DNA of 64,000 bases from Bdellovibrionota bacterium (GTDB lineage: Bacteria > Bdellovibrionota_C > UBA2361 > CALJRW01). Shown piece by piece: positions 1 to 64,000 of this stretch. Within the stretch, counting starts at the first letter, position 1, and every line of letters begins with the position of its first letter. The translations under genes were made by a program, and so were the position numbers. Below the pieces are notes generated by a model, which saw only the letters and a list, made by a program, of their open reading frames with translations, made no database searches and was not told the origin of the DNA. Location of the stretch: the NCBI GenBank assembly GCA_041740355.1, contig JBGSMD010000051.1, forward strand, positions 140,487-204,486. Direction: 5' to 3'.

Positions 1-119
1 ATATCTTCGAAACTTGGTTTGGTATGGATCCAACTAATCCAGATACCAATGGAGATGGAATCCTTGATGGCAATGAAGTCTTCGTTCAATCTTTAGATGA
101 AAGTGATAATTTTAAATAG
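1..119 (+). CDS. 3' end of a truncated CDS with a thrombospondin type-3-like Ca-binding repeat
   Basis: Frame from nt 3 reads [38 protein letters not shown] (TAG 117-119); [17 protein letters not shown] is a typical DxDxDG acidic Ca-binding repeat. Confidence 0.6.
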
Positions 120-127
120 GATATTTC

Positions 128-523
128 ATGTCAATAATTAATGAGTTCAAAGAGTTCGCAATCAAAGGTAATATGGTTGATATGGCAGTTGGAATTATCA
201 TTGGCGGAGCCTTTGGTAAAATTGTTTCTTCACTAGTGAATGATTTGATCATGCCACCAGTGGGATTAATCATGGGAGGAACTGATTTTACAAACTTAAA
301 GGTGACTCTTAAAGAAGCAATTGATAAAAGTCCTGCTGTTACTTTTAATTATGGTAGCTTTTTACAGACTTCCCTAGATTTTTTAATTTTAGCTTTCTGT
401 ATTTTTTTGATGATTAAAGCGATTAATAAAATTAAAAAAGATGCTCCTGAGGCACCTATTGCCGGACCAACAGCTGAAGAAAAGTTATTAATAGAAATTC
501 GCGATTTATTAAAGAAACAGTAA
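128..523 (+). CDS. mscL: Large-conductance mechanosensitive channel
   Basis: [33 protein letters not shown]-terminus and [10 protein letters not shown]-terminus. Confidence 0.97.
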
Positions 524-573
524 GGATAATAAGCTTTAATCTAACCAAATATAAAAGATTAAGTGTTGTCTTT

Positions 574-631
574 ATATAGTTAAGTCCAAAAAGTAATTCC
601 CAATGGAAATTATTTTTTGGATTTTCTATAT
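574..631. repeat. Intergenic palindromic repeat family A (hairpin-1 module only)
   Basis: atatagttaagtccaaaaagtaattcc-caat-ggaaattattttttggattttctatat; near-identical to 12947-13003 and similar to 16629-16678. Confidence 0.8.
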
Positions 632-652
632 TTAGCGGCTTTATAAAATAGG

Positions 653-721
653 GCTTCCACCTTCGCTAAAGCTTCGGCGGACAAGAAAGCTTCGGCGGAT
701 ATGAAAGTTACGGCGGGCAAG
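653..721. repeat. GC-rich REP-like repeat family B with three tandem 18-nt units
   Basis: gcttccaccttcgctaaagcttcggcggacaagaaa (653-688) matches the reverse complement of 11780-11815 at 34/36; tandem units aaagcttcggcggacaag / aaagcttcggcggatatg / aaagttacggcgggcaag at 668-721. Confidence 0.8.
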
Positions 722-737
722 TATCAAGTTTAAATGC

Positions 738-1451
738 CTACTTAAGTAATCCTCTTAGGAAATAAAAAGCATGCTTGGGGCTAAGCTTAGATTTACCATT
801 TGTCCGAAATGAAAACTGATATTGAATCTCCTGATAACTTGTATCCTTTGGAAATATCTTTAATAAATCAAAAAAGACCTTGTAACCCAGGGGTTCAAAA
901 CGTAGTTCGTGTTCTTTAATTAACTTTTGACAATCTTGTGAATTAGATAAAAAGAAACCAGACATCGGATCACTAACTATTAATCCTTTCACAATTTTTA
1001 AATATAATTTTGCCAATAGTGTTGCCGATTTTGTAATAACAATCCTGTGCCACCCTTGATTTTCTTGATAAGGTTTTCTGACCCCTGCTACAATTTTAGT
1101 ACCATTTCTTGCTAGATCATATAAATCTTTAATTAAAAGTGGTGGATGCTGTAAGTCAGCATCGATAACTAGAAAATACTTTGTTTCTGCTTCTTGGATT
1201 GCTTCCATCACACTGGCAGTCAGACCTTTCACAGGCTTTGCGGAACGATCCAGTAACTTGATTTTAGGATTTTTAATAATCCAATCACGAACAATCTCAG
1301 CAGTGCGATCTTTACTACCATCATCAGCAATAATAATACTTGCGCCTGTGTAGATCTCGGTCAAAACTCGTAATAACTCAGGAATATTTTGTTCCTCATT
1401 CAGCGTTGGAGAAATAATTGTTAAATCAGAAAAGTCTTTTTGTTCAGTCAT
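738..1451 (-). CDS. Glycosyltransferase family 2 (polyprenol-phosphate mannosyltransferase, DPM1-like)
   Basis: IISPTLNE, ADDGSKDRT, IDADLQHPP, DPMSGFF motifs. Confidence 0.9.
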   Translation of the reverse strand: MTEQKDFSDLTIISPTLNEEQNIPELLRVLTEIYTGASIIIADDGSKDRTAEIVRDWIIKNPKIKLLDRSAKPVKGLTASVMEAIQEAETKYFLVIDADLQHPPLLIKDLYDLARNGTKIVAGVRKPYQENQGWHRIVITKSATLLAKLYLKIVKGLIVSDPMSGFFLSNSQDCQKLIKEHELRFEPLGYKVFFDLLKIFPKDTSYQEIQYQFSFRTNGKSKLSPKHAFYFLRGLLK

Positions 1452-2395
1452 TTAGCCAGTTTTAAATTCTCACGAATACGATCATGAATTGGACGAGAAT
1501 CTACTGCTAATTCACGACCCATTAAGCGTGCAAAGGAACTTAAATATAAATTAGCGACAGATTTTCGATACTCATCGCTTATTGTTGGAACAGGACCCTC
1601 TCCATTAAAACCCTGTTGCAATAACCATGCACGCACATTTTGCTTATCCAACATTATGGGGCTGCTTCCCGAAGCAAAAGCTTCCTCGTAAGAAGACTCC
1701 TCCCAATAGCGCGAAGAATCAAGGGTATGAATTTCATCAGCAAGGATTAACTTCCCCTGATAAATTCCAAATTCATACTTTGTATCAACTAAAATTAAAC
1801 CTTTTTTCTTAGCAATTTGCTGACCTCGCTGAAACAAAGCAATTGCTTTCTCGCGTAATTCTTGCCACAAGGCAACAGGCACTAAACCTGTTCTAATAAT
1901 TTCCTTTTCTGAGATTGGGAGATCATGATCTCCTTGTGGTGCTTTAGTCGATGGGGTAATCAAAGGTTCGGCGAACTTGGAGAATGCCTTTAAGCCAACA
2001 GGTAATTTAACCCCTGAAATCTCCCTTCCAGCTTGATAATCAAGAATTGCACTACCTGCAAGGTAACCACGAACTACTACTTCAACAGGAACCATTTGCG
2101 CTTGTTTAACAAGCATTACGTTTGGATCCGGATGATCAATAAGGTGATTTTCAATAATATCAGCGGTCAATTTAAAATTCTCCATGGCCATTTCTGTGAT
2201 AACCTGACCTTTAAATGGAATTGTAGTAAGAATTCGATCAAAAGCGCTAAGTCGATCAGTAGTAATTAAATAGCTTACATCCTTGGAAAAATAACAATCT
2301 CTTACTTTACCCACATACTTATCACCAAGTCGTGAATAGTCTGTTTCAACCAGAACATTATTTAAATTTTCAGTAATCAACTTATCATATTTCAT
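1448..2395 (-). CDS. purC: SAICAR synthetase
   Basis: GKVRD, TDRLSAFD, PVEVVVRGYLAGS, LVDTKYEFG, DEIHTLDSSRYW, DKQ motifs. Confidence 0.96.
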   Translation of the reverse strand: MKYDKLITENLNNVLVETDYSRLGDKYVGKVRDCYFSKDVSYLITTDRLSAFDRILTTIPFKGQVITEMAMENFKLTADIIENHLIDHPDPNVMLVKQAQMVPVEVVVRGYLAGSAILDYQAGREISGVKLPVGLKAFSKFAEPLITPSTKAPQGDHDLPISEKEIIRTGLVPVALWQELREKAIALFQRGQQIAKKKGLILVDTKYEFGIYQGKLILADEIHTLDSSRYWEESSYEEAFASGSSPIMLDKQNVRAWLLQQGFNGEGPVPTISDEYRKSVANLYLSSFARLMGRELAVDSRPIHDRIRENLKLAK

Positions 2396-3476
2396 GTTTT
2401 GTCTTTTTTGGTTTCTTTCTGTTATGTAGTTGCTTGATCAATTTTAAATTCCACTCCGCTATCTGCAGCGCCCGATAAGGAAAATTAAGTGGATTTTTAA
2501 TCGTTTTTAAACTACTAATGGCTCTAAACTTTTTCGGTATTTTTTTTCTCCATTTCTTGGCATTATAAAGAACTTTCAAATATTTTAATAATCCAACATT
2601 ATTATTGATAGCAGCTGCTAGCTCAGGATGTTCTGCTTTTCGGACATAAAACGCCGCTCGGCGATACTCTTTTAATATACATTTGAAACTAGCATCCTGC
2701 CAAGCCTCAGAGTTATTCAACATTTTTAAAAAAAGATAATTCGCTAACTTGAAACGTAAATAAGCTAGATGAATAGAAGATCTCCAGACCTGCGAGACTG
2801 CTCCAATTGACCTTAAATTTAATTCAGTTGGTTTACTAATTGCCGCCAGAAGTCCTGCTGTAAAATCAACTGTAGCCTGATGCGGCTTACGAAAGACCCT
2901 GATCATTGGAACATCACTGACCAATTTTAAACCTAAATTCAGCTCCGCAGTTAATGCTAAATCGTTTAAATTTATACTATAGGGTGGGGCAATTAAAAGA
3001 TTTAGTTGATTTGAATTTCCCCAGACAATGATTCTTGCTTTTTCTTTCTTACTTAAAAGCTTTTGGGCTTCCTGATAACTACTAACTGAGTAATTTAGTT
3101 TATAGATTTTGACATTTGAATCTTTTGGCCAAGCAAGATTTAGATCCTGTAAAAACTTACGACTTTCTTTGCCATGTAAGTCATCAGCAAAATTGGCTAA
3201 GTAAAACTGAGCCTCAAATAAATCGGGTTTTTTACTAACGATTACAAACCAAGTAATAGTAATTAATAAGGTTAAAATTATCAAGCCAGTATGCATTTTT
3301 TGATTGTTAACTTTAAGCTTTAAAGACAGAGTAATAACTAATATTGCACAGACTAACTGAGCTATTCCTGGTGCAATTAACTGCTGAGTAATAAGCAGTT
3401 GATAGCAGACGCCTAAAAGTAGAACTAAAAATAAATATAATTTGAGTTTCATTGAAGGGGACAGTGCACTGAGCAA
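2385..3476 (-). CDS. Hypothetical membrane-anchored protein (N-terminal TM helices, possible C-terminal TPR-like helices); start may be at 3452
   Basis: 363-aa ORF overlapping the purC start; three hydrophobic segments at the N-terminus. Confidence 0.7.
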   Translation of the reverse strand: MLSALSPSMKLKLYLFLVLLLGVCYQLLITQQLIAPGIAQLVCAILVITLSLKLKVNNQKMHTGLIILTLLITITWFVIVSKKPDLFEAQFYLANFADDLHGKESRKFLQDLNLAWPKDSNVKIYKLNYSVSSYQEAQKLLSKKEKARIIVWGNSNQLNLLIAPPYSINLNDLALTAELNLGLKLVSDVPMIRVFRKPHQATVDFTAGLLAAISKPTELNLRSIGAVSQVWRSSIHLAYLRFKLANYLFLKMLNNSEAWQDASFKCILKEYRRAAFYVRKAEHPELAAAINNNVGLLKYLKVLYNAKKWRKKIPKKFRAISSLKTIKNPLNFPYRALQIAEWNLKLIKQLHNRKKPKKTKHEI

Positions 3477-3579
3477 AAGTTTTACAAAATCAACAGGGAT
3501 TCAAAAAATCATTGCCAGAATAATTTTTAGTTGACTATAAATTATCTTAGCCTTTTCTAAAGAGATTGTCACAGTCTGA

Positions 3580-3899
3580 GCCTTCCTTAAGATCATTTTT
3601 ATTTGTAGATTTTTAAGCTCTCAAAGGACTACTCTGGGAGTATTAACTCTACCTAAATAGATCCTCCAAATAAAGATAAAGTAAGGACAAATTAAACTTA
3701 ATCTGCTATTTATTACCCATTGTTTTTTGGCTTGGGTAGCTTATTTACAACGCCTATTAATATTTAGTTTCCCAGAGACTTGCAAGTCGGAGCAAACCTC
3801 TAAGGAGTTTGAGAACATTAAATGTATTTAGCTTTCAAAAGGTCAATACCGGAGGCCACAAAAACGGGTAGTTCCTGTCTGTTTGTTAACGACTACCTG
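3580..3899 (+). ncRNA. Candidate structured RNA or long leader upstream of def
   Basis: Nested long-range stems (3580-85/3851-56, 3591-94/3841-44, 3615-19/3830-34, 3620-25/3808-13, 3632-39/3770-77); G-U wobbles fall on the + strand; no long ORF. Confidence 0.45.
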
Positions 3900-4019
3900 C
3901 TTATAGTATAACGGATTTGAATTTCATGTTAAGATTCATACCTCTTAAAAGGCTAACTTGGGGCTATTTTGATTAACCAGAACAGAATTTTTAATTGGCA
4001 AGTTTTAGTAACAAATTAA

Positions 4020-4535
4020 ATGAGTACTCTTAAATTAGAATTTTATCCATCGCCGATTCTGCGTGAGAAGAATCTGGAGATTACTAAGATCACCCCACAA
4101 ATTAAGAAACTAATTACCAACATGATTCAAACGATGTATTACGAAGAAGGAGTTGGTCTAGCTGCACCACAAGTTGGTGTAAATTTACAACTAGCAGTTA
4201 TTGATGTCTCTGAAAAACAAGCCTCTCCAATCGTCTTGATTAACCCCAAGATTATTCATACTCAAAATAAAATTAAGTCGGAGGAAGGCTGTTTAAGTAT
4301 TCCTGGATATCGTGAGACAATTCCTCGCTTTCAAATTGTAAAGGTAAGTGCCCTGGATCAAGATCTTAAACCATTTGAAATCGAAGCTGATGGACTGTTA
4401 GCAAGATGTCTGCAACATGAAATTGATCACTTACAGGGCGTACTTTTTATTGATCACCTCGGGCGACTAAAAAAGAAAATGTTTGAGAAATGGCTGCAAA
4501 ACTATGATCCAGATGCAGAAGATGAAAATGAATAA
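4020..4535 (+). CDS. def: Peptide deformylase
   Basis: GVGLAAPQ, EGCLS, QHEIDHL motifs. Confidence 0.97.
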   Translation: MSTLKLEFYPSPILREKNLEITKITPQIKKLITNMIQTMYYEEGVGLAAPQVGVNLQLAVIDVSEKQASPIVLINPKIIHTQNKIKSEEGCLSIPGYRETIPRFQIVKVSALDQDLKPFEIEADGLLARCLQHEIDHLQGVLFIDHLGRLKKKMFEKWLQNYDPDAEDENE

Positions 4536-5481
4536 TAAACCCCGAATCATTTTTTATGGAACTCCAGCCTTCTCGGTTCCAACACTTGAGCAGTTAATTA
4601 ATAATTCTGCTTGGGAAATAGTTGCAGTTATTACTCAACCAGATCGCCCTAGTGGTCGCGGAAAAAAACTTCAACATTCACCAATTAAAGACTTAGCCTT
4701 AAAACATAATTTGCCAGTCTTACAACCGGAAAATATTAAGCGCGAGATAGCTGAATTTTTATCTGAGCTACAAATGCTGGCTCCAATTGACCTTGCTGTC
4801 GTCCTTGCTTTTGGCCAGATCATCCCTTTAAGCGTTTTAGAATTTCCCAAAAATGGCTCAGTAAATGTTCATGCTTCACTGCTTCCTAGATGGCGAGGAG
4901 CTGCTCCAATTCATCGTGCAATCGAAGCCGGTGATTCCGAAACAGGTGTATGTTTAATGAAAATGGAAGCAGGATTAGATACTGGACCAGTCTATTCCTC
5001 CAGAACTATTCCAATCAAAACTAATGAAACTACCGGTACTCTGCACGATCGCTTAGCAAGATTATCGGCAGAGATAATCAAAGCTGATTTGCTTAAAATT
5101 ATAAATCAAGAATTAAGTCTAACTCCCCAGAATTCCAACTTGGCTACTTATGCCAAAAAAATATCTAGAGCAGAAGAAAAAATTAACTGGAACCAGTCAG
5201 CAAAAACTATTCACAATAAAATTCGCGCCTTCAGTCCTTTCCCTGGTGCGTACACTTCATATCAAGATAAAATTCTTAAAATCTTAGATTCTGAAGTTCG
5301 CACTGAGCCACATCAACATACAGCTGGGCAGATTATCTACGTTGATAAAACTACTTTAGAAATTGCTTGCCAAAATAGTAGTTTAATTATTAAAAGTATT
5401 AAAGCCGAAGGTAAGCGAATTATGACAACTCAAGAATACTTACAAGGAAATAATTTCCAGACAGGAGAACAATTTAAATGA
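4528..5481 (+). CDS. fmt: Methionyl-tRNA formyltransferase (start re-assigned to ATG 4528)
   Basis: IIFYGTPAF, TQPDRPSGRG, NVHASLLPRWRGAAPI; follows def. Confidence 0.96.
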   Translation: MNNKPRIIFYGTPAFSVPTLEQLINNSAWEIVAVITQPDRPSGRGKKLQHSPIKDLALKHNLPVLQPENIKREIAEFLSELQMLAPIDLAVVLAFGQIIPLSVLEFPKNGSVNVHASLLPRWRGAAPIHRAIEAGDSETGVCLMKMEAGLDTGPVYSSRTIPIKTNETTGTLHDRLARLSAEIIKADLLKIINQELSLTPQNSNLATYAKKISRAEEKINWNQSAKTIHNKIRAFSPFPGAYTSYQDKILKILDSEVRTEPHQHTAGQIIYVDKTTLEIACQNSSLIIKSIKAEGKRIMTTQEYLQGNNFQTGEQFK

Positions 5482-6131
5482 ATAAGATTATAATTGCCCC
5501 ATCTATTTTGGCTGCAAACTTAGGAAACTTATCTCATGACTTAGAACTGATCAACCAATCTCAGGCAGCTTGGATCCACATTGATGTGATGGACGGATCA
5601 TTTGTGCCTCCAATTACTTTTGGAGACAATGTTGTTTCAGTCTGTAAAAAATATTCCCAAAAGTTTCTAGATGTTCACCTAATGATCGACCATCCCGAAA
5701 ATCATTTTCAGGAATTTATTAAAGCAGGAGCAGCAGGTATTACTTTTCATTTAGAAGCAACTAAGCAGGCAAGCAGATTGCTACAATCTTTAAAAGAACA
5801 AGGAGTCCAAGCAGGCCTAGCAATCAAACCAAATACACCATTCGAGTTATTTCAAGATTTAATTCCAGAACTAGATCTGCTTTTAATTATGACCGTTGAG
5901 CCTGGCTATGGTGGACAGGCATTTATGCCCGAGATGATTAATAAAATTAAGCTCGCTGCAGAGTATATCAACACTAAAAAGCTCCCTACTAAAATACAAG
6001 TGGATGGTGGAATTAATTTAGAAACCGGCAAAAAATGTTGGCAAGCAGGAGCAGAAATATTAGTTGCTGGATCTTATGTTTTCAATCATGATAATCCAGT
6101 ATTGCAAATTGATTCTTTACTCTTTTCATAA
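5478..6131 (+). CDS. rpe: Ribulose-phosphate 3-epimerase
   Basis: IAPSIL, HIDVMDG, DVHLMI, MTVEPGYGGQ, VDGGIN. Confidence 0.96.
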   Translation: MNKIIIAPSILAANLGNLSHDLELINQSQAAWIHIDVMDGSFVPPITFGDNVVSVCKKYSQKFLDVHLMIDHPENHFQEFIKAGAAGITFHLEATKQASRLLQSLKEQGVQAGLAIKPNTPFELFQDLIPELDLLLIMTVEPGYGGQAFMPEMINKIKLAAEYINTKKLPTKIQVDGGINLETGKKCWQAGAEILVAGSYVFNHDNPVLQIDSLLFS

Positions 6132-6719
6132 ATGACCACACTTCTTATTCTAATTTGTGCCTATTTAATCGGATGTTTTCCCACAGGACTAATAGTTGCT
6201 AAGTCTCAAGGAATTGATATTACAAAAATTGGCAGTGGAAATGTTGGCGCTACTAATATTGCTCGTAACATTGGTAAGAAAGCTGGCTTAATTACCTTAG
6301 TGGTTGATTTACTAAAAGGCCTCCTTCCCGTCTTAGTCGTTACCAACATTGAGTCACTAAATAACATCAACAGTCTGGTTGCAATCATGACAGTCCTCGG
6401 ACACTGTTTCTCCCTGCCAAAATTTTTAAAGGGTGGTAAAGGTGTGGCAACTGGACTGGGGGCAATCTTAGGATTATCACCGCTACTTGGAATTAGTGCT
6501 CTGATTATTTTTGGGGTTATTTTTAAACTAAAACGAATTGTATCTTTAGCTTCGCTTATCGCCGTTGCTGCCGTCCCTTTTCTTGGGGTAATACTGACAG
6601 CTAACTGGGACTTTGGAACTCACCTGCTAATCATCAGCTTGGTTATTGCCTACAAACATCGTGAAAATATTCAGCGTTTACTATCTGGCGAGGAACAAGT
6701 CTTTACGAGCAAGAGCTAA
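6132..6719 (+). CDS. plsY: Glycerol-3-phosphate acyltransferase
   Basis: GSGNVGATN, GHCFS, KGGKGVAT, HRENIQRL. Confidence 0.95.
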   Translation: MTTLLILICAYLIGCFPTGLIVAKSQGIDITKIGSGNVGATNIARNIGKKAGLITLVVDLLKGLLPVLVVTNIESLNNINSLVAIMTVLGHCFSLPKFLKGGKGVATGLGAILGLSPLLGISALIIFGVIFKLKRIVSLASLIAVAAVPFLGVILTANWDFGTHLLIISLVIAYKHRENIQRLLSGEEQVFTSKS

Positions 6720-6964
6720 GTAAAAATTTATAAAATTACATTTTACGTAGCAACTTTATCAATATCTTTGTAACCAATAAATTTTCTATAATGACCACTG
6801 CTTACTTGTAACTACTTGATACTATTAAAGATAATACTAATTGTTAAATATCGCTAAAAGTTGATCCGGCACTAGGTAAGCAATAAACAGAACCCCTTAA
6901 AGTTGACTAATTCAGCTAGATAACTTATTACTAACGACCTAAAATTACTTTACATTTTTTTATT

Positions 6965-7564
6965 ATGAGTTACAGAGGCCCAAAAGTTAAATTATCCCGC
7001 AAGCTAGGAATTGCACTGACAGATAAAGCTGCAGTAGTAATGAACAAACGCCCAAATCCACCAGGACAACATGGTGCCAAAAGAAGAAAGGCACAGTCAG
7101 AATTTGGTAAGCAGTTACTTGAAAAGCAACGTTTAAAGTTTCAATATAATATTAGTGAAAGACAATTAAGAAAATATTGTGACGATGCTATCAAAAGTAA
7201 AGGAAATAGTTCTGAACTTCTAATCAATACTTTAGAGTCTCGCTTAGATGCAATGATCTATCGTTCTGGTTACTGTCCAACAATTTTTGCTGCTCGCCAG
7301 TTCGTTGTTCACGGACACGTTATGGTTAATGGCAAAAAAGTAGATATTCCTTCTTTCTTAGTTAAGACTACTGACATTGTTGCAGTTAAAGAAAAGAGCC
7401 AACAACTTCCGATGGTTCAGGTTGCAGTTCATAAAACAATTGTTCCTCCATACATCGAGCAAGACAAAAGTGCTTACACATGTAAGTTCATGCGTTCGCC
7501 TGAAAGACAAGAAGTTCCAATCATCTGTGAATTACAGCGCGTTGTGGAATTCTATTCTAGATAA
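6965..7564 (+). CDS. rpsD: 30S ribosomal protein S4 (stand-alone)
   Basis: YRGPKVKLSRKLG, PPGQHG, QLLEKQ, LESRLD, ARQFVVHGH, VVEFYSR. Confidence 0.97.
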   Translation: MSYRGPKVKLSRKLGIALTDKAAVVMNKRPNPPGQHGAKRRKAQSEFGKQLLEKQRLKFQYNISERQLRKYCDDAIKSKGNSSELLINTLESRLDAMIYRSGYCPTIFAARQFVVHGHVMVNGKKVDIPSFLVKTTDIVAVKEKSQQLPMVQVAVHKTIVPPYIEQDKSAYTCKFMRSPERQEVPIICELQRVVEFYSR

Positions 7565-7586
7565 CTTCTTAGATAGAACAAAAAGA

Positions 7587-7623
7587 AAAACCAGATTAAG
7601 TTAATACTTAATCTGGTTTTTTT
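7587..7623. terminator. Intrinsic terminator after rpsD, likely bidirectional
   Basis: aaaaccagattaag-ttaata-cttaatctggtttt followed by a T-run, between convergent rpsD and pilin genes. Confidence 0.85.
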
Positions 7624-7677
7624 GTATCTACTAATTCCTAAAAAAATTGATACTTAGAAAATCTAACCACTCAATTT

Positions 7678-8163
7678 CTATGAGCAAGATCCCCAGCTCA
7701 ACCAAGCATCAGAATAACCCCCTGTGTTAGCTTGTATTACGTAGGTTCCAGACACTCGACAATCCTTTACCCCAAGATAAATTTGATAGCCAGCTCCAAA
7801 ACCACCATTTTTGGTGATTGATAAAAAATAACGAAGCCTATTTGGGTCGGTGTTATTAAGAAGGGATGGCATATAAAATCCCAAACCATTATGAGTAGCT
7901 GAATAATTTGTTTTATTTTCTGTCATTACAGTTGCAGAAATAGACATAGAGGCTGAATAACCGTGTGCTAGTGAAGACGAACCTATTGGGATATCATCTA
8001 CTATTGCATTGGCCGCTGTCAAAATGTTCTTTGACGTTGTGATAACATTTGCTTTATAAGCAGCTTTTCGAAACTCCTCAAATACTTGGACAGACAAACT
8101 AGCTAAAATACCTACGACTACAATAATTACTAATAGTTCAACTAGGGTAAATCCCTTGTTCAT
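7678..8163 (-). CDS. Type IV pilin/pseudopilin-like protein (start re-assigned to 8163)
   Basis: Class III signal MNKG/FTLVELLVIIVVVGILA. Confidence 0.85.
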   Translation of the reverse strand: MNKGFTLVELLVIIVVVGILASLSVQVFEEFRKAAYKANVITTSKNILTAANAIVDDIPIGSSSLAHGYSASMSISATVMTENKTNYSATHNGLGFYMPSLLNNTDPNRLRYFLSITKNGGFGAGYQIYLGVKDCRVSGTYVIQANTGGYSDAWLSWGSCS

Positions 8164-8196
8164 TTTAGCTTTAAATAAAATAATAATTAACAAGAC

Positions 8197-9252
8197 TTAG
8201 ATTCCTCTCATCCAATTAAACCGATCAACAATTTTCCCATAGCGAATATCAGTAAATTCCTTAGCAATCTTGGAAGATAAAGAATCTGAATTAAACTCTG
8301 GCAGTTGATAATCTTGTCCTTGAAAACCAATTGTTTTAATTGGGGCCACAACCGCAGCAGTACCCATTCCAAAAGCTTCTTGCAAGATACCTGCATCAAT
8401 TGCTGAGATAATCTCTTTAACAGCTACGGGGCGCTCTTCAATCTCCATGCCCCAACCTTTAGCCATCTCCAAAATAGAATCCCTAATAACACCTGCTAAA
8501 ATAGTATCACCTAATGCCGGAGTAACAAGCTTACCGTTAATTAAGAACATCAAATTCATTGTACCGGACTCTTCCACAAACTGGTGAGTTGCCGCATCAG
8601 TCCAGATTAGTTGGTCATAACCATCTTTTTGGGCCGCAAACATAGGATTTAATGAGGCAGCATAATTACCTGCTGTTTTAGCAAAACCTGTTCCACCCTT
8701 CGAAGCCCGACAATAATGTTCCTCCACCCGGACCTTTAATGGTTGAGAATAATATTTCCCAACAGGACACGAAAAAATTATAAATTTATATTTAGTGGAA
8801 GGACGAATCCCAATATACTCATCAGCAGCAAAGACAAAGGGACGGATATACAATGACATTCCCTCACCCGCAGGGACCCAGGCCTTGTCTAGATTTAAAA
8901 GGGCATTTAATCCATCAAAAAATATTTCTTCCGAAATAGCTGGCATTTGCATTCGTTCAGCAGAACGATTTAAACGGGCCCAATTTTTTTCCGGTCTAAA
9001 CAATTTAACTTGATCATCAATTGTGCGGTAAGCTTTCATTCCCTCAAAAATTGATTGTCCATAATGCAAAGTAGCGTTTCCTGGCGTTAAGCTTAATGGT
9101 CCATAGGGCTCAATTCGAAAATCAGTCCATTCACCATCATAATCAGCAACAAACATATGATCGGCATAAGTCCTACCAAAAACTAAATTCTGAAAATCAA
9201 CCTCGCTGATAGCAGATATAGGTTTTTTATTGAGCTTAATATTTATCGACAT
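8197..9252 (-). CDS. ilvE: Branched-chain amino acid aminotransferase
   Basis: LHYGQSIFEGMKAY, LYIRPF, AKTAGNYAA, EESGTMN, ILAGVIRDS, GTAA. Confidence 0.95.
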   Translation of the reverse strand: MSINIKLNKKPISAISEVDFQNLVFGRTYADHMFVADYDGEWTDFRIEPYGPLSLTPGNATLHYGQSIFEGMKAYRTIDDQVKLFRPEKNWARLNRSAERMQMPAISEEIFFDGLNALLNLDKAWVPAGEGMSLYIRPFVFAADEYIGIRPSTKYKFIIFSCPVGKYYSQPLKVRVEEHYCRASKGGTGFAKTAGNYAASLNPMFAAQKDGYDQLIWTDAATHQFVEESGTMNLMFLINGKLVTPALGDTILAGVIRDSILEMAKGWGMEIEERPVAVKEIISAIDAGILQEAFGMGTAAVVAPIKTIGFQGQDYQLPEFNSDSLSSKIAKEFTDIRYGKIVDRFNWMRGI

Positions 9253-9429
9253 ATAAAAATTAGGTAAAAGTATACTAAGAGTATAACAAGAAGCTTCGGC
9301 TCTGGAAAGTCAGGGATACTAAATGAATTTCGATATTTACAAAGTACCTCTTAATGGTCGCAGGATCGCTAGGGTTATTAACCTTAAAAAATATGTTTAA
9401 TAACTGAGGAAAACAAAGATACTACCTAT

Positions 9430-10200
9430 TTATCTTAGCAAATGGCGATTAGTATTTTCTGCTTCCTTTATTCTGGCTTCAGAAAATAGGCGGTGGGCAC
9501 TACGAATATTTGGATGAGTATAATGACAGTCAATCAACTCCGAAACGGTCTTGTTCAATAAGAATAAGGAATCAGCCAAGACAGCCTCTGTTAAATTTCT
9601 TTGATCTAAACTACTTTGCATCTTACTAAAACTTAGATCCATGGTGTCATCACTTTGTGCTAGTGCTAACTCCTGCAATTCTTGCTGGACATAGCCATCA
9701 AGTATTATTTTCTTTAGGCCCTCAGTCAATAATGCTTGATATGCTTTGATAAAAAATCTAGGTTCAACCTGAGTCTCAAACTTAAGTTGCGTGACCTTTA
9801 AAAGATACTCATGTAAATCAAGGCCAGTTGATTCTTTGAAAGAATTTAAAAACTCCGTGCGCAATTCGCTAGCATTGAGTCTATGTACTTCCTTTTCGTT
9901 AGTAATTTTACTAAATCGGAATTCTTTTTTTTCACCTGATGTTAAATCAAGAAAGGTAACTTTAGGAAGTGCTGAAGTACGGTCAGCTTCTAGCTTAATA
10001 GAAAGAAGCATCGTGGAAACTAGCTTCAACAAGATTTTCTCATCTTTAGTTAATTCTGGATTAGTCTGAATTCTATCTAAACACTCGGCCTGTGACTTAC
10101 TAGCAGGTGGTAGCGGGGTGAGGTTTGTACGCGAGGCTCTTCCACCCTCAAAATCTAAGGTCCCTTGAACAACATTTGGTTTTTGTCGATCAGAACGCAT
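9430..10200 (-). CDS. Hypothetical protein
   Basis: 256-aa ORF, no recognisable motif. Confidence 0.6.
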   Translation of the reverse strand: MRSDRQKPNVVQGTLDFEGGRASRTNLTPLPPASKSQAECLDRIQTNPELTKDEKILLKLVSTMLLSIKLEADRTSALPKVTFLDLTSGEKKEFRFSKITNEKEVHRLNASELRTEFLNSFKESTGLDLHEYLLKVTQLKFETQVEPRFFIKAYQALLTEGLKKIILDGYVQQELQELALAQSDDTMDLSFSKMQSSLDQRNLTEAVLADSLFLLNKTVSELIDCHYTHPNIRSAHRLFSEARIKEAENTNRHLLR

Positions 10201-10298
10201 CGAGTTAAATATATTTTAAACTCACAGACAAATGCTAGCTTACAGAAGCGCACATTCTGTCGCAAGAAAAAACTTACTAATAATCTGAGCTAAACGCA

Positions 10299-11549
10299 CT
10301 AACCTACAGCTCTTTCTTTACGGGCAACTAATAATGGCGTTGCTTGTCCCTGAATCACCTCGGCTGTTACTACAACTTCACTAATATTATCCATACTTGG
10401 AATATCAAACATGACTTCCAGAAGGGACTTCTCAATAATGCCACGTAATCCTCGCGCCCCAGTTTGTTTAGTAATTGCTAACTCAGCAATTGCTTTTAAG
10501 GCATCGGTTGTGAAAGTAAGGGCAACATCATTAACATTTAGTAATTCCTGAAATTGCTTGACCAAAGCATTTTTAGGCTCAGTTAAAATTCGAACTAAAT
10601 CAGCAGCATCTAAACTTTTAAGTGGTGCGACAATTGGTAATCTTCCTAAAAATTCAGGAATCATCCCAAACTTCATGAGATCATCTGTTTCCACTTCTAA
10701 AATTGCTGTTTCAGCATTGAAATTTGCTTTTCGTTCCATGCCAAAACCTAAGGACTTATTCCCATTACGGTTAGAAATAATCCGTTCCAGGCCTTCAAAT
10801 GCACCACCAAAGATAAATAAGATATCGCTGGTATCAACTTGAATAAATTCTTGTTGCGGATGCTTTCGTCCACCCTTAGGAGGAATATTCGCGACAGTTC
10901 CCTCCATCATCTTTAGTAACGCTTGCTGTACGCCTTCTCCGGAAACGTCACGTGTAATTGAAGGGCTATCAGATTTACGAGAAAGCTTATCAATCTCATC
11001 TACAAACACAATTCCATGTTGCGCCCTGGCAACATCATAATTGGCTGACTGTAATAATCCCGCTACAATATTTTCTACGTCCTCTCCAACATAACCTGCT
11101 TCGGTTAAAGTTGTTGCATCAACCATGGCAAAAGGAACATCAATAATCTTAGCAATTGTTTGCGCGAGTAATGTCTTTCCAGAACCAGTTGGCCCAAGGA
11201 TTAGAACATTTGATTTACTTAATTCTACCTCTGACTCTATGTCGAAATTATTATTAATTCTTTTATAATGATTGTGAACAGCAACAGAAAGGATTTTTTT
11301 TGCTTCCTCTTGGCCAATAATATGCTGATCTAATTTTTCCTTGATAATTTTAGGAGAAGGGATAGTCAGTTTTTGATGCTGGCTAGCCCTTTTTTTGGTA
11401 TCTTTTTTTAAAACCTGATTGCAATTTTCAACGCAAGAATTACAAATATATACTCCCGGACCAGCGATTAACTTTTTAGTTACTTCCTGACCTGAACCAC
11501 AGAAGGAACAAGTTAAGTTTCCACGAAGCGTCTTGCGATCTATTGCCAT
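10299..11549 (-). CDS. clpX: ATP-dependent Clp protease ATP-binding subunit
   Basis: CSFC...CNSC zinc finger, [41 protein letters not shown] loop. Confidence 0.97.
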
Positions 11550-11779
11550 GAGCTAAACCTTTTAAAAACCATCCACGAACAAAATGAATTAGAATTACCC
11601 AAACTTAAGTCTTTTATATAAGACTAAATTAAGGTCATAACTATATGATGCTATCGGATGCTATTTGGTAGCGAATAAATCCTTTATCTAAAAAGAATCA
11701 GTATATAGAACGTCCAAAAATGGATTTCTGTTAAGAAAATTATTTTTTGAGGCTCGAGCGTCTAGCATTTACATTGTAG

Positions 11780-11815
11780 TTTCTTGTCCGCCGAAGTTTT
11801 AGCGAAGGCGGAAGC
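11780..11815. repeat. REP-like repeat family B copy, inverted relative to 653-688
   Basis: tttcttgtccgccgaagttttagcgaaggcggaagc. Confidence 0.8.
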
Positions 11816-11856
11816 GAAAGAGGGATAGACACGTTTAAATGCCTAAAAACAACAAA

Positions 11857-11922
11857 TATATAGTAGGCCTAACTGGAATTCCGAAAAGGTTTTTCGGAAA
11901 TTCCTTCTTAGGTTTACTATAT
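11857..11922. repeat. Family A-related palindrome with ATATAGT...ACTATAT ends
   Basis: atatagtaggcctaa...ttccgaaaa-gg-ttttcggaa...ttaggtttactatat. Confidence 0.65.
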
Positions 11923-11996
11923 TATTTTAAATACTGACTCTTTTTACTTAATATAGTAGTCTAATCTAAGAATTTATTAGCAAATTGAAGGATTCC

Positions 11997-12188
11997 ATGG
12001 AATTTAAAGAAAAAGACAGAGTTAAAAGCACACGTTCTAAAGGTAGCTTAGGAACTGTAATTCAAGTAAGGAAAGAGGCTATTACCAATAGTGCCTCAAA
12101 AAAAGCAATTCCGGAACTGATTAAAGTACAGTGGGATAATGGGACCAAATCCTACTTTGATCCAAGTAGCTTAGAGATAGTCAAATAA
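11997..12188 (+). CDS. Small hypothetical protein (SH3/KOW-like beta fold)
   Basis: FKEKDRVKS...GTVIQV...KVQWDNG...SLEIV pattern. Confidence 0.6.
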   Translation: MEFKEKDRVKSTRSKGSLGTVIQVRKEAITNSASKKAIPELIKVQWDNGTKSYFDPSSLEIVK

Positions 12189-12204
12189 GTTTAATAAGTG
12201 AAAG

Positions 12205-12234
12205 ACTTTCCATCTAATGATATAGGTGGAAAGT
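12205..12234. terminator. Hairpin between convergent genes
   Basis: actttccatcta-atgata-taggtggaaagt. Confidence 0.55.
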
Positions 12235-12245
12235 AGGAAAATTGT

Positions 12246-12929
12246 TTAATTCTGAATAACAACTTCCACGCGCCGGTTCTTAGAACGTCCGCTATTTGTA
12301 GTATTAATATCTACAGGCCTAGACTCACCATAACCTTTCACCGTCAATCTGCTTCTAGATACCCCTTTGGCAACGATCTCATCGGCTACAGAGTATGCAC
12401 GGTCCTCGGAAAGTCGCTTGTTATAAGTCATTGTTCCGACAGAATCTGTATGACCTTCTATTAATACGCTACGATCAGGATACTTACGGACCACATCGGT
12501 AATTTCTCCGATCTTGCTGTAAGAATCAGATCTCAAGCGATGGCTATTAAAATCAAAAAGAACATCAGGTAGGTTTACAACAATACCGCGGTCTGTTTGA
12601 CTAACATCTAGTCCACCGGCCTTTAACTCGCGAATCATTCGCTCATTCTCTTGAATCATCTGATCCTGTGCGGAAAGTCGCTGATCCATTTGATCCATCG
12701 CTTCATCCTGCTTATCCATGGAGTTTCCAATTAAACCACCACTAATTGCGCCAAGTCCGGCACCGATTGCCACACCAGCACCAGCCGAACCAGTTTTATG
12801 ACCTATTATTGCACCTAATCCAGCCCCCAAGGCACCACCAGCAGCAGCTCCTTTATCTCGACTATTCATTTGGTAGCCACTACAAGAACAGAGGGCAATA
12901 ACTAAAACTAAAGCTAAATACTTTTTCAT
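12246..12929 (-). CDS. OmpA-family lipoprotein with glycine zipper
   Basis: Lipobox-like Cys, GAAAGGALGAGLGA zipper, VLFDFNS, IEGHTDSVG, LSEDRA, NRRVEV. Confidence 0.92.
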   Translation of the reverse strand: MKKYLALVLVIALCSCSGYQMNSRDKGAAAGGALGAGLGAIIGHKTGSAGAGVAIGAGLGAISGGLIGNSMDKQDEAMDQMDQRLSAQDQMIQENERMIRELKAGGLDVSQTDRGIVVNLPDVLFDFNSHRLRSDSYSKIGEITDVVRKYPDRSVLIEGHTDSVGTMTYNKRLSEDRAYSVADEIVAKGVSRSRLTVKGYGESRPVDINTTNSGRSKNRRVEVVIQN

Positions 12930-12946
12930 CTGAATTCTAATAATTA

Positions 12947-13091
12947 ATATAGTAAGTCCAAAAAGTAATTTCCATTGGGATATTATTTTTTGGAGATTTC
13001 TATTCCCCGGAGGGATAGTAAAATGATATAGTTATGACAAAAAACACAAACCTAATTTTTAAACATTCGGAAAATACTTTTTGTCATAACT
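12947..13091. repeat. Family A composite palindromic repeat (hairpin-1 + core + hairpin-2)
   Basis: Core ctattccccggagggatag at 13000-13018; hairpin-2 agttatgacaaaaa...tttttgtcataact. Confidence 0.85.
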
Positions 13092-13120
13092 TTAAACTTT
13101 CGATTAAATAACGAAATAAA

Positions 13121-14086
13121 TTATAATTTATTCATTAAATCTTTTGCTTCTTGATTCTCAGGATCACGTTTCAGTGCTTCCTGAAGCTCATGCCGAGCTT
13201 CGTCCTTCCGATCAAGCTCTAAGTAAACTTTCCCAAGTCCCGTATGAACTGTGAGATCTTCTGGGCAAAGACGCTGTGCCCTACGAAAATGATATAATTT
13301 TTCTGCTGTAATTTCAGCCTGCCCAGCAGAAGAAATTTCTTTCTTTGCTTCCTGACATTCCGGCGTAACACTTGGAGCACTTGCAGTAGTTGTTTCTTGA
13401 TTCCAATTATAAGCTGCCCGTGTGTCCATTTCTTGAATTGCTTGAACTTTTGGCAATTCTTGCTGGGGAACTGGTGCAACATCTACCTTAGCTACAACTA
13501 CTGGCTCTGACTCAATTATTGCTGTTTCACTGATTATTGGCTCAATTACTTTGACCTCTTGGATTTGCTCAATCTCTTCCACTGGCATTGCTGTTGGTAC
13601 TTCAATGGGAGCAGATTCCAAAGCCACAGGAGCTCTTTCAAAATTAGATTCAGCAATTTTAGAAGACGCTAAATGATTTGTACTCTGCGGAAATGATTCT
13701 TTCAAATCTTTCTCAATTACTAAATTCGAAGCAGGAGGATTACCAGTAAATGATACTTGATCTTGAGTAGAACGACGTAGCTGATCCACTTCATTTTGAT
13801 GAAGTTGCAACTGTCTTTGCTGTTGTTGAATTGTTTCTGCTTGAGTATCAATAACATCATCTTTTTCTTGGAAGCGATGTCCGATCATAGCCCCAACACC
13901 AGCGCCCGCAATTGTTCCTAAGGCTAATCCCCCAGCAGTACTTCCCGACTGGCTTCCAATTACAGCTCCCAGTCCACCACCGACAACAGCACCTGCGGCA
14001 GCCCCACGATCACTGTCATTTGCCTGATAATCAGAACTAGAACAGCCAACGATTAGTGATAAAATTATCGGAATAATATACTTCAT
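13121..14086 (-). CDS. Lipoprotein with glycine zipper, coiled coil, acidic linker and C-terminal TPR
   Basis: IVGC lipobox; GAAAGAVVGGGLGA; HTGLGKVYLELDRKDEARHELQEALKRDPEN TPR. Confidence 0.8.
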   Translation of the reverse strand: MKYIIPIILSLIVGCSSSDYQANDSDRGAAAGAVVGGGLGAVIGSQSGSTAGGLALGTIAGAGVGAMIGHRFQEKDDVIDTQAETIQQQQRQLQLHQNEVDQLRRSTQDQVSFTGNPPASNLVIEKDLKESFPQSTNHLASSKIAESNFERAPVALESAPIEVPTAMPVEEIEQIQEVKVIEPIISETAIIESEPVVVAKVDVAPVPQQELPKVQAIQEMDTRAAYNWNQETTTASAPSVTPECQEAKKEISSAGQAEITAEKLYHFRRAQRLCPEDLTVHTGLGKVYLELDRKDEARHELQEALKRDPENQEAKDLMNKL

Positions 14087-14093
14087 AACTTTC

Positions 14094-14345
14094 CTACTTA
14101 GTTTTAAATCTTTCTGCCCGATCGTTGTAATGTTCCTGCTTCTTTAGCTCAAGATGCTCGCTCTCTTGTCTTTCTTTTTGTTTTTCTTGCATGTTGATTA
14201 CTTCTTGTTGAATCCCCAAGCGTTGTTCATGATCATACTTTTCAATGTTGGGTACAAGTGGTTGGTTAGTTTCCGGATTAATTGGAATGGCATTGCATGC
14301 TCCGAGAAGGAAACAAAGAAGAAAGAAAATTAGAAATTTTTTCAT
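14094..14345 (-). CDS. Small hypothetical lipoprotein
   Basis: MKKFLIFFLLCFLLGAC lipobox; charged helical tail. Confidence 0.7.
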   Translation of the reverse strand: MKKFLIFFLLCFLLGACNAIPINPETNQPLVPNIEKYDHEQRLGIQQEVINMQEKQKERQESEHLELKKQEHYNDRAERFKTK

Positions 14346-14584
14346 AGATTAGGGAATATGTAGCTTAAAAGGAACTTTGCCGGTGCCTATCCGATCCAAA
14401 GTAGCACTCAAGACAGTAACACTGTTTGAATGAAAGCAAAATATAGGAATATGTAGGCGATGATAAAAATTATTGCTTTTAATAATGAATCACCAGGTAG
14501 TTAAAGCTAAGCATGCTGCACGCGACTCTTCGAGAGCTTGGTGGCATGTTTAGTCTGTAGGCCTTAAATTAAAAAGCAAAGATT

Positions 14585-15280
14585 CTACAGCGCTTTGGAT
14601 AAATTAGCTCTAGTTAAGGGAATTCCTGTTTCGGTTAAAAAGTAAGTCAGCCTCTCCAAGTATGCTTCAATTAATGAAATGGAGCGGGGTAAGCGCTTCG
14701 CTAAATATTCTTGATGCGCTTCATTAAGGAGTATTCCTCTTTGCTTAGCTAGGGTAAAGATCATTTTACTTAAGTCTTCATCTTGTACGTTATCCAAACT
14801 ATAAATTTGCATGTTTGCTAATCGGCTAGATAAATGATCATTTAAAATATAATTTTGGAAAGGCTGATCGGCAAAGATAATTAGTTTAGCTGAATTGCGC
14901 TTCACGGATTCATACAGATCAATAAATCGGCTACTTAAGTCTTCTGCCTCTGGGTAAATGTTGGTTAGAAAATTTTGGAAATCGTCAATTATCAAAACAT
15001 CTTGATCTGTATAATTTGGCTTTAATGTTTGGGAATCAAAATTATCAGCAGTAATAATTTGAGGATAGAAATTATGGTTGGTAAAGAACTGACTCAAGAC
15101 AATTGATAAATGAGTTTTACCAGAACGGGGCGAACCATAAAGATATGTAGCACTAAAAGTATGCCGACTAACGTCCTGCTCAAAATAAGATTTAATTCGT
15201 CGTAAGCCTAAATGCCAATAGAAGTTATCGGTTTGATAAGTAATTACCTTACGTAATTTTAGCGGAATTTGATTGTTCAT
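14585..15280 (-). CDS. hda: DnaA regulatory inactivator Hda-like AAA+ protein
   Basis: YLYGSPRSGKTHL, LIIDD, LSSRL, QRGILL...YLAKRLPRS. Confidence 0.75.
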   Translation of the reverse strand: MNNQIPLKLRKVITYQTDNFYWHLGLRRIKSYFEQDVSRHTFSATYLYGSPRSGKTHLSIVLSQFFTNHNFYPQIITADNFDSQTLKPNYTDQDVLIIDDFQNFLTNIYPEAEDLSSRFIDLYESVKRNSAKLIIFADQPFQNYILNDHLSSRLANMQIYSLDNVQDEDLSKMIFTLAKQRGILLNEAHQEYLAKRLPRSISLIEAYLERLTYFLTETGIPLTRANLSKAL

Positions 15281-15286
15281 TAGAAT

Positions 15287-16579
15287 CTAACAACCAACAT
15301 TGGATTCCAAACTGTGCGCGTGCTGATTAAGACTGACCTGACATTCAAGTGCTATTAACTTCTCCATTAATTTACTATAACCACGCATTAAATGCTCGGC
15401 GTCTTGAATAACAGTCTCCCCTTCCGCAACTAATCCCGCAATTAGAATTGCTGCAGCAGCGCGAATATCATGTCCCTTAACTGTCGTTCCCCTTAAACAA
15501 GCAACGCCTGAAATTCTAGCTAGTGCCCCTTCAATCTGAATCTTAGCTCCCATCTTATTAAGCTCGGCAACATGAGCAAAGCGAGATTCATAAATCTTCT
15601 CTGATATTGTGCTTTGGCCATTAGCCACTGTCAAACAAGACATTAACTGCGCTTGAATATCAGTTGCTAAGCCTGGAAATGGTGCCGTTTCAACATTTAC
15701 TGCCTTGATGATTTCAGGAGCTTTAACAACCATCGAGTGATTATTACATGTATAATTAACTCCCATTTCAGTTAATATATCCAAGAATTTACCTAAATGT
15801 TTTGGATCAAATCCATTAATTACTAATTCCCCTCGGGTAGCAACAGTAGCTAGGATATAAGTTGCGGCTTCAATCCGATCCCCAATTAATTTGGTCTTAG
15901 TTGAGTGTAAATTCTTTTTGCCAATTACTTCAATTCTTTCCGTTCCGGCTCCAATAATTTCAGCACCCATACCGATTAGCAAATTAGCTAAGGCAACTAC
16001 TTCTGGCTCACGGGCAACATTTGTGAAAACACTTTTCCCCGGTGTTAAGGCAGCGGCTAGTAATAACTGGTGGGTCGCTCCCACTGAGGGAAAATTTAAA
16101 TGAAAAGTTGTTGGTCTTAAACCACCACTTGGGGCTTCCGCAATGACAACAGAATTTTCCATAGTGATTTTTGCACCCATGGAGGCAAGTCCCTCTAAAT
16201 GGATATCCACAGGGCGCTTCCCAATAATATCACCACCAGGAAGAAAAACTTTTGCTTTTCCATATCGAGCGAGTAGTGGCGCAAGAATCCAAAATGATGC
16301 CCGAAAGGATTTAATTAAGGCAACTGGTGGCTCACAACAGGAAATTACTGGAGTGGCAATTTTAATGCTGTCACCTGTGCGATCTACTTTACACCCAATA
16401 CTTTCTAGGAGGCTTTGCGATAGATTAACATCAGAAATCTCAGGTACGTTGGTATAAGTCACCTCTTCCGCTGTCAGCACAGCAGCCATCAACATCGGCA
16501 AGACGGCATTTTTTGCTCCACTAACAGTGACTTCCCCAGATAGGCGATGGGGGCCTTGGATAAACAACTTTTGTGACAT
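15287..16579 (-). CDS. murA: UDP-N-acetylglucosamine enolpyruvyl transferase (Asp at the usual active-site Cys)
   Basis: SGAKNA, RAS, LPGGDIIGKRPVDIH, SVGAT, AREPEV, DRIEA, PFPGLATD, DIRA. Confidence 0.96.
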   Translation of the reverse strand: MSQKLFIQGPHRLSGEVTVSGAKNAVLPMLMAAVLTAEEVTYTNVPEISDVNLSQSLLESIGCKVDRTGDSIKIATPVISCCEPPVALIKSFRASFWILAPLLARYGKAKVFLPGGDIIGKRPVDIHLEGLASMGAKITMENSVVIAEAPSGGLRPTTFHLNFPSVGATHQLLLAAALTPGKSVFTNVAREPEVVALANLLIGMGAEIIGAGTERIEVIGKKNLHSTKTKLIGDRIEAATYILATVATRGELVINGFDPKHLGKFLDILTEMGVNYTCNNHSMVVKAPEIIKAVNVETAPFPGLATDIQAQLMSCLTVANGQSTISEKIYESRFAHVAELNKMGAKIQIEGALARISGVACLRGTTVKGHDIRAAAAILIAGLVAEGETVIQDAEHLMRGYSKLMEKLIALECQVSLNQHAHSLESNVGC

Positions 16580-16628
16580 AGATTTGAATATGAAGATAAT
16601 TCAAAATGTGAGTCTTTGAATATTATCA

Positions 16629-16770
16629 AGATTCCAAAAAGTAATTTCCCTTCGGAATTACTTTTTGGGACTTACTATCCCCCCGGAGGGATAATAAAAT
16701 CATATAGTTATGATAAAAAACACAAAACTACTTTAAACATTCAGATATTACTTTTTATCATAACTATATA
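16629..16770. repeat. Family A composite palindromic repeat
   Basis: ttccaaaaagtaatt...aattactttttggga; core ctatccccccggagggata at 16675-16693; atatagttatgataaaaa...tttttatcataactatat. Confidence 0.85.
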
Positions 16771-17006
16771 ACCTGAATTATGTATTATATCAAAGGACTA
16801 TTAAGCTTTGCTTCTAAATTATACTAAGTCACTAATGACTAAAAATCCGTTTTTACATCCCTTAGCATAATTATTCACCGAAGCTAAAGCCTAGGCGGAA
16901 GCTAAGGTCAGCTAATTTTTATAAACCTTCAAGTCAATACTAAGGGTGACTTAAATTATAGTGAATTAATAGCACAGCTACGCAGGCTAGGACTTCAAAT
17001 AATGAT

Positions 17007-18656
17007 TTAGTTATCAGAAAATTTATAGACCCATTCATATGTTTTAAAGGCACCACTCAGATTTTTAACTTTAAAATTATTTTGAGACAGGATGCGACTA
17101 GCGAAGTATGAACGTTGTCCAGACTGGCAATAAACAAATATTTCCCGATCGACTGGCAATTCCGACAAACGACTTCGCAGTTCAGGTAAGGGAATATGAT
17201 AGGCATTGTTAATAATTCCATTCTTAATCTCGCTATCATTTCTAACATCGAGCAGGAAACTATCTTTAGGTAAGGTCACTAAATCCTCAGCAAAAAACTG
17301 AGTAACCTTTCCTGTTAGAATATTTTCAGCAATCATCCCAGCGATATTCACAGGATCTTTCGCAGAGCCATACTGTGGAGAATAGCTTAATTCCAAATCA
17401 ATTAAGTCAGTAACCGTCAACTTGCCAATAATAGCGGTGGCGATAACATCAATTCGCTTTTCAACGCCAGCTTTTCCAATAGCTTGTGCACCAAGAATCT
17501 CACCCTCTGGGGAAAAAAGAACTTTCAGGTTAATAGTCGATACGCCTGGATAATATGTAACATGATTATTAGGATGCAAATGAACTTTATGAAACTGAAA
17601 ACCTGATTTTATAAGGCGAGTTTCGCTAGCTCCAGTTGAAGCCAGAGTCAAATCAAAAAATCTTAAAACTGCAGTGCCCAATGTTCCTTGATATACTTTT
17701 TTTGCACCATAAATATTATCCGCAACAATTCTTGCTTGCCGATTAGCTGGCCCGGCCAAAGCAATGACAGCAGGTTGTTTAGTAATATAATCTTGAACCT
17801 CCAAACAGTCTCCAATCGCCCAGATATTGGACTGACTTGTTTGTAAATACTGATTTACCTTAACCCCTTTAGTCACACCTAGCTCAAGTCCAGCATTGAG
17901 CGCTAGTTTATTCTCCGGACGAACACCAATTGCTAATATTACTAGTTCCGCTGAAATACTTTGACCACTTTTTAATTTAAGGTTTAAACAACTGGCAGTT
18001 TCTTCCAGTTCCAAAAGTGGATCGGACAATCTAACATCTATTCCCTTAGATTTAGCCTCTGTTAATATTACTGCTGACATTTCAGGATCAAAAGTTGGTA
18101 ATAGTTGTGCACTTGCTTCGATTAAATGCAGTTTTAAATTTAAGTTATGGAGTTGTTCTACAATCTCAAGCCCAATGTAACCTCCCCCAACAACTGCAAC
18201 TGTTTGTATTTTATTAGTAGCAATAAACTCTTTGATCTTGATAACATCTGGTATAGTTCTTACAGTAAAAATTCCAGGCAGATTAATTCCTGGGAGAGCT
18301 GGAATAATTGGGGCAGCTCCCGTTGCTAAAATTAATTGATCATATGTTAAAATATATTCTTGGTGTAAAGTATGATTATTAATTAATAATTCCTGACGCA
18401 CGGGATCAATATTCATTGCTTCTGAATTGATTCGAATGTCTAAATTAAAGCGCTGACCAAGTGATTCTGGTGTATGTAAAATCAAATCATCGATTTGTTT
18501 AATCTCATTGCCAACGTAGTAAGGCAAACCACAATTTCCAAATGAGATATATTCCCCTTTCTCCAGAATAATAATTTCAGATTTTTCATCAAGCCTACGA
18601 AGCCTAGCAGCAACAGTAGCTCCACCAGCGACACCTCCAATAATTACAATTCTCAT
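17007..18656 (-). CDS. CoA-disulfide/persulfide reductase with C-terminal rhodanese domain (CoADR-RHD)
   Basis: GGVAGG FAD motif, SFGNCGLPY redox Cys, GGGYIG, YSPQY, rhodanese LLDVR...YCQSGQRS. Confidence 0.92.
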   Translation of the reverse strand: MRIVIIGGVAGGATVAARLRRLDEKSEIIILEKGEYISFGNCGLPYYVGNEIKQIDDLILHTPESLGQRFNLDIRINSEAMNIDPVRQELLINNHTLHQEYILTYDQLILATGAAPIIPALPGINLPGIFTVRTIPDVIKIKEFIATNKIQTVAVVGGGYIGLEIVEQLHNLNLKLHLIEASAQLLPTFDPEMSAVILTEAKSKGIDVRLSDPLLELEETASCLNLKLKSGQSISAELVILAIGVRPENKLALNAGLELGVTKGVKVNQYLQTSQSNIWAIGDCLEVQDYITKQPAVIALAGPANRQARIVADNIYGAKKVYQGTLGTAVLRFFDLTLASTGASETRLIKSGFQFHKVHLHPNNHVTYYPGVSTINLKVLFSPEGEILGAQAIGKAGVEKRIDVIATAIIGKLTVTDLIDLELSYSPQYGSAKDPVNIAGMIAENILTGKVTQFFAEDLVTLPKDSFLLDVRNDSEIKNGIINNAYHIPLPELRSRLSELPVDREIFVYCQSGQRSYFASRILSQNNFKVKNLSGAFKTYEWVYKFSDN

Positions 18657-18682
18657 TTTTAGCTCATTAAATTATAAACTGT

Positions 18683-19204
18683 TTATTTTTGATTCCAAGG
18701 CATTTTTCCTAAAACCAAAGCCATCCCACAAGTGTCAGTTACTCCACTAAAAACTAATCCCGTACCAACAAATGCTGGAATCAAATAAAATCCAACATTT
18801 ACTAATTGCCCAAGCAGAACTCCAATCATCACAAAACTTCCGGCAGCTATTCTTACCTGTCTTTCCAGCGAAATTACTCCCCGTCCTTCAATGAAAGAAA
18901 AATTACTACACTGATTACAGGCATTAATTCCCCCTGCTAATATTTTTAAATCAGAACAATTTAAATCAGTTAATAACTCGCAGGCTTTTTCAGCTCGTTT
19001 TCCACTTTGGCAGACGATCACTATTGGTTGTTTAAGATCAATTTTCAAAGCGGAAAGCTGTTCAGGATTTAAACGATCCAAGGGGAGATTAACGGCGTTC
19101 GGCAAATGCTTACTTTTAAATTCAGCAGGTGTTCTAACATCTAATAAAACTGTGTTAGCTGGAATCTCTTGTAACTCCGCAGGTGTAATTTTTTGATTAG
19201 TCAT
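18683..19204 (-). CDS. Membrane rhodanese (YgaP/DUF2892-like); start re-assigned to 19204
   Basis: LLDVRTPAEF, VCQSGKRA, ISLERQVRIAAG, GVTDTCGMALVLGKMPWN. Confidence 0.9.
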   Translation of the reverse strand: MTNQKITPAELQEIPANTVLLDVRTPAEFKSKHLPNAVNLPLDRLNPEQLSALKIDLKQPIVIVCQSGKRAEKACELLTDLNCSDLKILAGGINACNQCSNFSFIEGRGVISLERQVRIAAGSFVMIGVLLGQLVNVGFYLIPAFVGTGLVFSGVTDTCGMALVLGKMPWNQK

Positions 19205-19493
19205 TTGCTTCTCCAAATTTTTTGTAAATACAGGCAATAAAACTAGGCAGATGCTCTTCTATCACTTGATAGTGAATGGATCGTCCATTTTTTTCTGCTT
19301 TTAAAAAATTACAAAGACGTAAAAGTTTTAAATGTTCGGAAGTTAAGCTTTGGCTACATTCAATCGCTTCGGCAATTTCGTTCACAGTCAGATTGGGTTG
19401 CTCTAAAAGCAAATCCACAATCTTAAGTCGAAATGGTTGAGCCAACATTTTTAAACAGTTAGCTGCGTCTTCATATTGTTGATTAGTAAGCAT
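19197..19493 (-). CDS. ArsR/SmtB-family regulator (BigR/SqrR-like); start re-assigned to 19493
   Basis: LKMLAQPFRLKIV...SQSLTSEHLKLLR...KNGRSIHY; heads the rhodanese-CoADR operon. Confidence 0.88.
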   Translation of the reverse strand: MLTNQQYEDAANCLKMLAQPFRLKIVDLLLEQPNLTVNEIAEAIECSQSLTSEHLKLLRLCNFLKAEKNGRSIHYQVIEEHLPSFIACIYKKFGEAND

Positions 19494-19521
19494 ATTGTTA
19501 TTATAAGCATGTTCAATCAAC

Positions 19522-19541
19522 ATATCAAGAGATATTGATAT
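19522..19541. promoter_or_regulatory. Putative ArsR operator
   Basis: atatcaa-gagata-ttgatat inverted repeat about 30 nt upstream of the re-assigned arsR start. Confidence 0.6.
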
Positions 19542-19599
19542 ATAATTATTCTTTAATTTATAATTGCTATTACTATCTCCCTGCAAGCGTTATAAAATT

Positions 19600-19900
19600 A
19601 TATATAGTAAACCCAAAAAAGGTTTTCTGAAAAACAGATTAACTAAGACTGTTGCTGGTTTTTATCTTTTTTTAACCTGAAGTACTTAAAGAATGTTAAT
19701 TTATAGATAAACCTTTGGTTTAACTCTATTTATTAAGTTGGGTTTACTATTTGTCTGTTGGCTCCCGCTGGTCGCTTCTATAGTCATAATGTATTTAATA
19801 ATTTCCTAACGGAAATTATTTTTTGGAATGACTATAGTTATGACAAAATCACTAAACTAGCTTTTCAATATTCAGAAATTAGTTTTTATCATCACCATAA
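19600..19900. repeat. Cluster of family A-related palindromes
   Basis: atagtaaacccaa(~19604)...ttgggtttactat(~19750); ctatagtcat...atgactatag (19778-19837) running into tatagttatgacaaaa, the hairpin-2 start. Confidence 0.6.
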
Positions 19901-19922
19901 TAGCTTAAACACACTTGAAAAG

Positions 19923-19952
19923 ATATCAATAGATGTGTATATCTATTGATAT
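19923..19952. promoter_or_regulatory. Putative Rrf2 operator site 1 (upstream of hemN)
   Basis: Perfect 12-bp inverted repeat atatcaatagat-gtgtat-atctattgatat. Confidence 0.75.
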
Positions 19953-21381
19953 GTGCTTTGATAATGAACCTACTAAAACTTGTGCTGACTGTTCCGGCTG
20001 TGACGAGCGTCGAACATTACACCAAATTCTAAATCATCTGGAACCTCAGGCTCCTCGCTACACTAGCTACCCTCCGGCAAACTTCTTGCAGGATGGTTTT
20101 TCCGAATCTAACTGGCATAATATTTTAACTAATGACTTAGATCTTAATAATTTAAGACAGAAGAATAAGTTCTCTCTTTATGTACATTTACCTTTTTGTG
20201 AATCACTATGCTTTTTCTGTGCCTGTAACCGAGTTATCACAAAAAATAAAGCAGTTACGGTACCCTACCTAAGTGCTTTAAGCACACAAATTAAACAGTA
20301 CTCAAAATTGATCAACGGAAGAGCTAGCTTAAACCAACTTCATTTTGGCGGCGGCACTCCTAATTATCTCTCACCAGAACAACTTAAAAATTTAATCTTA
20401 GAAATAAAAGCTAATTTTAAGTTAGCACCAGAATTTGAATTTTCTATTGAACTAGATCCAAGAACCTGTACTGATGAACATCTAAGAACTCTCTCAGAGC
20501 TTTCTTGTTCTAGAGTAAGTCTCGGGGTTCAAGATTTTAATCCTAAAGTACAAAAAGCGGTTAATCGCATTCAAAGTTTTGAGCTGACTAAAAATTTTGT
20601 TGATAAGGTTCGAGAAACTAAAATCCCTTCGATTGGATTTGATTTAATTTATGGATTGCCCGAACAAACAAGAGAAACGTTTGCGGAAACCATGAAGCAA
20701 GTATTAGAGATAAAACCAAATCGAGTTGCTGTATATGGCTACGCTCACGTACCGGGGCAAGCTCAAGCGCAAAAAAAATTAGCTATTCTTGATTTACCTG
20801 AAAACCACGAACGATTAGACCTATTTCTTGATGCTGTTCATTTCTTTTCAGATCATGGTTACAAGTATTTAGGCCTCGATCATTTTGTACTTGAAAACGA
20901 TCCGCTTTGGAATGCTTATCAGAAGAATACAATTACCCGCAGTTTTATGGGCTACAATGATGGCCTAGACGTTCCAGTTATTGGTTTAGGGGCAAGTGCC
21001 ATTTCCATCTTTCCTTCGGCGCTGGTGCAAAATATCAAGGACGTTACGCTATATGAAGAAGCAGTCAGTAATGGCCAGATGGCAATTAATAAAGGAATTA
21101 TTCTAAATGAAACAGACCTAGTTGTCAGGAGTTTAATCCGTGATTTATTAAGCATGGGTCAGGTTAAACTGGAAAAATATCGGCACTCACTTTCTACAGA
21201 AATCTTGATTGATGCTAACCTTGATATAATCAAGAATTTTCAGAAACTAGGTTTAATTGAACTAGAAAAAGCCGGATTTAAATTAACATTCTATGGACAG
21301 ATTTTTGCAAGGGCGATTGCTAAGACTTTTGATTATCGAACTGTCGCAAATCCACCTACAGTTTCAACGGCTTTAATTTAA
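19951..21381 (+). CDS. hemN: Oxygen-independent coproporphyrinogen III oxidase (likely start ATG 19951)
   Basis: PRYTSYP, SLYVHLPFCESLCFFCAC radical-SAM motif, HFGGGTP, DLIYGLP, GLDHF. Confidence 0.95.
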   Translation: MCFDNEPTKTCADCSGCDERRTLHQILNHLEPQAPRYTSYPPANFLQDGFSESNWHNILTNDLDLNNLRQKNKFSLYVHLPFCESLCFFCACNRVITKNKAVTVPYLSALSTQIKQYSKLINGRASLNQLHFGGGTPNYLSPEQLKNLILEIKANFKLAPEFEFSIELDPRTCTDEHLRTLSELSCSRVSLGVQDFNPKVQKAVNRIQSFELTKNFVDKVRETKIPSIGFDLIYGLPEQTRETFAETMKQVLEIKPNRVAVYGYAHVPGQAQAQKKLAILDLPENHERLDLFLDAVHFFSDHGYKYLGLDHFVLENDPLWNAYQKNTITRSFMGYNDGLDVPVIGLGASAISIFPSALVQNIKDVTLYEEAVSNGQMAINKGIILNETDLVVRSLIRDLLSMGQVKLEKYRHSLSTEILIDANLDIIKNFQKLGLIELEKAGFKLTFYGQIFARAIAKTFDYRTVANPPTVSTALI

Positions 21382-22751
21382 CCTGGCCCTAATAAAGTTA
21401 CTTCGAGTCGTTTTTTGAGGCCTTTGGTATTTGTAATTTCGACTAGGGCATTCTTTTTTCCTTTAATTAAAAGTTTCTCTGGAAAACTAATAAACAAAGG
21501 TACGTTTTGAAAACTTTCACTTGGAACGGGAAAAGGATTAATCGGAACGACTAAGTTAGCTTCCTTCGGTTCCAGTAAAGTAATTTTAAAATCTAATACT
21601 TCGCGAGTCTTATTTTCAAGGTGTACTTCCAATTGATTTCTTAAAATTCCTGGAGAGCTTTGCTGGTAGAGTTCCTGAGTTTTAGCATGAAAAATAGATG
21701 CTTCACTAAAAGTACGATTAGTTAGTTGATATAAAAAAGTTGATCCCAGAAGTAATAGTACGCAGGCATAAAGATAAGTCCGAGGACGCAAAAAATTAAC
21801 CACGTCAGTTTTCAAACTTTCCTCAGTCGCATATTTTATTAATCCAAGTGGCCGTTCTAATTTTGCCATCACAGAATTACAAGCATCAATACAAGAAGCA
21901 CAATGAATACACTCTAATTGCAAGCCATTACGAATATCAATTCCTGTTGGACAGACTCGAACACACATCCCACAATCAATACAATCACCTGTTACCTGAC
22001 CAGCTTTTCCCCTTGGTTCTCCACGCTTAGAATTATAACCTACTATTAGCGAGTGTTCATCTAATAGTACTGATTGAAAACGTGCATAAGGACAAAGAAC
22101 AGTACAAAACTGCTCTCGAAACCAACCAAATTCAAATAACACCACTCCCATCATAAAAATTGAGGCGATAAATACCGAAAGATTATTACTTGGTGCCTCC
22201 GTCATCATCTGGAGAAGTGGCTCTCTGCCAATAAAATATGCTAGGAATGTATTTGCTAAGAACCAAGAGATTGCGACATAGACTAAATATTTAATTATTT
22301 TCCTGGAGATTTTATTTTTATTCCACGGTCCACGGTCTAGTTTTTGACGGGCTGCATGACTTCCTTCAATTAAGCGTTCGATAGGACGAAATAAAAACTC
22401 CAAGAATACAGTTTGCGGACAAGCCCAACCACACCAAACTCGTCCAAATAATGAGGTGAAAAAGAAAAGACTAATTCCGAGGGATGCCAGAACCAAAAAT
22501 AAAAATTTTGTATCTGTCGCCCAGAACGTATTTCCAAAAAAAGTGAAACGGCGATGAACAATGTCTAAATGAACAGCTTGCAGACCGTCAACAGAAATCC
22601 AAGGCAGGCTGCAATAAATTAAAAGCAAAGCAAAGGCTACTAAATTTCTGCTTTTTCTAAAAAAACCTGGAACAATCTGGGGATAAACCCAGTTACGATC
22701 TCCTTTTGAATTTATAGTATATAAAGTTTCTCGGTAATCCTGCTTACTCAT
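21378..22751 (-). CDS. ccoG: cbb3 oxidase accessory ferredoxin-like protein
   Basis: GRVWCGWACPQT, REQFCTVLCPY, CIDCGMCVRVCPTGIDIRNG, CIHCASCIDAC. Confidence 0.96.
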   Translation of the reverse strand: MSKQDYRETLYTINSKGDRNWVYPQIVPGFFRKSRNLVAFALLLIYCSLPWISVDGLQAVHLDIVHRRFTFFGNTFWATDTKFLFLVLASLGISLFFFTSLFGRVWCGWACPQTVFLEFLFRPIERLIEGSHAARQKLDRGPWNKNKISRKIIKYLVYVAISWFLANTFLAYFIGREPLLQMMTEAPSNNLSVFIASIFMMGVVLFEFGWFREQFCTVLCPYARFQSVLLDEHSLIVGYNSKRGEPRGKAGQVTGDCIDCGMCVRVCPTGIDIRNGLQLECIHCASCIDACNSVMAKLERPLGLIKYATEESLKTDVVNFLRPRTYLYACVLLLLGSTFLYQLTNRTFSEASIFHAKTQELYQQSSPGILRNQLEVHLENKTREVLDFKITLLEPKEANLVVPINPFPVPSESFQNVPLFISFPEKLLIKGKKNALVEITNTKGLKKRLEVTLLGPG

Positions 22752-23322
22752 TGATAAATTTTTCTCCTTCGGGAGCTTTTGGATTTGTTGGATTCGTCCC
22801 TACGATTGAACGGATATAAAGAGAAACATTAGTAATTTCATCATCAGTAATTAAACCTTTCCAACTTAACATCCCCTTATCAAGAACGCCGACTTCAATA
22901 ACATTACGAATATCTGTTATATTTCCACCATGTATCCAATGATCATCTGTTAAATTTGGTCCAACAACCCCTTCTCCATTTGCACCATGACAAGGGCTAC
23001 ACTTAGCAATGAATACTTCCTTACCAAAATTGATTTTTGCTTGATCAGAAAGCATGGCTATTAATGTATTTTCATCTAATTGAACCTTTTCAACTTGCTT
23101 TGGTTTCATCTCCTCAATCTGAGCTAAAGAATCTGCTAGTCTTTTCTCTGAACTTGGAATGACTCCAATTAAAAAAAGACCATAGTAAACAAAAGCGAAT
23201 ACGATGGTAAGATATAGTAAGTATACCCACCAACGAGGCAAGTCATTGTCATACTCTTGAATACCATCGTAATTACTACTTAATAAATCATCTTGTTTTT
23301 TCTGTTCTTTCTGTTCTTTCAT
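22744..23322 (-). CDS. ccoP: cbb3-type cytochrome c oxidase subunit III (monoheme)
   Basis: YDGIQEYDNDLPRWW, single CSPCH, GPNLTDDHWIHGG. Confidence 0.93.
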   Translation of the reverse strand: MKEQKEQKKQDDLLSSNYDGIQEYDNDLPRWWVYLLYLTIVFAFVYYGLFLIGVIPSSEKRLADSLAQIEEMKPKQVEKVQLDENTLIAMLSDQAKINFGKEVFIAKCSPCHGANGEGVVGPNLTDDHWIHGGNITDIRNVIEVGVLDKGMLSWKGLITDDEITNVSLYIRSIVGTNPTNPKAPEGEKFINE

Positions 23323-23327
23323 TGTTA

Positions 23328-23483
23328 TTAATCCTCCAATGGTAATCTAGCAGAAGCTTCTTGGCTCTTACGGCGACTTGGAAGGTAAACCCAAATTACA
23401 AGCGCCATAAAGCAAACACAAAAAATTACGGCGGAAATTTCTGACCAAAAGGATGGATCAAATTTCATAATTAATTGTCTCAT
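23328..23483 (-). CDS. ccoQ: cbb3 oxidase small subunit (51 aa, missing from the ORF track)
   Basis: Reads [51 protein letters not shown]; ATGA overlap with the ccoNO stop; single TM plus LPLED ending. Confidence 0.88.
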
Positions 23484-25642
23484 TTTAGCTCCTTACTTTT
23501 TTTATAATCAGCGCCAAGTCTTTGCATGTAAGCAATCATGGCAATGATCTCCTTACGAGCTAAGTTCTTATTCTCTGGTACTCCTTGCTTAAATAACTCT
23601 TGAGTAATTTCTTCTGCTTGCTTTGCCCGATTTTCGTCCGCATTAAAGATTTCATCTTCGCTGTAAGGTGTTCCAAGCTTACTTAAAACTTGCATTTTTT
23701 TCCTAGTTTGTGTCGTATTAAGGCTATCCTTATATAACCATGGATAGGCTGGCATAATCGAACCAGGAGAAGTTGATCTAGGATCCATCATGTGACGAAA
23801 GTGCCAAAGGTGTGGATACTTACCACCCACTCTTTGTAAGTCCGGTCCCGTTCTTTTTGAACCAAACTGGAATGGATGGTCATAAATAGTTTCACCGGCC
23901 TTAGTACTATCACCATAACGAAGAATCTCTTCCGGAAGCGTTCTGATCATTTGAGAATGACAGTTATAACAGCCCTCTCTGACATAGATATCGCGCCCTT
24001 CTAATTCTAATGGAGTGTATGGCTTCACAGTTGGAATCGCCACAACATTACTTTGAACCGCAATCATCGGAACAATTTCCAAAATACTTCCAACAAGAAT
24101 GGAAACTAATGCTAGTACACTAAATAGAGCAGCTTTTCCTTCAAGCTTGTAATGCCAACCACGATTCGCTAAATTTTCTTCCTTAGCTAGCTTATAACTA
24201 ACAGGAACTTGAACTGGCACATCACTTAAATCTAACTTTTCAGCTCGAGCACTGGCAATTGTTTTCCAAACATTGAAAATCATAATTACCAGACCGGCGA
24301 CGTACATTAATCCACCAATAAATCTAATCCAGTAAAAAGGCACTAAGCGCAGCACTGTCTCTAGGAAATCAGGATATTGTAAAGTTCCGTCAACTTTTAA
24401 TTCTCTCCACATTAATCCTTGAGTCACCCCTGCCGTCCACATCGATGTGATGTAAAGAACAATTCCCACAGTAGCAATCCAAAAGTGGATTACCATTAAT
24501 TTTTTACTCCAGATTTCTTTCTTCCAAAGAAGTGGAAGCAGATAATAAATCATCCCAAAAGTAATAAATCCATTCCAGCCGAGCGCCCCGCTATGAACGT
24601 GCGCGATAGTCCAGTCAGTATAATGGGAAAGGGCATTGACGGAACGAATCGACATCATCGGCCCTTCAAATGTTGACATCCCATAGAAGGTAATTCCGGC
24701 AATCATAAATTTTAAGATCGCATCAGTCCTAACTTTATCCCAAGCACCACGGAGAGTTAATAATCCGTTAATCATCCCACCCCAAGAAGGAGCTAATAAC
24801 ATAATCGAGAAAACCACTCCCATTGCTTGAGCCCAGTCAGGCAAGGAGGTATTTAATAAATGGTGTGGTCCAGCCCAGATATATAGAAAAACTAAGGACC
24901 AGAAGTGAACGATCGAAAGACGATAGGAATAGATTGGACGCTCACAAATCTTAGGTACGAAATAATACATTAAACCAAGAAATGGAGTTGTTAGAAAAAA
25001 TGCTACGGCATTATGTCCGTACCACCACTGAATTAAAGCATCCTGAACTCCAGAGAATGCCGTGTAACTCTTAAGTAGCGAAACTGGTAAGCCTAGTGAA
25101 TTAAAAAGATGGAGCACAGCAACGGTGATAACAGTAGCGATATAGAACCAAATCGCTACATAAATATGCTTTTCACGGCGACGGGCGATAGTCCCAAACA
25201 AGTTTAATCCAAAGATAACCCAAATAGCTGTAATCAAAAGATCTATTGGCCACTCAAGTTCAGCGTATTCTTTAGAAACTGAAATACCAAGTGGCAGTGT
25301 AATAGCAGCCAAGACGATAACTAATTGCCATCCCCAAAAGTGGGTTTTACTTAGCAAGTCACTAAACATCCTTGCTTTCAGTAGCCTTTGTGTTGAGAAG
25401 TAAATTCCAGCAAAAATTGCATTGCCAGCAAAGGCAAAAATTACAGCGTTGGTGTGAAGAGGACGAAGTCGTCCAAAAGTGAACCAAGGTAAGCCTGTAT
25501 TTGCTGGCCACCAAGCAAGCTGCAAGGCGATAACTAATCCAACAAGCATTCCAATTAAGCCCCAAAGTAAGGTAGCAATTACGAATTTTCTGACAATTGC
25601 ATCATCATAAGAGATGATTTCAGTAGAATTTTTCTGTTCCAT
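23480..25642 (-). CDS. ccoNO: Fused cbb3-type cytochrome c oxidase subunits I/II
   Basis: [26 protein letters not shown]; CcoO part [21 protein letters not shown]. Confidence 0.97.
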
Positions 25643-25677
25643 AGTTTTTTTGATAGAGTTCTATTAGTGCTAATCTT

Positions 25678-25697
25678 AATAGATACATTTGTCTATA
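25678..25697. promoter_or_regulatory. Putative Rrf2 operator site 2 (ccoNO/rrf2 divergent region)
   Basis: AATAGAT-ACATTT-GTCTATA, about 35 nt upstream of ccoNO. Confidence 0.7.
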
Positions 25698-25853
25698 GAT
25701 TTATCAATTCTACAAAAAATATGCAATCCCGTAAGCTAATCAAAAACTTGAAATTTAGATAAATTTTGCCGATGATTTCTTGGTCTGCAAGTAGAGGTAT
25801 TTTCGATAAAATCGAACGTGTACAGAGAAGATTTTTTATTCTAATATATCTAA

Positions 25854-26297
25854 ATGATTATTTCCCAAACTGCTGAATACGCCCTAAGAGCTGCTGCTTG
25901 TATTGCTGTTCATGGTGACTCTGGACCAGTAAGGGCCAAAGATTTAAGTATCGAAGCTACAATCCCTCAGACCTATCTATCCAAAATCCTTAGAAAACTT
26001 GTCGAGGCAGAACTTCTAATTGCAACCAAAGGACATAATGGTGGTTTTACTTTAGCCAGGAATGCAAAAAAAATATGGATTATCGATATCCTTAATGCCG
26101 TTGAACCACAAATGACACCAAGACAATGTATTTTTGGGTGGCGCGCTTGTAATAGCAAGAAACCTTGCCTACTTCATCATCGATGGGCTGAAGTTAGAAA
26201 TTCTTTTGACCACTGGATTAAATCAACTTCTTTAGAAGATATTAAACTTGATGCCAAGAAAGTATCTTGGCTGACAAACTTCCAAAAACCAGAATAA
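25854..26297 (+). CDS. Rrf2-family transcriptional regulator with three Cys (putative Fe-S)
   Basis: SQTAEYALRA, YLSKIL, KGHNGGFTLA, CIFGWRACNSKKPCLLH. Confidence 0.93.
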   Translation: MIISQTAEYALRAAACIAVHGDSGPVRAKDLSIEATIPQTYLSKILRKLVEAELLIATKGHNGGFTLARNAKKIWIIDILNAVEPQMTPRQCIFGWRACNSKKPCLLHHRWAEVRNSFDHWIKSTSLEDIKLDAKKVSWLTNFQKPE

Positions 26298-26318
26298 TAT
26301 TAGTAAATAGCAGTTAAT

Positions 26319-26996
26319 TTATTTTGTTTGATGATGAGGACAACTTCCACCAGCTTTCTGACTCTGAATATGCATAGTTAAGGAATACGCTCCGGCAGTA
26401 ATCATTAATATCGCCATTATACTTGGGGCATATTGTTTCAAAGGACTTGTTAGTAATCGAGATACTCCTACAAGAGAGATCAAAACAGGGAGAGTCCCTA
26501 ACCAAAAAAAGAACATTGTTAGTAATCCGCCGACAAGTGTTCCCGTTCCGGCGGCAACAGTTAAATAAGTATAAAGCCAAGCACAAGGAAGAAATGAAGA
26601 AAAAAATCCCAGGCAAAGTGCAAAAATTATTTGGTAAGATCTAAATTTTAAAACTTTCTTTTGAAGAGGCGCAATTAAACGGTAAGGAATTAATTTTATA
26701 GTTTTTATGCGCAAACTAGAAAACATCAGTAATCCAGTAATAATCAATAAGGCACTTGTTAAGTATGTAGCTATTTGATGAATTCCATAGGCCTCACCTA
26801 GATTATTAATCATTTTCCCAATAAAAATGGCCAAACTACCGAGAAACAAGTAGGCTAACAATCTTCCCAAATGATAAAAAATCTGGCTTTTGATTGGGGA
26901 GGATTGCTGAGCGCAATTTAAAGCGAAGCCTCCACACATCCCGGCACAATGAAGACTTCCTAAAAAACTAGCAAAGAGGACTAAAATAAATGACAT
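26319..26996 (-). CDS. DsbD_2/TauE-like membrane protein of cbb3 assembly loci
   Basis: GSLHCAGMCGG, YHLGR, FLPC, FWLGTLP. Confidence 0.88.
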   Translation of the reverse strand: MSFILVLFASFLGSLHCAGMCGGFALNCAQQSSPIKSQIFYHLGRLLAYLFLGSLAIFIGKMINNLGEAYGIHQIATYLTSALLIITGLLMFSSLRIKTIKLIPYRLIAPLQKKVLKFRSYQIIFALCLGFFSSFLPCAWLYTYLTVAAGTGTLVGGLLTMFFFWLGTLPVLISLVGVSRLLTSPLKQYAPSIMAILMITAGAYSLTMHIQSQKAGGSCPHHQTK

Positions 26997-27004
26997 GAAA
27001 TCTC

Positions 27005-27024
27005 AATAGACAATCTTATCAATT
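27005..27024. promoter_or_regulatory. Putative Rrf2 operator site 3 (between the divergent DsbD_2-like gene and ccoI)
   Basis: AATAGAC-AATCTT-ATCAATT, one mismatch to consensus. Confidence 0.6.
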
Positions 27025-27048
27025 AATATACACTAAGGGTATTAAGAA

Positions 27049-29457
27049 ATGCAAGAAGTCACAAATCAACAAATACAATCCTGCTTACACTGCCAAGCAA
27101 ATCTTTTACCAAATCAGGAAAAATTCTGTTGTCGCGGATGTGAGTTTGTATTTAAAACAATTCAGAATCTAGGACTAAATAATTTTTATCAACTTAAAGA
27201 TTTAACCCTTAAGAATACTCCTAATAATCTTGAGCCAGATAAATCTTTTCATTATCTGGAAGACCCCGAATTATCAGCTAAAATATTAAAAACATTTAAT
27301 CACGAACATGTCGAAGTAAATTTCTATTTACCTTCAATTCACTGCTCTGCCTGTATTTGGATCCTAGAGCGCTTACCACAGGTGACTACTGGCATTAAAG
27401 CCCTAAGAGTCAATTTTTCAGAAGCACAAGCGCGAATTGAATATGATCCGACAATCATTACACTTCCCAAACTTGCTAGCCTGCTTCACTCGATCGGCTA
27501 TACACCTGTCCCTGTAGATGACATGGCAATCAAGCGAAAAAATCTGGCCGATAAAAGAAAATCATTAATTCAGATTGGTATCGCGGGACTAGTCGCAGTA
27601 AATACAATGATGCTAAATGATTCTTTAATTGAGGCCAATCTCTCTGGAATGGAAGATTCATATCGAATACTTTTTATGTGGATCTCAGCAATACTAGCTT
27701 TGCCTGTTGTAACTTATTGCGCCCTACCATTTTATCGAACTGCTATTGCCTCACTTGTAGTTGGAACAATTCACCTTGACTTACCCATTTCAATTATCAT
27801 TATTCTGACATATCTAACTGATCTTTCTACTATTATCTCAGGTGGATTAAACATTTATCTTGATTCAATTAGCTGTTTAGTATTTTTACTATTAGGTGCC
27901 AGATACCTTCAACATCAAGCTGTAACTAAAGCCAGACATTCGTCTCAAACAGCTTGGGATCTTTTTCCAGATCAGGTGACAGAATTAATTAATGGTCAAA
28001 CCATAAAAAAAAGAATTCAGGAATTACAAATTAATGATCTGCTCCAAGTATTACCCGGAGAGCGAGTTCCGGCAGATGGAATTGTGATCGATGGTGAATC
28101 CAGTGTAGATCTATCTTTTCTTAATGGCGAATCAATTCCCTTTAAAATTCAGAAAGATTCGGAAGTTTATGGTGGGACACTAAACTTAGATGGATTAATT
28201 ACTGTTAGGATCTTAGCAATCCAGCAACATACTCGACTAGGTAAAATAATTGAACAACTTAAAAATCCAGTCACAGAAAAAACTGAACTGGAAGCAAATC
28301 TTGATTTGATCAGCAGGTATTTTGTAATTGGAGTATTAATTGCAGCGATCCTCACTTTTCTATTTTGGAATTTTGTACTTCCAGATGTTGCTTGGAGTAG
28401 AACAATAGCCTTACTGGTAATTACCTGTCCCTGCGCTTTAGGTTTATCTGTGCCAACTACAATTGCAATTGCCATGAGACAAGCTCATCAAGTGGGACTT
28501 TATATTAAGAATTCGGGGACATTACAGATTTTAAATAAAATTAAGAATTTTTATTTTGATAAAACTGGAACTCTCACCTCGGGAAAACTACAAGTAATTT
28601 CGGCAAATGGTCCTGATAAGTATTATGGTATCTGTCAGCAACTGGCTTGTGCTGCCCCATCGCATCCAATTGCTATAACTCTAAGCAATTACTTGGCTTC
28701 TTACTCTTCAAATCAATTAACAGATCTTAAACTTTATCCTGGGAAAGGTGTCTTTGGTAAGGATCATAGTGACTGCTACTTCCTCGGATCGATTAAGTGG
28801 TTTGATGAATTGAAAATTTCCATACCAATTGAATCACAAGAAATAATATTATTAAACTTAGCAAAAGGATTAAGCATCTCACTTGTCGCCAAAAATAATA
28901 ACTTGGTAATGTGGTTTGTCTTAAGTGACACTGTTCTAGAGGATACGGCTAGTTTCCTCAAGCAACTAGAACAAGATCATAAAAAAATATCAATCCTATC
29001 AGGAGATAATCAGAAAGTTGTTAATCATCTTGCCAGTAGTTTTAATCTTCCTAATTTAATAGCTCTCGGTGATTTATCACATGATCAAAAAGCAGAGATA
29101 ATAAAAAATGACCCTGAGACATCAATTATGATCGGAGATGGAATTAATGATGCCAGTGCATTACAACAGGCTACTCTGGGAATTGGGATTGGGGGTGGCA
29201 TCGAAGCAATCTTAGAATCAGCTGATGTATATGTAGGGCGTCAAGGTTTAAAAGGTATAATTCAGCTATATTACATTGCCGGGCAGGTAAATAAAGTTAT
29301 TAAGCGTAACTTAATCTTTTCTTTTTGCTATAATATTATTGGAGCAGGATTGGCATTCTCTGGATATGTTACCCCATTCATAGCGGCAATTCTGATGCCT
29401 CTTAGTTCGCTGATCGTAATTCTCTCGGCAAGTTTAACAAGATATACTAAATCATAA
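27049..29457 (+). CDS. ccoI: P1B-type Cu-transporting ATPase for cbb3 assembly
   Basis: N-terminal CLHC...FCCRGC, HCSAC HMA, CPCALG, DKTGT, GDGIND. Confidence 0.93.
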   Translation: MQEVTNQQIQSCLHCQANLLPNQEKFCCRGCEFVFKTIQNLGLNNFYQLKDLTLKNTPNNLEPDKSFHYLEDPELSAKILKTFNHEHVEVNFYLPSIHCSACIWILERLPQVTTGIKALRVNFSEAQARIEYDPTIITLPKLASLLHSIGYTPVPVDDMAIKRKNLADKRKSLIQIGIAGLVAVNTMMLNDSLIEANLSGMEDSYRILFMWISAILALPVVTYCALPFYRTAIASLVVGTIHLDLPISIIIILTYLTDLSTIISGGLNIYLDSISCLVFLLLGARYLQHQAVTKARHSSQTAWDLFPDQVTELINGQTIKKRIQELQINDLLQVLPGERVPADGIVIDGESSVDLSFLNGESIPFKIQKDSEVYGGTLNLDGLITVRILAIQQHTRLGKIIEQLKNPVTEKTELEANLDLISRYFVIGVLIAAILTFLFWNFVLPDVAWSRTIALLVITCPCALGLSVPTTIAIAMRQAHQVGLYIKNSGTLQILNKIKNFYFDKTGTLTSGKLQVISANGPDKYYGICQQLACAAPSHPIAITLSNYLASYSSNQLTDLKLYPGKGVFGKDHSDCYFLGSIKWFDELKISIPIESQEIILLNLAKGLSISLVAKNNNLVMWFVLSDTVLEDTASFLKQLEQDHKKISILSGDNQKVVNHLASSFNLPNLIALGDLSHDQKAEIIKNDPETSIMIGDGINDASALQQATLGIGIGGGIEAILESADVYVGRQGLKGIIQLYYIAGQVNKVIKRNLIFSFCYNIIGAGLAFSGYVTPFIAAILMPLSSLIVILSASLTRYTKS

Positions 29458-29463
29458 ATAACA

Positions 29464-29646
29464 ATGGATATTATCTATTTGCTTTTACCAATCTCGATCC
29501 TATTAGCCTTAATTGGCCTCGCTGCTTATATTTGGTCAGTAAAGAATGGACAATTTGATGACCTAGAAACTCCTGCAATTAGAATGCTTTTTGATGATCA
29601 GGAAAAAAAGACAAAAAAAGAGGAAGATGATTCATCTTCCTCCTAA
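29464..29646 (+). CDS. ccoS: cbb3 oxidase maturation protein
   Basis: MDIIYLLLPISI...WSVKNGQFDDLETPAIRML. Confidence 0.93.
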   Translation: MDIIYLLLPISILLALIGLAAYIWSVKNGQFDDLETPAIRMLFDDQEKKTKKEEDDSSSS

Positions 29647-29730
29647 TTTAATTAGCATTTCTTCCCTGCTCTAAAACTATTTCCTACGGATTGTGTAAAT
29701 CGCAGAAAAGTCCTAGCAGAATAATCCTAA

Positions 29731-30597
29731 TTAAAAGCTGTAAATTAAGTCAGAAGTTATTCTCCAATCTGTAATGTAACTGCCACTATCTGTAATTAAT
29801 GGAATTTCGTAAGCTGTACCAAAAGATAGGCTTTCACAGAGCTGAACTCGTGTTCCAAAGGCAGCAGTCATCATAGTTTCACCATCTGATAATGATGAAC
29901 CAAGATTAAAAAAGTCCTGTCCTTCATCCTCTATTGGAAGTCGATCTCCAGCTGAAATAACATGATACATATTAAGTTCTATTAATGGTGAAAAACGACC
30001 AACTTTTGTATCTACGTGCAAGCTAGCATCAAAGAAACTACTGTCAGAATTATCAATTGCAGCTCTAATCCCTGAGTAAGCAATCAAATTAACACGTCCA
30101 AGAGATGTAGCTGCACTGATAAATGGATTAATCACACCATCACCTTTTCCTTGTAGCACTTCACTTTCTCCTAATGGCGCTTCATATCTAAGTCCACCAG
30201 TTGCTATTGAACTGTCAGTTTGCCAAAAAGCATATTTAGCCCCTAGTCCAATATTAGCGAAGCCTGATCCATCCTCTAATAATCCATTAGGACGAAAATT
30301 TACATAGCCATCTTTAGTCGCAATTAATGCCAGCCGATCGTTTAATGCATAACGAACTTGTAAGGCATAGATATCAACCTCTCCACCACCTGTGGCAAAA
30401 TTATCATCGATTCGATGATGCACATAAAGTGGTTTGATATTAGACTGTATTCTAGGATCTTCAAAGTTTACTGGATTTGAGACTGGTGAAGCAATTTCTG
30501 ATAAACCCTCGGCACTAGCAGTTATTCCAACCGTAAATCCAAGCCCAAGTGTAATGACCGAAGCCATTGATGTTAAAAGTATTTTTTTTATATTCAT
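29731..30597 (-). CDS. Putative outer-membrane beta-barrel protein
   Basis: Signal peptide, alternating amphipathic strands, C-terminal YSF barrel signature. Confidence 0.7.
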   Translation of the reverse strand: MNIKKILLTSMASVITLGLGFTVGITASAEGLSEIASPVSNPVNFEDPRIQSNIKPLYVHHRIDDNFATGGGEVDIYALQVRYALNDRLALIATKDGYVNFRPNGLLEDGSGFANIGLGAKYAFWQTDSSIATGGLRYEAPLGESEVLQGKGDGVINPFISAATSLGRVNLIAYSGIRAAIDNSDSSFFDASLHVDTKVGRFSPLIELNMYHVISAGDRLPIEDEGQDFFNLGSSLSDGETMMTAAFGTRVQLCESLSFGTAYEIPLITDSGSYITDWRITSDLIYSF

Positions 30598-30636
30598 ATA
30601 ACTCCTTAAAAATTAGTTACTTAATGGATCTATACG

Positions 30637-30662
30637 ATCAATAGATATATTTGTCTATTGAT
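30637..30662. promoter_or_regulatory. Putative Rrf2 operator site 4 (upstream of the beta-barrel gene)
   Basis: atcAATAGAT-ATATTT-GTCTATTgat. Confidence 0.75.
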
Positions 30663-31014
30663 GTTATTTATCCTTTTTTCTTCTTCTAAATAGTAAAACT
30701 CCTTTGGTATTGGGCCTGACGGGTAAGTTCGCTTCGCCTGCTAGACGTTTGTATGAAAAGGTCGACCTGCCTAAAGTTTATAGTTTTAGGCTACTAGAAA
30801 ATAAACAAAATTGGGCATCGCATTAGTTTGATAACTAATTAAAATACTTGGTCAAATAAACTGGGCTAGTTTAGCTTGCCGAAATAGAGCAGAAAGTTAC
30901 CAGAAAATATCCAAATTTGTATTAATGTTCATAACTATCAACACTGGCAGTTAAAATTTGCAATCTGACAGGGCTAATCTATACTCAGATTTTAGGTAAA
31001 CTAATGTAGTTAGT

Positions 31015-32001
31015 ATGACAAAAATGAATATCAAAGCCCTAATTGGAATCTTAATCAGCTTAGGACTGGTCGTCTGGTTAATATTTGCAGTAAATTGGCA
31101 GGAAGTCTTAGGACACCTTAGCAAAATTCACTACTGGCTACTTATCCCCTATACCTTTGTAATCCTTTTGCAGTTTGCACTTCGAGCTTACCGCTGGCAG
31201 TTTTTAGTTCCAGATAGGAACAGCATGGGTTTCAAACTCAGCCTGGACGGAATAATGATTGGAAACTTTATCAATTACATTCTTCCCCTGCGGGCAGGAG
31301 AGATTGCCCGCCCTTTCTTTTTAAGCCGCTTTAGCAAAAATTCTTTTCCAGCAAATTTTGCAGCACTTATAATTGAACGCTTCTTTGATTTAAGCATTGT
31401 GCTAGTTTTGTTTTACTATTCACTAAGTGGACTAAATCAAATTCCTGAATGGGTTACAAAAGGGGCTACCGTTCTTTTATTCTTAGCTTTAGGAATTTTA
31501 TTATTTATAATTACTGCCTGCTTCTCCCGTAATTATACCGAAAAAATAATTGTAATTATTTGTAAATACCTTCCAAGATTTGCCGTTAAGCCAATTGCAA
31601 ATTTACTTAATGGCATCTTAGAGGGCACTACAGTTATTAAATCTAAGAAAAATTTATTTATTGTAATAATGTTATCAGTTGCAGTTTGGCTTGTTACAAT
31701 TTGGGGTTATTACGCCTTACTCTTAATTTTTGAAATACCAGCAAGTTTTTCGGATGCCTTGGTAATTACTGTTGTGATTGCTCTAGCCGTTGCTGCTCCT
31801 AGTGCCCCGGGATTTATTGGAGTTTTACAAACAGGTTGTATTGTCGGCTTTGCTCTTGTTGGCCTTGATCAAGATTTAGCAATGGCCTACGCCTTGATTA
31901 CACATTTTCACATGTATTTAGTGATAATCATTTATGGTATGATTATTTTATACCAATATGGACTTAATATAACTGACTTAAGACAGAAAAACGATGATTG
32001 A
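31015..32001 (+). CDS. Lysylphosphatidylglycerol synthase TM / flippase-like protein (UPF0104)
   Basis: RAYRWQ, NYILPLRAGEIAR, ERFFD, PSAPGFIG. Confidence 0.88.
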   Translation: MTKMNIKALIGILISLGLVVWLIFAVNWQEVLGHLSKIHYWLLIPYTFVILLQFALRAYRWQFLVPDRNSMGFKLSLDGIMIGNFINYILPLRAGEIARPFFLSRFSKNSFPANFAALIIERFFDLSIVLVLFYYSLSGLNQIPEWVTKGATVLLFLALGILLFIITACFSRNYTEKIIVIICKYLPRFAVKPIANLLNGILEGTTVIKSKKNLFIVIMLSVAVWLVTIWGYYALLLIFEIPASFSDALVITVVIALAVAAPSAPGFIGVLQTGCIVGFALVGLDQDLAMAYALITHFHMYLVIIIYGMIILYQYGLNITDLRQKNDD

Positions 32002-33142
32002 CGCTTATATAATTGATGCCGTTCGGACTCCAAGAGCTAAACGTAAAGGCAAATTTTCGGGAATTCATCCTGTCGATCTGCTTACTTTACCGCTAAAAGA
32101 AATTGTTAGACGTAACAATATTAATCCAGAATTAATTGATGATGTAGCCATTGGTTGTGTAACACAAGTGCAAGAACAAGCTTGGTGTATTGCGCGTTCC
32201 GCAGTTTTGGCAGCTGGCTGGCCTATTACAATTCCGGGAGTTACGATTAATCGCCTTTGTGGTTCAGGACAACAAGCCTGTAATTTTCTGGCTGAAAATC
32301 TAAAAACTTCTAATTACAATTTGGCAATTGCTGGTGGAGTGGAGCACATGACCAGAGTTCCGATGTTTAGTGATTGTGGTGGCGAGCCTAGTCCGGCATT
32401 AAAAGCTAATCACCCGAACTTAACAGATCAAGGAGTATCAGCTGAAAAGTTAGCGGAACATTTTAAAATTAATCGTGATGATATTAATTCCTATGCTTTA
32501 CTCTCTCAACAAAGAGCTGAACTAGCCAAGCAAGAAAATCGTTTTGCGAAAAGCATCATGCCCGTTAATTATCTTGATAGTGATGGTAATCAACAAACAC
32601 TTAGTTTTGATGATAATCCTCGACCGGAAACAACATTAGAAACTTTGCAAAACTTAAAGGCTGCATTTGTGGCTGATGGCAAACTAACAGCTGGGAATTC
32701 CTCTGCTATTGTTGACGGAGCTGCTAGCTTACTTCTTGGAAATGAAAGTTCCATCAAAGAATTTAATTTAAAGCCCCGTGCCAGAATTGTTGCTTCAGCA
32801 GTAATTGGAAGTGATCCGATCATTATGCTCTCCGGTCCAATTGCCGCAAGTAAAGCTGTTTTGCGAAAAGCAGGTCTTAGTGTCTTGGATATAGATCTTT
32901 GGGAAATAAATGAAGCTTTTGCCCCAGTTGTAATTGCCACTTACAGAGAGTTAGGGATTGATCCAGCAATAGTCAACATCAATGGAGGTGCTATCGCCCT
33001 TGGTCATCCCCTTGGAGCTACTGGAGCAATCTTAATTGGCACAGCACTTGATGAGTTAGAAAGACAAAATAAAAAATTTGCCTTAGTTACTATGTGTATT
33101 GGACTAGGTATGGGAATTGCTACAATTATTGAACGTGTTTGA
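31994..33142 (+). CDS. Acetyl-CoA acyltransferase (thiolase)
   Basis: NRLCGSG, EINEAFA, GGAIALGHPLGATG, MCIGLGMG. Confidence 0.95.
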   Translation: MIDAYIIDAVRTPRAKRKGKFSGIHPVDLLTLPLKEIVRRNNINPELIDDVAIGCVTQVQEQAWCIARSAVLAAGWPITIPGVTINRLCGSGQQACNFLAENLKTSNYNLAIAGGVEHMTRVPMFSDCGGEPSPALKANHPNLTDQGVSAEKLAEHFKINRDDINSYALLSQQRAELAKQENRFAKSIMPVNYLDSDGNQQTLSFDDNPRPETTLETLQNLKAAFVADGKLTAGNSSAIVDGAASLLLGNESSIKEFNLKPRARIVASAVIGSDPIIMLSGPIAASKAVLRKAGLSVLDIDLWEINEAFAPVVIATYRELGIDPAIVNINGGAIALGHPLGATGAILIGTALDELERQNKKFALVTMCIGLGMGIATIIERV

Positions 33143-33981
33143 TGAAAATCGTTAACGGACTCTCAATAGATCTGGAAGAATATTACCATGCTGAGAATAT
33201 TAAAAATTATTTTCCCGCAAATTCTCCTTCACGAGTTGAAGAGTCTACAATTAAAATTTTAAACTTTCTGGAATCAAAAAATATTCAAGCGACTTTTTTT
33301 GTTTTAGGACAAGTAGCAGCTGCTCATCCTGAACTAATTAAAATTATTGCTACCAGTAAGCATGAGATTGCCTCGCATGGCTTTAACCACCAATTAGTCT
33401 ACACACAATCACCAGAAGAATTCCGAGAAGATATTATTAGGAGTAAAAAATTATTAGAGGACATAACAGGACAGGCAGTTTTGGGATATCGTGCTCCAAA
33501 TTTTTCAATTACCGAGCCAGTATCTTGGGCTTTTGATTTAATAGCTCAGGCTGGTTACAAATATGATTCTAGTGTCTATCCAATCTATCATCCACGCTAT
33601 TCCAATCTGCGTAAACCGAGATTCCCATATATTCATTTAAATAATGGATTATTAGAAATACCACTGGCAACAACACAATTATCACTGGGACAAAAGAATT
33701 TTAATTTACCAATAGCTGGGGGAGCCTACTGGCGGCTTCTCCCACTTTGTTATTCTAAATGGGGACTAGCACGACTTAATCAACTAGAACAAAAAACTGC
33801 TTTTACTTATTTTCATCCCTGGGAGTTAGATCCCAAACAACCAAAAGCATTAGGGTTAAAACTTAGTACTAAGATTAGACATTATGCTGGCCAAGCTTCC
33901 TTCTTAAAAAAACTAGATCGCTTAACCACAAAATTTCAATTTACCACCTACGCCAAGCTAATCTCTGAACTTAAATTGTAA
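33139..33981 (+). CDS. Polysaccharide deacetylase (CE4, PEP-CTERM-locus type)
   Basis: SIDLEEYYH, ATFFVLG, HEIASHG, GYRAPNFS, YDSS, YFHPWELD. Confidence 0.9.
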   Translation: MMKIVNGLSIDLEEYYHAENIKNYFPANSPSRVEESTIKILNFLESKNIQATFFVLGQVAAAHPELIKIIATSKHEIASHGFNHQLVYTQSPEEFREDIIRSKKLLEDITGQAVLGYRAPNFSITEPVSWAFDLIAQAGYKYDSSVYPIYHPRYSNLRKPRFPYIHLNNGLLEIPLATTQLSLGQKNFNLPIAGGAYWRLLPLCYSKWGLARLNQLEQKTAFTYFHPWELDPKQPKALGLKLSTKIRHYAGQASFLKKLDRLTTKFQFTTYAKLISELKL

Positions 33982-33989
33982 TCTATTAG

Positions 33990-35723
33990 CTAATCAGTAA
34001 TTCGGAATAGCCCGGAGCCTTTTGCCTCAAATCCTCGATTCAACAATGCTTGTTCCTCCCAATATTTCATCCCTGTAGGTTGATAAATAAATTCAGGACA
34101 AATAGTTGACTGACAATCATTTATTAATAAATTTTTTTGTACGGTCTCACGCTCCTGATATTTAATGCCATGTGTCCAAAGTGTTCCAAGAAATCCTAGA
34201 TATAACTTTCTTCCTGTTAGCGTGATTGTGGAATTATGGAGTGGCTCTGCCGCAACTATTGCTTCTCGCGGAAGTAAGTCACGTAGTCTTTTACTCTCAA
34301 TTAGCTGGGATGCAGTATAAACTTCATGATGTCCTTGATTAATAACAAGATAACCGACTCTGACAATACCAGGTATCAGCAAAATGATTAATAAATAATT
34401 TAATTTACTTTTCTGTGAGATGAAACTGTGCCAGCAGAGTAAAATTACCAAGTAGATCGGAAGAAATATTTTTATTTGATCATAAGACCAATATGATAAT
34501 TTTACAAAGTTACCAAATAAAAATAAACCTAGAATAAATATTGGTATTATTTTTGATTTCATCTTCCATGCTAAAACTAGAAAGATTAAAATGATATTCC
34601 AAGTATTTAATAACCAGAACAGAAGTTGTTGCATTAACCAAGAACGAGTGATCGGGCTCCCTACTGCAGTCATCTCCCAACCCCAAGTAAAATTAACTGC
34701 CGAGTTTTTATCACTCAGATAGATCAGTGCCCATAAAGAAGATACGATAATCAGCATCGCCTGATAATTCTGCTTTAAAAAATTAAGGCGCTGACTGCTC
34801 CTCCAAAACATTAATAAAATTAAAAAACAACAAAAGCTGAAGCTAATAATCCAAGAATGGGTATGAACTAAAGGCATTAGCGCTATTAATAAAGCTCCAA
34901 AAAACCATAAATGTGGATGAGCAACAGGCTTTTGATAAATCCGCAACCAAGTCGAAAGACCAGCAAATAAACAAACTGCGCCAAATAATGCCGATCGCTG
35001 TGGAATCCAGATGGTCTCTAAGAATCCAGTCCATGGATAGCCCTGATCTATTAGGACACTAGCTGGCTCCGTAAATTTGAAATAAAGACCTCCTCCTAAG
35101 AGGACTAGCCAAGGAAAAAACTTGTTTCGATCTCCTCGCAAAAAACGATAGAGCAAAGTCGTAAGAAAGCACCATTGATATACAAAGATAAATTCCAAGG
35201 CACGCCATTCTGGACTTATCCACCAAAAAGAGGCTGTCCAAAAGTTGATCAAAAAAGGATAGGTAAGTTTTTGTTCTGGATATAGATGATATTGTGGTGG
35301 AAAATTATCTCCAAAAACAAAGGAGGTAATCATCCCCAGATGATAGGCAAGATCTCCGAAGTTACTAATCCAATAAGTCCGTATTCCATGATCTAAATCA
35401 AATAGAGAAATACCAATAATTAAATTGAAAAGTGCAAAATAGAGGAATCCATTACTTAATTTAATTTTTATAAAAAAGTATTTTTTATATTTTAAAAATA
35501 AAAAAATGCTGGGCAGTCCCCAGATTACTAGACATGACCAAGCCCAAGTTGCCCCACAATTCTTAATACCTAAAAGTAAATAATTACTTACTATTAATCC
35601 TAACAATACTAAATATCTGGCTGGCAGATGGCGTCTGATTGGAGTTGAACAAAAGGATAAGATTGAGGCTCCTAATGCATAACAATAAAAGGGGTAAGCA
35701 ATTAGGAGGAGAAAAAGATACAT
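33990..35723 (-). CDS. Polytopic membrane protein, possibly a GT-C-fold glycosyltransferase
   Basis: More than 10 TM segments; NFGDLAYH...YPFLINF periplasmic loop; GTLWTHG near the C-terminus. Confidence 0.6.
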   Translation of the reverse strand: MYLFLLLIAYPFYCYALGASILSFCSTPIRRHLPARYLVLLGLIVSNYLLLGIKNCGATWAWSCLVIWGLPSIFLFLKYKKYFFIKIKLSNGFLYFALFNLIIGISLFDLDHGIRTYWISNFGDLAYHLGMITSFVFGDNFPPQYHLYPEQKLTYPFLINFWTASFWWISPEWRALEFIFVYQWCFLTTLLYRFLRGDRNKFFPWLVLLGGGLYFKFTEPASVLIDQGYPWTGFLETIWIPQRSALFGAVCLFAGLSTWLRIYQKPVAHPHLWFFGALLIALMPLVHTHSWIISFSFCCFLILLMFWRSSQRLNFLKQNYQAMLIIVSSLWALIYLSDKNSAVNFTWGWEMTAVGSPITRSWLMQQLLFWLLNTWNIILIFLVLAWKMKSKIIPIFILGLFLFGNFVKLSYWSYDQIKIFLPIYLVILLCWHSFISQKSKLNYLLIILLIPGIVRVGYLVINQGHHEVYTASQLIESKRLRDLLPREAIVAAEPLHNSTITLTGRKLYLGFLGTLWTHGIKYQERETVQKNLLINDCQSTICPEFIYQPTGMKYWEEQALLNRGFEAKGSGLFRITD

Positions 35724-36156
35724 TTTATAGGAATTAATTTAATTAAACTTAATTTAGGAGATCAGCAATAAGCTGTTATAAACTTGGGTTCGACAAAAGA
35801 TTCGTCACAAGATAAGCAAAATTTTATTTTAAACCATTGTAATTTGACTAGAAAAAACAAAAAATTGTAGCACAGCTGTAGCAGTGTTACAGCGAGTATC
35901 GATTATTTTGCTTATTTCAGGCAAATTCAATCAATTTGCTTATCGTAGTAGAATCCTTAGGGCGAATTCAGGTTATTAAGATAACTTTAATATTTTTTCT
36001 AATCTTCGGCCATCTCTAAACTGATCAACTACTTATTTCTTGGTAGCAGTAAATTTATAGTAAAACCAAGAATTACTTTCCAAAAACATTTTCGGAGATT
36101 CTGTTGAACAACAACATGTCTTGTAAGGATTCAACCTAAATATTAGTCTGTCGAAA

Positions 36157-37236
36157 TCAATTTATTTCAGAAGCTGGGACATCCTTTCCATTAAGAATCC
36201 TTCTAACTACACAAGTCGTTTCGAAGACCTTTCCAGTTTTATTATTTATTAAACCACTCATCCCTTGAAAAGTCTTGATTGCTTGAAGTTGTTTTTTTAA
36301 ATCAGCGACTGCAGGCTTTTGTTTAAAATTATCATAGGCACTAGCGACAATCTTCATTTGATCAAATGCCAACTGAGCACGATTGTAAACTGGCATTCCA
36401 TACTCCTTCTCAAATCGACTTTCAAAATCGGCATTCAAGCTTAGTTGATTGACATAATACATACCTTCAAAAAGTGAATAATCAATATTTGGAAATCCAA
36501 GATAGCCAGTTACCTTTTGTTCCGGGTTCAAAGATTTGATCTTTTTTGTAATTAACTCCAGGCTTTTTGAGACATCGTTAATTAAAATAACTTCTGGTTG
36601 ATCTTTTAAAACTTTTAATGCCAAAAGATTAAAATCCGTCTCATCAGGTAAATATCTTTGAGTACTTAAGACAGTTAATCCATAATCTTTGGCATTTTTT
36701 TTGAACTCTTCTTCACTTAGATTCCAACCATTTGATTCTTGTCCAAGAATACTGAAATTTTTATAGCCTAATTTTTGTAATAAACTTAAAAATAATTGTG
36801 TGTAAGTTTTGTATGTTGATTCGAATGTAAAAGTATTTCTAAATTTCTCAGCAATGTCGCTATTCCAACGTATTGAGACATGAAGTAGATTATGTTGTTC
36901 TGCTAAAGGGGCAATAACATCGGCTGTTTCCCAAAGCCCTACTAATACATCTACTTTATCAACATTAATTAGTTTTTGAGCAGAAGCTACCGCTTGTTTG
37001 GAAAGATATTGTGAATCTTCAAAAATTGCCTCGTGCTTAATTTGGTTAGTACTTAAATCTTCTAAAGCCAACTCATACCCACGTCTTAAATCAATCCCCG
37101 CTTCGGCAACTGGTCCTGAAAGTGGTAAAATAATACCCCATTTTACTGTAAATAAATGATTTTCTTCAGCTTGGATGAAATTAACAAAATTAAAAGTGAA
37201 TACTGTAATAAAAATAATAAGACGGAAATGGAACAT
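36157..37236 (-). CDS. ABC-type branched-chain amino-acid-like periplasmic binding protein (orphan)
   Basis: GIILPLSGPVA, FEDSQY...AQKLINVDKVD, FQGMSG. Confidence 0.85.
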   Translation of the reverse strand: MFHFRLIIFITVFTFNFVNFIQAEENHLFTVKWGIILPLSGPVAEAGIDLRRGYELALEDLSTNQIKHEAIFEDSQYLSKQAVASAQKLINVDKVDVLVGLWETADVIAPLAEQHNLLHVSIRWNSDIAEKFRNTFTFESTYKTYTQLFLSLLQKLGYKNFSILGQESNGWNLSEEEFKKNAKDYGLTVLSTQRYLPDETDFNLLALKVLKDQPEVILINDVSKSLELITKKIKSLNPEQKVTGYLGFPNIDYSLFEGMYYVNQLSLNADFESRFEKEYGMPVYNRAQLAFDQMKIVASAYDNFKQKPAVADLKKQLQAIKTFQGMSGLINNKTGKVFETTCVVRRILNGKDVPASEIN

Positions 37237-37398
37237 TGCTTAAATATTAATTTGAAAACACAGACTGAACTATAAGGTATAGCTTATATTATTACCAATT
37301 AAATCTTTTGTTTGCTAATTATTATAATTCAAATATTGGTGGTTGTTTGTAGTCAGATACTTTGTGATGATAAGATTAACTTCAAAATTCAAGATTTA

Positions 37399-38865
37399 AT
37401 GTTAAAAACTATTTGCTCCAATCTGCTCAGCTTGCTAATTTCCTTGGAACTAGCTGGAAATTTTTGCCAGGCAGAGGTTAAATCCATAATTCAGCCAATC
37501 ATCGATCAACACCCAAATCAAACTGGGACTTATCTTCTAGAGAAAGGCCAAGATGCCTTAGTCGCTAGAGCCTGGCTGGCCGCTAATGCTAGGGAGTCAA
37601 TTAATGTGCAGTATTTTATTTGGAGTGTTGATCCTGTTGGAATACTGGCGATAGAAGCTTTGCTATCAGCAGCGGAAAGAGGTGTAAAAGTTAAGGTCAT
37701 AGTTGATGATTTTCTATTACAAGCAGATTCTAAAAGCTTATCGGCATTAGATGCTCACGAGAATATTGAGATCAAAGTTTATAATCCTGTCGTTCGCACT
37801 GGAGTGACGACTATAAAAAAATACTACAATCTAATTAATAACTTCAAAAAATTTAATCAGCGAATGCATGATAAAACTTTTACTGTCGATCGAGTAGCTG
37901 GGATTACAGGTGGGAGAAACATGGCTGATGAATATTTCGATTATGATAATCAATATACTTTTCGCGACCGCGATGTATTAGTTATTGGAGATGTTGTTAA
38001 TAAAATGGAACAAAGCTTTGAGCTGTATTGGAACTCAGAACTAGCAGTTGCTCTGAAGCTGCTGTATCCAATTGAACCTACAAAAAAAGAAAGCTTGAAA
38101 ATCCAGAAAGATTTGCATGATTTTGCTAGCAACCCCGAGAATTATCCATCAAATATTAAAGAATCAATTAATAACTTGCAGCAGCATTTTGAAAAAATAA
38201 TTGATGATTTTGATTTTGCCAAGGTAGAATGGTTATTTGATCTACCTGGAAAGAATCTAAACACAGATCTCAGCGGCCTCGGACATAGCACAAAAAAAAT
38301 AATGGAGGTATTAGAGTCAGCAAAGCAAACAATCTTAATTCAATCTCCATACCTAGTCTTAGATCAAGCGGCACTTACCTTTTTCCACAAGCTCGCCAAG
38401 CGTGGAATAAAAATTAGAATTATTACGAACTCTTTAGAGTCAACAGATAACTTAGCAGCCTTTTCTGGCTACCATAAAATAAGGAAACAGCTTCTAGCCT
38501 GGGGTATCCAACTGTATGAATTCAAAGCCTACCCACAGATAGAAGAAACACTAATGCAGCGATACAAAGATTTAGCCAAAAAACCAATTTTTGCCATTCA
38601 TGCTAAAAGCTTTGTTGTTGACCAGCAAATTGCCTATATCGGAACGTTTAATCTGGATCCTCGTTCTATTAATTTAAATACTGAAGTTGGAGTATTAATT
38701 AAAAATCAACTTATTGCCGATAAGTTAAAGTCTGCAATTGAAGAGGATTTAAAGCCAGAGAATAGCTACAATCTTAGTTTTGAGAATCCTGAAAAAGATG
38801 TCTCGTTCGCTAAGAGGTTAAAACTTTGGTTCTATAAGTTATTACCAATTCAAAAGCTGTTATAA
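37399..38865 (+). CDS. Phospholipase D family / cardiolipin synthase ClsC-like (start re-assigned)
   Basis: Two HKD motifs RMHDKTFTVD and IHAKSFVVD; GGRNMADEYF; FNLDPRS. Confidence 0.9.
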   Translation: MLKTICSNLLSLLISLELAGNFCQAEVKSIIQPIIDQHPNQTGTYLLEKGQDALVARAWLAANARESINVQYFIWSVDPVGILAIEALLSAAERGVKVKVIVDDFLLQADSKSLSALDAHENIEIKVYNPVVRTGVTTIKKYYNLINNFKKFNQRMHDKTFTVDRVAGITGGRNMADEYFDYDNQYTFRDRDVLVIGDVVNKMEQSFELYWNSELAVALKLLYPIEPTKKESLKIQKDLHDFASNPENYPSNIKESINNLQQHFEKIIDDFDFAKVEWLFDLPGKNLNTDLSGLGHSTKKIMEVLESAKQTILIQSPYLVLDQAALTFFHKLAKRGIKIRIITNSLESTDNLAAFSGYHKIRKQLLAWGIQLYEFKAYPQIEETLMQRYKDLAKKPIFAIHAKSFVVDQQIAYIGTFNLDPRSINLNTEVGVLIKNQLIADKLKSAIEEDLKPENSYNLSFENPEKDVSFAKRLKLWFYKLLPIQKLL

Positions 38866-38900
38866 AGATTAACGAAAATCCCTATTTTTTTATCTTTTTC

Positions 38901-40445
38901 ATGAAAAATATCATCCTAAGAAATACTATGAAGATAATAAGCTCTATCTTACTCCTATTTATACTCTTAGCATTTACCTTAAATAACATATCAGCTGAAA
39001 ACCGCAGTCAATATATTCGTTCTAATAATTATTCACCGCCATATTTCTTCACCCCATCTTCCAGCGAAAGAGAATTTCCTATAAAATTTAGAACTCAAAT
39101 AGTCATGCCCGGTCTTGGCAATCTAAAAATTAATTTAACTCATGTTCGGAGCATCGAATCTATTACTCTAAATTCTAAAGGCCAATTTGCGACCCAAGCA
39201 GTAGTCGCATTATATCGAGGGATTATTACTAGCAAAGCAGGTTCATTTCCAGTCGCCGCTGAAGCGGGATTAAAAAAATCTGAAAAATATCTAAATCTTA
39301 ATTTTGTACCGCTAGAAAACCCGGAACGTTTTATACAAATCCAACTAAACCTTGATCGGCAACAGGCATTCTGGAATCGAAAGCGAAATCTGCAAAAATT
39401 TAATTGTGGTACAACTGAGCATCCACAAACTAGGAAACTCGAACTTGCGAAATCTACCCCCCGAGATACTTCAGCAAGCAATCAAATAATTGATTTGAGC
39501 TTAGATGCCGACAGCGCTTGGCAAACAATATTTGGTTCAAATGCCAACAATAAAATGCTTTCCTTAATTAATGCCACTGAGGTAATTTATGCTCGCGAGT
39601 TAGGTCTAGTATTTAATATAAAAAGAGCTAATGTTTATTCAGATCTAAGCTTCGGCTCCAGTAATCCTAGCTCGAAGCTTGATGCCTTTATTAATTTCAC
39701 CCAAAATCAAACTTACTTTAAAAAATCTGATATTTATTATTTATTTACTGGCGAATCTTTACTTGGTGGAGCAGTTGGTTTTGGAAGTGTTGGTACAGTC
39801 TGTGCTTCGTATTACACACCAGCGGCACTTTCCATGTATAATAATGATCAAATCACCCCCTTAGTGATTGCCCATGAGATCGGACATGTCATGGGAGCCT
39901 CACATGACTTTGAAGATAACTGTGGAAATGAAAAAGCTATAATGAATCCTGTTCTTTCTCCCCCATATCCGTCAACCTTTTCTAGCTGTAGTAAAACCTC
40001 ATTTGCCAATCAGCTGGAACGATATGGTAATTGCTTTGATCAGATCAAAGCGCCTGAAATACCCCAAGTTGTCAGTATTACTGGATCACTGGCTAAAACA
40101 GGCCGATTTAAAATGAATATTAATCTAAACGAAGAGTTAACCGACTGTATGGTCGATATTAAAGCATCTAAATCTAAAGCAAAATTGAAATCAGCGAATA
40201 GCATAGCTAGCTTTCCTATTAGTATCGGTAGTTTATTAATTGAAAAGAAACTAGTTGTATCAACAAATGATTTGACTGCTAAAGGCCAAGCAGTTCCTAT
40301 TTATCTACAAGCAGATTTAACTTGTCAGGATAAGTCAGCCACAACAAATATTATTAAATTTTTTCCAACCAAGGTAATTAGCTCAAAGAAAGTTAGTATT
40401 AAAAAATGGATCAAATTACTTAGCCAGAAACTGAATTCTTTTTAA
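38901..40445 (+). CDS. Secreted M12B/reprolysin-like zinc metalloprotease
   Basis: HEIGHVMGASHD metzincin motif, Met-turn IMNP, FSSCS. Confidence 0.85.
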   Translation: MKNIILRNTMKIISSILLLFILLAFTLNNISAENRSQYIRSNNYSPPYFFTPSSSEREFPIKFRTQIVMPGLGNLKINLTHVRSIESITLNSKGQFATQAVVALYRGIITSKAGSFPVAAEAGLKKSEKYLNLNFVPLENPERFIQIQLNLDRQQAFWNRKRNLQKFNCGTTEHPQTRKLELAKSTPRDTSASNQIIDLSLDADSAWQTIFGSNANNKMLSLINATEVIYARELGLVFNIKRANVYSDLSFGSSNPSSKLDAFINFTQNQTYFKKSDIYYLFTGESLLGGAVGFGSVGTVCASYYTPAALSMYNNDQITPLVIAHEIGHVMGASHDFEDNCGNEKAIMNPVLSPPYPSTFSSCSKTSFANQLERYGNCFDQIKAPEIPQVVSITGSLAKTGRFKMNINLNEELTDCMVDIKASKSKAKLKSANSIASFPISIGSLLIEKKLVVSTNDLTAKGQAVPIYLQADLTCQDKSATTNIIKFFPTKVISSKKVSIKKWIKLLSQKLNSF

Positions 40446-40452
40446 CCTGAGT

Positions 40453-41337
40453 TTAGCTAAATCTGAAATGAAATCTTGGACTATCAATCGCGGCTGGTAA
40501 GCGTCGCTCACCCCAATGACTTGCTAGCTCTTTTATCAAGCCTTTAATCGTTGTCGCTTCCGAGGGAATAAATCCAGTGTTTAGTGGATCGCCCAAGGCA
40601 GACGCTCGTACCGAAATTTCTCGTGGCAACTCTCCGGGAAGCAAGGTATTGATACCATTTTCAAGATCAATTAACTGATTTTCTCTAGAGACCACAACAC
40701 GTTCATGTGCCAGATAAATTGCTGGCAATTTTAGCTGCTGATTTTCTAGATAAGCCAAAACTTCCGCTTCCGACCAATTGACAATGGGATACATTCGGTG
40801 ATGATGTTCGTGGACAAATCTTGTTTGGTAAGGTTGCCACCTCTCTGGAAGAGGATCCCAAATTTTTAAAGTTTCGGCATCCTCATGAACTGAAATTAAT
40901 TGTTGGTGGCGGTCTTGCCTACGGGCAGCCGTGTAAATGCCATCAAACCCAAGTTCTTGAATTGCGGCATTTAGCATTTCTCGTTGTAAACTTAATCGTT
41001 GCTGATCATTTGTATCGCTTTTTTGAGAATCAGCTAAGTTAATTTTCAAGCAAGGCAGCGAATAGCGCGTGGCGGACTCTTTCCATAATTTCTCAATTTC
41101 TGGGAAACTGTAACCCGAGTCTAAATAGATTAAGGTCACTTCTTTTTCTTTCCGTGGAAAAGCCTTAGCTACTAAATGAGCCATGACAAGTGAATCTCGA
41201 CCACCATTAAATATTAAGCCCAGTCGGTCCTGTGTTTGGGCCGCTTCTTTAATTAAGAAAATTGCTTCGTTCTCTAAAAGAGGAACAACTGATTTGATAT
41301 AGTTTGACAGATTAAAATCTGAAAGATTCTGGTTCAT
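40453..41337 (-). CDS. CysD/PAPS-reductase-family protein with degenerate catalytic motifs
   Basis: LENEAIFLIKE, FNGGRDSLVMAHL, DSGYSFPE, PIVNWSE, LPAIYLAHER; no adjacent cysN. Confidence 0.75.
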   Translation of the reverse strand: MNQNLSDFNLSNYIKSVVPLLENEAIFLIKEAAQTQDRLGLIFNGGRDSLVMAHLVAKAFPRKEKEVTLIYLDSGYSFPEIEKLWKESATRYSLPCLKINLADSQKSDTNDQQRLSLQREMLNAAIQELGFDGIYTAARRQDRHQQLISVHEDAETLKIWDPLPERWQPYQTRFVHEHHHRMYPIVNWSEAEVLAYLENQQLKLPAIYLAHERVVVSRENQLIDLENGINTLLPGELPREISVRASALGDPLNTGFIPSEATTIKGLIKELASHWGERRLPAAIDSPRFHFRFS

Positions 41338-41551
41338 GAAAAAAACCTTGGGTACGACAATGATTTAAGAATTCGGGAATTTTCGTATCTTTAGATACAA
41401 TGTGGCCTGCCTAGAATTAGGCTCGACAAGGAATAAGACAGAGATATGTTGCGGGGTACGGACTCATAATATACTTATAACATAATTTACATAGGTATGA
41501 CTATAGCATTTCAAAATATATTCAAATTTTTTTAAATATATTTTAAGTCTT

Positions 41552-41724
41552 TATATAGTGATGACAAAAAATAAATTACGTAAAAATTTAATAGATCAAT
41601 TTGTTTTTTTGTCATAACTATATGATTTTATTATCCCTCCGGGGGATAGAAAGCCCATTAAGAATTTTCCTGGCCGCTTAGAAAAACTTCGCGGGCGTTA
41701 TTAGCTTTTTGGGCATTATTATAT
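41552..41724. repeat. Family A composite repeat, inverted orientation
   Basis: atatagtgatgacaaaaaa...ttttttgtcataactatatgattttattatccctccgggggatag; core at 41632-41649. Confidence 0.85.
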
Positions 41725-41798
41725 TTAACCTATGCCACCCCCTAGGGTCACTTGATGTGCTCGCACTTGATCAAATATCAAGTCGCTTAAAAATTCCT

Positions 41799-43124
41799 CT
41801 ACTCTACCCAAAAATCTTGCTGATAGCTTGGTATATATCCAACTTTCAACTTTGATGCGATCAAATCGATTTTACTATCAGCCAAGCCTTCCTTGAAGTT
41901 TGGATCTTTTTTTAGAAATAATGCGGCCACTTTAAAGACGTTAATATCTAAACGCCTTTTGAGATCTCCGGTTTTGTGATCTCCTGCTAGTAAATCTGCC
42001 AAAACAACAGAAAGTGTCTTATCGGGAAGTTGTAAAAGATAATAGATTCCTAGCTGCTTATGACTAGGATTGTTTAATTCAAACAAGCTTTTAACAACTC
42101 CTAGGTGATCAGTTTCAGGCCAACTTGCAATAATCTGTAAATGACCTAAGAGCTTTACTTGTACTTCCGGAGGTATGTTTTTTTGACATAAAGAATTAAT
42201 AAAACTACTAGAACAAAGTTTATGCATTAGCGGTGGTAATTGCTCTAAGAGCTTAGCATCTCTAGCCAAAGTGAGAAATTCTGGAAGCTTTGCTTTAGAT
42301 TCAGGCGATGCATCTACCGAAGAAGAAACGAAAGGCAAAACCTCTGTAACTAGCGAAACTACTTTTGGCATTTCTTTCGGAATACTAGATAATCCAAACA
42401 CTTTTTTTGCGAGCAGAGTTTTCTCATTCTGATCTATTACTTGCAAGGCGTTCTTTTCTTTTCTCGCCAGAGCAAGATTAATATCAGCGATCGTCGTATC
42501 AAATCCCTTTTGAGTAATTAATTTTCGAGTATCTATTTTGCCAATATATGGCTTAAGCGTATCTGCTACCTTTACTAATTCAGTCTCAATTAAAAGTACT
42601 TTGGCTCTGACCTGAGCTGGATTCTTACACGCTTTAATCTGATCTTCAATATTTCTGATTACTTGATGTGTACTCAGTCCATCAAATTTAAAAAAACAAT
42701 GTAGGTATGTTGGAAAATCGGGAAAGCCCAGAACAGTGGAACAGACAGTGGTAAGAACTGCGGCTGTACGCCTAGCAATCATTGGGTCAGGGCTCAACAA
42801 ATCACTTTTTAATTTTTGAAGATAATCCTTTGGCAACTCAGCCAATAAATTACCAGATATGCCTTTAAAAATGGAATGAGTATAAATATTAGAAGCAAAA
42901 AGACGATCGGAAATTGCCGGATCGTAAATTATTCGATCAAGAAATTTACACAACTCATTTCCTGGATTATTAGTAAAGCGGATCGCAGTTCCTATGCGTT
43001 TAATGGTCTCTTTAGCAAAACAAAGCTGATAGGGCTGATCGGGACCAGTGCTTTGATGTAGTTGGGGCTGAAAGCCTCGCTCTCCAATTTTGATGATTAT
43101 GGCAGAAGATACGGGATCGATCAT
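41799..43124 (-). CDS. Hypothetical alpha-helical protein
   Basis: 441-aa ORF, no recognised motif. Confidence 0.65.
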   Translation of the reverse strand: MIDPVSSAIIIKIGERGFQPQLHQSTGPDQPYQLCFAKETIKRIGTAIRFTNNPGNELCKFLDRIIYDPAISDRLFASNIYTHSIFKGISGNLLAELPKDYLQKLKSDLLSPDPMIARRTAAVLTTVCSTVLGFPDFPTYLHCFFKFDGLSTHQVIRNIEDQIKACKNPAQVRAKVLLIETELVKVADTLKPYIGKIDTRKLITQKGFDTTIADINLALARKEKNALQVIDQNEKTLLAKKVFGLSSIPKEMPKVVSLVTEVLPFVSSSVDASPESKAKLPEFLTLARDAKLLEQLPPLMHKLCSSSFINSLCQKNIPPEVQVKLLGHLQIIASWPETDHLGVVKSLFELNNPSHKQLGIYYLLQLPDKTLSVVLADLLAGDHKTGDLKRRLDINVFKVAALFLKKDPNFKEGLADSKIDLIASKLKVGYIPSYQQDFWVE

Positions 43125-43200
43125 ATAAATTTATTACATCAGCTTTGATACAAATTTACCGAGAAGGGAATCCTTAAGCAAACTTTAACTGAAAAATGAT

Positions 43201-43806
43201 CTAAAGGGGAAATTTCTGGATTAAAGAAATCAAAGAATGGCAAATAAGCTCATGCCCCTTGGAATTTGGGTGCAATCCATCAGCTGACAGATACTTTTCC
43301 TGAGCTTTATCTTTAAACTCTACTTGTAAATAAGGTATCTCTAAATCTTCACAAATGCTTTTTAAATCCTGAGAATGTAGTTCAGCGTCTGATTTTAAAA
43401 AGTAATAGTTGGCTAAAAAGGGGGTGGTTCGCTGTTGATCGAAAGATAACGGCAGAAGAAAAATGGTTGGGCAAATATCCTTAGCGCTTAACAAAATTTC
43501 TTGCCAATTCAGAATTGTTTCAGTTCTTAAAATTAACCTTGGTTCTGATAATCCTCGACGTACAATGTCATTTAAGCCCGGGTAGATAATTATTAAATCA
43601 GGTTTTCTAACTTTTACTTCAATCTCAAAACGCGCCTTTAGATCGCGCGAGGATTGCCCACTAATACCTAAATTATATACTATGCTTTTTTCATTGTGTA
43701 GCTCAGCAAAAGACCTAAGTCTAGCTACAAAACCTCCTTCTGGATCATTTATTCCATAGACGGTACTTGGTCCAAAGACAACAATGCTTTTAGGGAATTT
43801 ATTCAT
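43201..43806 (-). CDS. SGNH/GDSL hydrolase
   Basis: VFGPSTVYG, NLGISG, GLND, DGLHPN. Confidence 0.88.
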   Translation of the reverse strand: MNKFPKSIVVFGPSTVYGINDPEGGFVARLRSFAELHNEKSIVYNLGISGQSSRDLKARFEIEVKVRKPDLIIIYPGLNDIVRRGLSEPRLILRTETILNWQEILLSAKDICPTIFLLPLSFDQQRTTPFLANYYFLKSDAELHSQDLKSICEDLEIPYLQVEFKDKAQEKYLSADGLHPNSKGHELICHSLISLIQKFPL

Positions 43807-43899
43807 TAGTTCTGCTCTCTTATTCTTTGTTCAAAATTGCTTAGCTAACTTTTTATGTTATGCTATCGCCCCTTAAAGCTATTTAAATTTTTGTCTACA

Positions 43900-45477
43900 A
43901 TGCAAAATCCTACACATTCCTCTGTGCCTATTCAAACCGAACTAGCACTTCGTCCGATGACTGACATGCAAGTTGCCCTAAATTACCCTTGCCACATTGT
44001 GACCGACGAAGATGGTCGTACACAAATTAAAGTTGAAAAATCAAAGGGAACTAAAACATTCGATTATCCTTATTCACCAGTAGCATTAATCAAAGCTTTT
44101 CAAGAAATTCTGGTAATTAGAGAAGAATATGCCACAAAATTAGCTGCCATGGTAATAACTTGTCTTTCCCCTTACCGCTCAATCGCTAAGCAGTTAAAAA
44201 TATTAGCTAACCCAGATAATTTAGAATTTAGCGAAAATCTCATTCAGCAAAAAAAATCAGCTAAAGCATTTATTGCAAAAATAACTGAGTTAGAAACGGA
44301 ACTAAAGCAAGACTTAACAGTTAATATCAAAACCTTACATGAAGAAGGTGGTAGCGATTTGTTAGAAAGTATTACAAATTTGGGTGATGAACGTCGGATA
44401 ACCTTAGCCCCAAGTTTCTTGATTCATTTAAAACAAGAGATTGCTGAAGTTAAGGAAATTGCTCAACCACATGCTGCCTTTCAGCATTTCGCACTGAGGG
44501 TTGAAGCGGTAATTGTTCATTTATTAGATATTGAATCAAAAGACGCCTTGGTTGTGAGTGACTTACTAGCAGTTACTAAGAGTATTGTTACTCAAACACA
44601 AGATCCAATTGCCGGAGCAGTTTTCTTACAAACAAATTTACATCATTTTAGTTTACACGCTAATTTTGGTGATGGTAGTACAACTGATTTATTGTTATCT
44701 GCACAAAATACACGCCACTTAAACAATGACTTTACAACTGCAAACTTAATGGCCAGTGAAGAGGAAAGACCTTTTATTGCACGCCTTCCTTTAACTAAGG
44801 AAAAATTAAATGAGCGCCGTTGTTTTGACTATATTCGCTCTGTTAAAGGAGCGTTGTATCAAGTCTGTGAACAATTAGATACAAAGCTTGAAAATATCTG
44901 GAAAGTTTTTTCGAAATTGGAAAAGCAAGAGGAACGAAAAATATTTCTAGATCAGATAACTCACAATCCAGCGTCTTTTATATTATATCAATTGAATTCT
45001 GCTAACCCGGTTATAGTAGTTCAAGATTTTATAGCTAAACATTCACTCCGAAAACAATATTTCCTTGATAAATCCTCGAAAGAGATTGCCTTAGGAAATG
45101 ATACTCATGGAAATGCTTCGCTAATTGACTTAATTGCCTTAGCAAGTCAAAGACTTAGCGCTAATTTTATTAAATCGCATAACTCTGCTGATAACTCACT
45201 TGGAAAAACTTTGGAAATATTAAGTGCCCATCCCAGTTTCTTAAAGGTATTTAACCTACTTTGTAACCAAACAAATAAAATGGAAGTAGTCTATGATCAT
45301 TTATTTGCAGCACTGAAGGCAAAAGACGAGCCACGACTGCAGGGGTATTTAGCGATCGTTGAAAAATCGAAAGATCTGGCCAGCTTTAAAAAACTAGCTG
45401 AAAAACTAAAAACTCTAGCGACAGTACCTACGAATTCGGATCAATTATTTTCAGCATTATCATCGCCACAAGACTAA
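43900..45477 (+). CDS. Hypothetical coiled-coil protein (likely start 43900)
   Basis: Long ORF, no recognised motif. Confidence 0.65.
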   Translation: MQNPTHSSVPIQTELALRPMTDMQVALNYPCHIVTDEDGRTQIKVEKSKGTKTFDYPYSPVALIKAFQEILVIREEYATKLAAMVITCLSPYRSIAKQLKILANPDNLEFSENLIQQKKSAKAFIAKITELETELKQDLTVNIKTLHEEGGSDLLESITNLGDERRITLAPSFLIHLKQEIAEVKEIAQPHAAFQHFALRVEAVIVHLLDIESKDALVVSDLLAVTKSIVTQTQDPIAGAVFLQTNLHHFSLHANFGDGSTTDLLLSAQNTRHLNNDFTTANLMASEEERPFIARLPLTKEKLNERRCFDYIRSVKGALYQVCEQLDTKLENIWKVFSKLEKQEERKIFLDQITHNPASFILYQLNSANPVIVVQDFIAKHSLRKQYFLDKSSKEIALGNDTHGNASLIDLIALASQRLSANFIKSHNSADNSLGKTLEILSAHPSFLKVFNLLCNQTNKMEVVYDHLFAALKAKDEPRLQGYLAIVEKSKDLASFKKLAEKLKTLATVPTNSDQLFSALSSPQD

Positions 45478-45487
45478 TAGAAATCAA

Positions 45488-46804
45488 TTAGAAGAAATCT
45501 TGGCGTCCAGTTGACCCTTGCAATACCCGAATCGCCCGATTATAGAGGGCATAATCTAATCCTCGTTTTTCTAATGCAAAAAGTCCTGCTTCCGGTTTAG
45601 GACCAACCAAGAAATTAGCAATTGTTCGAATCTGGTTTAGATATTGTTTTGTAACGTTTGGACCAACTACTAAACTGGAAGCTACATCCCAAGTGCCTTT
45701 CAGCATCTCTCCAAAAGACTCCCCTTCCATCCGACAAATTCTGAGATAATTGGCTTGGATTAAATTAGGTAACTTGTTTCTTAAAAAACCCAGCGTCGAT
45801 TGTAATTTATTATGGTCCTTCATTGGATCAAGCAAGCAGTTTACGAACAAGCTCCGTCTGACGGTATCAGGAAGCTCTGGATCTAACATTGTTTTTAATA
45901 TCAGATCTTCTACCCTGGGGCCCATACTTGGCGTTAGGGAACGAGCAACAAATCTTAAATATTGTTCGGCAGGTTGCCCGTGGATTACTGCTAAGCCATG
46001 AAAACGATCAGCTAAACTATTATTATCTAGACGTAATGCTTGCACTAACAAATCTATTCCTTCAGAATCATTTGTTCCTTTTAAAATCATCGGAGCAAGT
46101 AAATGTTGAAATTTTAAACTTCCATAAGTAAGATTCCGCTCAACAACATTGATACTTTCATTAAGTAGACCATAGACCTGATTAAGTACTTCCTGATTAT
46201 TTGTTCCTGCTAAACATTGCGCCAGAACACCGGCACGATGATAACTGTTTGCATCTAAAAATTGCTCTAACAAGAATTTAGCAACAATCGGATCAGAGTT
46301 TTGGGAAACCGCAAAACGATAAGCCTCTTGCTCCTGAATTGTTGAACCAACCCAACGACCGTCTAGAATTGCTAAATTTTTTTCTCGTGTATACCCAATT
46401 TCAAACTGTGGTGTTTCTAAAAGTCTGGTAATCGCATCATTTGCTGCTTTTTGAGTTTCTAAAGCAACTTCGATTTTAGGACTGATTAATCCAGCAACTT
46501 GCATTAAGGATCGGTATTCCTCAGGTAATATTTGCTGCGATTTAGTTTCCATACCACAACTTGAAAACTCTTGGTAAAATACTTCTGTAGTAGCTTCAAT
46601 TGCAGCCCTACTGGCATTCGCCTGGAGACGTTGTGTTTCAGCATTAACCTGACGTAGCGACGATTCTAAAGTTGCAATCTGTTCTTGTAGACGCACCTGC
46701 TCAGCCAAGGTGGATTCAGGTACTGGGTCAGGAGGAACAGTTAAAGATAGAATTAAATCAGTATTTCGTAACAACACAATGAAAATATAAGAAATTGGAA
46801 TCAA
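45488..46804 (-). CDS. Hypothetical protein with N-terminal coiled coil and HEAT-like helices
   Basis: 438-aa ORF; start uncertain. Confidence 0.6.
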   Translation of the reverse strand: MIPISYIFIVLLRNTDLILSLTVPPDPVPESTLAEQVRLQEQIATLESSLRQVNAETQRLQANASRAAIEATTEVFYQEFSSCGMETKSQQILPEEYRSLMQVAGLISPKIEVALETQKAANDAITRLLETPQFEIGYTREKNLAILDGRWVGSTIQEQEAYRFAVSQNSDPIVAKFLLEQFLDANSYHRAGVLAQCLAGTNNQEVLNQVYGLLNESINVVERNLTYGSLKFQHLLAPMILKGTNDSEGIDLLVQALRLDNNSLADRFHGLAVIHGQPAEQYLRFVARSLTPSMGPRVEDLILKTMLDPELPDTVRRSLFVNCLLDPMKDHNKLQSTLGFLRNKLPNLIQANYLRICRMEGESFGEMLKGTWDVASSLVVGPNVTKQYLNQIRTIANFLVGPKPEAGLFALEKRGLDYALYNRAIRVLQGSTGRQDFF

Positions 46805-47356
46805 ATTTTACCCTAGATCGAGTACTAAGCAAGCTTGATAGCTCTGTACTCAGATTTAAGTGTCCTGATTTATTGTGATTTTTATTTTTAAAAAAAACTA
46901 GTTTCAAATATAATTACAGTTAAGAAAACCCCAATTAATTAGCTAAGAGTAAAATAGCTATGAATAAGGCACAACATAGGCTTCCTGCATGAAAGGCGAT
47001 GAATGTAGCAATATGGAATAGTAAAAAAATTATAATTCTGCTTTAAGTCTCAGCTTAATCAATCGCTTTAGTAATTTCAAAGCAAGGTAGTATCTTAATA
47101 GGCAGCAGAATCTCCGTTAGTAATTTTGTCGAAAAATTGTTTTTCAGTTTGCTAAAGGGCCTATCTTACAATCTCCAAAAATTTTAATTTCTGAATAATT
47201 CTTTCATTTGTTCAGTCTCTTGGAATTACTTATCTTAAATATCAGCTAAATTATGTTTTTAAATTTTTTATCTTACTGATTCTTAAGTTTTAAGGAATGA
47301 TTGTCGAAACTGTTAAGGCCCTACTCAAATACAAATATATCTAAAATGGTGTCGTA

Positions 47357-47896
47357 ATGAGAAGAAATTACCTAACGAATAGTCAGTCTAAAGGTTTTAC
47401 TTTAGTAGAACTTCTAGTGACTATTGGTGTTTTGGGTATTTTATCGTCAATGTCCGTCGCGCAATATGAAATATTCCGACAAGCAGCTAATGATACTGCC
47501 GCAATGTCAGCAGGCAGAAATGTTGCTACTGCAATCACTGCTTACACCATTGATGGTCAATGGGATCCAAACGTTACCACTGTAATTGACTTTGAAATTA
47601 GTGCTAGTGGTGAAAATTCGCGAGGCTCGGTGGGCGATCAGTACGATTCAGAGAATTTTGGTAGCTCTACCTTTCTGCCAGGCTATTCCCATCAAAAAGG
47701 TGTCCACTTAGCAGTGGTCATTTATTTGAATAATACCTACAACTACGGAATCTACACAGGTAGTTGCAAAGGAAGCTACTCCCCAGCAGCTGGAGATGGA
47801 GATGCACGAACGGTCTATGAATTAATTGGACAAGGTTTTAGTAAGTATCCTTACGCTAGTTGGATAGTTCCAAATTCTTATGCCTGTGACGTATGA
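47357..47896 (+). CDS. Type IV pilin-like protein
   Basis: SKG/FTLVELLVTIGVLGIL; C-terminal Cys pair. Confidence 0.87.
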   Translation: MRRNYLTNSQSKGFTLVELLVTIGVLGILSSMSVAQYEIFRQAANDTAAMSAGRNVATAITAYTIDGQWDPNVTTVIDFEISASGENSRGSVGDQYDSENFGSSTFLPGYSHQKGVHLAVVIYLNNTYNYGIYTGSCKGSYSPAAGDGDARTVYELIGQGFSKYPYASWIVPNSYACDV

Positions 47897-47916
47897 CGTA
47901 GTAATAGATTTTGCTA

Positions 47917-48030
47917 GATTACTTTTTGAGACTTTCTATCCCTCGGAGGGGTAGTAAAATCATATAGTTATTACAAAAAACAAGCTGCTCTATTTTGTTT
48001 ATATGTATTTTATTTGGGGGAATAACTATG
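47917..48030. repeat. Family A composite repeat (partly degenerate)
   Basis: attactttttgagactttctatccctcggaggggtagtaaaatcatatagttattacaaaaaa...aataactatg; core at 47936-47954. Confidence 0.8.
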
Positions 48031-48124
48031 TATTACCTAGCTATTTTTAAAATCTATTAATTTCGCTAAACTCTAATTTTAATTTACTAAAACAAGATAA
48101 ATTTATTTTTAAAAGAGAATTACC

Positions 48125-48568
48125 ATGGATCAAAATGTGAAAACTATCTTAGAAACTGTATTATATAAGGCAACTGCCACTGCTACAGGTGGAAGAGAAG
48201 GCCGAGCAACCTCGTCTGATGGTATCTTAGATCTTAAATTGACAACTCCAAAAGAACTTGGTGGGAATGGAGCAGCGGGGACAAACCCAGAACAATTATT
48301 TGCTTGTGGATATTCGGCATGTTTCTTAGGAGCACTTAAATATGTAGCTAGCTTAGAAAAAGTTACTCTAACTCCAGAAACTTCTATTACTGGGACAGTT
48401 GGTATCGGAAAAATAACAACAGGTTTTGGTATCGAAGTAGAATTAAAGATTTCTGTCCCCGGTGTAGAGAAAGCTATTGCTGAAAGTTTAGTTCAGAAAG
48501 CGCATATCGTTTGTCCTTACTCTAATGCTACTAAGGGCAATATCAAGGTGAATTTAATAGTAGTTTAG
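48125..48568 (+). CDS. ohr: Organic hydroperoxide resistance protein
   Basis: [30 protein letters not shown]. Confidence 0.96.
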
Positions 48569-48589
48569 TGTTACTATGAAAATGGGTTT

Positions 48590-48615
48590 GTTCTCTGGAA
48601 AAAATTCCAGAGAAC
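48590..48615. terminator. Hairpin between convergent ohr and OYE genes
   Basis: gttctctggaa-aaaa-ttccagagaac. Confidence 0.7.
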
Positions 48616-48631
48616 ACAATTTTAAATGAAT

Positions 48632-49681
48632 TTAGAGACTTGGATAGGTAGTATATCCCTCTGGCCCATCACCATAAAAAGTACTTGAATCTGGTTCATT
48701 TAACAAAGCATTACTTTTAAATCTTTCTATTAAATCAGGATTAGCTATATAAAGCTTCCCGAAGGCAACTGCATCGGCACTTCCTTCAGTTAAGGCCCGC
48801 TCGGCAGTCTCCTGACTAAAATTTTCATTAGTAATATAAACTCCACCAAAATCTTTTTTTAGCTGAGTACCAAGACTATCCTCTTTTTGTGCTTCTCGTG
48901 CGCAAATAAAAGCAATCTTTCGTTTCCCTAATTCTTTAGCAACATAACTAAAAGTTGCTGCCCGATTAGAGTCTCCCATAGAATGAGCATCCGCGCGTGG
49001 AGCCAGGTGCATTCCTACGCGATCTGCACCCCAGACAGAGATTACTGCGTCTGTTACTTCCAACATTAATCTAGCGCGTTTATCAATTGAACCTCCGTAT
49101 TCGTCTTCACGCTGGTTGGTACTGTCTTGTAAAAATTGATCTAACAAATAGCCATTCGCACCATGGATTTCTACACCATCAAATCCTGCTTCCAGAGCAT
49201 TGGCTGCACCTTTCCGATAAGCTTCAATAATCCCTGGAATCTCCTCTAGCTCTAATGCACGAGGAGTCACATAATTTTTCATCGGACGAATCAGGCTAAC
49301 ATGACCAACGGCTGCGATAGCACTTGGTGCTACTGGCAATTGACCATCTAAATAAATTGGATCAGAGACACGACCAACATGCCAAAGTTGCATAAAAATT
49401 CTCCCTCCAGCTTGATGTACAGCTGATGTTATTAATTTCCAACCAGCTACTTGATCATTTGACCAAATACCGGGAGTATTTGGATATCCGACTCCAAGTG
49501 GATCAACTGAAGTTGCTTCAGTAAGGATTAGCCCAGCTGTTGAACGCTGGCGATAATACTCGGCCATCATGGAATTTGGGACTCTTCCCGCACTGGCACG
49601 AGTACGGGTCAATGGAGCCATAATAATTCTGTTTGGAATTGTTAAACGACCTATCTGTAATGGTTCAAAGATTTTGCTCAT
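48632..49681 (-). CDS. Old yellow enzyme family alkene reductase (XenB/NemA-like)
   Basis: NRIIMAPLTR, QLWHVGR, GFDGVEIHGANGYLLDQF, ANPDL. Confidence 0.94.
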   Translation of the reverse strand: MSKIFEPLQIGRLTIPNRIIMAPLTRTRASAGRVPNSMMAEYYRQRSTAGLILTEATSVDPLGVGYPNTPGIWSNDQVAGWKLITSAVHQAGGRIFMQLWHVGRVSDPIYLDGQLPVAPSAIAAVGHVSLIRPMKNYVTPRALELEEIPGIIEAYRKGAANALEAGFDGVEIHGANGYLLDQFLQDSTNQREDEYGGSIDKRARLMLEVTDAVISVWGADRVGMHLAPRADAHSMGDSNRAATFSYVAKELGKRKIAFICAREAQKEDSLGTQLKKDFGGVYITNENFSQETAERALTEGSADAVAFGKLYIANPDLIERFKSNALLNEPDSSTFYGDGPEGYTTYPSL

Positions 49682-49708
49682 GGTTTATAATTTATAGTTA
49701 AACATTAA

Positions 49709-49743
49709 AGTTCATTAGTTCATATAATAAGAACTAATGAACT
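49709..49743. promoter_or_regulatory. Putative operator of the divergent ArsR regulator
   Basis: Perfect 13-bp inverted repeat agttcattagttc-N9-gaactaatgaact. Confidence 0.7.
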
Positions 49744-49820
49744 ATGTCAACTAAATATTAATTGTAATTTGTAGAAGAATAAGGCACAATACTCTTGTCG
49801 TCTTTCTTTTGAGGCTTTCT

Positions 49821-50189
49821 ATGGGCAGCAGACCTTTAAATCATCCGCCGATTGAACAAGTTACAGTCCCTGGGATTCTTTACGCTCTTTCCGACCCGAT
49901 TCGTCTCACAATAGTTGTTACACTTTATCAGCAAAAATCCTGCCTTAACTGCACAGCTGCTTTAAAGCAAGTTCGAGGTAAATTACCAAAATCAACTTGC
50001 TCTCAACATTTTCAAATTCTTCGTGAAGCGGGAATAATTATCTGTGAACGTCGCGGTGTAGAACTTGCGAGTAAATTAAGACTGGCTGAGCTAGAAACTA
50101 AATTTCCAAAGTTACTGGTAACGATTCTAAAAACTCACCAAATCGAAAGTAAAAAAACTTTAACCAAGAAGAGAGTCAGACACACTTAA
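49821..50189 (+). CDS. ArsR-family regulator (likely start 49821)
   Basis: HP...ILYALSDPIRLTIV...KSTCSQHFQILREAGII. Confidence 0.88.
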   Translation: MGSRPLNHPPIEQVTVPGILYALSDPIRLTIVVTLYQQKSCLNCTAALKQVRGKLPKSTCSQHFQILREAGIIICERRGVELASKLRLAELETKFPKLLVTILKTHQIESKKTLTKKRVRHT

Positions 50190-50200
50190 AATAATTTCTT

Positions 50201-51955
50201 ATGTCAAAAAATGACGTCTTTGATTATAGCAATAAAGAACTAATTATTGATATCGCTAGCTTTATTAAGCCTTATAAAAGAACTTTCTTTTTAGGGTCAT
50301 TTTGTCGGGCTACAAGTGATCTTGTCTGGCTATTTCCAGTCTGGGCACTTTCAGAAATTATTACCTTCACTGCAAATTATCAGCTAGGAGCTAGTACAAC
50401 CTATGCCTGGCAATTATTAATAGCGATAGCAATTGTCGCAATTTATCATTTTATCTTTCACGACATTGCCAAATATTTAATTTACCAAATTGCTGAAAAA
50501 GCACGATTAGCGGCAACAAAGAAAACTCTTCGGCATCTTTTTGACCTAGACTTGCAGTGGCATGAACAGGAGAATAGTGGCAATAAAATGCAACGAATCA
50601 TGAACGGTGGTGTAAGCATTGATAATATTATTCGAATGTATGTTGATTCTGTAATTGAGTCTTCGATTAACTTAGTAGCCATCTTAATTATTTTGACTTC
50701 TCTCCACTGGGGCTTTGCCTTAATGTTAATTTTTTTCTTTGTTTCCTATTACGTGCTATCACTAAAACTTACAGACCAAGTGGTAAAACAATCACATTTA
50801 ACAAACCTTGAGTGGGAGAGTTTTAGTGGTTTGGCTTTTGAATCGATTAATAATATTTCGATTATGAAATCCTTACGGATCGCCGATCGAATCTTTCCCT
50901 TTATTGAAAAAATAAGCAGGAGTCTATTTGAGAAAATTCGCTTGAGAATATTTTATTTTCGACTTCGATCTGGAGTACTAAATATTTATCAAGAGTTTTT
51001 CAGAGTACTCCTGTTAGCTTTCACCATGTGGCAAATCTTTAATGGTCAACTTGCTGTTGGAGTCTTAGCGCTGGTTCTGCTTTATTTCAAAAAAATCGAA
51101 GAGGCTTCGTTTGAATTTGCGGAAACTTATAATAAGTTTGTGACAGCCAAGATTGCCATTCTGCGAATGAAGGAAATTTTACGAACAGAACCTGAAGTTG
51201 AAAACTCAGGCAACAAAGATTTCAATCCTAATTGGGCGCAAATGGAATTTAAAAATGTAAGTTTTTCTTACCAAGGACAAAAAATACTGCATGATTTTTC
51301 CTTATCCATCCGCAAAGGAGAGAAAATTGGGATTGTTGGAATTTCCGGAACTGGCAAATCAACCTTATTCAAATTAGCTTTAAAATTATACAACAATTAC
51401 CAAGGTGAAATTCTTTTTGACGAACAACGCTTACGAGACATTAGAAGAGAATCTTACATGCAAAAAATTGCTGTTGTTCCTCAAGAAACTGAACTATTTA
51501 ACCTATCTCTGGAGGAGAACATAACACTTAGTAGAAGGAAAAAAGACAAAGCCCTGCTGCAAAAAGCAATGGAAATCGCCCATGTCAAAGACTTTACTTA
51601 CAAGCTCCCGGAAGGTGTTCAAAGCCTTGTCGGAGAAAAGGGAATTAAACTTTCTGGTGGAGAGAAACAACGAGTTGGAATTGCCCGGGCAATTTATCAA
51701 TCGCCTGAAATCTTATTACTAGATGAAGCTACTTCTCACCTAGATCTACAATCAGAACAGAAGATTCAAGATGCCTTGCAATCTTTTTTTGCAAATATTA
51801 CAGCGATTGTAATCGCCCACCGTCTTTCTACGATCATGAAAATGGATCGGATTGTTGTGATGGATGAAGGTCGAGTTATAGAAATTGGATCATTTGCAGA
51901 ATTGATTGCTAGACAAGGAGCCTTCTATCAACTCTGGGAAAAACAGAAATTTTAA
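50201..51955 (+). CDS. ABC exporter, fused permease and ATPase
   Basis: N-terminal TM domain; GISGTGKST, LSGGEKQR, LLLDEATS, IAHRLST. Confidence 0.93.
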   Translation: MSKNDVFDYSNKELIIDIASFIKPYKRTFFLGSFCRATSDLVWLFPVWALSEIITFTANYQLGASTTYAWQLLIAIAIVAIYHFIFHDIAKYLIYQIAEKARLAATKKTLRHLFDLDLQWHEQENSGNKMQRIMNGGVSIDNIIRMYVDSVIESSINLVAILIILTSLHWGFALMLIFFFVSYYVLSLKLTDQVVKQSHLTNLEWESFSGLAFESINNISIMKSLRIADRIFPFIEKISRSLFEKIRLRIFYFRLRSGVLNIYQEFFRVLLLAFTMWQIFNGQLAVGVLALVLLYFKKIEEASFEFAETYNKFVTAKIAILRMKEILRTEPEVENSGNKDFNPNWAQMEFKNVSFSYQGQKILHDFSLSIRKGEKIGIVGISGTGKSTLFKLALKLYNNYQGEILFDEQRLRDIRRESYMQKIAVVPQETELFNLSLEENITLSRRKKDKALLQKAMEIAHVKDFTYKLPEGVQSLVGEKGIKLSGGEKQRVGIARAIYQSPEILLLDEATSHLDLQSEQKIQDALQSFFANITAIVIAHRLSTIMKMDRIVVMDEGRVIEIGSFAELIARQGAFYQLWEKQKF

Positions 51956-51978
51956 TTTACTTTATCATCTAAAATTAC

Positions 51979-53100
51979 TTATTTAGCTGATTGACAATTA
52001 CATCTGCCACAAGATTTGAAAGTTGGATCCTGACATTTATTTAAACCACAAGAGCAATCAAATCCTTTAAGGTTTGGCAATTTGTCTTGTTGTTCCCAGT
52101 TATTTAATTCTTCCTGAATAATATTTTTAGCTGCTTGGATCCAACGCGGATGATCGTTTAAACAAGGAATAAGATCAATTCGTTCTCCACCATGTTCATG
52201 AAAAGATTCTAATCCTTCATTGCCAATTTCATCTAATGTCTCTAGACAATCCGCTGTAAATCCGGGGCATGCTACCGCGATATGCTTAATTCCCTGTTTA
52301 CCCAGATCTTCAATCGTATAATCAGTGTAAGGTTGCAACCAAGGATCCCTTCCAAAGCGTGATTGAAAAGTATGGATAATTTCACCTTCGGCAAAATCAA
52401 GTTTTTCAACCAAAATTTTACTACTGACATTACACTGACAGCAATAAGGGTCTCCCTTTTGAACGTACTCCATCGGAATTCCATGAAAAGAAAAAACTAA
52501 TTTTTCTGGCCTAGGTGATAATGTTTGATATTTCTCTAGAATTACAGTTGTTACAGCATCTAAATACTCGGGATGATTATAGTATGGTTCCACAACTTTT
52601 AAACTTGGTATCCAGCGGTATTTTTTTAATGAATCAAAAACAGCATCACAGTTAGAAGCAGTAGTGGTGGCTGAATATTGAGGATACATATTAAATAAAA
52701 TTAATCGATGGCAGCCCTGACTTATCAAACGCTTAATAGCATCATCAATATTATGACTTCCGTAGCGCATTCCAAATTCAACAGCAACATCCTGACCTGA
52801 ATCTTTAAATTGTTCTCTTAACTTGTTTGTGAAGCTAATAGTAGATACTAATAATGGTGAACCGGCAGCAGTCCAAATTCTCTGATATAAGCGAGCAGAG
52901 CGTTTAGGCCGAACATTCAAAATGATTAAATTTAAAATTATCCACCAAAGCCATCTTGGCTTTTCAATAATTCTTGGATCGGAAAGAAACTCTTTCAGAT
53001 ATGGACGAAGAGCCTGCTTCGTTGGTGCATCAGGAGTTCCTAAATTAGCAATTAAAATACCAACCTTATTTTCAAAATTTTTACAGCCGAATACTTGCAT
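51979..53100 (-). CDS. hemH: Ferrochelatase with Cys-rich C-terminal tail
   Basis: NLGTP, YLKEFLSDPR, YPQYS, FSFHGIP, FQSRFG...WLQPYT, DCLETL. Confidence 0.96.
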   Translation of the reverse strand: MQVFGCKNFENKVGILIANLGTPDAPTKQALRPYLKEFLSDPRIIEKPRWLWWIILNLIILNVRPKRSARLYQRIWTAAGSPLLVSTISFTNKLREQFKDSGQDVAVEFGMRYGSHNIDDAIKRLISQGCHRLILFNMYPQYSATTTASNCDAVFDSLKKYRWIPSLKVVEPYYNHPEYLDAVTTVILEKYQTLSPRPEKLVFSFHGIPMEYVQKGDPYCCQCNVSSKILVEKLDFAEGEIIHTFQSRFGRDPWLQPYTDYTIEDLGKQGIKHIAVACPGFTADCLETLDEIGNEGLESFHEHGGERIDLIPCLNDHPRWIQAAKNIIQEELNNWEQQDKLPNLKGFDCSCGLNKCQDPTFKSCGRCNCQSAK

Positions 53101-53111
53101 GAGAACAGTTA

Positions 53112-53525
53112 CTAATGAATAAAATTTTTATCTAGATAGACCAAATCAAAAAGTGGAATTTTTGCTTCAATAATTTCTTTGTTAGGTCTGATAAAGGAGT
53201 AACTTCCTTGCATTTGACCATAGACAGAGTTGATTTGAACATAGCTACGATATTCATAAACTCCTCGCGGCTCAATAACTGGTTGCTCACCTACTACGCC
53301 TTCTCCTCTAACTTCATCAGTTAAAGTTTGGTTTTCATAAATCAGCCAATGTCGGCTAATTAGCTGTATTGTTTCGCTTCGCAAGTTCTCAATATTAATT
53401 AAGTAGGAAAAAGTATATAACTTATTGATAATACTAGATTCTTCAGGTAAAAACTGAGGAGTAACCGAAATCTGAATGTTCTCAGTTGTATCTTGATACT
53501 GGTGAAATCTGAAGATATCGCTCAT
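53112..53525 (-). CDS. apaG: ApaG protein
   Basis: QLISRHWLI, VRGEGVVGEQPVI, MQGSY. Confidence 0.93.
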   Translation of the reverse strand: MSDIFRFHQYQDTTENIQISVTPQFLPEESSIINKLYTFSYLINIENLRSETIQLISRHWLIYENQTLTDEVRGEGVVGEQPVIEPRGVYEYRSYVQINSVYGQMQGSYSFIRPNKEIIEAKIPLFDLVYLDKNFIH

Positions 53526-53734
53526 TTTTCAAACATTGTTCTAAAATTAGAAATAATTTCTTACCATCTTGGTTCAAGCTAATTGAATTGGAAGTCTGAA
53601 GAATTTAGGAAGTTATCCCAGCTTTCCACAGCCTAAAGAATTTAACAAACTTAAACCTAGAATCATCAAAAAATAAAAAATAATTTCTTTGTATTTTTTA
53701 CTTAACTTAACATTTTAATTCGCATATAACTAGA

Positions 53735-54335
53735 TTCATATAGAGATCTGGGTCAGAAGAATTAAATTAATAAAGATATTAATTGCCATCGTTAATTAGT
53801 AATTATTTCTCAAAATAATAACTAGAGCCTACTAAGCCTGAGAACTTAGTGGTTAAAACGAAACCTGAAAAAATTTCAGGCACGATTAATTTCGTGGTGC
53901 TAGTTAAAATTAAGTTTTTAACAATCGTTTGTCGGTTTATCAAACGAAACACAGCACAGTTCCAAGAGTTAGTCTGCAAGGACGCGATACTCTAAGGTTG
54001 TACTACCGAAGGAACAAACACTATCTTGCAATGTGTTTAATAGAATACAAAACGACTGGATGTTTTGTAGATAATAACTATAAGTTGGAAAACAACTTTT
54101 GTTAGAGCAATAGAAAAGAATATCGAGGACTAGCATGGTATTGTCAGGAATCAATACTTACAAGTAACTCCGAACTTGAGTCTGATTAATTTAATTTATT
54201 ATAGACTAATTTTTTAGCTACCAGTCAGAAAGCATTAAAAACTTTCAGAAGCTAATTAATAATACGGTTTGTACTCTGCCCTCAAGTATAGCTAACCACT
54301 ACACTTGCAGTTTAGACTGATCGAAATTCGAATTT
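53735..54335 (+). ncRNA. Candidate large ornate structured ncRNA (~580-600 nt)
   Basis: More than 15 hairpins, multi-way junctions, closing stem ggtcag 53751-56/ctgatc 54317-22, loop-loop complementarities, GCAA tetraloop, upstream TATAAC and downstream terminator. Confidence 0.7.
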
Positions 54336-54370
54336 AGGGGATATTGGCTTCAAAACCAATATCCCCTTTT
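54336..54370 (+). terminator. Intrinsic terminator closing the candidate ncRNA
   Basis: aggggatattgg-cttcaaaa-ccaatatcccct then ttt; no + strand CDS ends upstream of it. Confidence 0.85.
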
Positions 54371-54899
54371 ACGTTTCACACTACTAATAGTCGGCAACAG
54401 ATTTCTTATTAAATTGCTAGTTTTATCTAAGAACAGCCTAGTAGCATTTCTAATCAAACTTTCTTCCATAGTTACTATAAAAGTAATTTACGTTAGTAAA
54501 TTTAACAGGCTCATTACAGCTAATTCAAATCTTGGATTTCTGTCTCCCCAAAGGTTTTGCTGCTGCGGATTGCTTAACTAAAAACAATACAAATAGTGAT
54601 TCCAAGCAAAATCGATAGTTTTTTAAAGTAATTTATTTGGGGGACTCAATATATTTTATTTTCCCAGCAATAAATGAATCTAACTCTAATCAAAAATAAT
54701 CATAGTTAATAAGTTTTGCTTGTTTTTGTGGGTATTTAAAATGTAATTTGAGAGTATTTTTTACTTATTTCTTGGTATTTAGCAGTTTCGAAAGGCTTAA
54801 TAGAAACAATGTTTTATAAAACTAGATTATTAATGTCCAAGATTTAAAAATTGCCCATATAATTAATGAATACTGAACCACGAACCGATATTAAATGAA

Positions 54900-57116
54900 A
54901 TGAGTCACAAGTATAACCTAGCAAAAATTCTCTTTAAACTCGCCTTGATAGATTATGTGCCGGAATTTGAGGTGATCGAAAAGGATGATCGGGGACTTAT
55001 TCGTTACCTTGATGAGAATCAATTATTAGATAAGAAGCTTGCTTATCTAGCACTTGCAAGAGAATTCCATATCGATTTCTACGATCTAGAATCTGAAGAA
55101 GTAAAAAACAGAATGATGGTCGATCGCCTGATTCATCGTGTTGACATTGATAAACTTGTCGAAAATAAATGTCTACCAATTATCGATCTAGGGCAAACGC
55201 TGATTGTCGCTTGTTGTAACCCCTTAGATTTTGAAATAAAAAACTGGCTCAAATTTGAATATGCCAAAGACATTGAATTAGTGCTAGCCGATGAACTTTT
55301 AATCTTAGATACCTTAAAGAAAAAAAATTCTCACTTGCATGTGACCGCTGAGCGTAATGGTGAGATTGAAGAAAGAAATGATAAATATGATGCCCCAGCA
55401 ATTAGAATTTGCAATGAAATTTTAGCTGGTGGTGTGACCAGAGATGCAAGTGATATTCATATTGAGCCAAAACAAGATATCGTTAAAGTTAAACTCCGGG
55501 TCGATGGGACGATGGAAGATTTTATGGAGTTTTCAGCTGAATTAAAAAATAACATTGCTAGCCGAATTAAAATTATATCAGGACTAGATATTTCTGAACG
55601 CCGTCGCCCACAAGATGGAAAATTAAGGATTGGTATTGGCAAAGAAAAGTATGACATGCGGGTGTCGACTTTACCAACTCCCTATGGCGAAAAGATTGTA
55701 ATGAGGATTTTAAAATCGAATTACGATCAGCTAAAGTTCTCTACCTTAGGATTATATCCTGTGCTAGAACGTCAACTTCAAGATATCTTATCTTCAACAG
55801 GTAAATTAATGTTAGTAACTGGCCCTACGGGGTCTGGTAAAACAACAACTCTCTATACCTGTTTGAAATTTTGCCAAGAAACTGCTGGTAACATTCAAAC
55901 AGTAGAAGACCCAATTGAACAAACCATTCAAGGTATTAACCAAATTCAAATCAACCATAATATTGGAGTAGATTTCGTTGCCGCCTTACGATCGATCTTA
56001 CGACAAGATCCAGACGTAATCATGATCGGTGAGATTCGAGATGCTGAAACCGCAAAAATTGCTTTACAGGCGGCAGATACAGGTCACCTTGTACTTTCCA
56101 CGCTCCACACCAATTCGGCGCCATCGGCAGTTACACGATTATTGAACTTAGGAATCGATAGTTCGATGATTGCCGCAAACTTAGCTGGAGTTTTAGCACA
56201 AAGACTAGTCCGCAGGTTGTGTGAATCCTGCAAAACTGTGCTCCCAAAAAGTGAGTATATAAAATATAAAAATGCCTTGGTTTTTTCCGGATTCGATTTT
56301 GACAACACACCGATGTATACCTGCAAAGGCTGTCATAAATGTAACCAAAGCGGTTACAAAGGGAGAGTTGGGGTATATAGTTTTCTAAGGATTACTAGTG
56401 AAATTGCAGCATTAATCTTTGATGGGGCAAGCTTAACCCAAGTTATTAAAACAGCTAAAGAAGCAGGCTTTCGAGATCTACATGAAGCGGCAGCTGATTT
56501 ATTAACAGATGGAACAACTTCACTGGATGAGGCTTTGCCCTATATTATTGAGCAGAGTGCCGAGGCTGAGCGTTCCGCAAGACCTCCAACTATGGCCATA
56601 TCTGCAAATGATGTTCAACAAATTAGGATTGCACATGAAGAAAATGAAGCAAAAAAATTTGCTCAAGCAGCAATAGATCGAACTGAAGCAATTTCTACCG
56701 CCACATCTAATCTTAGAAAGCCAGAAGATACAATACACTCCAAACCGATTGCTAAACCAAAGATTTTAGTGATTGATGATAGTGATGATGCCCGTTATCT
56801 CCTCAGTGTCATGTTAAAAAGCAATCTTTTTGAAGTGCAAGAAGCCGTGAATGGTAAAGATGGCTTAGAGAAAGCTAGAAGCTATTTACCAGATATAATT
56901 CTTTGTGACTATGAAATGCCGATCATGAATGGTCGTGATTTTTTGATTTCTGCCAGACAAGATTCTCAACTACATAAGACACCGATTGTCATGTTAACAG
57001 CGATTGATACAGAAGAAAATGAAACAGCCTTAATTGATTTAGGAGCCAGTGATTTTCTCAGTAAAAACACTTCTTATAAATTAATGCTTTCAAGAATCAA
57101 GAGATTCTTACATTAA
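54900..57116 (+). CDS. GspE/PilB-family secretion ATPase fused to a C-terminal response-regulator receiver domain
   Basis: [48 protein letters not shown] zinc motif; REC ILVIDDS...ILCDYEMPIMNG...MLTA...FLSK. Confidence 0.92.
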   Translation: MSHKYNLAKILFKLALIDYVPEFEVIEKDDRGLIRYLDENQLLDKKLAYLALAREFHIDFYDLESEEVKNRMMVDRLIHRVDIDKLVENKCLPIIDLGQTLIVACCNPLDFEIKNWLKFEYAKDIELVLADELLILDTLKKKNSHLHVTAERNGEIEERNDKYDAPAIRICNEILAGGVTRDASDIHIEPKQDIVKVKLRVDGTMEDFMEFSAELKNNIASRIKIISGLDISERRRPQDGKLRIGIGKEKYDMRVSTLPTPYGEKIVMRILKSNYDQLKFSTLGLYPVLERQLQDILSSTGKLMLVTGPTGSGKTTTLYTCLKFCQETAGNIQTVEDPIEQTIQGINQIQINHNIGVDFVAALRSILRQDPDVIMIGEIRDAETAKIALQAADTGHLVLSTLHTNSAPSAVTRLLNLGIDSSMIAANLAGVLAQRLVRRLCESCKTVLPKSEYIKYKNALVFSGFDFDNTPMYTCKGCHKCNQSGYKGRVGVYSFLRITSEIAALIFDGASLTQVIKTAKEAGFRDLHEAAADLLTDGTTSLDEALPYIIEQSAEAERSARPPTMAISANDVQQIRIAHEENEAKKFAQAAIDRTEAISTATSNLRKPEDTIHSKPIAKPKILVIDDSDDARYLLSVMLKSNLFEVQEAVNGKDGLEKARSYLPDIILCDYEMPIMNGRDFLISARQDSQLHKTPIVMLTAIDTEENETALIDLGASDFLSKNTSYKLMLSRIKRFLH

Positions 57117-57148
57117 TTGCTTAGAACTCATTGTGAAAACTTTATTAC

Positions 57149-58420
57149 TTACGATTTAAAAATAGCTAATAATTTATCAGAAATCTTTCGTTGTAGTAAT
57201 TTCCGTAGCTGCTCATTCTTAATTTGAGCTAACACTTCTCCCGCAAATGCTTCAACTAATATTTGCTTTGCTTGAATCTCTGAGAGTCCCCTAGAGCGGA
57301 GATAAAACATTGAGTCTTGCTCTAAATTACCAACAGTTGCTCCATGTGTACATTTCACATCATCAGCCCAAATTTTTAGCTGTGGCTTTGCAAAAGTTTG
57401 GGCCTCTGTTGATAACAGTAAGCTTTGATTAGATTGGATCGCATTTGTTTTTTGAGCATCTTGCTGCACAATTATGGTACCGTTAAAGGCTGTTTTAGCT
57501 CGATCCCCTAGAACACTTTTGTATAGTTCATAAGATTCACAATGCGGAGCAACGTGGTCTAATACTGTGAAATTATCAACATGTTCTGATTGCCCAACCA
57601 CATTCAGTCCAATTAAAGAAGAGAAAGCCCCAGTCCCTATTAAGCGACTAAAAAGATTATTGCGCGTGACCCCATTATTCAAATTAAAGGTGTAGCTAAA
57701 AAATCGACTATCTTTAGCAAGTTGTGAAATTTGGTTAGAGATATGATATGTATTCTGAGACTCGGTCACAATTTTGTAAACTTTTAGTTCGGCATTATCA
57801 TCTAAAAAGTATTCGGCGACAGGACAGACTAATCGTAACTCTTCTCCTTTGGAAAAATATGTTTCTAAGATTTCCAGCGATACTCCAGAAGCAACTTTAT
57901 AAAATATCCGTGGAGCAGATAAGTTAGACAATGAAATATGGATAATCTGAAGCCCGCTTTCTAAAACAAAACCTTTCTTAAAAGAAAGAATTAAAGCATC
58001 TTCAAAAATTGCCGAGTTTAATGTTTGAAAATCAGCAGGGGAAAATTTTTGCAAACTACCCAGGGTGTTTGTATTAAGGGAATCCTGCTCAGCATTTTTC
58101 TCTAATAACTTCATTTCCCAAAGGCTATTCTCTGGTAAATTACTTAGTTCCTGTTTTACTTGCCCATCAACGATCACTAAATAATTAGCTAGTATTTGCT
58201 GTTCGGATACGAGCCTGTGCAAATCAACCTTAACTTTCGGACCAGTAAAATCTAATTCGTTTAGGGGTGAAAGATTAGTGTATTTCCAATCTTCTGTCTT
58301 AATCGGCAAACCAACTTCTAAAAAAGATTTCCAGGAATTCTCACGAAAATCGCGATAGCTCAGATTACTATTTAGTTGAAGGTCTTGGTAAAATTTTGTA
58401 ATTTTATCTTGAAAACTCAT
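57149..58420 (-). CDS. sufD: Fe-S assembly protein SufD
   Basis: EDWKYT, AQKTNAIQSNQSLLLS, KPQLKIWADDVKCTHGAT, FYLRSRG. Confidence 0.95.
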   Translation of the reverse strand: MSFQDKITKFYQDLQLNSNLSYRDFRENSWKSFLEVGLPIKTEDWKYTNLSPLNELDFTGPKVKVDLHRLVSEQQILANYLVIVDGQVKQELSNLPENSLWEMKLLEKNAEQDSLNTNTLGSLQKFSPADFQTLNSAIFEDALILSFKKGFVLESGLQIIHISLSNLSAPRIFYKVASGVSLEILETYFSKGEELRLVCPVAEYFLDDNAELKVYKIVTESQNTYHISNQISQLAKDSRFFSYTFNLNNGVTRNNLFSRLIGTGAFSSLIGLNVVGQSEHVDNFTVLDHVAPHCESYELYKSVLGDRAKTAFNGTIIVQQDAQKTNAIQSNQSLLLSTEAQTFAKPQLKIWADDVKCTHGATVGNLEQDSMFYLRSRGLSEIQAKQILVEAFAGEVLAQIKNEQLRKLLQRKISDKLLAIFKS

Positions 58421-58429
58421 ATTTGTTAT

Positions 58430-59188
58430 TTATGCGGCATCCGCTTTTAGCCAATTGTAACCCTGCTCTTCTAATTGCAGTGCTAATTCTTTTCCACCAG
58501 ACTTAACAATTTGTCCATCAATCATCACGTGAACAAAATCAGGCTGAATATAGTTAAGTAATCTTTGGTAGTGAGTAATAATGATCACAGCTTTTGCCGG
58601 ATCGTTAGCAGTAATTGCATTCACTCCAGCAGACACAATCTTTAAAGCATCAATATCCAATCCTGAGTCTGTTTCGTCTAAGATTGCTAATTTGGGATCT
58701 AATAGTGCCATTTGAAAAATTTCATTGCGTTTTTTTTCACCACCAGAGAATCCTTCATTAACAGCACGGGAAAGATAGGAAGGATCAAATTCTAAAAGTT
58801 TCAATTTTGATTGTAATAAATCACTAAAGTCTTTTACTCCAGCTTCTAGCAGTCCGCGATATTTTTGAATTGAGTTATATGCTGTTCGCAAAAAATAGCT
58901 CCCTAGCACTCCGGGTAATTCAACTGGATACTGAAATGCTAAAAAGATTCCCTCTCCTGCTCTTTCTTCCGGAGCAAGTTCCAATAAATCTTTACCCATG
59001 AACTCTACTGTGCCAGCAGTAACTTCATAGCCTTCTTTCCCTGCTAAAACATTAGCTAAAGTACTTTTACCTGAACCATTAAGACCCATGATCGCGTGAA
59101 CTTCGCCGGCCTTAACTTCCAGGTTTAAACCTTTAAGGATTTGTTTATCGTCAATTTTAACTTCTAAATTTTTTATACTTAACATCAT
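58430..59188 (-). CDS. sufC: Fe-S assembly ATPase SufC
   Basis: GLNGSGKST, FQYPVE, GFSGGEKKRNE, LDETDSGLDIDAL, ITHYQRLL. Confidence 0.97.
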   Translation of the reverse strand: MMLSIKNLEVKIDDKQILKGLNLEVKAGEVHAIMGLNGSGKSTLANVLAGKEGYEVTAGTVEFMGKDLLELAPEERAGEGIFLAFQYPVELPGVLGSYFLRTAYNSIQKYRGLLEAGVKDFSDLLQSKLKLLEFDPSYLSRAVNEGFSGGEKKRNEIFQMALLDPKLAILDETDSGLDIDALKIVSAGVNAITANDPAKAVIIITHYQRLLNYIQPDFVHVMIDGQIVKSGGKELALQLEEQGYNWLKADAA

Positions 59189-59214
59189 TTCCCTTCTAAA
59201 ATCTTCCTAATTTT

Positions 59215-60660
59215 TTAACCGACACTACCTTCCAGACTAATCTGTAATAATTGTCTTGCTTCCAAAGCAAATTCCATCGGTAACTCTTTAAATACTTCTT
59301 TGCAGAATCCATGAACAATCATGGAGACAGCATCCTCGGTTGGAATTCCTCGTTGATTACAATAGAAAATTTGATCTTCGCCAATCTTGGAGGTTGTTGC
59401 CTCATGTTCTACTTTAGCCGTAGGATTTTTAATTTCTAAATAGGGGAAAGTATGTGCTCCACAACGATCGCCCATCAACATGGAATCACACTGAGAAAAG
59501 TTACGGGCATTATCAGCAGATGGTTTAATGTCAACTAATCCGCGATATGAGTTTTGTCCAAAGCCGGCCGAGATGCCTTTTGATACAATTGTACTTGTAG
59601 TGTTCTTCCCAATATGAATCATCTTGGTACCGGTATCAGCCTGTTGATAATTATTAGTAAGGGCCACAGAGTAAAACTCTCCGACAGAATTATCGCCTTT
59701 TAAAATACAGCTTGGATACTTCCAAGTAATGGCTGAACCAGTTTCAACTTGAGTCCAGGAAATCTTAGAATGAGACTCGGCACAGAGACCTCGTTTAGTA
59801 ACAAAATTATAAATTCCACCCTTTCCTTCTTTGTCACCCGGATACCAGTTTTGGATGGTAGAGTATTTAATTTGGGCATTCTTATGCGCATAAAGTTCAA
59901 CTACCGCCGCATGCAATTGGTTAGTGTCACGCATTGGTGCAGTGCAACCTTCTAAATAAGAAACATAGCTGTCCTCGTCAGCTATAATTAATGTTCTTTC
60001 AAACTGCCCAGAGTTTTCAGCATTAATTCGAAAATAAGTTGATAAATCAAGTGGACAGCGAACACCTTTTGGAATGTAAACAAAAGTACCATCAGTAAAA
60101 ACTGCCGCATTTAAACAGGCAAAAAAATTATCAGCTGGGGGAACTACTGTTCCTAAATATTTTTTAATTAATTCAGGATACTCACGAACTGCTTCCGAAA
60201 TGGAACAAAAAATAACTCCGTGTTTTTCCAGCTCAGCCTTAAACGTTGTCGCAATAGAGACAGAATCAAAAACAACATCAACAGCAACACCATTCATGCG
60301 CTTTTGTTCATTTAAAGGAATTCCCAATTTTTCGTAAGTCTTAAGAATTTCAGGATCTAATTCGTCCAATGAATTAAGTTTCATTTTTTTAGGAGCTGAA
60401 TAATAGATAATATCTTGATAATTAATTGGCGGATAATTAATAAAAGCCCACTCCGGTTCCTTCATTTTTTGCCATTTGGCAAATGCACTTAATCGCCAGT
60501 TAAGCATATACTCGGGTTCGTTCTTTTTGGCAGAAATTAAACGAACAACTTCTTCACTAAGACCAGGCGCCAAAGAATCAGTTTCTAGCTCAGTATTGAA
60601 ACCATATTCATATTCTTTGCTCGTGAAACGATCGATTGTAGTATTAGAACTCTCTGGCAT
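59215..60660 (-). CDS. sufB: Fe-S assembly scaffold SufB
   Basis: [52 protein letters not shown]. Confidence 0.98.
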
Positions 60661-60768
60661 GATTGGATAAGGTAAAGTGGCGACGAACTATACTATAAAA
60701 TGAATTTTTATTAAAGTTTTCAAGACCTTGTTTGTCGTGAATTGCTGTTAAAACTTGCAGATTCTGAC

Positions 60769-61254
60769 CTAATCAGGGATCTTTTTGAATTTAATGGAAA
60801 GAATCTCTACTCCTTGCTCTCCTGATGGGGCATTGTATGTAACAAAATCACCTACTTTGGCTTTTAATAATGCCGAGCCAAGTGGAGATTTCCATGAAAT
60901 CTTACCTTTATTTACATCAACCTCGTCAACTCCTACAATTGAATAAACCTTTGTCTGGTCTTGTTCATTTAGAATTTCAACGGTTGCTCCAAAACGCACC
61001 TGTTCAGAGACAATCTGCTCTGGGTCGACCACCTGCAAGCAGTCGATGCGTTTCATCAGAAACTCTAATCTTTTGTCAATTTGTCGTAGTTTTCTTTTGC
61101 CATATTGATAGTCAGCATTCTCCGAACGATCCCCATTAGAAGCTGCCCAGGTAACGACCTTGGTCACTTCAGGGCGTTCTACTTTGTATAAATGATTAAC
61201 TTCGTCTTGAAGTCTTTTAAAGCCGGCAGGGGTTATATAGTCCTTTTTATCCAT
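60769..61254 (-). CDS. greB: Transcription elongation factor GreB
   Basis: YITPAG, WAASNGDRSENADYQYGKRKLRQID, ISWKSPLG. Confidence 0.95.
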   Translation of the reverse strand: MDKKDYITPAGFKRLQDEVNHLYKVERPEVTKVVTWAASNGDRSENADYQYGKRKLRQIDKRLEFLMKRIDCLQVVDPEQIVSEQVRFGATVEILNEQDQTKVYSIVGVDEVDVNKGKISWKSPLGSALLKAKVGDFVTYNAPSGEQGVEILSIKFKKIPD

Positions 61255-61361
61255 TTTAGTGTAATTTTTGGTTGTCCTTTTCGTCTCAAATCATTATACT
61301 AGAATGAACATTCTAGTAATGTTTTAGCATCATAAAACCTTACCGAGTAAAAACAAGAATC

Positions 61362-62726
61362 ATGACAAAAACTGCAAAATTAATCCTTCCTGATCAAGAA
61401 ATAGAGCTACCTATTATTATAGGCTCAGAAAACGAGCATGCGATAGACATTAGTAAGCTCCGTTCGCAAACAGGATATATTACTCTAGATCCAGGATATG
61501 GCAACACTGGCTCCTGCTTATCATCAATCACCTTCATTGATGGAGAAAAAGGAATTTTACGTCACCGTGGTTATGAAATCGAAGATCTCGCTAAGAAATC
61601 AACTTTTATTGAAGTTTCTTACCTTTTAATTTATGGAACATTTCCCAAGAAAGATCAGCTAGAAAAATTCCGTACCCAAATCAGAAAATATTCGCTGATT
61701 CATGAAGACATGAAACAATTCTTCTCTGCTTACCCAAGCTCAGCGCACCCCATGGGGATTTTATCTTCGATGGTTTGCTCGCTTTCAGCCTTTAACCCTG
61801 AGTTATTAATGCCGAATGTCAAGACGACTGAGGAAGATCGCAACCTAATTATAACCCACTTACTTTCCAAAGTTCGCGTACTAGCAGCATTTGCTTATAA
61901 ACGTTCAGTTGGACAAAAATTTATTTACCCAAGAAATGATTACGATTATATCGAGAATTTCTTACACATGATGTTTACAACTCCACTGGATGATTATGTC
62001 ATTCTTCCGGAAGTAAAAAAGGCGATGGAGTTATTGTTTATACTGCATGCCGATCATGAACAAAACTGTTCAGCATCCACAGTACGTATGGTGGGATCAT
62101 CTAAAGCTAATTTGTACGCTGCAGTTTCTGCCGGTATCTGTGCACTTTGGGGACCACTTCATGGTGGAGCCAATCAAAAAGTTATTGAGATGTTAGAAGA
62201 AATTCAAGCAGATGGTGGTGGATTTCAGAAGTTTATCGATCGCGCCAAAGACAAGAATGATAGCTTCAAATTAATGGGCTTTGGCCACCGTGTTTATAAA
62301 AACTATGATCCTCGCGCCAAGATAATTAAAAAGGCGTGTGATGAATTACTAGAGAAACTTGGTATAAATGATCCAATCTTGGAAATTGCTAAGCGCTTAG
62401 AAGAAGCGGCGCTAAGTGATCCATATTTCGTAGAACGCAAACTTTATCCTAATGTTGATTTCTATTCAGGAATTATGTACCGAGCAATAGGAATTCCAAC
62501 GAATATGTTTACCGTAATGTTTGCTTTAGGAAGACTTCCTGGTTGGATCTCACAGTGGAAAGAAATGGTGGAAGAACCAAATCAGACAATCGCTCGTCCT
62601 CGTCAGATTTACACTGGCCCAACGCTTCAAGAGTCTAAGGATTTAAAGTCTAATTACACAAGTGCGGCAGTCTTCTACAAGGGAGTAAAGAAAAAAATCT
62701 CTCAAGGGATTGCGATGTTTTTCTAA
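61362..62726 (+). CDS. gltA: Citrate synthase (type II)
   Basis: DPGYGNT, HADHEQN, GPLHGGANQ, GFGHRVY, YPNVDFYSG, RPRQIY. Confidence 0.97.
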   Translation: MTKTAKLILPDQEIELPIIIGSENEHAIDISKLRSQTGYITLDPGYGNTGSCLSSITFIDGEKGILRHRGYEIEDLAKKSTFIEVSYLLIYGTFPKKDQLEKFRTQIRKYSLIHEDMKQFFSAYPSSAHPMGILSSMVCSLSAFNPELLMPNVKTTEEDRNLIITHLLSKVRVLAAFAYKRSVGQKFIYPRNDYDYIENFLHMMFTTPLDDYVILPEVKKAMELLFILHADHEQNCSASTVRMVGSSKANLYAAVSAGICALWGPLHGGANQKVIEMLEEIQADGGGFQKFIDRAKDKNDSFKLMGFGHRVYKNYDPRAKIIKKACDELLEKLGINDPILEIAKRLEEAALSDPYFVERKLYPNVDFYSGIMYRAIGIPTNMFTVMFALGRLPGWISQWKEMVEEPNQTIARPRQIYTGPTLQESKDLKSNYTSAAVFYKGVKKKISQGIAMFF

Positions 62727-63040
62727 TGTGAAATTTTAGTAAATTAAAATATTTACTGTCTACATAAGCTTGCATTTGAAAACTACTTTACTGTCAAAAA
62801 AATGTTTGCATCTTCAATGACTTGGTAGTTTTTCAGCAAGCCCTACATAATCTATCCGTAGGTAGGTGATAGTCAATTATTAAAAATATAGTGAACCAAA
62901 AAAACAATTTCAGAAATAATCTTATTAAGTAAATACAAGAAATTTATTAGTCGCGCTAATCAAACTAACTGTTACTAATATAGTAATTACTATTGTTTCT
63001 AATTGTCTGGTGACAATTACTTTTTATCACTCCAGTTGTA

Positions 63041-63418
63041 TTAACCTACTTTTTGAATCCACATATTGCACCATCCGGCTTCAGTGACCAAACCTTCAGT
63101 AAACAAAGTGCAAGTTCCGTATTTACCAGGCTTTCCTGCAACATCCAATCCATTCTTAACAAGTAATTGACAGCTAGAGCAAAACTGCTTTGATCCGACA
63201 TCTCCAGCTCTTTTTGGAAACTTTACTACGTCAACTTTAGTAGCATCCTCAGCATAACCAAATTGAACCGCCTTAGGTAAGGCAGGGTCTAAAGCCACAT
63301 TGCTTACTTCAAGTGCATAGACTTTATCAGGCTTGATCAAAATATTTGCCACAGGAATACTCGCGGCAGTATATCCAAGTACTTTTAATAGTTTTCTTCT
63401 AGTAATAGGTGTGTTCAT
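63041..63418 (-). CDS. High-potential iron-sulfur protein (HiPIP) with Tat signal
   Basis: TRRKLLK twin-arginine signal; QFCSSC...GTCTLF...V...GWCNMW four-Cys HiPIP pattern. Confidence 0.85.
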   Translation of the reverse strand: MNTPITRRKLLKVLGYTAASIPVANILIKPDKVYALEVSNVALDPALPKAVQFGYAEDATKVDVVKFPKRAGDVGSKQFCSSCQLLVKNGLDVAGKPGKYGTCTLFTEGLVTEAGWCNMWIQKVG

Positions 63419-63719
63419 TTTCTTAACAAATTTAAAATTTTTGAAAGTCCTATAAATACATTAGGAAATAAATAAATTAATCCTAATAGGATCTTAATCG
63501 CAAAGTTACCTAAGACAAATCTTTTCAAGAACCCCTGAGAGATTCGGCTAGTTAGCAATAAAAAATGTGAATTTTAACTCCAAAATCCTATTAATTGTCC
63601 TAAGAAATATTTATATTCAAAAAAACTTATATCAAGGAAACTCTACTGAATTAATTTTCCTTAGGGTACGTTAATAGTCAGAGGCTACTAAGTCAACGTG
63701 GCAAAATGTCACATCATTA

Positions 63720-63813
63720 ATAGTTATAGCAAAAAATAATTTACGTTGATCGGAATGATTAATAACGAATTTTTATTACAACTGTATGATATGATTGTTC
63801 CTCTGGAGGATAC
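63720..63813. repeat. Degenerate family A repeat, inverted orientation
   Basis: atagttatagcaaaaaataatttacg...tttttattacaactgtatgatatgattgttcctctggaggatac aligns to 41555-41649. Confidence 0.55.
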
Positions 63814-63860
63814 AACTATCATTAGGGAAGAATCTAAAAAGTGAGTCGGCTAACATAAGT

Positions 63861-64000
63861 TGATCTTCGCCAGTTTTCTGGACAGTAATCCCTATTAAAA
63901 GACTAAGGTTGCCGATTTTGGTAAACTAATTTTAATAGGAGAAAACAGATGGGAAAGAGATTAAGCCAAGAGCTAAAAGATGAAGCGATTCGCCTAGTTG
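63861..64000 (+). mobile_element. Left end of an IS3-family insertion sequence (truncated by the window)
   Basis: IRL-like TGATCTTCGCCAGTTTTCTGGACA starting with the IS3-type TG; SD aggag then OrfA from ATG 63949 MGKRLSQELKDEAIRLV. Confidence 0.8.

What the first reader, a model, noticed from the sequence alone, without database searches (positions are those of the whole stretch)
53735..54370. Candidate large ornate non-coding RNA (~600 nt) with kissing loops, as its own transcription unit
Seen on the + strand: a -10-like TATAAC (53725-30), a closing stem ggtcag 53751-56/ctgatc 54317-22 and a 12-bp terminator at 54336-54370 with no CDS to terminate. Between them nearly every segment pairs. 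5' hairpins: aattaata/tattaatt (53765-84), ttattt/aaataa (53803-18), actaag/cttagt (53831-50), cctgaaa/tttcagg (53864-80) and cacga/tcgtg (53881-96). Junction 1: gtgct/agcac (53897-901/53953-57) enclosing gttaaaa/ttttaac and tcgtttg/caaacga. Junction 2: gttcc/ggaac (53959-63/54011-15) enclosing agagt/actct with a gtct-GCAA-ggac GNRA hairpin and ggt-TGTACT-acc. 3' hairpins: aaacac/gtgttt (54016-38), tacaaaac/gttttgta (54046-69), aagttg/caactt (54082-98), gtattg/caatac (54138-57), agtct/agact (54179-207), ttagct/agctaa with inner gaaag/ctttc (54214-55), ggt-TTGTACTCT-gcc (54266-80) and caagtatag/ctacacttg (54283-307). Unpaired loops are mutually complementary: CCTGA (53837-41) with TCAGG (54144-48), and GACTGG (54054-59) with CCAGTC (54221-26). 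Established: this size and density of stems and pseudoknots characterise ROOL, GOLLD and OLE RNAs, described mainly from Firmicutes, phages and metagenomes. It lacks the signatures of tmRNA, RNase P and group I/II introns. Inference: a divergent ROOL/GOLLD-type or new large ncRNA, here in a housekeeping context with no phage or tRNA gene nearby.
Basis: partly seen in the sequence, partly recalled or inferred. Interest (0 to 1): 0.9.

Follow-up and report, generated by a model that had tools for sequence, protein, structure and literature searches.

The report
New large structured non-coding RNA gene
A stretch of about 630 bases between two ordinary genes appears to encode a large, intricately folded RNA that makes no protein, matches no catalogued RNA family and is so far seen in only three related uncultured bacteria.

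Summary
The + strand folds far better than shuffles (z -7.75), while three neighbouring controls give z -0.14, -0.85 and +0.12. A congener genome (G001, 91% identity) conserves the block from the promoter region to the terminator; identity falls to about 40% beyond it. It has 11 base pairs changed on both sides and none broken. A diverged, longer copy (about 940 nt) lies in the sister genus G002, again upstream of and divergent from apaG. It brings 15 doubly changed pairs in the core and 6 of 8 in the next hairpin. No Rfam family matches at E<=10, so it is not ROOL, GOLLD, OLE, HEARO, RNase P or tmRNA. No ORF is conserved. The core model finds it in 3 of 3 genomes of one family and in no credible place in the other 121 genomes of the phylum. 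Metagenome, viral, phage and plasmid searches found nothing. Verdict: a real, new, lineage-restricted large ncRNA. Function is unknown; self-association through palindromic loops is a lead. Expression could not be tested.

The parts
53665..53697 (+). A/T-rich block just upstream of the -35 hexamer; possibly an UP-like promoter element
   Evidence: 80% identical in G001. A similar block stands at the matching place upstream of the G002 copy and is the best blastn segment, E 0.006, though low in complexity. The role is inferred.
53702..53736 (+). Promoter-like hexamers: TTAACT, 17-nt spacer, TATAAC (53702-30), or TTAACA, 18 nt, TAGATT (53707-36)
   Evidence: Read from the sequence and found by the scan. 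Promoter-like sites are not more frequent here than in shuffles (7 against 6.8), so support comes only from position and 88% conservation in G001.
53738..54371 (+). Predicted RNA, about 634 nt. The 5' end is inferred; the 3' end is the terminator.
   Evidence: z -7.75; 91% identity to G001 with a sharp drop after 54377; 11 doubly changed pairs and 0 broken; no Rfam match.
53735..53800 (+). 5' segment with no substitution against G001
   Evidence: 0 changes in 66 nt, where about 5.8 are expected from 56 substitutions in about 634 aligned positions (the expectation is my arithmetic).
53789..53861 (+). 5' three-way-junction domain: a closing stem (53789-93/53857-61) around two bulged hairpins
   Evidence: RNAalifold: one doubly changed pair and two one-sided G-U changes; helix probabilities 0.64-0.99. 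A similar topology at a shared 8-nt word in G002 was seen by eye only. A model of this domain did not find it there.
53864..53896 (+). Two hairpins (53864-80 and 53881-96)
   Evidence: Each has one pair changed on both sides in G001; probabilities 0.92 and 0.99.
53897..53957 (+). Junction domain 1: closing helix 53897-901/53953-57 around two hairpins
   Evidence: One doubly changed pair in the second hairpin. Both strands of the closing helix are conserved in sequence in G002, where it encloses a much larger insert.
53953..54015 (+). Invariant core: a single-stranded 7-mer plus three-way junction 2 (helices 53959-63/54011-15, 53965-69/53989-93, 53996-98/54005-07; GCAA hairpin 53972-83)
   Evidence: The only part alignable by sequence with G002. 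Model hits: 25.7 bits, E 1e-7 and 73.5 bits, E 3e-16. Two helices each have a doubly changed pair in G002.
53999..54004 (+). Hairpin loop carrying a self-complementary tetranucleotide (GUAC)
   Evidence: GUAC in the window and G001 (a 6-nt palindrome in G001); CUAG in the homologous G002 loop.
54016..54038 (+). Hairpin H6 with an 11-nt loop holding the palindrome UUGCAA
   Evidence: 5 of 6 pairs are changed on both sides in G002. The loop 6-mer is retained in G002 and the 4-nt core in G001.
54046..54069 (+). Hairpin H7: 8 bp with an 8-nt loop
   Evidence: Same size and same 7-nt spacing in all three genomes; 6 of 8 pairs changed on both sides; 95.8% of cells paired.
54082..54098 (+). Hairpin H8 with a GAAA-type loop
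   Evidence: One doubly changed pair; G001 rearranges it to a bulged stem with a GAAA tetraloop.
54096..54189 (+). Nearly invariant 3' segment, including hairpin 54138-57
   Evidence: 1 substitution in 94 nt against G001, where about 8 are expected (my arithmetic). Few of these positions lie in well-supported helices, which suggests a sequence-specific role.
54214..54255 (+). 3' hairpin domain: outer helix 54214-19/54250-55 and inner helix 54228-32/54242-46
   Evidence: Two doubly changed pairs and one G-U change in the inner helix; probabilities 0.98-0.99.
54336..54371 (+). Intrinsic terminator: 12-bp stem, 8-nt loop, T run
   Evidence: Scan. One doubly changed pair in G001, whose tail has 7 T. 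Conservation ends here. The G002 copy ends in its own G+C-rich hairpin followed by 9 T.
54372..54899 (+). Unconserved spacer before the pilB-like ATPase gene; not part of the RNA
   Evidence: About 40% column identity to G001; z -0.14.

Best explanation
Window 53738-54371 (+) is the gene for a stand-alone, highly structured non-coding RNA of about 630 nt. It belongs to a class not yet catalogued. It is probably transcribed from its own sigma-70-type promoter, with an A/T-rich upstream block, and it ends at its own intrinsic terminator. It lies divergent from apaG.

The RNA folds into a chain of domains: a 5' three-way junction, two hairpins, two adjacent multi-helix junctions, a row of hairpins and a 3' domain. 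The second junction is the conserved core. Some 5'-3' long-range closure is predicted.

The RNA most likely acts in trans through its folded shape, as a scaffold or assembly, rather than by coding or by regulating the gene downstream. My preferred mechanism is inferred, not shown, and I give it about 0.35 on its own. Two neighbouring core loops carry G/C-containing self-complementary words. These could form symmetric kissing contacts between two copies, so the RNA would work as a homodimer or higher oligomer, as shown for OLE, ROOL and GOLLD.

Shown: the sequence features, folding beyond chance, compensatory evolution, absence of a conserved ORF, absence of any Rfam match, and the restricted distribution. 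Inferred: the transcript ends, expression, action in trans and oligomerisation.
For: Folding: z -7.75 against -0.14, -0.85 and +0.12 for local controls. The G002 copy gives z -8.28.

Evolution against G001: of 56 substitutions, 28 fall in paired columns. These make 11 doubly compensated pairs and 6 one-sided changes kept through G-U; none is broken. Random placement of the substitutions reached 11 double hits in 0 of 100,000 trials.

Evolution against G002: 15 of 54 core pairs are doubly changed against 1-4 in slid controls, and 6 of 8 pairs in H7 on a gap-free alignment.

Boundaries: identity is 88-100% from 53690 to 54335 and about 40% beyond the terminator. Terminators stand on the same strand in both genera.

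Strand: alifold gives -149.9 with 6 wobble-mediated changes on +, against -143.6 with 1 on -.

Not coding: the 4 ORFs of 20 aa or more are all truncated in G001 and absent from G002.

Not a leader: the downstream neighbour differs. It is the pilB-like ATPase gene in the window and G001, and a tandem repeat with tRNA-Thr in G002.

Not a known RNA: no Rfam match. RNase P RNA and tmRNA are elsewhere in all three genomes.

Oligomer lead: among 19 hairpin loops, G/C-containing palindromes occur only in the two adjacent core loops. One switches from GUAC to CUAG between genera; UUGCAA is kept in both genera inside otherwise different loops. The same kind of palindrome switch was used to support symmetric intermolecular kissing loops in OLE and GOLLD (PMC12286853, passages read).
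Against: There is no expression evidence. Promoter-like hexamers are no more common here than in shuffles.

Only three genomes from two lineages carry it, so no R-scape-type statistics are possible, and the RNAalifold and model-fitted alignments lean towards the structure they test.

With the window-only MFE structure, 8 of the 25 pairs touched by substitutions are broken in G001. These are mostly long-range pairs, so parts of any single-sequence model are wrong.

Homology with G002 is demonstrated only for the core, H6 and H7. A model of the 5' domain did not find the expected place in G002 (best hits E about 0.7, elsewhere), and the 3' halves cannot be aligned.

The palindrome argument rests on two loops and two lineages. 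My rough estimate is a chance of a few percent.
Confidence: 0.82

Rival explanations
1. It is a very long cis-acting leader or attenuator. The RNA would sense a signal and its terminator would control read-through into the downstream pilB-like ATPase/receiver gene.
For: Same orientation as the ATPase gene (54900-57116), and the same arrangement in G001. The element ends in a terminator that could act as an attenuator.
Against: In the window, 528 nt of unconserved, unstructured spacer separate the terminator from the gene. In G002 the RNA is followed by a tandem repeat and tRNA-Thr, not by this gene. No riboswitch or leader family matches.
Confidence: 0.05
2. It is a highly diverged member of a known large RNA class (ROOL, GOLLD, OLE or HEARO) that the current covariance models cannot recognise.
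For: Similar size and ornate multi-junction layout. In G002 a tRNA gene and a tRNA fragment lie about 1.3 kb downstream, and tRNA proximity is typical of GOLLD and ROOL (PMC5737381, passages read).
Against: No match to any of 4227 Rfam families at E<=10 with permissive filters, in the window or in G002. No tRNA in the 64-kb window and housekeeping neighbours. No similarity in phage, plasmid or viral collections.
Confidence: 0.04
3. The functional transcript is on the minus strand: an RNA of similar size transcribed towards apaG.
For: The minus strand also folds well (z -4.68).
Against: The T runs follow the terminal hairpins only on the + strand of the window and on the matching strand of G001 and G002. 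Six one-sided changes are kept by G-U on +, against one on -. The + strand has the lower energy and the stronger z.
Confidence: 0.05
4. It is not a functional RNA. It would be a decayed gene or mobile-element relic whose A/T-rich sequence happens to fold, conserved only because the two congeners are close.
For: Only one close and one distant relative carry it. It is A/T-rich (32% G+C).
Against: Neutral DNA next to it is unalignable between the same two congeners (about 40% identity). Substitutions are concentrated in compensated pairs. The core, H6 and H7 persist in a genus whose ApaG is only 41% identical. It is single-copy in each genome and absent from phage, plasmid and viral sets.
Confidence: 0.03

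Closest known systems
OLE RNA (ornate, large, extremophilic; about 600 nt, Bacillota)
   Same: Similar length; many hairpins and junctions supported by covariation; chromosomal and single-copy; a candidate symmetric kissing loop with a palindromic tetranucleotide that switches between palindromes, as reported for OLE loop L9.3 (PMC12286853, passages read).
   Different: No match to the Rfam model. A different, small phylum-level lineage. OLE's partner genes (oap genes, named from the listing and abstract seen and from recall) were not looked for, and none is evident among the neighbours.
ROOL and GOLLD RNAs (581 nt on average and about 800 nt; nanocage-forming)
   Same: Large ornate RNAs with several multi-stem junctions, their own transcription units and unknown function. 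The oligomerisation proposed here would parallel their RNA-only assemblies (PMC12286853; PMC5737381).
   Different: No covariance-model match. In the window and G001 it is not near tRNAs or prophage genes. It was found in one family only, whereas ROOL is reported from three phyla. Nothing in phage or viral collections.
raiA-motif and HEARO RNAs (other structured bacterial ncRNAs whose function was unknown or only recently assigned)
   Same: Structured, conserved, non-coding and intergenic.
   Different: raiA is much shorter (about 200 nt, recalled) and very widespread (abstracts seen). HEARO accompanies IS605-type transposase genes (recalled), and none is nearby here. Neither matches in Rfam.

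Membership tests
ROOL RNA (Rfam) | Significant match to the family covariance model (conserved junctions, pseudoknots and nucleotides) | tested here: not met
   cmscan of all 4227 Rfam 15 families gave no hit at gathering score on the 64-kb window and none at E<=10 on 53400-55000 or on the G002 copy.
ROOL / GOLLD RNA | Frequent location next to tRNA genes and in prophages (PMC5737381) | tested here: not met
   0 tRNA genes in the window. Neighbours are hemH, apaG, sufBCD, citrate synthase and similar genes. No phage or viral similarity. Exception: in G002 a tRNA-Thr gene and a tRNA fragment lie about 1.3 kb downstream.
GOLLD RNA (Rfam) | Match to the family covariance model | tested here: not met
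   no hit.
OLE RNA (Rfam) | Match to the family covariance model | tested here: not met
   no hit.
OLE RNA | Association with the OLE-associated protein genes, in Bacillota extremophiles or anaerobes | not tested
   I ran no search for those genes. None of the 14 neighbouring proteins scanned carries such a domain name. The taxon is not named by the tools.
RNase P RNA, tmRNA, 6S RNA (housekeeping RNAs) | Match to the family model, and being the genome's only copy | tested here: not met
   RNase P RNA (276 bits) and tmRNA (208 bits) lie on other contigs of G000, and likewise in G001 and G002. 6S (RF00013) was found nowhere in the three genomes, but the candidate has neither 6S size nor 6S shape and gave no 6S hit.
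Large ornate bacterial ncRNA (a descriptive kind, not a homology family) | Over 500 nt with several multi-helix junctions supported by compensatory changes | tested here: met
   About 634 nt. At least three junction domains. 11 doubly changed pairs against G001 and 15 + 6 in the core and H7 with G002. Only three sequences are available.
Large ornate bacterial ncRNA (a descriptive kind) | No coding potential; own promoter and terminator; discrete transcript | tested here: inconclusive
   No conserved ORF, and the terminator is confirmed.
RNA-only homo-oligomers (OLE, ROOL, GOLLD type) | Intermolecular contacts, for example symmetric kissing loops whose palindromic loop words covary | tested here: inconclusive
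   One loop switches from GUAC to CUAG between genera; the neighbouring loop keeps UUGCAA.

The most novel reading that the evidence does not exclude
This is the founding member of a new class of large, self-assembling RNAs. It would be a chromosomal RNA of about 630-940 nt, from a small and poorly studied bacterial phylum, that forms RNA-only dimers or higher assemblies through two adjacent palindromic kissing loops in its invariant core. It would be unrelated in sequence and fold to OLE, ROOL and GOLLD, and genetically linked to apaG.
Probability: 0.3. Interest if true: 0.88.

Novelty: new variant of a known kind. Interest (0 to 1): 0.72.

Why it matters
Very few bacterial RNAs longer than 500 nt with ornate conserved structure are known outside rRNA and introns. 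PMC5737381 (passages read) states that only rRNAs, GOLLD and group II introns exceed ROOL in length and complexity. In 2025 three of these large RNAs turned out to form RNA-only quaternary assemblies (PMC12286853, passages read). A further, unrelated example from housekeeping chromosomal context in a little-known phylum would widen that small set and give a new target for cryo-EM. It would also let one ask whether self-assembly is a general property of large orphan RNAs. It shows that such RNAs can be confined to a single family, where standard comparative pipelines that need many homologues would miss them.

Tried and rejected
Known RNA families. Rfam on the whole window at gathering score gave 0 hits. 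At E<=10 on 53400-55000 the only hit was an implausible Tetrahymena snoRNA match upstream, in apaG (E 7.6). On the G002 region only the tRNA and weak chance hits appeared.

More homologues:
- BLASTN over 41 relatives found only G001.
- The core model R1 over 91 genomes of the order found only G000 and G001. It missed G002 under the strict filters.
- The smaller model R2 over the order (91 genomes), the class (124) and the phylum (the same 124) found only the 3 genomes of family f1.
- R2 with laxer filters on 40 relatives gave 4 marginal hits (E 0.24-0.86 per genome). All lie inside long ORFs, so I rejected them as chance.
- An exact-pattern scan of genome contigs found G001, G002 and one chance match inside a coding region, which the model does not support.
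- Two pattern scans of metagenome contigs and two of viral contigs found nothing. These scans need exact matches to a degenerate core pattern, so diverged copies would be missed.
- blastn against the phage and plasmid collections found nothing.

Homology of the 5' domain in G002. Model R3 did not find the expected place. The resemblance in topology is therefore reported only as seen by eye.

The 3' halves of the window RNA and the G002 RNA could not be matched helix by helix.

CsrB-like protein sponge. My count of GGA words by eye is close to the composition expectation (no script). Rejected.

Small protein. Rejected.

No covariation. By my eye-matching of hairpins (unconfirmed), the G002 equivalent of the first carries a different loop. 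Neither is refuted.

Taxon. Supplementary files of the papers were not opened. Those of PMC12286853 and PMC5737381 may hold consensus details that bear on the comparison.
Full report
**Setting.** The finding lies in a 1.37-kb ORF-poor gap (53526-54899). On one side is apaG (53112-53525, minus strand), preceded by ferrochelatase. On the other is a pilB/T2SSE-type ATPase gene with MshEN and receiver domains (54900-57116, plus strand). Further neighbours are sufB/C/D-like genes, citrate synthase, an old-yellow-enzyme-type reductase, OsmC, an ArsR-type regulator and an ABC transporter. The 64-kb window has no tRNA gene. It belongs to a 3.27-Mb, 74-contig genome that is 97% complete. The tools hold only 124 species genomes for the whole phylum, all in one class.

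**Checking the observation.** In the window, 24 are perfectly complementary and one pairs at 8 of 9 positions. The -10-like hexamer, the GCAA hairpin and the 12-bp terminator are there. The + strand folds to -157.9 kcal/mol, against -123.0 +/- 4.5 for dinucleotide shuffles (z -7.75). The spacer just downstream gives z -0.14, and two coding stretches of equal length give -0.85 and +0.12. The folding is therefore not a by-product of A/T-rich composition.

**Comparison with the congener G001.** One other genome of the same genus holds the region at 91% identity in the same gene order.
- Conservation is 66% in the apaG-proximal spacer, 80-88% over the promoter region and 88-100% from 53740 to 54335. 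It collapses to about 40%, which is unalignable, right after the terminator.
- There are 56 substitutions. On the RNAalifold structure 28 of them lie in paired columns: 22 form 11 doubly compensated pairs, 6 are one-sided changes kept through G-U, and none breaks a pair. Random placement of the 28 substitutions over paired columns reached 11 double hits in 0 of 100,000 trials.
It has 151 pairs with 96.7% of cells paired, and 9 pairs changed on both sides against 0-1 in six slid controls.
- With the window-only MFE structure, 17 of the 25 touched pairs are kept (11 of them double) and 8 are broken. Some long-range pairs of the single-sequence fold are therefore wrong.
- Helices with direct support are the hairpins at 53864-80 and 53881-96, the second hairpin of junction 1, H7, H8, the inner helix at 54228-46 and the terminator.
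- Helices weakened in G001 are 54266-80 (2 of 3 pairs lost), 54179-207 and 54283-307.
- Two segments are almost free of change: 53735-53800 (0 substitutions in 66 nt) and 54096-54189 (1 in 94), where about 6 and 8 would be expected (my arithmetic).

**A diverged copy in the sister genus G002.** A covariance model of the core (R1, window 53860-54043) missed G002 in the filtered genome search. With filters off it hit the G002 contig at 25.7 bits, E 1e-7.
- The hit lies in a 2.6-kb ORF-free gap, again upstream of and divergent from apaG. The G002 ApaG is only 41% identical to the window's.
- From a promoter-like site to a G+C-rich hairpin followed by nine T, this copy would be about 940 nt. It folds with z -8.28.
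- Only the core is alignable by sequence: a 7-nt single strand, the three helices of junction 2 and the purine-rich junction strands.
- On the model-fitted three-sequence alignment, 15 of 54 pairs are changed on both sides, against 1-4 in slid controls. Hairpin H6 has 5 of its 6 pairs doubly changed. That alignment leans towards the model.
- The next hairpin, H7, was aligned without gaps purely by position: 7 nt after H6, 8 bp, 8-nt loop in all three genomes. It has 6 of 8 pairs doubly changed and 95.8% of cells paired.
- A shared 8-nt word opens a three-way junction of similar layout in the 5' part of both RNAs, and both strands of the junction-1 closing helix are conserved. A model of the window's 5' domain did not find the expected place in G002, and the 3' halves cannot be matched.
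- Homology is therefore shown for about 120 nt (core, H6 and H7) and is only plausible for the rest.

**What it is not.**
- No Rfam 15 family reaches its threshold anywhere in the window.
- None reaches E<=10 in the region or in the G002 copy, apart from one implausible snoRNA match inside apaG and the tRNA in G002. This excludes recognisable ROOL, GOLLD, OLE, HEARO, raiA, riboswitches, introns, RNase P RNA and tmRNA.
- RNase P RNA and tmRNA are found elsewhere in all three genomes. 6S RNA was found in none of them.
- The four ORFs of 20 aa or more are all truncated in G001 and absent from G002.
- The element is single-copy and has no similarity in phage, plasmid or viral collections.
- The downstream neighbour differs between genera: the ATPase gene in the window and G001, a 168-bp tandem repeat with tRNA-Thr in G002. 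This argues against a cis-acting leader.

**Strand.** The T runs follow the terminal hairpins only on the window's + strand and on the matching strand of the other two genomes. RNAalifold gives -149.9 kcal/mol with 6 wobble-mediated one-sided changes on +, against -143.6 with 1 on -. The z-scores are -7.75 and -4.68. The + strand is favoured but not proven.

**Distribution.** The 68-position core model R2 finds the RNA in 3 of 3 genomes of family f1. It finds it in 0 of 88 other genomes of the order and in 0 of the remaining genomes of the class, which is also the whole phylum as held (124 genomes). With laxer filters on 40 relatives there were four marginal hits, all inside long ORFs, which I take as chance. 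Exact-pattern scans of one genome per GTDB species found only G001 and G002, plus one coding-region chance match. Two metagenome scans found nothing.

**How it most likely works.**
- Shown: a conserved, compensated, non-coding structure bounded by a terminator.
- Inferred: a sigma-70-type promoter with an A/T-rich upstream block that recurs in G002, a start near 53738-53743, and action in trans as a folded RNA.
It prefers a long-range A/U helix (0.9) to the local 53765-84 hairpin (0.06). Neither alternative has covariation.
- Among the 19 hairpin loops, self-complementary words containing G or C occur only in two neighbouring loops of the conserved core. The junction-2 loop reads GUAC in the window and G001 and CUAG in G002. 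The H6 loop keeps UUGCAA in the window and G002, and its 4-nt core in G001, inside otherwise different loops.
- Switching between palindromes in one loop is the signature used to support symmetric intermolecular kissing loops in OLE and GOLLD (PMC12286853, passages read).
- I therefore propose, at about 0.35, that the RNA self-associates through these loops.
One is invariant and one loses a pair in G001. By my eye-matching of hairpins, which one search did not confirm, the G002 equivalent of the first carries a different loop.

**Comparison and novelty.** In size and ornateness the RNA resembles OLE, ROOL and GOLLD, but it fails the membership test for each of them, namely a covariance-model match. 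It also lacks the tRNA and prophage context typical of ROOL and GOLLD (PMC5737381, passages read), except for the tRNA-Thr near the G002 copy. I found no description of it. My two literature searches returned only papers on the known classes, and text search cannot find a sequence, so this is weak evidence of absence. I rate it as a new class within the known descriptive kind of large ornate bacterial ncRNAs.

**Limits.** Only three sequences from two lineages are available. 

Noticed in passing
L012 (G002 contig) 2979-3450, 2416-2468 and 2174-2249: Directly downstream of the G002 copy lie 2.8 copies of a 168-bp tandem repeat (96% matches), a 5' fragment of a tRNA, and then an intact tRNA-Thr (anticodon TGT). 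All are on the same strand as the RNA. A duplicated tRNA end may mark an old integration site.
   Followed up: partly
G000, G001 and G002, whole genomes: The 6S RNA model (RF00013) finds nothing in any of the three genomes of this family, although RNase P RNA and tmRNA are found readily. Their 6S RNA may be too diverged to detect, or absent.
   Followed up: no
window 54900-57116: The gene downstream encodes a type II/IV secretion ATPase (T2SSE) with an N-terminal MshEN domain and a C-terminal response-regulator receiver domain. The same fusion is present in G001.
   Followed up: no
window 43855-45477 and 45488-46804: Two large ORFs (540 and 438 aa) have no Pfam match at E<=0.001. They lie near a gene with a pilin-type N-terminal methylation motif (47357-47896).
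   Followed up: no
L012 1408-2145, 5181-6698, 110-652 and 683-997: None of the four ORFs around the G002 copy has a Pfam match. Apart from apaG, the neighbourhood differs completely from the window's, so apaG is the only conserved neighbour of the RNA.
   Followed up: partly
The genome search tallies: The class and the phylum of this genome are the same set of 124 held species genomes. The RNA therefore comes from a small, mostly uncultured phylum-level lineage.
   Followed up: no
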